Source: Escherichia phage BME3. From it: a DNA stretch of 64,000 nucleotides. Both the position numbers and the translations under genes were made by a program. Of this stretch, positions 1-64,000 are shown piece by piece (the stretch's first letter is position 1; every line of letters begins with the position of its first letter). The notes beneath the pieces were generated by a model that was not told where the DNA came from, searched no databases, and saw nothing but the letters and a program-made list of their open reading frames with translations. The stretch is from the sequence record PP239276.1. One strand, given 5' to 3'.

Positions 1-1039
1 CATACACAATAGTCTGGAATGTCATAGCTGGAGCATGTTCCTGATCGTGTAGTGTAGGGTTATCATAAATCTTAACCTTTGTCACGCCATCTGTCAGTAA
101 TAGAGCTTTAACAATAGCAGCACGAGTAGCAGCATTAGCTTCATCCATGTTATCATTGAAACGAGAACGGAATTCTGCATCTGTTTCAACATCTGTACCT
201 GGAGAGAACGGATAGAAGTTACCTGTATCTAAAAAGCCTGTAAACGTTGAAGAAATACCTGTAATACTTTCTGTACCTACTGGATTGTAGCCAACGTCTG
301 AACACGTAACTGGAATTTCACTCCATTTTGTACCAATTGCAATAGATGCATAAAATTTTACTGGTGTTACTAGACCTATTGGGTTAACATTATCTTCTGG
401 ATTATAACCCATGTAAACATTACTAGCATCATTCCATACTAAAGCACGATCTGTTGTTGATACGTTAGCTTTAATGAAATTCGTGAGATCTACAATAAAG
501 TTTGTATTGCTAGGACTTAGTGTTTTACTGTTAAGCCCACCATCAATAGCACTTTGAATGTAGAAAGTAATGGAAGTTTCACCAGAAGCTGTTGCGTTTG
601 CTTTAGAAATGGTATATGCTCCAATCTTAGCATTCAACATTGTCGGTGCACTGACATAATATGTCAAATCGTTATCGGCATTAAAATAAACATCTGTGCT
701 TAGTTCATAAGTCCAAGCTGCCTTATTGTTAGATTTAACATAAGCATAACCACTACCAGCAGAAGCAGCTTTACGATAAAAACCTCTTTTAGAGAAGATT
801 TCATCAAGGTAAATACCTTCTGCACCATCTAAGGTTTGGGTATTGTAAACACCTTGCATACCTTCCCAAAGGGTGTAATCTGTATATGCAATAATACGAA
901 ACAGTTGACCAAAGACAGTATCTTCAGATGTAGCTGTATCTGCACCGAAAGTGTTTTTCAATGCTGTCATATAATTATTTAAAATATCATCAAACGTTGG
1001 AATTACAAAACCAGCATCTGTTAAACCATAATCTGCCAT
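1..1039 (-). CDS. baseplate J-like protein, N-terminal part (gene continues beyond window start)
   Basis: Open minus-strand frame from ATG at 1037-1039 to the window edge (MADYGLTDAGFVIPTFDDILNNYMTAL...); TAATG 1-nt overlap with the upstream gene; absent from ORF track because truncated; N-terminal pattern resembles baseplate J/gp6-type proteins. Confidence 0.4.
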   Translation of the reverse strand, partial: MADYGLTDAGFVIPTFDDILNNYMTALKNTFGADTATSEDTVFGQLFRIIAYTDYTLWEGMQGVYNTQTLDGAEGIYLDEIFSKRGFYRKAASAGSGYAYVKSNNKAAWTYELSTDVYFNADNDLTYYVSAPTMLNAKIGAYTISKANATASGETSITFYIQSAIDGGLNSKTLSPSNTNFIVDLTNFIKANVSTTDRALVWNDASNVYMGYNPEDNVNPIGLVTPVKFYASIAIGTKWSEIPVTCSDVGYNPVGTESITGISSTFTGFLDTGNFYPFSPGTDVETDAEFRSRFNDNMDEANAATRAAIVKALLLTDGVTKVKIYDNPTLHDQEHAPAMTFQTIVY

Positions 1040-1284
1040 TAGTTATCCTCCTTATCAGGGGCAGGTGATCTGCCCCAACGTAAATCTATTAAATTCTTCA
1101 TTAGTCTGGATGGTGTGATCATAAAAACAAAAGCCCAGCCCATCCATTCAGGAATTTCTTTATCAATTCCCAAATAAATAAACATACTGGACATAACAAT
1201 CATACCAATAGCATTCCAAACTTTAGTAGAACTGACTTTATTATCAGGATATGTACAAAACATACCTATTAAAAATTTTCTCAT
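1039..1284 (-). CDS. small membrane protein (two hydrophobic helices)
   Basis: 81-aa ORF with segments AIGMIVMSSMFIYLGI and WMGWAFVFMI; translationally coupled to neighbours. Confidence 0.4.
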   Translation of the reverse strand: MRKFLIGMFCTYPDNKVSSTKVWNAIGMIVMSSMFIYLGIDKEIPEWMGWAFVFMITPSRLMKNLIDLRWGRSPAPDKEDN

Positions 1285-1589
1285 GGTGCGTTCTCATTAC
1301 TTTTTAAATCACGATATACAGCTAATTCCCCAAGGTCTACAGAACCCGCTGAATGCACAAGTACAGCAGCACTAAGACTAATGGCAGTAGTACCTGGGGC
1401 AATATCAGCAGGTAGGGAATACGCCCTTTGCGTCTCCTTGTCATAGATAACCTTATACCCACCCAAATCCACACCAACTGAGAAGTAAACAACCTCAGAT
1501 TGTTTAACTCCAAAGTGACGGGCTACTGCTTGTTTATTGGTTAAGATTCCGGTTGAACCTTTACCACCTTGGGAGAACATTTCGTTCAT
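1281..1589 (-). CDS. hypothetical protein
   Basis: 102-aa ORF, 4-nt overlap with downstream gene. Confidence 0.4.
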   Translation of the reverse strand: MNEMFSQGGKGSTGILTNKQAVARHFGVKQSEVVYFSVGVDLGGYKVIYDKETQRAYSLPADIAPGTTAISLSAAVLVHSAGSVDLGELAVYRDLKSNENAP

Positions 1590-1607
1590 AACAACCTGTT
1601 TATTTTT

Positions 1608-1632
1608 CTAAAAAACCCCGCCAAAGCGGGGG
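1608..1632 (-). terminator. rho-independent terminator after tailspike gene
   Basis: GC hairpin CCCCGC-caaa-GCGGGG followed on the minus strand by TTTTTT, directly after the stop at 1639. Confidence 0.5.
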
Positions 1633-1638
1633 TTAGTT

Positions 1639-3297
1639 TTACACGTAAGCACTCTCGAACTTACAGAACCAAGTCGTTCCTTCATCAGTTGTTGACAACC
1701 TAAAAACTTGTGTTCCAGCTGCTGTCAAAGATGGGGTACTGCTTGCTAATTTAACATTTTCACCAAATGTTATTGTTTTAGATGTTGTTGAATAGACAGC
1801 CAAAAGAACCTCAACATAACCAGTTAGTGTATTTGTTAATACTGCTGGAGTTATTGTTACATCCCCTGTAACTGTAGCTGCGATGTAAGATGCGTCTGAA
1901 AAGTCAGGCGCATAACTTGCTGTTGGCGTCTCGAACTTTGTACTTCTTACCAATACAGGAACTCCAACATTTTTCCTGAAAATTGTACTATTGCAAACCA
2001 TATCATACTCTATACCAACAAAATTCTTAGCTGCGAGTATGTTAGTAAATGTCTGATCCACAGAGTAAATATGAGTTATCAGCCTTGCCACCCATGCTGG
2101 TGAGTTTGAGTTTTCACACTCAATGAATGAGCAATTGCTACTGCCAACGGCGAATGGCATTAGTGATGCCGCATATGCAGATAACCCTGCGTCATTAAAC
2201 GCATTCATATTCACAAACGTCTGGCATTGAGAGAACGTATTACCGGTGGCTCCACCATCAATAAAAAAGCCAATCCCGCCGTTAATATAACCATCTAAAG
2301 CATCCAAATTTGCTTTCGTATAATCCCATTTTGACGGTGAATCAGCAAAGCACTGATTGAAGGAATTGTTTATTGAGTTCTGTACAACAAAGCAGCATTT
2401 CATCCTTGAGTTCTGGTCAGTGACTGTATCGTCATACATGCCCCAGTTGTGCACCTTACTAATTCTGTTATTGCCACCACCACGAACCCAGGTACCAAAT
2501 CGGAAATAACGACCTTCACCCATGCTAACCTGATGATCGCTACCTTCAACAATGTGGGCTGTGCAGAGCGGATTGGTTGGTTTTAATACACCAACAGCAT
2601 AAAACTTCAATAGGTGCACACCCATGCCGCCAGCAATATGGATGCCATGACCATCAACGTTGGCTACGTAAATGCCATCTAACTTGTTAGCATAGCCATC
2701 GGATATCTTAAACCCATTAACAGTTTTTGCACGGGCATCAATTAATAAGTTGCTGATATGCCCAGCGTATTGATTACCCATCCCTTTATCGCATTTAACA
2801 GCATAGCCAGAGGAGTCTGCGGCGAAGTCGTCGGTGAGGTACACCCCACCGAAACCAGCATCAATGCTAACATCTCCGTGAATGTGCAGTGTCGTACTGA
2901 TAGGATATTTCTTCCCATTCAGCCTGATAACTTTGCTTACAGTGTTAGGTTGTAGCCAGTCAGGATGGTTAGCAGCACTACTTGGTGCATGTTCTAAACC
3001 TGTTAAAGCTGCCGCAGCATCAATCGCATCCTGTAATGATGGATACATATCCGGGTTGACATTTATAATTTTCTTAAGCGCATTGCCAACAGTACCAGTT
3101 TCGTAATCAATTGACTTATCAAAACCTGAAAAACCTGCTCCATCTGTATCTTTCAACTGGGTGGCTAAAACCACCCCAGTGTCAGTAAGAAAGTTGGAAA
3201 CTGTGCTTTTAACAGTCTTATCAGGTTGGTCTAAAACCAGGTAATCAGAACCATTAACTTTTGATGTTTCGGGTAAATTAGTAATTGTAGTTGACAT
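1639..3297 (-). CDS. tailspike / tail fibre protein with beta-helix-like repeats (possible depolymerase)
   Basis: 552-aa ORF; Gly/Asn/Asp-rich repetitive middle region (HIHGDVSIDAGFGGVYL, GHGIHIAGGMGVH) typical of right-handed beta-helix tailspikes. Confidence 0.5.
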   Translation of the reverse strand: MSTTITNLPETSKVNGSDYLVLDQPDKTVKSTVSNFLTDTGVVLATQLKDTDGAGFSGFDKSIDYETGTVGNALKKIINVNPDMYPSLQDAIDAAAALTGLEHAPSSAANHPDWLQPNTVSKVIRLNGKKYPISTTLHIHGDVSIDAGFGGVYLTDDFAADSSGYAVKCDKGMGNQYAGHISNLLIDARAKTVNGFKISDGYANKLDGIYVANVDGHGIHIAGGMGVHLLKFYAVGVLKPTNPLCTAHIVEGSDHQVSMGEGRYFRFGTWVRGGGNNRISKVHNWGMYDDTVTDQNSRMKCCFVVQNSINNSFNQCFADSPSKWDYTKANLDALDGYINGGIGFFIDGGATGNTFSQCQTFVNMNAFNDAGLSAYAASLMPFAVGSSNCSFIECENSNSPAWVARLITHIYSVDQTFTNILAAKNFVGIEYDMVCNSTIFRKNVGVPVLVRSTKFETPTASYAPDFSDASYIAATVTGDVTITPAVLTNTLTGYVEVLLAVYSTTSKTITFGENVKLASSTPSLTAAGTQVFRLSTTDEGTTWFCKFESAYV

Positions 3298-3305
3298 TTT
3301 TACTC

Positions 3306-5465
3306 CTATATATAAAATTTTTGTGTTGTTACTAAATCTTCTCCAGATTTAGTGGCTAATGTAATTCCACTTATAGTGGCAATCTCAACATTTACCTGTT
3401 TAAGAGTGATATCTTGCAAGTAGCAATTCAAAGGCACATTACCCATATAAAACACTTGGGATTTTGAATTAAGAACAGTTATTGAATCATGCATTATTTG
3501 TGGGTAAGCCCATATGTATTGATATAAACCAACAAACTTCTGGTCATTCAATACAATATTGCCTATAATCATTTTCCACAAATATGTTCTATAGTTTGAT
3601 TCAGGATCAAAGCCATATAATGGTGCTAGAGTTGCATCTGGAACAAACCCTGCAAGATAATGTATCTTATCGTAACTAAAACCTAGTTGCTCATTAGGTA
3701 TTGTGATAGCGTCGAAAGATTTTTCCATCTTACCTTCCAACAACCAGTCATAACATTCTGAACAATAAAAGTCAAAGTTCTCTGGGATATAATAATCTTT
3801 AGGGAAGTTAACAAACTCCATCATACCATTACCCAAAATGGATGGCACAAATGGTAACAATGTAACTTTAGCTCCAGGATATGCTAATCTGGTATCTGTT
3901 GCAAATTTAGCAACACGCAGTCCTAATGTTTTAGATAGGAATGCATAATATTCATCATATGGTGTACCAGTTTTATAATTTTTAACTGTACCAACATCTT
4001 GTGCATACAATCCAGTTTCATTATTAAATGCAACTTTGGTTGCATAATCATAAATACACGGCAGATTGGTAGCTGTGTTATACCACCACCACGGTTCACC
4101 AACCTGAATAATAACCGGAAGATCATTAGCAGCGGATATAGAAGCTATCTTATTTATTACACCTTGTAAATAATTCATCCCTTCATCAATTGAAGGAGAT
4201 AAAACATAACTTGGTGGCTCATAACCTGTAGCAGCCAGATCATCATTCCAAGTATGTTGTACCCATTCCACAGGACACACTGTACTCATAATTTCAAAAC
4301 TTAAGGAGTTCATTACTGTGTAGCCCATAGCTTTTGCATTAGCGTGGAAATTATCAAACCAGGCTTCTGTTGCTGGGTTTAAATATTCTGTTCTGTTCAA
4401 AGCCCATTTATTAGAACCAGCATCCCAACTAAATTGATAATAGTGTGACATACCATTATAATGGTTAATCATATCCCTATAACCTAATCTATAGGTGTTG
4501 GAAATAACTCGCTCTGGGGTCAGGTTATACATATCATCATAAGATGTGCACATTCTTATGGTGTGTGCTGGAACATTTAAATTACCCATATTCATCATAC
4601 TGTAACCAGTATCAGGCTCTAGTATGGTAAACTTAAAGGAAAGATCCATATTGTCTACAGGTATAACATCTTCAATTTCTTGATACCTTGCGGAGATCAA
4701 GGAGAAGAACATGTTATCTATCTGTGTAGTGTCAACAACAATATCATTTTCTGGCCCAGATTTTAAATTTGAGAAATCTAATTTGATTATTGCTGTTTTA
4801 CCGTCCTCTGAAACTTCTTCTGCATAAAAGTTTAGAGATACATAATGAACTGTTTCATCCTTCAGTGTCACTGTTAAGGATGGCAATAATTTTTCTTCTT
4901 TTAATCCAGGAACACCTTGACTAAGTTCCATTTTAAACCAAAGTTTCTCTTTACTTAAGTCAGAATGTTCTTGGTAGCCTAATCCTTTGTGATCATATTT
5001 ATCGTAAGTTGACCAAATAATCCCAGCAAGACCAGCCACTGTCCTATTAACCATTCTTGCTGTGAAAGAATCACCATTAGAGATAATAGAACAACTTTCT
5101 GTTGCTTGAGAATCTATTGTCCAAAACTTAGGATCAAACATTCTAGACTTCACAACAGGCCAAGTTAGCGGGGTCGTATTCGATTGATTAGTCGTAATAA
5201 CACAACGAATTTCTTCATTGATCATCATGTTATTTTGACTTATGCTAGTAATCTCAAGAGTAAAATAAAGATCTAAAGAGTTTGCCGGACGTTCATATAC
5301 ATCAACCACTACAGTAGCAGAATCTGCATCAGAAGGGAACGTTACTGTTCCCTGTTTAGCTACATAATCTCTACCAGCGACCGCCGTTCCATCGACGGTC
5401 TTATAGCTGAATGAACTGGCATTTACTCTCGTATTTCGAGTTACAGTAAAAATAGCCTGTTTCAT
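3306..5465 (-). CDS. tail fibre / receptor-binding protein (putative)
   Basis: 719-aa ORF in the tail-fibre block, Trp/Tyr/Asn-rich. Confidence 0.4.
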   Translation of the reverse strand: MKQAIFTVTRNTRVNASSFSYKTVDGTAVAGRDYVAKQGTVTFPSDADSATVVVDVYERPANSLDLYFTLEITSISQNNMMINEEIRCVITTNQSNTTPLTWPVVKSRMFDPKFWTIDSQATESCSIISNGDSFTARMVNRTVAGLAGIIWSTYDKYDHKGLGYQEHSDLSKEKLWFKMELSQGVPGLKEEKLLPSLTVTLKDETVHYVSLNFYAEEVSEDGKTAIIKLDFSNLKSGPENDIVVDTTQIDNMFFSLISARYQEIEDVIPVDNMDLSFKFTILEPDTGYSMMNMGNLNVPAHTIRMCTSYDDMYNLTPERVISNTYRLGYRDMINHYNGMSHYYQFSWDAGSNKWALNRTEYLNPATEAWFDNFHANAKAMGYTVMNSLSFEIMSTVCPVEWVQHTWNDDLAATGYEPPSYVLSPSIDEGMNYLQGVINKIASISAANDLPVIIQVGEPWWWYNTATNLPCIYDYATKVAFNNETGLYAQDVGTVKNYKTGTPYDEYYAFLSKTLGLRVAKFATDTRLAYPGAKVTLLPFVPSILGNGMMEFVNFPKDYYIPENFDFYCSECYDWLLEGKMEKSFDAITIPNEQLGFSYDKIHYLAGFVPDATLAPLYGFDPESNYRTYLWKMIIGNIVLNDQKFVGLYQYIWAYPQIMHDSITVLNSKSQVFYMGNVPLNCYLQDITLKQVNVEIATISGITLATKSGEDLVTTQKFYI

Positions 5466-5473
5466 TATTTTCC

Positions 5474-8350
5474 TTATTTGGTTACATCAACACTAATATC
5501 ATTCATAGTTAGAACAGTTAGTGTTGGTATGTTACTATTATCCAAAATTGGTAAAGCGTTTTGAGGGTTTAGTTTACGATACAAGGCATATAAACCAAAA
5601 CCACGTAATAGTTCTCCAGCATGGAAACCAAAGAACATTCCGTTATCTGAATCTGGGCGTGGTGCAACACTCCAGGAACCATTCATCGGATGGTTAGGGG
5701 AGAGCACAATATAGTTTTGCTGAATCAGATCAAAACATCTGTCTGCTACAATACCAATGTTTGGAATTTGTGAATCATAACCTGCCAAACCCATGATTGA
5801 ACAACCAGCCATAAACAGTGCAGACATATGACTAGTAAAGTCATCTATAGGTGCAAGAACTGTACCATCTGGGTTAAAGATAGTTGGTGTTCTTCCGTCA
5901 TTATTGTCTTGGAACCATTTAAGATAGTTGATCCAATTTTTACAAACTGTTACTAGTTTTTCAGGAGGTGTTTCTCCTCTTTGTACAAGTTCGTATACAG
6001 CATGACAAGCACAGTAGAATGCACGAGCTTCATAACCATCCCACGCTTTTTCATTCCAGTGTTTCATAGTAAACGTATTAGGTTCACCGTATTTTCTTGC
6101 ATCCCAACGATCCCACACATATGCTTGTGCCATAGGCCCAGGCATCACAGGATCAAACGTGTTATAAAACCACATTTGAGCATCATACAAGAAATCAATA
6201 CTGTTGTTTAAACGTGTCCAATCAATATCCCTACCTGCGAAACAGTATAAGGAAGGATACTGGTATCCTGGGTATGGAATACCACGCCATCCATCGTATA
6301 ATGCAGTGTTTGGGTCACTGATATTAGAGAATGGAATTATTCCTGGTGTGTAATTAAGACTATTTAACTTATAGTCAATAATAGTACAATCACCTAACTT
6401 AGCAGTATGAGGACTTGAAGCCTGTACAGTAATACGGAAGTACATGGTATAATCATCACCAGAAGATGACGAATATCTTTCAGGTACATCGTTAATACAA
6501 TAGAAATCTATTGTTCCTGTTAAACCATTGACAGGAGCCGTATCAAGAACTAAATTTACCTGATCTACCGCAGTAAGATTTATGGCTGAAGGTTTAGGAT
6601 CTGTATCTGGATGATTAGGCTGGTAAGCACTTAACTTAAAATCAGAAGCTGATAAAGTCTTCGTGCTCCATGCCCCTTGCGTTTTAGGCAGCATAGCCCA
6701 CCATCTCCAACCTTGAGCATCCGTGATAGTCATGTTAAAGTCATCTTCATATGTTCTATATGTGATAGACTTAACATTAGCTTTTGATGTAGGAGTTAAC
6801 CAAAAACCAACAGTGATACCACCATCCGTATCCATTGATGCAGTAACAATCTGGTCATTATTAGTTCCAGCAATACCTGTTACATACTTATATTGTACCA
6901 CAGTATTGTCACCCCAGTCAACAATAATTCGCGGGTCTGCTATAATATATGTTCCACCATTCGGAGGGGTGCTTCTCATAAAGCTGGATAGTGGAATATC
7001 CATGCTTGTCATATTAGCTGTACCCAGTGGTAAGCCACAACGGTAAGTTACTGTGTTATTTTCATCTTTGGTCTTACTTAATTCCAACTCTGGACGGAAA
7101 AGAATACCATGTCCTGCGTCATCTACACCTTGAAACTGAACTCGTAACTTAGAGTTCTGATCAACTTTAAACCAAATGGCTTGCTGTTCTAATGTTGTTT
7201 GAGCAGCAACATCTTGTCTAATAACAATATAACCTAAAGTATCTCTTGAATATTTAGGTATTGCTGTAGATGGATACGAATAATCGTAAGAGATGCCATC
7301 TGTAAACGGAATAGTTGCATATGTAGATTTACGGAAGAATTTATCAAACATATCAATGTTTGAGTAATCTTGACACACTAACAGTGAAGACTGCCAGCAT
7401 AGCCAATATTTTCTTTCTCCTGTAATTTGGTACATCAGGTAATTAGCATCACACCACCAAGTTTCGGCATCTGACGCATTATCCTGAAAGCCCATTTCTA
7501 CCGGAACGTTAACTGGTCTGTTATGCCACATAGTGTTACGCTCCATTAAATAACCGCCGTGTTCAACAGGGTTACAAGTCGCGTAGTTAAATTTATATGT
7601 ACCGTTTACAGAAGTATTTTTTAGTTGAACTGTTCCGTATTGAGATGTTGGAAAACCTTCTTCTAAGATATTTCCATCCCAATCAACTTTACGTCCTAGA
7701 CGATCAATGATCCAATCAACGTCCCATTGATCTCCATTCTTAGACCAATCTGTTGTTCCATCTGCATTAACAGCATATACTGTAGCGTTTACAGAGTTCC
7801 ATCCTAGATTACCATTAAAAGCAAACCATGCTTTGTCAAGGTATTCTCCCCAATGAGGAGCACCATGAGGAATAACTGTTCTACCGTTAGTCCACGTCAT
7901 TAAGCTACCCTTAAAACCTCCGTGTGTAGGGTAGCCATCATCTGTAAGAGGATAGTGTGCAAGACGTGGTTCTTTACCGTTAATAATCCAGTTAGGGCGA
8001 TATTTTGCTGGCGGATCTGGGATAGGTTGACCACCAAAGAAGTAATCTATATAGGCTTGCCAATATTTTTTAGCAGAGTCTAAATACTTTGTATCGCCGG
8101 AAGCTAGGTATGCATAAGCGCAACCAAGAATAAGCACGGATTGACCTTCTGTTGTAGCATCCCCGTTTGGTTGCCCTTCTTGAGCAGTCCAGTTTATAAA
8201 GTGTCTGTTATTAGCTAGAACGTTTTGTGGGTTTAATACATAGTGTTGCACTGTAGGATCTACAGTTAAACCTGTATTACGATCTAAGAACTGAATATGT
8301 CCATCGATCAGTTGAAAAACATTGTCAATTCTGTGCTTAATTCTTGACAT
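5474..8350 (-). CDS. large tail-associated protein, possible glycoside-hydrolase-like domain
   Basis: 958-aa ORF, Trp-rich, N-terminal region GCAYAYLASGDTKYLDSAKKYW; adjacent to baseplate genes. Confidence 0.4.
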   Translation of the reverse strand: MSRIKHRIDNVFQLIDGHIQFLDRNTGLTVDPTVQHYVLNPQNVLANNRHFINWTAQEGQPNGDATTEGQSVLILGCAYAYLASGDTKYLDSAKKYWQAYIDYFFGGQPIPDPPAKYRPNWIINGKEPRLAHYPLTDDGYPTHGGFKGSLMTWTNGRTVIPHGAPHWGEYLDKAWFAFNGNLGWNSVNATVYAVNADGTTDWSKNGDQWDVDWIIDRLGRKVDWDGNILEEGFPTSQYGTVQLKNTSVNGTYKFNYATCNPVEHGGYLMERNTMWHNRPVNVPVEMGFQDNASDAETWWCDANYLMYQITGERKYWLCWQSSLLVCQDYSNIDMFDKFFRKSTYATIPFTDGISYDYSYPSTAIPKYSRDTLGYIVIRQDVAAQTTLEQQAIWFKVDQNSKLRVQFQGVDDAGHGILFRPELELSKTKDENNTVTYRCGLPLGTANMTSMDIPLSSFMRSTPPNGGTYIIADPRIIVDWGDNTVVQYKYVTGIAGTNNDQIVTASMDTDGGITVGFWLTPTSKANVKSITYRTYEDDFNMTITDAQGWRWWAMLPKTQGAWSTKTLSASDFKLSAYQPNHPDTDPKPSAINLTAVDQVNLVLDTAPVNGLTGTIDFYCINDVPERYSSSSGDDYTMYFRITVQASSPHTAKLGDCTIIDYKLNSLNYTPGIIPFSNISDPNTALYDGWRGIPYPGYQYPSLYCFAGRDIDWTRLNNSIDFLYDAQMWFYNTFDPVMPGPMAQAYVWDRWDARKYGEPNTFTMKHWNEKAWDGYEARAFYCACHAVYELVQRGETPPEKLVTVCKNWINYLKWFQDNNDGRTPTIFNPDGTVLAPIDDFTSHMSALFMAGCSIMGLAGYDSQIPNIGIVADRCFDLIQQNYIVLSPNHPMNGSWSVAPRPDSDNGMFFGFHAGELLRGFGLYALYRKLNPQNALPILDNSNIPTLTVLTMNDISVDVTK

Positions 8351-8823
8351 TAAATCACTCCTGCCATCACTAAACTACCTATCCAGGTAGCTCCATTATC
8401 ATAACTAACAAATTCAAAAATATCTGTAGCTCCCTGTTTATAACTCAAAACAGGAGCGCGACCAAAACTCCATTTAACAGATTGAGGCCACGTTACTTTA
8501 TTTGCTCCACTGCCTTGACGTAGGGATAGAGTAAAGTTTTGAACAATGTTAGTTGTAACTGGAACATTACTAAATGAAATACTGCAAGTTGGACTAGATA
8601 AAGTGGCAGAGAAATACTCTGCCGTGCTAATATCTAAAGCTAGGGTATTTGTAACAGTACCCCTTGCAGAAAGACGATTTCGTGTAACACCAGCACCCGC
8701 AAGAAGAACACGTAATGATGTTTTCTTAGTGATGCCTGATTGATCTGTTACAAAATAATCTGTGTCTGAAACAGATGTTGTTACAGGTAGATCAGACACC
8801 TTGATTGTAGTTAAATCAGCCAT
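8350..8823 (-). CDS. structural protein (tail/baseplate-associated)
   Basis: 157-aa ORF, overlaps neighbours by 1-8 nt. Confidence 0.35.
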   Translation of the reverse strand: MADLTTIKVSDLPVTTSVSDTDYFVTDQSGITKKTSLRVLLAGAGVTRNRLSARGTVTNTLALDISTAEYFSATLSSPTCSISFSNVPVTTNIVQNFTLSLRQGSGANKVTWPQSVKWSFGRAPVLSYKQGATDIFEFVSYDNGATWIGSLVMAGVI

Positions 8824-9451
8824 TATTATTTGTAGCTCCCATTGTTGCTGTTATAGCATAGTTGTAATTGGTTGCAAGACCTTTATTGGCTTCGTTAACA
8901 AGGTATTTTTCAAGCAATGCCTCGTTAGACCACTCATTCCACCAAGTAGAATAAGTATCTTTAGGAAGACCAACAATGTTAATAAAGCGATAGAGTCTAT
9001 TTGCAGATTCAACAATTTCAAATGCTTCACAAGTGATTGCTGCATTATCGTCACCAGCTTCTGGATAGATATATTCTTCAGACGGCTGTGTACTGAATAG
9101 AGCACTAACAACTTGTTCACCAACTGTAACAGTAACGTTCATTGAGTAATACCTATCATCTCTATCATAAGAGGATGTGTAGGAATTAATATTATCTATA
9201 TAAACATTACTTGCGATAGTTGATAAGAAAATGCGATCAACAATCTCTTTCTTCTTGGCAACACCAATAATCTCTTGCAGATATGGAACCCCAAAATTAG
9301 AATTGAGGAACCATTCTCCACGGAAAGTTCTAAGTGTTATTCCAAGCGTCTGTGCTGCAATTTCACTTTTAGTTGTGGTTAGTGTTAAATCACCATCCAC
9401 CATTACTAAATCGTTAGAACCATCAAGTTTTAAATCAAATGGTATTCCCAT
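8816..9451 (-). CDS. baseplate wedge protein, GpW/gp25-like N-terminal domain
   Basis: 211-aa ORF; TLRTFRGEWFLNSNFGVPY resembles the R-G-x-x-F...FG signature of gp25/GpW-type proteins. Confidence 0.4.
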   Translation of the reverse strand: MGIPFDLKLDGSNDLVMVDGDLTLTTTKSEIAAQTLGITLRTFRGEWFLNSNFGVPYLQEIIGVAKKKEIVDRIFLSTIASNVYIDNINSYTSSYDRDDRYYSMNVTVTVGEQVVSALFSTQPSEEYIYPEAGDDNAAITCEAFEIVESANRLYRFINIVGLPKDTYSTWWNEWSNEALLEKYLVNEANKGLATNYNYAITATMGATNNNG

Positions 9452-9454
9452 CTG

Positions 9455-10192
9455 TTAACCTCCATTTGGTTTGTCGGAAGTAACAGTGCTACCACCAGTT
9501 TCAACACCGCGTACAGGGTGTGTATGTGTGTGTAAACCAATGCCACCACTATCTTTCATACGACCGTCAGGTGTGATTGTTAAACCGTTTAAATTTACAG
9601 TACCACCTTTATATGTCATAGTCCCACCTTGTAGTGTAAGTTTTCCTCCTCCTGCATCAGTAAGAACGATACTGTTTGGTGTCATATCTATTTTCATACC
9701 TTGTGTGTTGTACACAGATATATTACCGTTAGGATCAAACGAAGCGTAAGTTTGCTTATTATTTGAGATAACAACTTTTTCAGAGTCTACTTCTTCAGAA
9801 GAATCTGTAGCTGTTGCTATCTTAGGAATAAAACAGGCTGGATACAAACCACAAGGTTGAATTAATGTTCCGCTGCTGGCTGTATCTCCGTCTGTCTGGA
9901 AAGCATTCGACGGATCTCTTTCTGAAAAGACAACAACACCAATATCTCCTGCTTTAATTGGAAATGAAATTCTACCTGTACCACCACCATTTACCATAAA
10001 AGGAACATCGTGGAATGTTGGGTAATCTATTTCATCTTCAGTAGATCTGGTGTTTTTTACAATAGATTCTAAAGTTACTGTCTTAGATCCATAATCTACA
10101 CCAATTACCCTTACAGGTAAAGATGTATGTACTTCCGCAACTTGCTCGTTGATTAATCCACGGATTGCTGTTACAAAATTTAAAGCATCCAT
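9455..10192 (-). CDS. baseplate central spike (gpV/gp5-like)
   Basis: 245-aa ORF; Gly-rich C-terminal repeats (GGTMTYKGGTVNLNG) ending in an HTHTHP motif as in metal-capped spike tips. Confidence 0.4.
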   Translation of the reverse strand: MDALNFVTAIRGLINEQVAEVHTSLPVRVIGVDYGSKTVTLESIVKNTRSTEDEIDYPTFHDVPFMVNGGGTGRISFPIKAGDIGVVVFSERDPSNAFQTDGDTASSGTLIQPCGLYPACFIPKIATATDSSEEVDSEKVVISNNKQTYASFDPNGNISVYNTQGMKIDMTPNSIVLTDAGGGKLTLQGGTMTYKGGTVNLNGLTITPDGRMKDSGGIGLHTHTHPVRGVETGGSTVTSDKPNGG

Positions 10193-10194
10193 TT

Positions 10195-36875: not shown

Positions 36876-37219
36876 TAGTGGCTAAAATTCTTTGGTTAGA
36901 CGATTTAAGAGATCCTAAAGATTATGGTTATGAGGATGCCATTTGGTTAAAATCTTTTGGGGATTGGTTATCTTTTGTTTCAGATGAAGATAATTTCAAT
37001 AATATCTCAGAGATACACTTCGATAATGATCTTGGAGAAGATCAGGAAGGATATCATGCATTCTTAGACGTAGAATGTATGTTGTATGCGGGTGAATGGG
37101 ATGCTCTTAAAACTATCTATGTCCATACATCAAACCCTTCTGCTGCTGGTAAATATATGTTAGCTAAGGAAAATTTTATTTCATCTTATGGTGTTGAAAT
37201 TAAGCGTGTTAACTATTAA
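36845..37219 (+). CDS. hypothetical protein with receiver-like motifs (start uncertain)
   Basis: KILWLDDLRDP and IHFDNDLGED resemble the paired acidic strands of CheY-like receiver folds; an alternative GTG start lies about 33 nt downstream. Confidence 0.3.
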   Translation: MERRETGRGLIVAKILWLDDLRDPKDYGYEDAIWLKSFGDWLSFVSDEDNFNNISEIHFDNDLGEDQEGYHAFLDVECMLYAGEWDALKTIYVHTSNPSAAGKYMLAKENFISSYGVEIKRVNY

Positions 37220-37377
37220 GTAGGTATTATGCATTACTCAGTTTGGTCAGAGCAAGAAGAGGATGAAGGGCGTTTTATCTATAAAGAGGAAGAAAACTGT
37301 AACGATACGAGTAATGATCTTTTACTTCCTGATTACAGTTTTTTCGCTGATAGATTAAAAGAGTACGGAGAAAATTG

Positions 37378-37737
37378 ATGTGCGCTACTAATCAACATGA
37401 TATTTGTTACCAACCTCTTACTTGGCTTGGTGAGGATCACTATGCTCAACGTGTTATAGTCTGCGCTGCGAATAAGTATATTCTCAATAATGGCGAAGAG
37501 TTAATTATTCCTTGTGTTAGGCATGCAAATCCTGTACTATCTGCACAACTTAATGTTTTAAAAGATGCAGGATTGATTGATAAACTGTTTTGCTTACCTG
37601 ATAATCAAGGGTTTATTGATCAGTATTATAACTGGTGGAGTCGCAAAGATGCTTATATCATTGCAGATAACGCCAAACAAATTAACTACGAAAGAAATGG
37701 TCACAACAGTGAACTATTCAGCGAGGGATTATACTAA
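37378..37737 (+). CDS. hypothetical protein
   Basis: About 119-aa ORF. Confidence 0.35.
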   Translation: MCATNQHDICYQPLTWLGEDHYAQRVIVCAANKYILNNGEELIIPCVRHANPVLSAQLNVLKDAGLIDKLFCLPDNQGFIDQYYNWWSRKDAYIIADNAKQINYERNGHNSELFSEGLY

Positions 37738-38288
37738 TGTTTATTACAAGTGATTTGCATTTTATGCACAAACGTATCCGAGAGTTTGCTCCTGAATATC
37801 GCCCGTGGGAAGATATGGAGCATATGACAGAAGCACTGATCGAAGCATGGAATAAATGTGCCACAACACCAGGAGTAAAGATGTACCATCTTGGGGACTT
37901 CTGTTTCGGGACTGAAGAAGATACCCGTAAGATTGCTTCCCGTCTCCAAGGAGATATTACTTACTGTGTTGGGAACCATGATTATAGTAAACACAGAAAA
38001 GTGCTTGCAGAGTATGGAGAAGTGGTTTATTATGACGAAGTGAAATATCAGAAGCTGTTCTTCGTCTTAAGTCATTACCCTATGGCTGCCTGGAATAAAC
38101 AAGGGCATGGATCAATCATGCTACACGGACACTCTCACGGATCATTCCCTGACCATTTGTATGGGAAGATGTTGGATGTTGGTTGGGATGCACACGGGAA
38201 AATCTTGCATTTTGACGAAATCATCTCTATTATGGATAAGCGTGATATTGTTGTTGTAGACCATCATAAGATAATCAAAGGAGATTAA
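37737..38288 (+). CDS. metallophosphoesterase (calcineurin-like; candidate RNA 3'-end phosphatase)
   Basis: 183-aa ORF with GDFCFG, GNHD and HGHSH motifs of the metallophosphoesterase fold. Confidence 0.6.
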   Translation: MFITSDLHFMHKRIREFAPEYRPWEDMEHMTEALIEAWNKCATTPGVKMYHLGDFCFGTEEDTRKIASRLQGDITYCVGNHDYSKHRKVLAEYGEVVYYDEVKYQKLFFVLSHYPMAAWNKQGHGSIMLHGHSHGSFPDHLYGKMLDVGWDAHGKILHFDEIISIMDKRDIVVVDHHKIIKGD

Positions 38289-38289
38289 G

Positions 38290-39222
38290 GTGGCTAAGTT
38301 CAATTGTGATGACCTGATTGCAAAAGGTTTAGTGCATAAAAAAGAAGTTAAATCTGGAGAGTATGCTGGTCTTGCTGTACTTAAATACAAAAACAATGTA
38401 TTCTGGGATAACTTGTGGAACGTTGACAAACGACTTTTAGATTGTCGTGGGTTGGTTGTTGATTCAGAAGACAATGTTGTTATTTGGCCTTTTACTAAAA
38501 TCTTTAATCGTTTTGAAAATGGTACAGATCTTCCAGCAGACGAAATTGTAGATGCTGTCCGTAAAGTAAACGGTTTTATGGCATCTGTAGGTGTGTACAA
38601 AGGGAAACTTGTTGTATCAACAACAGGGAGCCTAGAATCAGATTTCGCAATTATGGCAAAGAACCGTATTGTTTCCGAGTGTGACGACATAGAGTATTTC
38701 ATTAAGTGGACAGAAAGTGCAAAAGCAACTTTTCTTTTTGAAATCTGTGATCCTTCTGATCCACATATTGTCGAAGAAGAACCAGGCGCATACTTAATTG
38801 GAGCAAGAATTCAAAATCTTGATGGGACAAGTTTCATGTTACCTGAAGGTGTTCTTGATGGGATTGCATCTGTTACAAAATTTAAACGTCCTGAAGTTTA
38901 TCCGATGATTAAATTTTCAGATGTTGTTGAAATGTCTAAACATTGTAAACACGAAGGGTTTGTAGTTCGTGAAACAAACTACCCGTTTAACTTACTGTTA
39001 AAGATTAAGTCACCATACTATCTTGCTAAAAAATTCCTTATGCGTGGTGGCAATAAGAAGTGGGATATGATTTGGGACAACCCAAACAATGCTAAACAAA
39101 TTGTTGACGAAGAATATTATACTTTGCTAGAATGGCTTCGAAACAACTTTACGAAGGCTCAATGGGCTGCTCTCGATCCACAAGAGAGACGTAAAGAAAT
39201 AGAAAACTTCTTTGGAGGCTAA
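38290..39222 (+). CDS. RNA ligase, T4 Rnl1-like
   Basis: 310-aa ORF; DCRGLVVD and nucleotidyltransferase lysine motif KVNGF parallel T4 RnlA ECRGIMFE and KEDGSL. Confidence 0.5.
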   Translation: MAKFNCDDLIAKGLVHKKEVKSGEYAGLAVLKYKNNVFWDNLWNVDKRLLDCRGLVVDSEDNVVIWPFTKIFNRFENGTDLPADEIVDAVRKVNGFMASVGVYKGKLVVSTTGSLESDFAIMAKNRIVSECDDIEYFIKWTESAKATFLFEICDPSDPHIVEEEPGAYLIGARIQNLDGTSFMLPEGVLDGIASVTKFKRPEVYPMIKFSDVVEMSKHCKHEGFVVRETNYPFNLLLKIKSPYYLAKKFLMRGGNKKWDMIWDNPNNAKQIVDEEYYTLLEWLRNNFTKAQWAALDPQERRKEIENFFGG

Positions 39223-39627
39223 ATGAAACAACTTATCATTTTACGTGGTGTTTCAGGCGCAGGTAAATCTACAGTAGCAGAAATTATCTCTGAAAATCAT
39301 TGGCCTATTTGTGAGGCAGATCAATACCACTACACTGAAGATGGTGTGTATGAGTGGAAACAAGAGAATATCCATAAAGCACACCAATGGTGTCGTGTCA
39401 AAGTACAAAAATATATGCAGTATGGTGTTGAAAAGATTATTGTCTCTAACACTTCAACCACAGAGAAAGAACTTAAACCTTATTTAACTCTTGCTGAAGA
39501 GTTTGGTTATCAAGTTATCTCTTTAGTAGTTGAAAATAGGCACGGTAACGACTCAATTCATGAGGTTCCACAACATATTCGTGATCAGCAAGAGAAACGT
39601 CTTCGCAGTTCACTTAAACTACAATAA
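39223..39627 (+). CDS. P-loop kinase (polynucleotide 5'-kinase-like)
   Basis: 134-aa ORF with Walker A GVSGAGKST at the N-terminus, T4 Pnk kinase-domain-like. Confidence 0.5.
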   Translation: MKQLIILRGVSGAGKSTVAEIISENHWPICEADQYHYTEDGVYEWKQENIHKAHQWCRVKVQKYMQYGVEKIIVSNTSTTEKELKPYLTLAEEFGYQVISLVVENRHGNDSIHEVPQHIRDQQEKRLRSSLKLQ

Positions 39628-39636
39628 GGAGAGTGT

Positions 39637-39957
39637 ATGGAAATTTATTCTGGTGAAGGTAAGTATTTTACAGTAGTCGATAATGGTGAAATTATTATTT
39701 ATCGCTACGGAAGTGAGTGGAGGAACGAGACAGGAGACGGCTATATCTTATCTTTGCTCCGTTTGATTAATGATCTTACGGAAGAACTTGAAGAAACAAA
39801 ACGTTCATATGATGACCAAGTAGATTCATTAGAAAACATTATTTCAGATCTAAATGAAGAAGTTTGTTATTTGAGTGGACAAGTTTCAGAGTTAACACTG
39901 GAATGTGAAGATTTAGGTGATGTTATTGCAGATTTAAATGAACGTCTTAAGGATTAA
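39637..39957 (+). CDS. hypothetical coiled-coil protein
   Basis: 106-aa ORF with an acidic heptad-like C-terminal half. Confidence 0.35.
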   Translation: MEIYSGEGKYFTVVDNGEIIIYRYGSEWRNETGDGYILSLLRLINDLTEELEETKRSYDDQVDSLENIISDLNEEVCYLSGQVSELTLECEDLGDVIADLNERLKD

Positions 39958-39960
39958 TAT

Positions 39961-40185
39961 ATGAGTACAGCTATCTATGTTAAAGGTGTAAGCGAAGATC
40001 AACAAATGTTATTCTCATTTGGTGAGAATACTGAAATGGAAGATATGTTTAATGATATCCTTGATGCCCTTTCTTCTGAAGGGTTCACAATGATTACATA
40101 CTTTATGGCAACATCTTCTGAATATGTTGATACAGATCTTGAAGACTTGATGGAAGAAATTCAAACTCTTGTGTATAATTGGTAA
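39961..40185 (+). CDS. hypothetical acidic protein
   Basis: 74-aa ORF. Confidence 0.3.
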   Translation: MSTAIYVKGVSEDQQMLFSFGENTEMEDMFNDILDALSSEGFTMITYFMATSSEYVDTDLEDLMEEIQTLVYNW

Positions 40186-40382
40186 GGTTAACTATGACAT
40201 TTATTGAAGAACTAACGAGAATTGCAAACGCGCCTAACAGTAGTGAAGATCCTTACTTTATGGTGGATGATTACACTGGTGGTAATATTGATGATGCCTA
40301 TGAACTAGGCAGACTACACGGTGAAATTGAAATGGCTAAATGGGTTCTTTCGCAACTGGAGGTTAAAGATGAAACAAACTAA
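40179..40382 (+). CDS. hypothetical protein
   Basis: 67-aa ORF. Confidence 0.3.
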   Translation: MVRLTMTFIEELTRIANAPNSSEDPYFMVDDYTGGNIDDAYELGRLHGEIEMAKWVLSQLEVKDETN

Positions 40383-41484
40383 TCCTACATTGTATGGTAA
40401 AACTTCTACAGGTAAAATTAAACAGTGGTCAGTCTATACCGAAGGTAGTGTTGTAACTGTTGCTCATGGTCAATTAGGTGGAAAGATTACTAGCAAATCT
40501 TATACAGCAGAACCTAAAAATATTGGTCGCTCAAATGAAACAACAGCAGAAGAACAAGCTGAAATAGAAGCTCTTGCCAAATGGACAAAGCAACTTAAGA
40601 ATGGGTATTATAAAACAAAAGAGGAAGCTGAAAACCATGTTCCTTCTACACCCATGAAATGTCAGGATTATAAAGATTATGCTGATCGTGTTTTGTTCCC
40701 AGGTTATGCACAATATAAATTGAATGGTCTACGTTCAATGATTAACATGCAAGGTGAATGTTTATCTAAAGCTGGGGAGGTATATAAACTTCCACCTCAC
40801 TGGGAAGAAATTCCAACCTTCATTAAAGAAGTAGTTAGTCATCCTCTTGACGGTGAAGTTTTTGCTGGTTTGGGTGTCCTTAGCCTTCAACAAATTAATA
40901 GTGCGTGGAAAAAGCATAATGCTAACACTCCGCTTCTTAAATACTATGTATATGATGTTCCTGTGCCATCTGTACCATTTGAGAAGAGGGTTGAAGTTTT
41001 GGCTGCTCTAAAAGACGTTGTTGAAGATAAAGGTTTAGATGAACTTATTTGTGTAGTACATACAGAGTACATTGAAAACCAAGAGCAGTTTGATGAATTC
41101 TATGCAAAAGCTCTGCGTGAGAAAGCGGAAGGTGTTGTGTATCGTAATGCACAAGGTGTTTACGAGTTTGATAAACGTTCTTATGATGTTATTAAACGTA
41201 AACCACGGCAGACGCTGGAAGTTAAGGTGGTAAGTGCAAAACGTGATAAAAATGGTGACGGGGTATTGACAGGTGAGATGGAAAATGGTAAAGTAGTCGA
41301 ATTCCTGATGCGTAAGGATTCAGATGAAACCATTAACTATCGTAAAGAAGAAAATGCTTTGACACTTATTGGTCAATTTGTTGAAATAGAGTACGAAGAA
41401 TTTTCAGACGAAGGTATTCCTACCAAGCCTGTTGGGGTACGTGTACGTAAGATGATTCCAGGTACTTGGGAACCAGCAGAGTAA
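40369..41484 (+). CDS. ATP-dependent nucleic-acid ligase (DNA ligase or Rnl5-type RNA ligase)
   Basis: ATG after GGAGG RBS; covalent nucleotidyltransferase motifs KLNGLR, DGEVF, EGVVYRN and VIKRK in canonical order. Confidence 0.55.
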   Translation: MKQTNPTLYGKTSTGKIKQWSVYTEGSVVTVAHGQLGGKITSKSYTAEPKNIGRSNETTAEEQAEIEALAKWTKQLKNGYYKTKEEAENHVPSTPMKCQDYKDYADRVLFPGYAQYKLNGLRSMINMQGECLSKAGEVYKLPPHWEEIPTFIKEVVSHPLDGEVFAGLGVLSLQQINSAWKKHNANTPLLKYYVYDVPVPSVPFEKRVEVLAALKDVVEDKGLDELICVVHTEYIENQEQFDEFYAKALREKAEGVVYRNAQGVYEFDKRSYDVIKRKPRQTLEVKVVSAKRDKNGDGVLTGEMENGKVVEFLMRKDSDETINYRKEENALTLIGQFVEIEYEEFSDEGIPTKPVGVRVRKMIPGTWEPAE

Positions 41485-41672
41485 GAGGTAATATGGTATT
41501 AGTAACAGTTCTTATGATGTTAATTGCTATTGCAATTATAATGTTAGCCTCGTTTCCAGTGGATAAATGGTACTGCAATTTTTGTAGATTTGTTGTTTTC
41601 CTCTGTGCTGGGGCGTATATGGGCGAATCGGTAGTTCGCATTAGTGTTTTGTTAGAACAATATTTTAAATAA
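41466..41672 (+). CDS. small membrane protein with two transmembrane helices (holin-like candidate)
   Basis: 68-aa ORF with hydrophobic segments LVTVLMMLIAIAIIMLASF and FVVFLCAGAYMG. Confidence 0.3.
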   Translation: MGTSRVRGNMVLVTVLMMLIAIAIIMLASFPVDKWYCNFCRFVVFLCAGAYMGESVVRISVLLEQYFK

Positions 41673-41681
41673 GGAGAAACA

Positions 41682-42404
41682 ATGATCGAGAATTTTTTCA
41701 AACAAGTAAAAGTGGACAATAGCTTCTTTATCAAAGCTGCCGATCAAATTGTTGCTTGGAATGCTAAGGCACGCGGTGGAGTAACCCCAGAATTTACTCA
41801 AGAGATGTTTGAAGCTCAACTTTCTTTTGTACGAGAAGAACTTAAAGAGTTCCAAGCAGCAGCACAGGAAAATGATCACGTTGAATTACTTGATGCAGCA
41901 GCAGATATTTTTGTAGTAGCATCCTACCTGGCGTTTATGTTCTTTGGTAAAGAAGGTGTTGATAAAGCTCTGGAAATGCCGACAGGAGATGTTCTGGCAG
42001 AAAACATTTACGATGTTATCATCGAATTTGATAAAATGGTAGAAAATGACTTGCAATTTGCACTAATGTCTCTTACACTTACACGTATGGCACGAGATAC
42101 TTTGGTGCGTTCTGTTTATAACGAGAAGAAAGTTATGCGTGAAGTGTTGAATAGCAATGAGTCCAAGTATCCTACCAAAAAGCAACTCCTAGCTATTTGG
42201 GAAACTAAGGATATTATTGAAGCTCTTGAAAAAGAATGTGATGCTATCGAGATGCGAAGCAAAGATCGTGCAGAAGGTTCTTACACTGGAGTACATGCTG
42301 TATATAACGAAGTTCAAAAGGTGTACGTATTCTTTGATGACAAAGGTAAAATTATGAAACCATCTACCTTTGTTAAACCTAATATCGCAGCAATCATTGC
42401 TTAA
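41682..42404 (+). CDS. MazG-like nucleotide pyrophosphohydrolase domain protein
   Basis: 240-aa ORF; REELKEF...ENDHVELLDAAADIFVVASYLA matches the EExxE...E/DxxD helical motif of MazG-type NTP pyrophosphatases. Confidence 0.45.
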   Translation: MIENFFKQVKVDNSFFIKAADQIVAWNAKARGGVTPEFTQEMFEAQLSFVREELKEFQAAAQENDHVELLDAAADIFVVASYLAFMFFGKEGVDKALEMPTGDVLAENIYDVIIEFDKMVENDLQFALMSLTLTRMARDTLVRSVYNEKKVMREVLNSNESKYPTKKQLLAIWETKDIIEALEKECDAIEMRSKDRAEGSYTGVHAVYNEVQKVYVFFDDKGKIMKPSTFVKPNIAAIIA

Positions 42405-42410
42405 GAAATA

Positions 42411-42430
42411 AAGCCCCTTCGGGGGCTTAT
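42411..42430 (+). terminator. terminator-like hairpin after the MazG-like gene
   Basis: AGCCCC-ttcg-GGGGCT followed by TTATT; U-tract short. Confidence 0.3.
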
Positions 42431-42440
42431 TGGAGGTATT

Positions 42441-42719
42441 ATGTTAACAGCAGAAGATATCTTTAAACACGGTTTGCGTCAGGTAATCAAATCCTTGAAG
42501 AATGCAGGTATTGAAGATATCACACAGGAAATTGTTGGTTTAGAAAAAGAAGGTAAGAGAACAGAGTTTAAGTTTTACACAGAAGAACAGTGGTTGAGTA
42601 ATCCGCAAAATAAAGCTAATGAAGCTGTTAGTCTGTTTGGTAAATCTTATAAAGGATTTAAATATCCTGATCATATTGTCGAATATGATGGTGTAAAATA
42701 TTTTGTAGTTGTTATTTGA
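42441..42719 (+). CDS. hypothetical protein
   Basis: 92-aa ORF. Confidence 0.35.
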   Translation: MLTAEDIFKHGLRQVIKSLKNAGIEDITQEIVGLEKEGKRTEFKFYTEEQWLSNPQNKANEAVSLFGKSYKGFKYPDHIVEYDGVKYFVVVI

Positions 42720-42729
42720 GGAGAAAACT

Positions 42730-43614
42730 ATGTTTGCTAAAAATTTCAAATCTTGCGTAACCCTGATTTCTGGTGATGGTCTGTCTATTTCCGCACTGAA
42801 CACAGTAACAGATAAACCGCTGGATTTTGTTGTGGCACAGGGTCAACAAGCACATACCATTGGTCTTGTTCGTTTTGAAGATGATGGTTCCTATGTAAAA
42901 GTGTTCTCTGGTTTAGAGGTTATTAAAGTAGGGCAGTCTGTTAAGAAAGTTAACAAGAAGAAAGTTAAACGCATTCTTAATGAAAAACTCCAGGAGATGG
43001 AACAAGAGTTTATTGCTGCAAACCCTACTAAAGAATTCTTCCTGGACAAAGAAAGTAAAAAGGCAATTGAGGCTGATATCGTGTTTTCTCTGCTCCCAGA
43101 AACAGAGGCAGATGATTTCTATAACTATGTTGTTGTAGACACTGAAAACAGTATTACCTACGTTCTTAATGGTACTAAGAAAATTAGTGAAGATATTGCT
43201 GTGTTTCTTCGTGAGGTGTTGGGTACTTTCCCAGTCCTGCCGTTTAGTGTACACGAAGAAGCCATTATTAAAGGTTTTGATACCATCTTAGAAGAACATG
43301 AGGCTGAACGACTGACACTTGGTAATTATATTAAACTTGAAGATTCTGAAGGTGTGGTTGTATGGAGTAAAGAATCCCTTTATGAATCTCGTGCAGTAGA
43401 ACTTATGGAAGATGGTAAGCACGTTGTTGCCATTGGCCTGGAATATGACGGTTTCGTTAACTTTATTGTTGATAAAGAATTTAAGTTGAGTGGTATTAAA
43501 TTCCCTAAATACTTTAACGATGAAGAAGGATCTTTTGAAGCATCTGTTCTTCTGTGCTTTAATGAAATCCGTGGTATTATGCAAGACCTTATCAAGTCAA
43601 CTATTCAAAAATAA
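42730..43614 (+). CDS. hypothetical protein
   Basis: ATG (MFAKNFKS...) after GAGGAG RBS, about 294 aa. Confidence 0.4.
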   Translation: MFAKNFKSCVTLISGDGLSISALNTVTDKPLDFVVAQGQQAHTIGLVRFEDDGSYVKVFSGLEVIKVGQSVKKVNKKKVKRILNEKLQEMEQEFIAANPTKEFFLDKESKKAIEADIVFSLLPETEADDFYNYVVVDTENSITYVLNGTKKISEDIAVFLREVLGTFPVLPFSVHEEAIIKGFDTILEEHEAERLTLGNYIKLEDSEGVVVWSKESLYESRAVELMEDGKHVVAIGLEYDGFVNFIVDKEFKLSGIKFPKYFNDEEGSFEASVLLCFNEIRGIMQDLIKSTIQK

Positions 43615-43617
43615 TAC

Positions 43618-43647
43618 TTGACTTACTAATTTAATATGTGTTAATAT
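43618..43647 (+). promoter_or_regulatory. sigma70-like promoter with extended -10
   Basis: TTGACT, 18-nt spacer, TGtTAATAT; followed by a hairpin and the AAGGAGA RBS of the next gene. Confidence 0.45.
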
Positions 43648-43688
43648 GCCTACCTACTCAGTTAGGTGGGCTTTTAAGGAGACACACC

Positions 43689-43901
43689 ATGAAAAAACTT
43701 CTTGTCGGTTTACTTTTAGTAATCAGTTCTTATTCTTATGCTGGTCAAATAACTTTAATTAATTCTGGAGAACAAGTTTCTGGAAGTACAAAATACTGTT
43801 TTTACTCTAACGGTATGTACGACAAGGTTATAGAGGTTTCTGCAAGTCGTCAGTGTCCCTACACACGAACATTCTCAACAGAGAGTTCAGATGATGAATA
43901 G
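43689..43901 (+). CDS. small secreted protein with signal peptide
   Basis: MKKLLVGLLLVISSYSYAGQ... signal-peptide-like N-terminus; two Cys in the mature part. Confidence 0.45.
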   Translation: MKKLLVGLLLVISSYSYAGQITLINSGEQVSGSTKYCFYSNGMYDKVIEVSASRQCPYTRTFSTESSDDE

Positions 43902-43909
43902 GAGGTAAT

Positions 43910-45028
43910 ATTAGCGGTTACATTTTAATCCAACCGGAAGACCTGCACAAATATGTTGACGAGAACACAATTCTTGCAATAGACTACGATCAAGTGGCGT
44001 TCCAAGCGTCTTCAGCTTTAGAACAAAGAAAAATCCACGCTGTACACAAGGCTTCCGGTAATGTAAAAGAGTTTGAAACAAGAACAGATTTTTGGGGTAA
44101 ATCTTCAAAAAATATTGGAGGATGGTTAGGAGCACTTAACGCGCAACGCGAAGCTGCTGGTAAGAAGTTGTTCTCTAGAGAAGATTTTGAAATAAAAGAT
44201 GTTCAAATAGTCCCAGATAATATTTCTTTTACGTTTCAAGCTGCAAAGACAAAAATAACCCAGATGATGGATCACCTAAAACTTCAAAAGTATTGCGGTG
44301 TCATCGGGGTAGGAAAAACCTTCCGGCATTCTTTCAAAATGCCAAAAGAATATAAATCAGAACGATCAGATTTAAGACCAATCCATTTATCAGATACTAA
44401 AGATTATTTAGTTGAAAAACATAACGGTGACGTTGTTACTAGTATTGAGGCAGATGATGCTTTAGAAATCTATGGATATGCAGGGTATAAAGCCTACAAG
44501 GAAACTGGTAAGTTTTCTCATATTGTAGCATCTATCGACAAAGATAGCTTGCACACACCAAGTTTACTCTTTAACTTTTATAAAGAGGATGGTGTTTATA
44601 AAAATCCTTGTATTATTCTGATTGATGAATCTATCGGTGATATCTGGATCGTAGAAAAAGGTAAGAAAAAAGAAATTAAGGGTTGGGGTAGTTACTGGTT
44701 AGCTTATCAAATGCTAATGGGCGATAAGACAGATAGTATTCGACCTTACCAAGATTTCGATGTTAAGTTTGGAGATATTACTTGCTTTAATCTTATTTCC
44801 AAATGTAAAACACAGGCTGAACTTTTTCAGACAGTTAAAGATCAGTATTATGAATGGTTCCCAGATGGCGTTAAATTTACTTCTTGGGATGGTGAAGAAG
44901 TAGAAATGACAACTGATGAATGGATAGAGACAATTTTTCAGTTGGTATATATGAAACGTTGGGCGAATGATGAAACAACTTTTGAAAGTATGCTACAAGC
45001 GTATATTTCAGAGCAGGAGGAACATTGA
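43910..45028 (+). CDS. FEN-family 5'-3' exonuclease / RNase H (T4 RNase H-like); start codon uncertain
   Basis: TSIEADDALEIYGY and YQMLMGDKTDSI parallel T4 RNase H YEADDHIAVL and KILKGDKKDNV; conserved N-terminal ILAIDYDQVAF lies upstream of the first ATG/GTG, so initiation may be at a non-canonical codon after the GGAGG at about 43901. Confidence 0.5.
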   Translation: MSGYILIQPEDLHKYVDENTILAIDYDQVAFQASSALEQRKIHAVHKASGNVKEFETRTDFWGKSSKNIGGWLGALNAQREAAGKKLFSREDFEIKDVQIVPDNISFTFQAAKTKITQMMDHLKLQKYCGVIGVGKTFRHSFKMPKEYKSERSDLRPIHLSDTKDYLVEKHNGDVVTSIEADDALEIYGYAGYKAYKETGKFSHIVASIDKDSLHTPSLLFNFYKEDGVYKNPCIILIDESIGDIWIVEKGKKKEIKGWGSYWLAYQMLMGDKTDSIRPYQDFDVKFGDITCFNLISKCKTQAELFQTVKDQYYEWFPDGVKFTSWDGEEVEMTTDEWIETIFQLVYMKRWANDETTFESMLQAYISEQEEH

Positions 45029-45987
45029 GTAAATTAACAGACGAACAGAAAGCCTTGATTGTATCTATGAAAGCACAAGGTTATTCTTCGCGTAAGATTG
45101 CACAAGAGGTGTTGGGAAGTTCTACTAAGAAGAGCACAGTAAATGATTACTTAGCTCGTGTAAATTCACCACATCGCGGTGCTCCGCAAGATAAAGGTGG
45201 GCCAGTAATTAAAATTATTGACGTAGAGACAGCACCGGAGATTGTGTATAGCTTCTCACGTTTCAAAGCCTTTATTGCACCTGAACAAGTTATTCGTCGA
45301 GGTTACTTGCTTTCCTATTCATCTGCTGATTTAGAAACAGGAGAAGTAGAAGGTAAAAACCTTAGCAATTACCCTCTGTTTGACATAGATCATACAGATG
45401 ATTGGGAATTATGTCAAGATCTGTGGCACTTGCTTGACGATGCAGATATTGTGATCGCACACAACGGTATTAAGTTTGATAAGGCTTATATTAACCAACG
45501 TTTTGCTTTTCACGGTATGGAGCCACCATCGCACTATGTTGTAATTGATACACTCAAGGCAGCTAAGAAGCAGTTTGCACTACCTTCTAATGCGCTTAAA
45601 GAAATGTGTTTGTATTTTGATACAGAAAACTTTAAACTTGACAATGAAGGTTTTCCTTTGTGGAAAGCATGTTGTGAAGGAGACAGACACGCCTTCTTCC
45701 GTATGCAAACATACAACGATGGTGATGTTGTTTCTCTTAGAGATCTTTACATCAAACTTCGTGCGTGGATTCCACAACATCCTAACGTATCTGCATTCTA
45801 TGACGATGAAAAACTTCGTTGTCCTCGTTGCGGTAAAGAGCACCTTGAAGTTGTTCCTGGTAAGGTTTACACAACAGCGGTTAGTACATTCCAAGTACTA
45901 AGATGCACATCATGTAATAGCCTGTCTCGTGGACGTGTTAATTTGCGTAGCAAAGAGAAGCGTGTAAACACTGTTATTGGAATTTAA
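45025..45987 (+). CDS. DnaQ-like 3'-5' exonuclease with N-terminal helix-turn-helix and C-terminal zinc ribbon
   Basis: IKIIDVETAP (Exo I), IVIAHNGIKFD (Exo II), YNDGDV (Exo III); CPRCG...CTSCN pairs at the C-terminus; TTG start after AGGAGG. Confidence 0.55.
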   Translation: MSKLTDEQKALIVSMKAQGYSSRKIAQEVLGSSTKKSTVNDYLARVNSPHRGAPQDKGGPVIKIIDVETAPEIVYSFSRFKAFIAPEQVIRRGYLLSYSSADLETGEVEGKNLSNYPLFDIDHTDDWELCQDLWHLLDDADIVIAHNGIKFDKAYINQRFAFHGMEPPSHYVVIDTLKAAKKQFALPSNALKEMCLYFDTENFKLDNEGFPLWKACCEGDRHAFFRMQTYNDGDVVSLRDLYIKLRAWIPQHPNVSAFYDDEKLRCPRCGKEHLEVVPGKVYTTAVSTFQVLRCTSCNSLSRGRVNLRSKEKRVNTVIGI

Positions 45988-45991
45988 TAAA

Positions 45992-46016
45992 AAGGGGCGA
46001 AAGCCCCTTTATTTTT
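45992..46016 (+). terminator. rho-independent terminator
   Basis: AGGGGC-gaaa-GCCCCT followed by TTATTTTT. Confidence 0.55.
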
Positions 46017-46025
46017 GGAGGATTT

Positions 46026-46427
46026 ATGACTACAGCACTGGATATTCAAATTGATGGTGATCACTACAAACGTATGCGTATGCAACCTTTGGAACTTGCA
46101 TATCTAATTGGTGCAACTCCTTGTTTCACTAAGTTAGCTAAGTATGCTTGTCGAAACAAAGGTGATCGTGTGATCAACCTAAACAAAGCGATTCACGTTA
46201 TTCATATTGAAAAAGAATTGAGTGATAAGTATTACAATATGTTGTATGAAGCCTACCCTAATCTAAAAAACCCTGTAAAAATTGAGTTAGCTAATCAGCT
46301 AATTGATTTATACACAGACGATGATCTTGTTCGTAAGGCTTTAAAAGCAATGTATAAAGGTAAGTATATTGAAGCAGCAGATGCTATTGAACAATTGAAG
46401 GAGAGTGTAGATGGCTTCTCACGGTAA
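46026..46427 (+). CDS. hypothetical protein
   Basis: 133-aa ORF. Confidence 0.4.
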   Translation: MTTALDIQIDGDHYKRMRMQPLELAYLIGATPCFTKLAKYACRNKGDRVINLNKAIHVIHIEKELSDKYYNMLYEAYPNLKNPVKIELANQLIDLYTDDDLVRKALKAMYKGKYIEAADAIEQLKESVDGFSR

Positions 46428-46605
46428 ACAATACGGAGAGGGTGAAGTATATAAAATATACAATAAACGTGGAGATAAACTCCTATATACAATCACAATC
46501 CCAGAAAACATGTGTAAGGCTGGTTTAGACCGTATGCTTTTCTTTAAGTATAACATTCCACCTGGAGATTATGTAGCTAAAAAGGTGAGCACTATTGGAA
46601 AATAA
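46411..46605 (+). CDS. hypothetical protein
   Basis: 64-aa ORF. Confidence 0.3.
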   Translation: MASHGKQYGEGEVYKIYNKRGDKLLYTITIPENMCKAGLDRMLFFKYNIPPGDYVAKKVSTIGK

Positions 46606-47170
46606 AGAACCTAAAGTTATTTGGGGAGATGGAACACCTTGGAAAACTCAAGCAGCCTTTTATACATATTTAAGGGGTTGCTTAAGGAAAGCATGGGTGA
46701 GACACCCGAATAAGATAAAAAAGATCCAATCTGTACGATTTAAAGCCGATAGGTTGGACAAAGATGGCAATGTAGTTTTAGATAAGAAAACAGGCAAACC
46801 GAAACAGGTTTGGAATTGTAAATGTGAATTGTGTGGACATACAGGAGGTATGAAAGACTTTCAAGTAGACCATATTAATGCAGCAGGTACATTAACCTGT
46901 TATGAAGATATCCCAAGTTTTGTTTTACGCCTATTGTATGTAACAGAAGACGACCTGCGTGTAGTTTGTAAGCAGTGCAACGCTATCCTGGCTTATGCTG
47001 ACAAGCACGATATGACATTCAGGGAAGCAAAAGCGGAGAAAGAAGCGATAGCTTTATGCCAGTCTAAAAAGGATAAAAATTGGCTGACGAAGCGCGGAAT
47101 TTCACCAGAAAGTACAATAACTAAGCGAAGAAAACAGATAGTAAAAATTCTTCTTGACGAAGAGAAATAA
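46595..47170 (+). CDS. HNH endonuclease (free-standing, homing-endonuclease-like)
   Basis: CKCELCGH...QVDHINAAG...CKQCNA: CxxC / His-Asn / CxxC arrangement of the HNH motif. Confidence 0.5.
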   Translation: MENKEPKVIWGDGTPWKTQAAFYTYLRGCLRKAWVRHPNKIKKIQSVRFKADRLDKDGNVVLDKKTGKPKQVWNCKCELCGHTGGMKDFQVDHINAAGTLTCYEDIPSFVLRLLYVTEDDLRVVCKQCNAILAYADKHDMTFREAKAEKEAIALCQSKKDKNWLTKRGISPESTITKRRKQIVKILLDEEK

Positions 47171-47215
47171 TAAAGTATTATCGCTCCCACAAATGGGAGC
47201 GTTAGAGGAGAAAAT

Positions 47216-47779
47216 ATGGCTAAACTTTATTTCCGATATAGTCCAATGAACAGTGGTAAAAGCACACATCTGCTACAAACAGCTTGGAACTATAAAGAAA
47301 GAAATATGAAAGTTCTTCTTTTAACTTCAGCTTTAGATACCAGATCTGGTTGTGCTATTGCTTCTAGGATAGGTATTAAAGAGGAAGCAAAACCAGTTAA
47401 AACAAAAGAAGATATGCTGGAAATTTATACACAGCTTAAAGAAAATCCAGTAGATGCAGTATTTGTGGACGAATCACAATTCCTAACTAAAGATATGGTT
47501 GACATTCTTGGAGATGTGGTAGATAATTACGATATTCCTGTATTCTGCTATGGACTTAAAACAGATTTTGCTACAGAATTGTTTGAAGGTTCTGAACGGT
47601 TATTAGCCATAGCAGATTCAATTACGGAATTGAAAAGCATTTGTAAATGTGGAAGAAAAGCTATTTTCAATGCTAGACTTATCGACTCTAAAGAACAGAT
47701 TGTTATTGGGGGAGAAGACATTTACGAAACGATGTGTAGAAAATGTTATAACAGGAGAAATAATGCGTCTAGTATGTGA
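47216..47779 (+). CDS. tdk: thymidine kinase
   Basis: 187-aa ORF; MAKLYFRYSPMNSGKST P-loop and overall pattern closely parallel bacterial Tdk; C-terminal zinc ribbon CKCG...CRKC. Confidence 0.85.
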   Translation: MAKLYFRYSPMNSGKSTHLLQTAWNYKERNMKVLLLTSALDTRSGCAIASRIGIKEEAKPVKTKEDMLEIYTQLKENPVDAVFVDESQFLTKDMVDILGDVVDNYDIPVFCYGLKTDFATELFEGSERLLAIADSITELKSICKCGRKAIFNARLIDSKEQIVIGGEDIYETMCRKCYNRRNNASSM

Positions 47780-48353
47780 TTGGGATTTAGTAATAGCTCC
47801 TGCGGATATAGAATGGTTAAATTGGTTAAATGCGGTAAGTAGATCTAATATCGAATTTGATAAGACACATAAAACTGTGCATTATGATATTACGAAATAT
47901 TTCCCTGATTTTAAAAAGCAATTTGGTGTAGATCCTTACTCTTTTTGGGATAACCAACATCTATATGATACTATGGGAGTAGTACCTAATAGTACAGATG
48001 TTGTTCATCGTATAATTGCAAATGGAGCTAATATATCTATAGCAAGCCACACTAAGGGTGGACACCTTAGTTCTAAATATAGACACGTAACACGGTCTTT
48101 AGATAAAGTGGATTTTAGTAGAACATCTGGTAATGGTTTTTTCGCAACAAAAGAAAAATACTTATTGCCTTGCGACGTAACTATTGATGATAGGGCTGAA
48201 AATCTTGTCCTGTTTCCAGATGAAACATTGAAAATATATTTCAACACTATTTACGAAGATCCATACTTGGAAGAATTAAAGAAACTTCCTAATGTAATTA
48301 TCACTGGTTTAGATAATCAGTGGGAAGAAATTGAAAGTATTTTACTACCTTAA
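47763..48353 (+). CDS. 5'(3')-deoxyribonucleotidase-like HAD phosphatase
   Basis: Internal ATG; N-terminal LVCDWDLV (DxDxV HAD motif I) and C-terminal TIDDRAEN resemble the NT5C deoxynucleotidase family. Confidence 0.45.
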   Translation: MRLVCDWDLVIAPADIEWLNWLNAVSRSNIEFDKTHKTVHYDITKYFPDFKKQFGVDPYSFWDNQHLYDTMGVVPNSTDVVHRIIANGANISIASHTKGGHLSSKYRHVTRSLDKVDFSRTSGNGFFATKEKYLLPCDVTIDDRAENLVLFPDETLKIYFNTIYEDPYLEELKKLPNVIITGLDNQWEEIESILLP

Positions 48354-48362
48354 GGAGAAATA

Positions 48363-49334
48363 ATGACAGATTCTATTTCAGCAAAAATTATTGCACACTC
48401 TCAAACATCTGAAGGTAAGGATATTGTTACCTTTGAACTTGAATATCCTCGCATCATTCACTCTGAATTGATGACGCATCGTTTGTTTTCTCGTAATGCT
48501 GCATCAAGTCGAGCTATCCCTGTTAAAACTCTAATTGAAATGGTACGGCAATCTCCAGCACGTCCTTATCGTTTTGGTGCTAACCAACCAGGTATGCAAG
48601 ATAAAGGCACGGATCACGATGCCCTGATTGATGCAGGTTACACTGCAAAAGAATGGTGGGACTTGGCTGCGCTAAGTGCTGCACGTTTTGCAGAAGAGTT
48701 TGCCCTTGCTGGTTATCATAAACAGGTTGCAAACCGCCTACTAGAACCATTTCAGCGTATGAAGACTGTAGTAACCACTACAGAGTTAGAAAACTTCTTG
48801 TGGTTGCGCGTAGATGCTGATGCAGATCCTACTATTGAGGCTCTTGCTAAAGAAATTAAAAAACTGTATGAATCTTCTGAACCATATCTTCTTTTCCCAG
48901 GGGAATGGCATACACCTTACGTTAATCGTGATCGAGATCCAGAAACTGGTATGATCCGTTATTTCTTGGGTGAAACCTTCTCCAACGAGAAAATGTTGAC
49001 AGAAGACGAAGCAAAAGCTATTTCAGCTTCTTGTTGCGCTCAGGTAAGTTATCGTAAATTGAATGATACTAAAGATAAAGCATTAGATATCTATTCTCGT
49101 TTGCTGTCTGGACAAAAGGTACATGCATCTCCGTTTGAACACCAGGCAACGCCAATGAAAGAAATGGATCTGTCAGGATTAAAACAACAGAAAGATGGTA
49201 TTAATATGCCTCCGTTCCCTTCTTCTTGGGAGGAAGGTATTACACATATGGATCGTAAACATCGTTTGTGGAGTGGAAACTTCTGTGGTTGGATTCAACA
49301 TCGTCAACTTTTGACTAACCATACAAAATGGTGA
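48363..49334 (+). CDS. thyX: flavin-dependent thymidylate synthase ThyX
   Basis: 323-aa ORF containing the ThyX-type signature RHSELMTHRLFSRNAASSRAIP. Confidence 0.6.
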   Translation: MTDSISAKIIAHSQTSEGKDIVTFELEYPRIIHSELMTHRLFSRNAASSRAIPVKTLIEMVRQSPARPYRFGANQPGMQDKGTDHDALIDAGYTAKEWWDLAALSAARFAEEFALAGYHKQVANRLLEPFQRMKTVVTTTELENFLWLRVDADADPTIEALAKEIKKLYESSEPYLLFPGEWHTPYVNRDRDPETGMIRYFLGETFSNEKMLTEDEAKAISASCCAQVSYRKLNDTKDKALDIYSRLLSGQKVHASPFEHQATPMKEMDLSGLKQQKDGINMPPFPSSWEEGITHMDRKHRLWSGNFCGWIQHRQLLTNHTKW

Positions 49335-49431
49335 TCAACTTAAAATTATAGTTGACTTTTAATTGAGATTCGTGTAGTATAGGCTAACGTTAGGAGAGCT
49401 ATGCTCTCCTTAAAAGAGAGAAGGAGAATTT

Positions 49432-49842
49432 ATGTCACTAATTAATACAACCATTTGGGCGACCGTAAGTATGTCTACCATTAAGGCTACACCGATCTGG
49501 AAAGAAATGGCTAAAAAGCACGGAGGAAAAATTCCTCACGAGTATCATAACACTACATTGCGAGCAGCATTAGTAATGCTTGGTATGTCTACCGATGGAC
49601 ATTATACAGTAGAACGTGGTGTTAATATTCGTAGTAACAACAATCGACGTGTGGTGTTTGCAAATACTACATTGTATACTTTCCCAGTTCGACAAGACTA
49701 TAAATATAAGCGAATCTATCAGGGTGTAGATATTTTGCACTTTGGAGAAGAAGATTTTACAGGTTGGGGTAGCTCTCATATCAAAATGGAAGACTTCGGA
49801 AATGAACATGATCCATCACGAGATGATGATTCTGAATTCTAA
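49432..49842 (+). CDS. hypothetical protein
   Basis: 136-aa ORF with GGAGAA RBS. Confidence 0.4.
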   Translation: MSLINTTIWATVSMSTIKATPIWKEMAKKHGGKIPHEYHNTTLRAALVMLGMSTDGHYTVERGVNIRSNNNRRVVFANTTLYTFPVRQDYKYKRIYQGVDILHFGEEDFTGWGSSHIKMEDFGNEHDPSRDDDSEF

Positions 49843-50103
49843 TTGAGAGGCCAAATGACAGAAAGTAATAAATATGAAGGCTGTGAAATTGAAGTCTATT
49901 TTGATGAAACATTAGGTTGCAATGTAACAGTTATCCTTGATACATCTAAAAGATTATCCCCAAAAAGACAAGAAGCAGACCGCAAAGCAAAGGCAAAAGG
50001 TTTTGAAGGTATAGATCATTTTGAAGGTTTTCTATACGCAAATGGCTTATATAATGAGATGCGTGGCGGTTATGATGTAGATGTTCTAAACATGCACAAT
50101 TAA
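49843..50103 (+). CDS. hypothetical protein
   Basis: 86-aa ORF. Confidence 0.35.
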   Translation: MRGQMTESNKYEGCEIEVYFDETLGCNVTVILDTSKRLSPKRQEADRKAKAKGFEGIDHFEGFLYANGLYNEMRGGYDVDVLNMHN

Positions 50104-50114
50104 TAGGAGAGGAA

Positions 50115-52376
50115 GTGACTCAGTATCTAAGCAAATCTATCCGTTATGTAACAAAAACAAACGGCAAGAAAGAAGAATTTAATCCAGAAAAACTTCGTAA
50201 ATGGTCAGAGTTTGCTGCTGGTAAATTAAATTGGTCTGAAATTGAACTCGAAGCTGTTAAACGTTGTTACGACGGTGTGCCTACTCGTGATTTACATAAA
50301 GCTATGATAGCAGCATGTATTGATAAGAAAGATCAGGCATATAGTGATATGGCAGGTCGGTTACTTCTTGGTATGATCTATAAACAGGCTCATGGGGGAT
50401 ATCACAATATCCCCTCCCTCCTGGATTTCTACAATATGTCTGTAAGTAAAGGCTATTGGGGAAAAATGGATTATACAGAAGAAGAAATTATTGAGATTGG
50501 TAAAATTGTCAATCACGATAAAAACCTAACTTATGGTTATTCCGTACTGCGCCAGATGGTTGATAAGTATCTTGTGAAAGATGCGATCAATGATGTTGTT
50601 TTTGAATCACCACAGTTTTTATTCATTGGTGTAGCAATGAAGGTAATGGAAATTCAACCAAAAGATCGCAGAGTAGAAGACATTAAACGTCTATATACCT
50701 ACGTAAGTGATCTTAAGATTAATTTACCATCGCCTTATTTAACAACTTTGCGTACTAAGATTAAAGGTAGTGCTTCTTGTTGTCTGTTTAGAGCAGATGA
50801 TACAGCAGAATCTTTAGCAATTGCTAACTATCTTGCTCATGAATATACATTGAATAATGCAGGTATTGGTGTTAACCTACAAACCCGTGCTACAGGACAA
50901 GGTGTTAAGAACAACCGTATCGTTCACGGTGGGCTTTTACCATATCTGAAATGGATGGAAACAAGTGTTGGAGCATCAAAACAAGCAAGTCGTGGTGGAA
51001 GTGCAACAGTAACGTTCACAATATTAGAGCCTGACTTTGAAGATCTGGTACGTTTGAAAAACCCAACTACGGTTAGTGAAAAACGAGTAGATAAACTTGA
51101 TTACTCTATTGTAGTAAACAATGCTTTCCTGCGACGTGCAGCAAAAGGTAAAGATTGGATGTTAGTCAGTTATGACGAAGCACCAGAACTCTATGAGGCG
51201 CTTTATAAAAGCGAGGAAGAGTTTGAAGAAGTATATGAAAAAGTTAGTCGCAAACGAATTAAGAAGAAGTTTGTAAAAGCACGAGATCTTCTGGCAGAAA
51301 TTATTACACAAAGAGCAGAGACAGGACGTATTTATATGTTCTTTGCGGATAATGTTAATAAGCATACTCCGTTTAAGGATGTTATTTACCAGTCAAACTT
51401 GTGCCAAGAAATTTTCTTACCTACGAAAGCATTTCACAATATGACTGATCTTTTCACAGGTGAGAATACAGAAGATCAAGAATTGGCATTATGCTTCCTG
51501 TCTTCTATTGTAGCTGGTCGTGTTACACCAGAAGAATATGAAGATGTTGCATATTATACCGTTCTAACTATTGATAATGTTATTGAAACAATGCAGTATC
51601 CGTTTAAACATAACGAAATCACTGCTAAAGCACGTAGGTCTATCGGTGTAGGTATTACAAACCTTGCACATTATCTGGCAAGTAATTTTGTTACTTATTC
51701 AGATCCTTACGGCAAAAAACTAATTCACGAATTAGCAGAAAGACATTATTACTGGTTAGCAAGAGCTTCTCTTCGTTTGGCAAAAGAGAAAGGTAATGCA
51801 GAATGGATGCATAAAACCAAGTGGCCTGAAGGATGGTTGCCTATTGATACCTACGCTAAAGCTGTAGACGATATTGGCAATTTTAAACTTAAAATGGATT
51901 GGGAAGGTTTACGACAAGATATCATTGCACAAGGTGGTATCCGAAATAGCGTATTAGCAGCTATTGCTCCAAATGAGTCCAGTAGTCTTGTAAGTAATAC
52001 GACTAACTCTGTGTATCCTGTACGAGATACTATAGTTTATAAACAAAGCCAAAAAGGTAATGTTCTGTTTATTGTGCCAGATTACGATAAACTAAAAGAT
52101 ATTTACCAATCGGCTTGGGATACGCCAGATAAAGATATGGCTGAAGCATATGGTCTGTTGACTAAATTCTTAGATCAAGGTGCATCATGTGATAAGTGGA
52201 TTGACTACTCTAAGATGGAAGGTGGTCGTTTATCCATTAAATCAGAAATGCAATATATCCTTCAGTTTGCAAAACTTGGTGGTAAATCTTTGTACTATCT
52301 AAATAGTAGAACAAAATCGGCAACCTCACTCGCTCAAGAGGATGAAGAATCCGGTTGTGAGGCTTGTAAGATGTAA
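50115..52376 (+). CDS. nrdA: ribonucleotide reductase class Ia large subunit
   Basis: 753-aa ORF, GTG start after AGGAGAGG; N-terminal ATP-cone-like VTKTNGKKEEFNPEKL; normal length, so no intein. Confidence 0.85.
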   Translation: MTQYLSKSIRYVTKTNGKKEEFNPEKLRKWSEFAAGKLNWSEIELEAVKRCYDGVPTRDLHKAMIAACIDKKDQAYSDMAGRLLLGMIYKQAHGGYHNIPSLLDFYNMSVSKGYWGKMDYTEEEIIEIGKIVNHDKNLTYGYSVLRQMVDKYLVKDAINDVVFESPQFLFIGVAMKVMEIQPKDRRVEDIKRLYTYVSDLKINLPSPYLTTLRTKIKGSASCCLFRADDTAESLAIANYLAHEYTLNNAGIGVNLQTRATGQGVKNNRIVHGGLLPYLKWMETSVGASKQASRGGSATVTFTILEPDFEDLVRLKNPTTVSEKRVDKLDYSIVVNNAFLRRAAKGKDWMLVSYDEAPELYEALYKSEEEFEEVYEKVSRKRIKKKFVKARDLLAEIITQRAETGRIYMFFADNVNKHTPFKDVIYQSNLCQEIFLPTKAFHNMTDLFTGENTEDQELALCFLSSIVAGRVTPEEYEDVAYYTVLTIDNVIETMQYPFKHNEITAKARRSIGVGITNLAHYLASNFVTYSDPYGKKLIHELAERHYYWLARASLRLAKEKGNAEWMHKTKWPEGWLPIDTYAKAVDDIGNFKLKMDWEGLRQDIIAQGGIRNSVLAAIAPNESSSLVSNTTNSVYPVRDTIVYKQSQKGNVLFIVPDYDKLKDIYQSAWDTPDKDMAEAYGLLTKFLDQGASCDKWIDYSKMEGGRLSIKSEMQYILQFAKLGGKSLYYLNSRTKSATSLAQEDEESGCEACKM

Positions 52377-52382
52377 TGAAAC

Positions 52383-52405
52383 TAGGGGGCTTTGTCCCCC
52401 TTTCT
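52383..52405 (+). terminator. terminator/attenuator-like hairpin between nrdA and the next gene
   Basis: AGGGGG-ctttgt-CCCCCT followed by TTCTT. Confidence 0.35.
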
Positions 52406-52416
52406 TAAGGAGGAAT

Positions 52417-52752
52417 ATGCCTACATTAGTTGTATTACCTGGAGCAACACCACAAAGACGCTGGGGAAATTATACACTGGTAGATAGTAAAGATTTTACA
52501 TTCGATTGGTGTTGTCATTATATTGCAGGTTTTCAATTTTCCAGTGTTGAAATATGGGCTTCCAATGATCCCATAGCTACCTGGTATGCTTTAACCAGGG
52601 CAAGGTATGAGGGAGAGGTTACTGTACTACTCACAAAGAGTGTATGGGATGCATTAGAGAAGGCTTACATAGAGCATGGTATGGAGAGAGAACACATTGA
52701 TACAATAAAAGCAATGTGCGATATTGTGGAGGATTTAAATGGCAGCAATTAA
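52417..52752 (+). CDS. hypothetical protein between nrdA and nrdB
   Basis: Internal ATG after AGGAGGAA RBS (MPTLVVLPGATPQRRW...), about 111 aa. Confidence 0.4.
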   Translation: MPTLVVLPGATPQRRWGNYTLVDSKDFTFDWCCHYIAGFQFSSVEIWASNDPIATWYALTRARYEGEVTVLLTKSVWDALEKAYIEHGMEREHIDTIKAMCDIVEDLNGSN

Positions 52753-53824
52753 CTTATACAACGACACTTACAAAGAAGGTTTCTACCCTGTGTTTTTGGG
52801 AGAACAGTTAGGTATTTTTGATTCTATTAATGTAACATACCCAGAAATGCATCGTCTGTATAAACTACAAAAACAGCAAGATTGGGATGAAAACGAAGTA
52901 AACTTAGATCAGACACGAAAAGATTTCGTAGCTTGTTCTAAAAGCAACTATGATGTTATGATCAAAAACCTATCTTTCCAATGGGAAAATGATTCACTTG
53001 CTAAATCAATCATCACTTTGTTTGCACCATTTTTAAGCAACAACGAAGCATGTGCAATGATGATGAAGCAATCAGAAATGGAAGTTTTACACGCTTTGAC
53101 ATATTCTGAAATTATTCGTCAGTGTATCCCTAATCCAAATGAAGTTATCGATCAGATTATGGAGAACGAAAGAATCTTCCAGAGGATGGGTATAGTTGAA
53201 GAGATAATGAGTGATCTGGCAGAGGCAGGGCATAAGTATGCTCTAGGTCTGATTGAGAAGGATGATAACCTTCGTCTACTGATTCTGAAAGGAATGATTG
53301 CACTTATAGGTCTGGAAGGCATTCAATTCATATCATCTTTTGCTGCAACATTTGCCTTAGCAGAGCAGCAACTGTTTGTAGGTGCAGCTAAACTCATTCA
53401 AAAAATTATGTTGGATGAACTATTGCACGTTAAAATGGATTATGCTATTATTGATGCACTGCTGAAAGATCCTGTCTGGAGAAAAGTATACGAAGATAAT
53501 ATCGACGTTCTGACAGAAATTCTTGACACGGTAGTTGGACAAGAGGAAGATTGGTGTGACTATCTGTTTAGTGAAGGAAGGATTATCGTTGGTGGTAACG
53601 CAGAGCTGTTCAAACTTTGGGTTTACTTCAATGCTGCGCCTATCTATCGAAGACTGAAAATGAAACACAAATTCCGTGCACCGAAGAAAAGTCCACTGCC
53701 TTGGATGGATGTTTGGTTAAATCCAGATCAAATTCAAGCAGCAGCACAGGAGATCCAAATTACAGCTTACAAACTGAATTCAGCAAATAAAGATGTAAGT
53801 GATGACGAGGAGTTAGACTTTTAA
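52739..53824 (+). CDS. nrdB: ribonucleotide reductase small subunit
   Basis: 361-aa ORF; di-iron ligand spacing and size consistent with R2 (MEVLHALTYSEI, LAEQQLF). Confidence 0.8.
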   Translation: MAAINLYNDTYKEGFYPVFLGEQLGIFDSINVTYPEMHRLYKLQKQQDWDENEVNLDQTRKDFVACSKSNYDVMIKNLSFQWENDSLAKSIITLFAPFLSNNEACAMMMKQSEMEVLHALTYSEIIRQCIPNPNEVIDQIMENERIFQRMGIVEEIMSDLAEAGHKYALGLIEKDDNLRLLILKGMIALIGLEGIQFISSFAATFALAEQQLFVGAAKLIQKIMLDELLHVKMDYAIIDALLKDPVWRKVYEDNIDVLTEILDTVVGQEEDWCDYLFSEGRIIVGGNAELFKLWVYFNAAPIYRRLKMKHKFRAPKKSPLPWMDVWLNPDQIQAAAQEIQITAYKLNSANKDVSDDEELDF

Positions 53825-54042
53825 TGAAACTACTTTGTGTTGGATTAATTTCTGACTTCAAAGACGTTTTCGAAAAGGGAGCCTCTTACGAGGCTTCCGA
53901 ATTACAGAATGGCTTCTGTGATGTTTACGGTAAACGTTTAAAAAAGAATGGTGATCATTGGCTAGGAGTTATGTCTTGCGGTCACATTATAGTTAATGGT
54001 GTAGCCAAGTTTGAAATTATCAAAGGAGAAAAAGATGATTGA
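53824..54042 (+). CDS. hypothetical protein
   Basis: 72-aa ORF. Confidence 0.3.
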   Translation: MKLLCVGLISDFKDVFEKGASYEASELQNGFCDVYGKRLKKNGDHWLGVMSCGHIIVNGVAKFEIIKGEKDD

Positions 54043-54217
54043 TTTTGTTGATGTAGATATTAATTCTGACTTAACAGAAGATGAAGGTGGTGCTTTTGTG
54101 TGTTCAGATGGAGAAAAATGTTTTACTCTGATGGTAGAAACTTATGATGGTATCACAGAAATTCTGTTAACAGAGAATGAGTTAAAACAGATGTTAGAAA
54201 AGATTGAGGAGCTTTAA
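54035..54217 (+). CDS. hypothetical acidic protein
   Basis: Internal ATG, about 60 aa. Confidence 0.3.
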   Translation: MIDFVDVDINSDLTEDEGGAFVCSDGEKCFTLMVETYDGITEILLTENELKQMLEKIEEL

Positions 54218-54219
54218 TA

Positions 54220-54366
54220 ATGGATGATGTAAGTATTTGTCCTATCTGCGGTGGTACTGGGAATTTTATTGTTAGTATGGAACAATTTATTCCTTGTTGG
54301 AATTGTAACGGCTTAGGTTTCGTTCATACAGAAGAAAAAGAAGAGGAGGAAGATAGTGGGGGTTGA
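54220..54366 (+). CDS. small zinc-ribbon protein (48 aa)
   Basis: MDDVSICPICGGTG...CWNCNG: two CxxC pairs; below the ORF-track size cutoff. Confidence 0.35.
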   Translation: MDDVSICPICGGTGNFIVSMEQFIPCWNCNGLGFVHTEEKEEEEDSGG

Positions 54367-54682
54367 TATTGCATGGCGTATGTTACAGGGTGCACCTTTT
54401 AATAAATGGGAAGAGGCTGTAGGAGAAGATCCTAAAATTGAAGAAGAATTTGGTGGAGATTTGAACTGGTTCTTACAAGAAGGTCTTGATTTAAGTCGTA
54501 TCTCTCCTTTCTATGATGCTGATGAATCTTATTGCATATATGGCATTTATTTAGAAGGTGGCGAAGGAAGTATAGCTGTAGATCTTGAGCAACTAAATAA
54601 GAATGCAAAAGAAGCCTACGCACAACTTCTTGAAAAATATAACATTGAAACGGAAACTATTATTTCTCAACACGTTTGGTAA
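54356..54682 (+). CDS. hypothetical protein
   Basis: 108-aa ORF. Confidence 0.35.
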   Translation: MGVDIAWRMLQGAPFNKWEEAVGEDPKIEEEFGGDLNWFLQEGLDLSRISPFYDADESYCIYGIYLEGGEGSIAVDLEQLNKNAKEAYAQLLEKYNIETETIISQHVW

Positions 54683-54695
54683 GGAGGATAGTAGA

Positions 54696-54893
54696 ATGAT
54701 GCTAGATCGACTGATCAATGCTCCTCGCGTAACAGTAAGTCCAAAAACATTTGCATCACTTTTAGAAGATGCTAGAGAGGTTTATAACTTTACTGAAGAA
54801 GAGATTCCTGTTCCTGTTGAAAAAGGTTCCAGATGGTTGTTTTATGAAGGTATTATTTTTACTGAAGGGAATAATTGGAAGGAGACTAAATGA
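54696..54893 (+). CDS. hypothetical protein
   Basis: Internal ATG after AAGGAGGA RBS. Confidence 0.3.
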   Translation: MMLDRLINAPRVTVSPKTFASLLEDAREVYNFTEEEIPVPVEKGSRWLFYEGIIFTEGNNWKETK

Positions 54894-55879
54894 AATACTT
54901 AGTAACAGGTGGTTTAGGCTTTATTGGAAGTGCAGTAGTTCGTTTCCTGGCTAAAAATACTAAGAATGATATTTACGTTATAGATAAATGGGGTTACGCT
55001 TCAGACCCTAGAAATTTATCAGAAACACCTAATGTAAAGTTTTGTCGTGTTGACTTGACAAATGCTCAGTTAACTGCTAAGATTGTGGCAGATGTTAATC
55101 CAGATTATATAATGCATCTTGCAGCAGAAAGTCACGTAGATAATTCAATAGCATCACCGAGTGTTTTTATAAATTCAAATATTGTTGGAACATTTAATCT
55201 TCTAGAAGCTGTTCGTTTAATGGGAGATAAATCAAATCTTAAAATGTTTCATCATATTTCAACAGATGAAGTGTATGGTGATATGGAAGAAGGGGATTAT
55301 CCGTTTACAGAACAGAATCCTTATAAGCCAAGTAGTCCATATGCTGCATCTAAAGCTGCAAGCGATCATTTGGTAAGAGCGTGGCATCGTACTTATGGTA
55401 TTCCGACAGTTATAACAAATTGTTCAAATAATTTTGGAGCATATCATCATCCAGAAAAACTAATACCTAAAACGATAACAAATATCTTAATGCATAAACC
55501 AATCCCTGTTTATGGTAATGGTCTTCAAGTAAGAGACTGGTTATACGTTGACGATCACGCAGAGGCATTACACCTAGTAGTAACTAAAGGCAAATCTGGA
55601 GAAACATATAATATTGGGAGCAGAAACCCTAGAACTAATATTGATGTAATCTATATGATTTGTGATTATATGGATGCGGTATATCCATCTGAAACAGATG
55701 CTTGTAGCCTCATTGAGATGGTTACAGATAGGCCTGGGCATGATCTAAGATATGAAGTGAATCCTTATAAGATTGAAAAGGAATTAGGGTGGAAAGCTAA
55801 AGGCACATTTGAAGAAAAACTTTATTCAACCATTGATTGGTATGTAGATAACAAAGAGTGGTGGGAAAATAAAGTTTAA
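54890..55879 (+). CDS. rmlB: dTDP-glucose 4,6-dehydratase
   Basis: 329-aa ORF; Rossmann N-terminus [16 protein letters not shown] and ISTDEVYGD catalytic region. Confidence 0.8.
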
Positions 55880-55887
55880 GGAGGAGT

Positions 55888-56757
55888 ATGAAAGGTATTA
55901 TCTTAGCAGGTGGTAGTGGAACAAGACTTTACCCAGTTACTAAAGGGGTTAGTAAACAACTATTACCAATTTACGATAAACCTATGATTTATTATCCACT
56001 CTCTGTCCTAATGCTTTCTGGAATTAGGGAAATACTAATAATTACAACACCAGAAGATCAAATTAATTTTGTAAATCTTCTAGGTGATGGTTCTTCTTTT
56101 GGTATTTCCCTACAGTATGCAATACAGGATAGCCCAAAAGGTTTAGCAGAAGCGTTTATTATTGGTGAGAACTTTATTGGTGAAGATTCTGTAGCACTTG
56201 TGCTAGGTGATAATTTATTCTTTGGTCAGAGTTTTGGTAGCATTTTAGATTCTGCTAAAGAACATATTGAAAAGAATGGTGGAGCTAATATTTTTGGGTA
56301 TCACGTAAATGATCCTGAAAGATTTGGTGTTGTTGAGTTTGATTCTGAAGGTACAGTGGTGAGTATTGAAGAAAAACCAAAAGCACCAAAAAGCAACTAT
56401 GCAATTACAGGCTTGTACTTTTACGATAATTCTGTTATACAGAAAGCTAAGAGCGTTAAACCTTCTGCTAGAGGGGAGTTAGAGATTACAGATATAAATG
56501 AGATGTACTGGAAAGAAAAGACTTTACGTGTCTGTAAACTAGGAAGAGGTTTCACTTGGCTGGATACAGGAACACATGAAAGTCTTATGGAAGCATCTCA
56601 ATTTGTTCATGCGATAGAAAAGCAACAAGGTATGAAGGTTGCATGCCTAGAGGAGATTGCTTTTAAAAATGAATGGATTACTTTAGACTCTGTAAAAAGT
56701 TCTGGAGAGGTTTTAAGTAAAACAGACTACGGTAAGTATTTACTTAAATTAAAATAA
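55888..56757 (+). CDS. rmlA: glucose-1-phosphate thymidylyltransferase
   Basis: 289-aa ORF; [18 protein letters not shown]...[14 protein letters not shown] signature. Confidence 0.85.
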
Positions 56758-56769
56758 AGGGGGAATTAA

Positions 56770-57324
56770 ATGATTCAAGCAACAAAAATCGAAGATTTGT
56801 TGATCATTCAACCTGACGTTTACGGAGATGAACGTGGCTTTTTCTTAGAAAGTTTTAATCAGGCTTTATATGATCAATACATAGGTAAACAAAACTTTGT
56901 CCAGGATAACCACTCACGTTCTATTCGAGGAGTTCTACGTGGGCTTCATTTTCAAAAGAAAAACCCACAAGGGAAGTTAGTACGTTGTGTTCGTGGTGAA
57001 GTTTATGATGTTGCTGTAGATATTAGGGTTGGTAGTCCAACATTTGGAGAATGGGTAGGTGTTCTCTTATCTGAAAAGAATAAAACACAATTTTGGATTC
57101 CTCCTGGTTTCGCTCATGGCTTTGTTGTGATTAGCGACATTGCTGATTTTGAATATAAATGTACAGAATATTACGATCCGACTTCAGAGTGTAGTCTTGC
57201 GTGGAATGATCCAGATATCAATATAGATTGGGGTTTTGATTTAATCTTTAATGATATTAATTTTAAACCTATCTTGTCACAAAAAGATCAGCAAGCCAAA
57301 ACACTAAAGGAGATCATATTTTGA
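56770..57324 (+). CDS. rmlC: dTDP-4-dehydrorhamnose 3,5-epimerase
   Basis: 184-aa ORF; RGLHFQ and cupin-like pattern. Confidence 0.75.
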   Translation: MIQATKIEDLLIIQPDVYGDERGFFLESFNQALYDQYIGKQNFVQDNHSRSIRGVLRGLHFQKKNPQGKLVRCVRGEVYDVAVDIRVGSPTFGEWVGVLLSEKNKTQFWIPPGFAHGFVVISDIADFEYKCTEYYDPTSECSLAWNDPDINIDWGFDLIFNDINFKPILSQKDQQAKTLKEIIF

Positions 57325-58151
57325 CAAAATTTTTAATCTTTGGTTCAAAAGGTCAATTAGGACAGTCTTTGGCAAAAGTTGCGCCCGAAGATGTTATTTT
57401 GATTGAAGCAAGTGATGTAGACATTACCAACTTTAAAGATGTTATGAATAGTCTTGTACAGCATGTACCTGATGTTGTTGTGAATTGTGCGGCTTACACG
57501 GCAGTAGATAAAGCTGAAGAAGATGTTAACACCTGTATAAATGTTAATGCATACGGTGCAACAAACATTGCCAAAGCATGTAATGATTTACTGATACAGT
57601 TTGTACATATTTCAACAGACTATGTTTTTGATGGGCATGTCGCTGGCACAGAAGATAGTAAAACAAACCCCTTGAACACCTATGGTTACAGTAAACAATT
57701 AGGTGAAACTTTAGTACAAACAGTTTGTCCTACAGCACTTATTATCAGAACAGCTTCTGTTTATAGTGAGTTTGGACATAACTTTTTGAAAACTATGTTG
57801 GAACGCTACAACGGTGGTCAAAAAGAATTTAATGTAGTATGTGATCATTTATCATGTCCTACTTATGCACCTGATCTGGCAGAAACAATTTTTAAACTTG
57901 TAAAAGATGGTGTAAATAGTAAAATTGTACACTATGCAGGTGCAGATTATATTTCTTGGTATGATTTTGCACGAAAGATATTTCTTGTTATAGATTTATC
58001 TGTTACAGTTAATCCTGTATCTGCTTCAACCTATAATTCTAAAGCAGTCAGACCAGCAACATCTTATTTAAAAACAGATCCTACTTTAAATCCGCGAAGT
58101 GTTGATAGCGGTATTGTAAGAACTTTAACTATACTTTTAAACAAGGAGTGA
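57321..58151 (+). CDS. rmlD: dTDP-4-dehydrorhamnose reductase
   Basis: 276-aa ORF; Rossmann N-terminus MTKFLIFGSKGQLGQSL and ISTDYVFDG. Confidence 0.75.
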   Translation: MTKFLIFGSKGQLGQSLAKVAPEDVILIEASDVDITNFKDVMNSLVQHVPDVVVNCAAYTAVDKAEEDVNTCINVNAYGATNIAKACNDLLIQFVHISTDYVFDGHVAGTEDSKTNPLNTYGYSKQLGETLVQTVCPTALIIRTASVYSEFGHNFLKTMLERYNGGQKEFNVVCDHLSCPTYAPDLAETIFKLVKDGVNSKIVHYAGADYISWYDFARKIFLVIDLSVTVNPVSASTYNSKAVRPATSYLKTDPTLNPRSVDSGIVRTLTILLNKE

Positions 58152-58414
58152 AAATGAATTTTATTATCTACGGTAAACCAAATTGTCCTTTCTGCACTAA
58201 CGCTAAAATTCTGCTAGAACAGCGTGAACAGGATTTTAAATACCTTACCTTAGATGAAGACTATTCTTTAGATCAGATTCAGAATCTGGTTTTAGAGAAA
58301 ACAGGTGTTCTGCCACGTACCTTTCCTCAAATTTTTGTGGAAGATGGTGAACATCTAACCCACGTAGGAGGTTTTTCTGAACTACGTGAATTCATGGCTC
58401 AGATTGCGGAGTAA
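58148..58414 (+). CDS. glutaredoxin / NrdH-like redoxin
   Basis: 88-aa ORF with active site CPFC near the N-terminus. Confidence 0.6.
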   Translation: MKMNFIIYGKPNCPFCTNAKILLEQREQDFKYLTLDEDYSLDQIQNLVLEKTGVLPRTFPQIFVEDGEHLTHVGGFSELREFMAQIAE

Positions 58415-58427
58415 CAATATGAAAGGT

Positions 58428-58563
58428 AAACAGAAACGTAAGATCTTTTCTCGTGCTTTGGCAACAGAGCTTAAGTCCCAAACTAAAAAGACGAAGCCTA
58501 AACGTGAAATGTCTCCTGAACACCTACTGTTTCAAGAGCTAGATCATGGGGAGGGCGACTAAT
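58428..58563 (+). CDS. small basic protein (44 aa), uncertain
   Basis: Short ORF MKGKQKRKIFSRALATELK... directly upstream of the lysozyme gene; below the ORF-track cutoff. Confidence 0.2.
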
Positions 58564-58574
58564 ATAAGGAAAAC

Positions 58575-59075
58575 ATGGCTAAAGTAGTTGATGTGTTTGA
58601 TATGTTACGTTTTGATGAAGGACTAAAGCTAACTGTATATACTGATACCGAAGGGTATTGGACGGTTGGTATTGGACACCTTCTGACAAAACGCAAAGAT
58701 AAAGCAGAAGCTATACGCATTCTTGATAACTTAGTAGGTAGAAAAACCAATGGGGTTATTACTGAAGCGGAAGCTAGAAAAATCTTTGAGAGTGACGTAA
58801 AGAAAGCGATACAACAGATCCATTCAAGCACCATATTATCTCCTATTTACGATAAAGTAAGTCCTAATCGTAAAATGGCTATTATCAATATGGTATTTCA
58901 AATGGGATTGAAAGGTGCAGAATCTTTCAAAAATAGCTTGACTTTAGTGAGTAATTCATATTATACTCAAGCCTCTATAAATTTACGTAAAAGTAAATGG
59001 TATCGCCAAACGCCTAATCGCGCAGAGCGTGTAATTCAGGTACTTAAAACTGGAACATTAGACGCTTATAACTAA
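58575..59075 (+). CDS. endolysin, T4 e-type lysozyme (GH24)
   Basis: 166-aa ORF closely paralleling T4 lysozyme (DEGLKLTVYTDTEGYWTVGIGHLLTK, INMVFQMG, WYRQTPNRAERVI). Confidence 0.9.
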   Translation: MAKVVDVFDMLRFDEGLKLTVYTDTEGYWTVGIGHLLTKRKDKAEAIRILDNLVGRKTNGVITEAEARKIFESDVKKAIQQIHSSTILSPIYDKVSPNRKMAIINMVFQMGLKGAESFKNSLTLVSNSYYTQASINLRKSKWYRQTPNRAERVIQVLKTGTLDAYN

Positions 59076-59079
59076 ACAA

Positions 59080-59100
59080 AGGGGCGAAAGCCCCTTTTAT
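59080..59100 (+). terminator. rho-independent terminator
   Basis: AGGGGC-gaaa-GCCCCT followed by TTTTAT; same hairpin as at 45992. Confidence 0.5.
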
Positions 59101-59113
59101 AAGGAGTGCAAAC

Positions 59114-59866
59114 ATGGGAAATAAAACCGCAAAGGCTCGTCGTCAATCAGCAGCCAATGATGACAAACGTGCCAGTCGTTATGCGGCTAAAGCAGTAGGA
59201 AATGATGATTACCGTCTTGATGAATTTACCCCTGTTGGGAATCAAGAAGCTATTGTAAGAAGCATGGTTTGGAATGATTTAACCATTGTTAATGCCCCAG
59301 CAGGAACAGGAAAAACGACAACAGCACTGTGGAAAGCATTGCAAATGCTTAAAGCTGGTGATTTCAGAAAGTTGATTTTCCTTAAAAACCCGACAGAAGT
59401 AGGTGATGATCAAATTGGTTTCTTATCTGGAGATAAGACTGATAAACTGGCAGCACACTACGAATCAACTAAAAGAATTTTCCAACAGTTTATGACTGCA
59501 AATAAATTGGAAAACGATATTGCAAGTGGCAAAATTGAACTTAATATTCCAAACTATGCACTAGGTGCTACCTGGGATAACAGTATTATTCTTATTGATG
59601 AAGTTCAACTTATGTCACCAAATACAGTAAAACTTCTTCTTGAGCGAGCAGGTCTTAATACACGTATTGTCATTATGGGTGATGTTAATCAAACATATGC
59701 AATTAAACGAAGAGCTAACGGGTTAGGTGATTTGTTAGATCGTGTTGTTCCTATTAATGAAGAAGGAGAAAGGGAAGCTATTGTAGATTTTATTGGTTAT
59801 GTTGAAATGACAACTGCTGATAACCAACGTTCCCGTTTGTCTCAGTTCATCACGGAAGTATACTAA
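59114..59866 (+). CDS. phoH: PhoH-like ATPase
   Basis: 250-aa ORF with Walker A NAPAGTGKTT and LIDEVQ Walker B. Confidence 0.75.
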   Translation: MGNKTAKARRQSAANDDKRASRYAAKAVGNDDYRLDEFTPVGNQEAIVRSMVWNDLTIVNAPAGTGKTTTALWKALQMLKAGDFRKLIFLKNPTEVGDDQIGFLSGDKTDKLAAHYESTKRIFQQFMTANKLENDIASGKIELNIPNYALGATWDNSIILIDEVQLMSPNTVKLLLERAGLNTRIVIMGDVNQTYAIKRRANGLGDLLDRVVPINEEGEREAIVDFIGYVEMTTADNQRSRLSQFITEVY

Positions 59867-59902
59867 TAATTACAAGGCAAGGATGCCTGTTATGGAGGTT
59901 AA

Positions 59903-60397
59903 ATGACGCTAATTGAGATTGATCGCAATGGTATTGATGAATGCTATCAAGCTGGCTTAGTTAAGCCGAATGAGTTTAGACAGATTTATATTGACAAGAT
60001 TGAAAAAGAAATATCTCTTCGTTTAGAGAACATGACAACTTTGCAAAAAGTTCAGATGTTTTTTAGTTGGTTAAAAGGCGAGGATTGGCTAACTAAATAT
60101 TACCAGGAATTATCTGATAGTCAAGAAGGCTTGTTTGAGTGTATAATAAATATAGCTGGGTCTAATTCAGAATTACTCCTGATTGATGAAGAAGATTCTA
60201 AACTTCTTTTTCTTAGCAGTATCTTTCACAAGAAATCTATGTTAGTAAGAAATTGCAGTGATTTACTAAATCATCCACTAACAAGAACTAATAAAATTCT
60301 TGTGGATAAAGAAACACTAAGAGCTATTGATTACCTCCGTAAATATGTAAGCGGTGGTAAAGCAGTCCTTAAAACACTACAGGAGGAAGTACAATGA
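59903..60397 (+). CDS. hypothetical protein
   Basis: 164-aa ORF, ATGA overlap with the next gene. Confidence 0.35.
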   Translation: MTLIEIDRNGIDECYQAGLVKPNEFRQIYIDKIEKEISLRLENMTTLQKVQMFFSWLKGEDWLTKYYQELSDSQEGLFECIINIAGSNSELLLIDEEDSKLLFLSSIFHKKSMLVRNCSDLLNHPLTRTNKILVDKETLRAIDYLRKYVSGGKAVLKTLQEEVQ

Positions 60398-61047
60398 CAA
60401 CAATTATTGCAACACGTAACAAAATTCTGTCTGACGGTAAAGTAACAGTAGGTAGTCGTGTAGACACTTTAAATTTCAAGAAAGTGCGTAAAATTGGGGA
60501 TTACCTTGTTGGTGGTGCAGGACGTCTGTCTTCTATCCTGACTTTCTTTTCTTGGTTCGAACAAAACTTACAATGCCAAGCAGCACAAGAGACAATCCCA
60601 GGTTTGGTGATCCAGTCAGATCCTGACAAAGAAGATGAAGAGTTTGTGGCATTGGTTGTTCACCCAGACGGTAAAATTTATATGCACGAGGGTAATAATC
60701 CCACGCGAGCATATCCTTTAACTGAAGATTATTATGCTGTTGGTAGTGGGGCAGATTTTGCTTTAGCAGCTTTAGACGCTGGGGCATCCCCAGAAGAAGC
60801 GATGGAAGTTGCAAAACTGCGAGATGCTTTTTCAGGCGGTGAAACTTTTATCGAAGAGATCGAAGAACAACTGGAGTTAACAGCGGAAGATATTCTGAAC
60901 TTTAGCAAGGAGCAACTAATTAGTATGCTGTTGACTGGTGATCCTGATAGTGATGAAGCTGAAAGTATTTTAGCAGAAATGAAAGAATCACAAGAAAAAG
61001 TATTGACAGTCTCTGAAAAACTTGATAAAGTGTCCTCTGATAATTAA
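60394..61047 (+). CDS. HslV-like Ntn-hydrolase peptidase (proteasome beta-type)
   Basis: 217-aa ORF; MTTIIATRN...DGKVTVG...KKVRKIGDYLVGGAG and AVGSGADFALAALDAG parallel HslV (TTIVSVRR..., KKVRRL, AIGSGG); Thr2 would be the N-terminal nucleophile. Confidence 0.55.
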   Translation: MTTIIATRNKILSDGKVTVGSRVDTLNFKKVRKIGDYLVGGAGRLSSILTFFSWFEQNLQCQAAQETIPGLVIQSDPDKEDEEFVALVVHPDGKIYMHEGNNPTRAYPLTEDYYAVGSGADFALAALDAGASPEEAMEVAKLRDAFSGGETFIEEIEEQLELTAEDILNFSKEQLISMLLTGDPDSDEAESILAEMKESQEKVLTVSEKLDKVSSDN

Positions 61048-61056
61048 TCTAGTATA

Positions 61057-61078
61057 AACCCCCAGCAAGGGGGTTATT
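61057..61078 (+). terminator. terminator-like hairpin
   Basis: AACCCCC-agcaa-GGGGGTT followed by ATTAGG; U-tract weak. Confidence 0.3.
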
Positions 61079-61088
61079 AGGAGGAGAT

Positions 61089-61517
61089 ATGTTACCAGTA
61101 CCTGTAACCTTTGTAGAAAAAGCCTACTACTCTTTAGAACAAAACTGTAAAAGAGCTAAAAATTTTATTGAAAGTTTAGCAGAACAGCGTTACACTGTAT
61201 CTAAAAAGGGATGGTTCAGAACTTCACAATATTCAGTCAACCCTTTCGGAGAAGTTCGTGTGCTGTATGGCAACACAGAAAATATCTTAGAAAGAATGTT
61301 AGAACTAGATAGGATCTCCTCCTGTGATTATCAACTGTTGAAATTTTACGATTTGTCAGAAAACTTTAAAAACTTTCTTGACGATTTATGTAAACGAAAA
61401 ACAGAAGAAGATACAATACCAGTATCTATGGAAGAATTAACGTTCTTAAGAGATATTATGGTTTTTGAAGAAGACCCTGAAATCACAAAAGAGGAGATTT
61501 TAAGTAGTGGCAAATAA
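61089..61517 (+). CDS. hypothetical protein
   Basis: 142-aa ORF with GGAGGAG RBS. Confidence 0.4.
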   Translation: MLPVPVTFVEKAYYSLEQNCKRAKNFIESLAEQRYTVSKKGWFRTSQYSVNPFGEVRVLYGNTENILERMLELDRISSCDYQLLKFYDLSENFKNFLDDLCKRKTEEDTIPVSMEELTFLRDIMVFEEDPEITKEEILSSGK

Positions 61518-62016
61518 GTATGATCGTCCACCAACTGATTACTATCCTACTCCACAAAAATGTATAAATGCATTATTTAGTGTAATAGATTTTAATAACC
61601 TTAAAGAAGAAGGTTTTATTTTTGCAGAACCGTGTAAAGGCGCTGCTGCTGCAATTTATCAACATTTTCCAGAAGGATCAGAATATTGTGAGTTAGAAGA
61701 AGGGAAAGATTATTTTAACCATGAATGGCATACTAAGCCGGATATTATAATCACAAATCCCCCATTCAAACTTGCACTTGAGTTCTTGCAAAAGAGCTTA
61801 AAAGAAGCAGACGTTTGCATATACTTGTTGCGTCTTGGGTTCCTAGAGTCTATTAAACGAAGGGAATTCCATAAACAGAATCCACCAACAAATTTGATTG
61901 TTCTTTCTGAACGCCCATCTTTTGTTGCAGGTGGTACTGATAAGACAGCATATGCTTGGTACGTCTACGACCCAAAAAACAGGCTGGGTTTAACTCAACC
62001 TTTCTATTTTGTTTAA
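61507..62016 (+). CDS. DNA methyltransferase (amino-MTase, NPPF motif; orphan)
   Basis: 169-aa ORF; FAEPCKGAAAA (SAM-binding motif I-like) followed by IIITNPPFKL (motif IV), the gamma-class order as in M.TaqI. Confidence 0.5.
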   Translation: MANKYDRPPTDYYPTPQKCINALFSVIDFNNLKEEGFIFAEPCKGAAAAIYQHFPEGSEYCELEEGKDYFNHEWHTKPDIIITNPPFKLALEFLQKSLKEADVCIYLLRLGFLESIKRREFHKQNPPTNLIVLSERPSFVAGGTDKTAYAWYVYDPKNRLGLTQPFYFV

Positions 62017-62029
62017 GAGGAGCATTTTT

Positions 62030-62260
62030 ATGACCGAGAAATTTATTGTTACTATGGAACTCACCTTTGATGAAGAAGATTTTGATCTTCATGTATCAAC
62101 TAAAGCAGATAACATTCACACAACACAGAGTGTTGCAATCGCTATGTTCTTTAAACAAGCAATTGCAAAACAAGCTGAAGTATGTGCTGGTTTAGCTGTA
62201 GAGTATGCAGAAGTTGTCAAGGTTCTTGAAAGTGCTCGTAACGGCGATTGGGATGAATAA
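62030..62260 (+). CDS. hypothetical protein
   Basis: Internal ATG after AGAGGAG RBS. Confidence 0.3.
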   Translation: MTEKFIVTMELTFDEEDFDLHVSTKADNIHTTQSVAIAMFFKQAIAKQAEVCAGLAVEYAEVVKVLESARNGDWDE

Positions 62261-62463
62261 TGGCATACAATTACTATCTGGTATATTTTAACGAAACTAA
62301 GAAAAAAGACACAGGAACTAATGTTTATGCGGAATCCGAAGAACACGCAAAAGCTATTGGTTCAGTGCTTCTTTCTAGAATAGCAGGTGAAGAAATTCCT
62401 GTAGAGGCTATCTTTGCAGAAGTTGATCCTGATATTCAAGAAGATGATATTACCACTACTTAA
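62260..62463 (+). CDS. hypothetical protein
   Basis: 67-aa ORF. Confidence 0.3.
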   Translation: MAYNYYLVYFNETKKKDTGTNVYAESEEHAKAIGSVLLSRIAGEEIPVEAIFAEVDPDIQEDDITTT

Positions 62464-62520
62464 CTGTTGACTTTAACGTTAAGGTAGTGCATACTTCCTG
62501 TAACAGAACAGGAGGGTATT

Positions 62521-63183
62521 ATGAAGTTTGTACTGTATCATCGACTTTCTAAGAAGAAACAACAAGGCAACCAGTATGGTATAGAATCACAGGAAGCAGA
62601 TATCCAACGCTTCCTGGATTCACAAGAAAATTATACTATTGTAGGTAGCTTTGCAGAGTTTTATTCTGGTAAAGGCGATTGGAAGCAACGTAGAGAGCTT
62701 GTAAAAGCTGTTAATCTTTGCAAAGAAACAGGTGCTACACTTGTTGTTGCTAAGGTTGACCGTCTTGGACGTAACACAGCTTCTGTTGCAACCTTGTTAG
62801 AGATGATTAATGTACGAATAGCAACTATGCCCTCCGCTGAAAATATGATAATAAATATTTTAGCAGTTCTGGCAGAAGAAGAGGCTCGTGCAATATCTGA
62901 TCGTGTTAAGAAGAGCCTTAAAGTAGCAAAAGCGAAGGGAACGCTTCTTGGTGCAGCAAACCCTAAATACAAAAGAACAGATTATACGAAAACGGAAGAA
63001 GCAAAACGCTCAAAAGAGTTTGCGCTTTCTTTAAAAGATTCTTTAGTTGCATACAGAGCTTGTAAAACGCCATATATGACGATTGCAAAACATCTGAATG
63101 AATCAGGAAAGAGAACTATTCGTGGGAGTTTGTTCGATGCCAAAGCGGTACAACGTCTTTGTGCAAAATTGAATATTAAATAA
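62521..63183 (+). CDS. serine recombinase (resolvase/invertase family)
   Basis: 220-aa ORF; YHRLSKKKQ (catalytic Ser region), VAKVDRLGRN and EEEARAISDRVKKSL parallel resolvase catalytic-domain motifs; C-terminal helix-turn-helix-like segment. Confidence 0.55.
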   Translation: MKFVLYHRLSKKKQQGNQYGIESQEADIQRFLDSQENYTIVGSFAEFYSGKGDWKQRRELVKAVNLCKETGATLVVAKVDRLGRNTASVATLLEMINVRIATMPSAENMIINILAVLAEEEARAISDRVKKSLKVAKAKGTLLGAANPKYKRTDYTKTEEAKRSKEFALSLKDSLVAYRACKTPYMTIAKHLNESGKRTIRGSLFDAKAVQRLCAKLNIK

Positions 63184-63192
63184 GGAGGAAAC

Positions 63193-63396
63193 ATGGCAGT
63201 TCAATCTTTTGAGGAGACTGTTAAAAAACAATTCCTATCGAAGCGAGCGATGGTTGAATTTTTGCATTTTCTCGAAGTAGATAGGGTACTTATTGAGACT
63301 ACACCAGATGGTAACTGGCAAGTCTCGTATATTGCCACCAGGCATATCGTAGACAGTACGAAAGAAGAAAGTTCGGAAGTTACGGTTGCTAGTTAA
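63193..63396 (+). CDS. hypothetical protein
   Basis: 67-aa ORF. Confidence 0.3.
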   Translation: MAVQSFEETVKKQFLSKRAMVEFLHFLEVDRVLIETTPDGNWQVSYIATRHIVDSTKEESSEVTVAS

Positions 63397-63407
63397 AGGA
63401 GTTAAAT

Positions 63408-63980
63408 ATGCGTTTAGCTTTTAACGGGAAGATAAGCACAGCAAACATATTGTCAGCAGTAGGATTATTAGGTAAAAAATTCACACCTTTCAGTTTACCA
63501 GTTTGTGTAGATTTTGATCATGTGTTTGATATTAATAATCCTTCACGTTGTATTGCCAGAAGTAATATTGATAATCCAAGCGAAAATCTGTTTTATATTA
63601 CTAAACCATCCCAAGCAATTTTGAATCAATGGGAAGCAGGTCTGATTAAACCAGGTAAATATTTTGCATTACTACCTTGTAAATCATTGGCTATAGAGGA
63701 CAGTCTAAACTATGCAAACAATCTTGTTGTTACAGCATTCATTGTCTCAGAAAAAGAAGAAACTGCGGTACTTGCAAACACTGTTAAATCTTTGTATGAT
63801 GCTTTGGGTGTTACTTACACTACCTTCGTTTGTGAAGATATTCCACATTGCGTTGAATTCGTGGTGAATGGTGTAACTGTATGTCGTGTAGAAACAACTC
63901 AAGACGAAGACGTTTTTATTACTGTAGCCGATGTAATATCTGAACCTGTGTTTAGCTACGCAGTTTCATTAACACATTAA
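63408..63980 (+). CDS. hypothetical protein
   Basis: 190-aa ORF with AAGGAG RBS. Confidence 0.4.
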   Translation: MRLAFNGKISTANILSAVGLLGKKFTPFSLPVCVDFDHVFDINNPSRCIARSNIDNPSENLFYITKPSQAILNQWEAGLIKPGKYFALLPCKSLAIEDSLNYANNLVVTAFIVSEKEETAVLANTVKSLYDALGVTYTTFVCEDIPHCVEFVVNGVTVCRVETTQDEDVFITVADVISEPVFSYAVSLTH

Positions 63981-64000
63981 GGAGAAGGGGATGAAAATAA

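Follow-up and report, generated by a model that had tools for sequence, protein, structure and literature searches.

We report that the open reading frame at positions 62521-63183 of the analysed DNA, a stretch of 64,000 nucleotides from Escherichia phage BME3 (sequence record PP239276.1, here called the window), is the ortholog of the already annotated gene gp053 of phage phi92 and a real and intact gene. gp053 encodes a small serine recombinase which appears to have its own sigma-70 promoter, and a reaction of the resolution or deletion type on phage DNA is the most likely activity of the protein, a reading that we put forward tentatively. Inversion or lysogenic integration by gp053 is less likely than resolution or deletion, and the database label "DNA invertase" is unsupported, because neither a DNA target nor an invertible segment was found. 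From the interpretation given in a first-pass annotation of this DNA, the small intact serine recombinase in an apparently virulent genome stood, while the suggested roles as a remnant or an invertase did not.

The gene and its ribosome-binding site are located as follows:

62521..63183, plus strand: coding sequence of the 220-aa small serine recombinase, with the ATG at 62521 and a stop codon ending at 63183
62510..62515, plus strand: ribosome-binding site AGGAGG, 5 nt before the ATG, the annotated ribosome-binding site of PHI92_gene_053

The position that the first-pass annotation had given for this reading frame was exact. The protein of the window is 100% identical to Phi92_gp053 (YP_009012384.1), and the same 100% identity was found in about 50 phage records, with the surrounding DNA being 98-99% identical. 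The gene was found at the same place in 55 of 55 records of Justusliebigvirus (phi92-like phages, Stephanstirmvirinae), to which the 3 kb around it showed 98.7-99.4% identity, which places the window among the phi92-like phages of this genus. As a feature, gp053 is already known, since it has been in the databases from the deposit of the phi92 genome on; RefSeq names it "DNA invertase", and the names recombinase, resolvase and hypothetical protein are used in other submissions. A literature search found no published work on the function of gp053 or its homologs.

The catalytic part of the protein was defined by Pfam match, alignment and an AF2 model:

62521..62943, plus strand: catalytic (Resolvase, PF00239) domain, residues 1-141
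62548-62550, plus strand: codon TCT of the nucleophile Ser10, placed by the Y-x-R-x-S motif
62842-62934, plus strand: helix E, 31 residues (108-138), from the AF2 model

PF00239 matched residues 4-141 of gp053 with E=8.4e-22 (78.3 bits, against a Pfam cutoff of 23.3). The best PHROG match was family 125, "DNA invertase" (E=1e-31), and family 95, "integrase", matched as well (E=1.5e-25). The resolvase-type motifs that had been noticed in the first reading were all present, and these matches put them far beyond chance. YHRLSKKKQ corresponds to residues 6-14 and includes R8 and the nucleophile S10, VAKVDRLGRN corresponds to residues 76-85 and includes D80, R81 and R84, and the ERA-like helix is EEEARAIS (residues 119-126) within helix E. 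The catalytic set of gamma-delta resolvase consists of R8, S10, D67, R68 and R71. In the gp053 family alignment of 34 sequences, which reaches down to 30% identity, Y6, R8, S10, D80, R81, R84, E121 and R128 were invariant or at least 90% conserved, and these residues together with Q24 were invariant or nearly so. Since the catalytic residues are near-invariant in the 34 homologs, a loss of the catalytic serine context, which would have spoken against the first reading, did not occur and the context is intact. By its alignment, gp053 carries the full serine-recombinase catalytic set, and with the sequence features that define the superfamily it can be placed among the serine recombinases.

The AF2 model, which was built on the family alignment, reached a mean pLDDT of 88.7 and showed a resolvase alpha/beta core, helix E, a linker of lower confidence and four helices within residues 162-216 (162-170, 172-180, 185-194 and 207-216). 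These helices form the following feature:

63004..63168, plus strand: C-terminal four-helix putative DNA-binding domain, residues 162-216, from the AF2 model and PF07508 in relatives

The first-pass annotation had described a short C-terminal helix-turn-helix. A helix-turn-helix-like unit is indeed present, but it belongs to a four-helix half Recombinase domain instead of the classic HTH_7. HTH_7 (PF02796) was not detected in gp053, for which PF00239 was the sole Pfam match at E<=1, and PF07508 ("Recombinase") did not reach E<=1 in the window protein itself. PF07508 was matched by 23 of the 34 family members (two above the gathering score), always at profile positions 4-51 of 102. The C-terminal motif reads IAxxLNxxGxxTxxG...VxRL, and the top Foldseek match of the model in the PDB was Bxb1 integrase (9iu2). 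The C-terminus of gp053 is thus predicted, from the model and from its relatives, to be the first half of the 'Recombinase' domain of large serine recombinases in truncated form. The protein as a whole consists of the catalytic domain plus half a Recombinase domain, with neither zinc ribbon nor coiled coil.

This combination is a common one. A search of 1.8 billion representatives with the gp053 family profile gave 3,455 clusters (50% identity) at E<=1e-30, mostly of 215-240 aa and aligned end to end, and 83 word-indexed homologs covered 97-100% of the query. gp053 fits an unnamed class of about 220 aa with a catalytic domain, a C-terminal domain of about 60 aa and the IAxxLNxxGxxT motif, which NCBI calls 'recombinase family protein'. 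No NCBIfam equivalog was reached, with CcrB, Mpi and YneB all far under their cutoffs; the score for the Mpi family (NF009949) was 33.5 bits against a cutoff of 272, with an alignment spanning residues 6-196. Genes for 'recombinase family proteins' of about 215-240 aa on plasmids and in bacteria share the full-length alignment and the architecture with gp053, but are only about 30-38% identical, are uncharacterised and come from Cytophagales, alphaproteobacteria and cyanobacteria. The closest full-length relatives outside phages (35-36% identity) are encoded on plasmids; one of these plasmids has 7.3 kb and carries rep and parA next to the gene, and another has 6.4 kb. Bacterial relatives often lie on plasmids or very short contigs.

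Compared with the known groups of serine recombinases, gp053 is not a Hin/Gin invertase, a Tn3-type resolvase, a large serine integrase, an IS607 transposase or a member of the Mpi family, because in each of them at least one defining feature was looked for and found missing in gp053. The resolvases Tn3/gamma-delta, Sin and beta are also small and share the catalytic fold and residues with gp053, whose best PDB sequence matches were Sin and Tn3/gamma-delta resolvase (E about 1e-5, versus about 1e-3 for Gin); the C-terminal domain of gp053 differs in not being HTH_7. Tn3-type resolvases have a res region with several dimer-binding subsites directly upstream of the gene. A res-like array is absent upstream of gp053, where the 57-bp gap holds the promoter and solely -35, -10 and ribosome-binding site are conserved in 8 loci, and no transposase, plasmid or transposon linkage was found, the neighbours being phage early genes. 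With the invertases Hin, Gin, Cin and Pin, gp053 shares the superfamily and the database label, and a Gin-like catalytic module occurs in the ortholog of Klebsiella phage 05F01. Invertible segments of the Hin/Gin type are bounded by inverted sites of about 26 bp, normally lie beside the gene and are seen in both orientations, whereas gp053 has neither an adjacent invertible segment nor inverted repeats, and no HTH_7. The large serine recombinases (Bxb1, phiC31, A118) share with gp053 the N-terminal motif with an insertion after the catalytic Ser (RLSKKKQQGNQYGIESQ) and the start of the Recombinase domain. These enzymes have 400-700 aa, and their zinc ribbon and coiled coil control directionality; gp053 is under half their size and lacks the second Recombinase half, the zinc ribbon and the coiled coil. 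Finally, IS607-type transposases carry a MerR-like helix-turn-helix at the N-terminus, unlike gp053, in which the catalytic domain comes first, from residue 1 on, and the DNA-binding domain follows at the C-terminus.

In phi92, where the same gene has the same neighbours, gp053 is one of a long series of early and DNA-metabolism genes that are all read in one direction. Upstream of it the order is NrdA, HNH endonuclease, NrdB, dTDP-sugar enzymes, PhoH-like, HslV-like, Dam-like methyltransferase, gp055 and gp054, and gp052, gp051, a phosphatase and a DprA-like protein follow downstream. Genes for DNA ligase, DprA-like protein, exonuclease and NrdAB are neighbours of the gene in several phages. 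The features next to gp053 that bear on its expression and possible partners are:

62467..62495, plus strand: putative sigma-70-type promoter, TTGACT, 17-nt spacer, CATACT, from the consensus scan and its conserved position
62470..62485, no strand: imperfect 16-bp palindrome ACTTTAACGTTAAGGT in the promoter spacer, a possible operator
63193-63396: gp052, the downstream candidate partner, with no Pfam match and two homolog clusters

The AF2 model of gp052 (pLDDT 80) gave no significant fold match. The promoter is contained in the 57-bp gap between the upstream reading frame and gp053. The consensus scan of the window overall gave no enrichment of promoters over shuffles; the orthologs of 8 phages, with protein identities down to 51%, are preceded at the same position by TTGAC(A/T)-N17 and a -10-like hexamer. 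Footprinting of the 8 orthologous upstream regions showed solely the -35, -10 and ribosome-binding site to be conserved, and not the sequence of the spacer. We infer that host RNA polymerase probably begins a separate transcription unit at gp053. The palindrome ACTTTAACGTTAAGGT was not conserved in the upstream gaps of the relatives, and no conserved dyad was found upstream of the gene in the 8 loci. Matches to ACTTTAACGTTAAGGT that could serve as a partner copy were at chance level in the window and in the whole genome of A150. KP13-16, VPMCC14 and Shewanella phage 1/40 additionally have a terminator-like hairpin in this gap. Dyads that precede the gene in KP13-16 and in the Vibrio and Shewanella phages were considered as sites and rejected, as they look like terminators of the preceding operon.

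Repeats were searched in the window and in the related complete genome of A150 (MG065639.1), which is collinear with the window, A150 being analysed by self-BLAST and a short-range inverted-repeat scan. All repeats of at least 21 bp in the window and A150 were rho-independent terminators or members of a family combining an early promoter with a stem-loop (GGCGGGAAACCATTTCCCGCC, outside the window), and the short-range scan of A150 gave low-complementarity pairs alone. The inverted repeats bounding an invertible segment, for which the first-pass annotation had proposed a search, were therefore not found beyond terminators and promoter hairpins. Dyad symmetry was scanned with 12-bp arms, at least 11 matches and gaps of 0-8 nt, using Markov controls. 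The genome contained 13 such sites against 6-8 in the controls, which is not an enrichment; none lay near gp053 and no motif was shared. No partner recombination sites for gp053 were found by these screens, which would miss short or degenerate sites. The upstream regions of two plasmid relatives had no common site architecture that could be transferred to the phage; the gene on pIITB3_2 is preceded by two arms of a perfect inverted repeat, each of 16 bp and separated by 32 bp.

Positions 39001-64000 of the window, that is 25 kb around gp053, were collinear in 55 of 55 Justusliebigvirus records, and six records with two match places to this region owed them all to record ends. Whole-genome comparison of A150, PD211 and VEcB (OZ035773) revealed exactly one inverted piece, which lies outside the window and about 37 kb from the gp053 gene:

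A150 58396-59267: inverted segment of about 870 bp with gp216, gp214, the divergent promoter region and the 5' part (N-domain) of gp217 (phi92 names)

The two orientations occur in about 31 and 24 of the 55 records, and the breakpoints are identical in PD211, ZYD and J-01. In phi92 the gp214-gp217 segment lies at 131.0-132.3 kb. On inspection of the segment in six genomes, no inverted repeats were found at the junctions, the best pairs being of 12-16 nt with mismatches. The junctions are also unclean, since one class has 225 nt that the other lacks, and the other has 217-452 nt plus 32 nt of its own. Over the segment and the flank to its left, the inverted class diverged by 4-7%, compared with 0-2% within the A150 class for the copies aligned directly. 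The segment was rejected as a recombinase switch, because it has no inverted repeats, its junctions are unclean and its orientation tracks the haplotype. Together with the 4-7% divergence, these junctions indicate an old rearrangement at a variable divergent-promoter junction, as far as can be read from the aligned genomes.

Klebsiella phage 05F01 has a chimeric ortholog at the corresponding place. A catalytic domain of the Gin invertase type makes up the first ~135 residues (E=3e-21 to Gin, 28% identity to gp053), and the last ~90 residues align ungapped to the C-terminal domain of gp053 with 60% identity. In the other homologs, the identities of N-terminal and C-terminal domain were 86/66, 67/45 and 62/35%; all others have the N-terminal domain more conserved than the C-terminal one, the reverse of 05F01. 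In 05F01 a different functional catalytic module has thus taken the place of the original one with the DNA-binding module being kept, which argues that selection preserves both the chemistry of serine recombinases and a DNA target specific to the lineage.

A DNA invertase that flips a segment of the phage, possibly at a distance like Mpi of Bacteroides, and so switches gene expression, is very unlikely. It could draw on the PHROG 125 name, on the sub-threshold Mpi match that spans almost the whole of gp053, on the ~870-bp segment with its two orientations among 55 genomes and on the Gin-type catalytic domain of 05F01. Several results speak against it: gp053 itself lacks HTH_7 and is more similar to Sin or Tn3 resolvase than to Gin, the Mpi score is far below the cutoff, and the orientation of the one inverted segment goes with sequence divergence across unclean junctions. 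As no segment flanked by inverted repeats was found and the 55 genomes are collinear over 25 kb, the tail-fibre switch suggested by the first-pass annotation has no support. Far less probable again, and nearly excluded, is a minimal integrase permitting occasional lysogeny or a carrier state. The similarity to PHROG 95, the N-terminal motif and the partial Recombinase domain do recall large serine recombinases, but the protein has 220 aa and lacks the parts named above. The 2.5-kb region around gp053 had no match in 5,426 complete E. coli genomes by sensitive blastn, and among 185,579 genomes of bacterial species (one each) no homolog above 38% identity was found, the best having 38% and none being enterobacterial. 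The phi92 annotation of the 27 kb around the gene lists neither an integrase nor a repressor, which agrees with the lack of integrase, repressor and attachment site noted at first sight. The E. coli result points the same way, and together with the lack of a close bacterial homolog it supports the description of the genome as apparently virulent. gp053 is accordingly placed outside any lysogeny module, as judged from the genomes compared.

We also consider it unlikely that gp053 is selfish or accessory in nature, as a moron or mobile cassette that spreads among large virulent phages and contributes little to lytic growth. Its putative own promoter would suit such a gene, and so would its distribution. 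Homologs occur in Phapecoctavirus (phAPEC8_0049, 57% identity), Klebsiella phage FKP3 (78%) and KP13-16 (51%), with 31-49% identity in Vibrio and Shewanella phages of about 130-140 kb, and more distantly in phages of Cellulophaga, Microcystis and Arthrobacter; in the phages of these last five host genera, which are unrelated, the distribution is patchy. The gene is absent from the rV5/PVP-SE1 relatives that are cited in the phi92 annotation. It may be dispensable, because the copy of phage Schickermooser carries frameshifts. The Phapecoctavirus gene has another locus and the opposite orientation compared with Justusliebigvirus. The domain swap in 05F01 and the frequent location of bacterial relatives on plasmids or very short contigs fit the same explanation. 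Against it stand the constant place of the gene in the 55 records, the lack of any flanking repeats or empty-site alleles found, and dN/dS values of 0.02-0.09 against relatives with 78-88% protein identity, at which synonymous sites are saturated. Among three complete phi92-like genomes, gp053 showed 2-6 synonymous and 0-2 non-synonymous differences. These numbers indicate strong purifying selection on gp053 in this virulent lineage of 130-150 kb myoviruses. As dN/dS is below 0.1, the remnant of a mobile element considered in the first-pass annotation is contradicted, as it also is by the 100% identity in about 50 genomes and by the subfamily-wide conservation. It is quite unlikely that gp053 acts on host DNA or as a sequence-specific regulator in host takeover, rearranging or cutting a host locus or repressing a promoter. 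The putative early-type promoter for host RNA polymerase, the lack of a detectable site in the phage genome and the DNA-binding domain kept in the 05F01 chimera agree with such an action. As the catalytic residues are fully conserved, a role as a regulator alone is disfavoured, and the great diversity of hosts among the phages with homologs makes a common host target unlikely.

A resolution or deletion reaction on phage DNA is thus favoured for gp053, with low confidence, because its closest relatives are plasmid-borne, one of them beside rep and parA, and because gp053 lies among genes of replication and recombination. A rep/parA neighbourhood is the usual setting of multimer-resolution systems, and by analogy the location of the nearest relatives outside phages on plasmids speaks weakly for a resolvase-type role. 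The resolving of concatemers, one of the roles named at first sight, would be one possible outcome; a resolution-type reaction in general is the reading most compatible with this context. In the proposed mechanism, gp053 would be transcribed from its own host-type sigma-70 promoter within the early DNA-metabolism cluster. As in known serine recombinases, the C-terminal domain would hold its dimers on a short dyad-symmetric site that is present in two copies, and the dimers would synapse into a tetramer; the four strands would be cut with a 2-bp stagger and phosphoserine links at Ser10, and strand exchange would proceed by rotation of subunits. The result would be resolution or deletion between sites on replicating phage DNA, as by a plasmid multimer resolvase. 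Some observations stand against the resolution reading. Genomes of the subfamily have short direct repeats at their ends; that of phiWec187 has 148 bp and maps about 26 kb from the gp053 gene. Genomes with short direct terminal repeats are normally packaged from concatemers and need no resolvase, so that with presumable concatemer packaging a multimer resolvase would be left with no obvious job. In addition, no site was identified, and the plasmid relatives, at about 35% identity, are uncharacterised. The frameshifts in Schickermooser and the changed locus and orientation in Phapecoctavirus count against this reading as well.

It is possible, although we consider it unlikely, that the target of gp053 is non-adjacent and is reached in trans, being host DNA or else phage replication intermediates close to the short terminal repeats, with the DNA-binding module being decisive. 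If true, such an action would be an undescribed role for serine recombinases in lytic infection. The natural domain swap of 05F01 offers a handle for finding the target of gp053.

Phages of the phi92 and phAPEC8 types are popular choices when candidates for therapy are sought, and automated safety screens take genes named "recombinase", "integrase" or "invertase" as markers of lysogeny. In one therapy paper, the Justusliebigvirus and Phapecoctavirus phages used are said to lack any recombinase (PMC12474050), and Phapecoctavirus ESCO5 is likewise described as having no recombinase (PMC10269720). The Justusliebigvirus records of the ESCO5 study (PMC10269720) annotate the gp053 gene as a putative recombinase. 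The result on gp053 overturns no expectation and is a caution for annotation and for phage-therapy safety screens. For the biology of these virulent phages, gp053 points to a conserved function that awaits explanation, and it poses a tractable question.

The recombinase gene is adjoined in the window by two ORFs.

62260-62463, gp054-like ORF, the upstream neighbour of the recombinase gene
63193-63396 (+), gp052-like small ORF of 67 aa

The adjacency of the gp054-like ORF to the recombinase gene is usually conserved. The gp052-like ORF starts 9 nt past the recombinase stop codon, and such an ORF was also found directly downstream of the recombinase in phi92-like phages, in FKP3 and in four metagenomic relatives; in KP13-16 the downstream ORF gave a weak match only (E=0.02). 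Searches of the gp052-like ORF against Pfam and for known folds returned no match, results that speak neither for nor against a role as recombinase partner.

Homologs of the recombinase were examined in three further sequences.

Klebsiella phage 05F01, LC483177.1 129776-130447 (L107:1108-1779 in the piece used here), chimeric serine recombinase at the syntenic position
Phage Schickermooser, NC_048196.1 (piece L106:1075-1750), broken recombinase ortholog
Synechococcus plasmid pIITB3_2 (piece L108:4780-4860), perfect 16-bp inverted repeat immediately upstream of the plasmid homolog

The 05F01 protein is a natural chimera whose catalytic domain is of the Gin invertase type and whose C-terminal DNA-binding domain is of the phi92 type; the junction lies close to where helix E ends. 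The Schickermooser ortholog, annotated over its C-terminal 128 codons only, carries several frameshifts in the first third; these reflect decay to a pseudogene or sequencing errors at homopolymers. The plasmid homolog is 36% identical, and the repeat before it, with arms CTTGTAACACCCTCAA and TTGAGGGTGTTACAAG and a 32-bp spacer, is a candidate binding site of this homolog.

Outside the window, a segment of ~870 bp occurs in two orientations.

A150 (MG065639.1) 58396-59267 (piece L006:8396-9267), two-orientation segment
phi92 (NC_023693.1) about 131.0-132.3 kb, the same segment
Piece L019:2300-3460, the same segment

Besides phi92 gp216 and gp214, it takes in the divergent promoter region together with the 5' part of gp217; the orientations are divided about 31 versus 24 among 55 phi92-like genomes. 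One arrangement fuses the gp217 C-domain to a DUF2829-like N-domain; the other encodes these two parts as distinct genes, one on each strand. No inverted repeats were found at the segment junctions, and orientation tracks haplotype.

Two other regions of the window were noted.

28518-31395 (-), cluster of 16 tRNA genes (Ile, 3x Met, 2x Leu, Phe, Pro, Gln, Gly, Thr, Asn, Tyr, Lys, 2x Ser)
About 50.0-58.2 kb (piece L001:772-9152), phi92 gp075-gp064 region

In the latter, nrdA and nrdB are separated by an HNH endonuclease gene, and a phage-borne four-gene dTDP-rhamnose-type sugar pathway is present (glucose-1-phosphate thymidylyltransferase, 4,6-dehydratase, 3,5-epimerase and reductase).

Also outside the window, A150 carries a direct-repeat family.

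A150 43.1-52.5 kb (pieces L005:43133-50000 and L006:1-2480), at least 9 direct repeats

In each repeat, the order of elements is a TTGACA-N17-TAAAGT promoter, the stem-loop GGCGGGAAACCATTTCCCGCC and an RBS. The repeats flank on both sides the 148-bp direct terminal repeat, which was defined from phiWec187 and lies at about 46.9-47.06 kb in A150, and probably serve as early promoters whose transcripts carry a hairpin at the 5' end.
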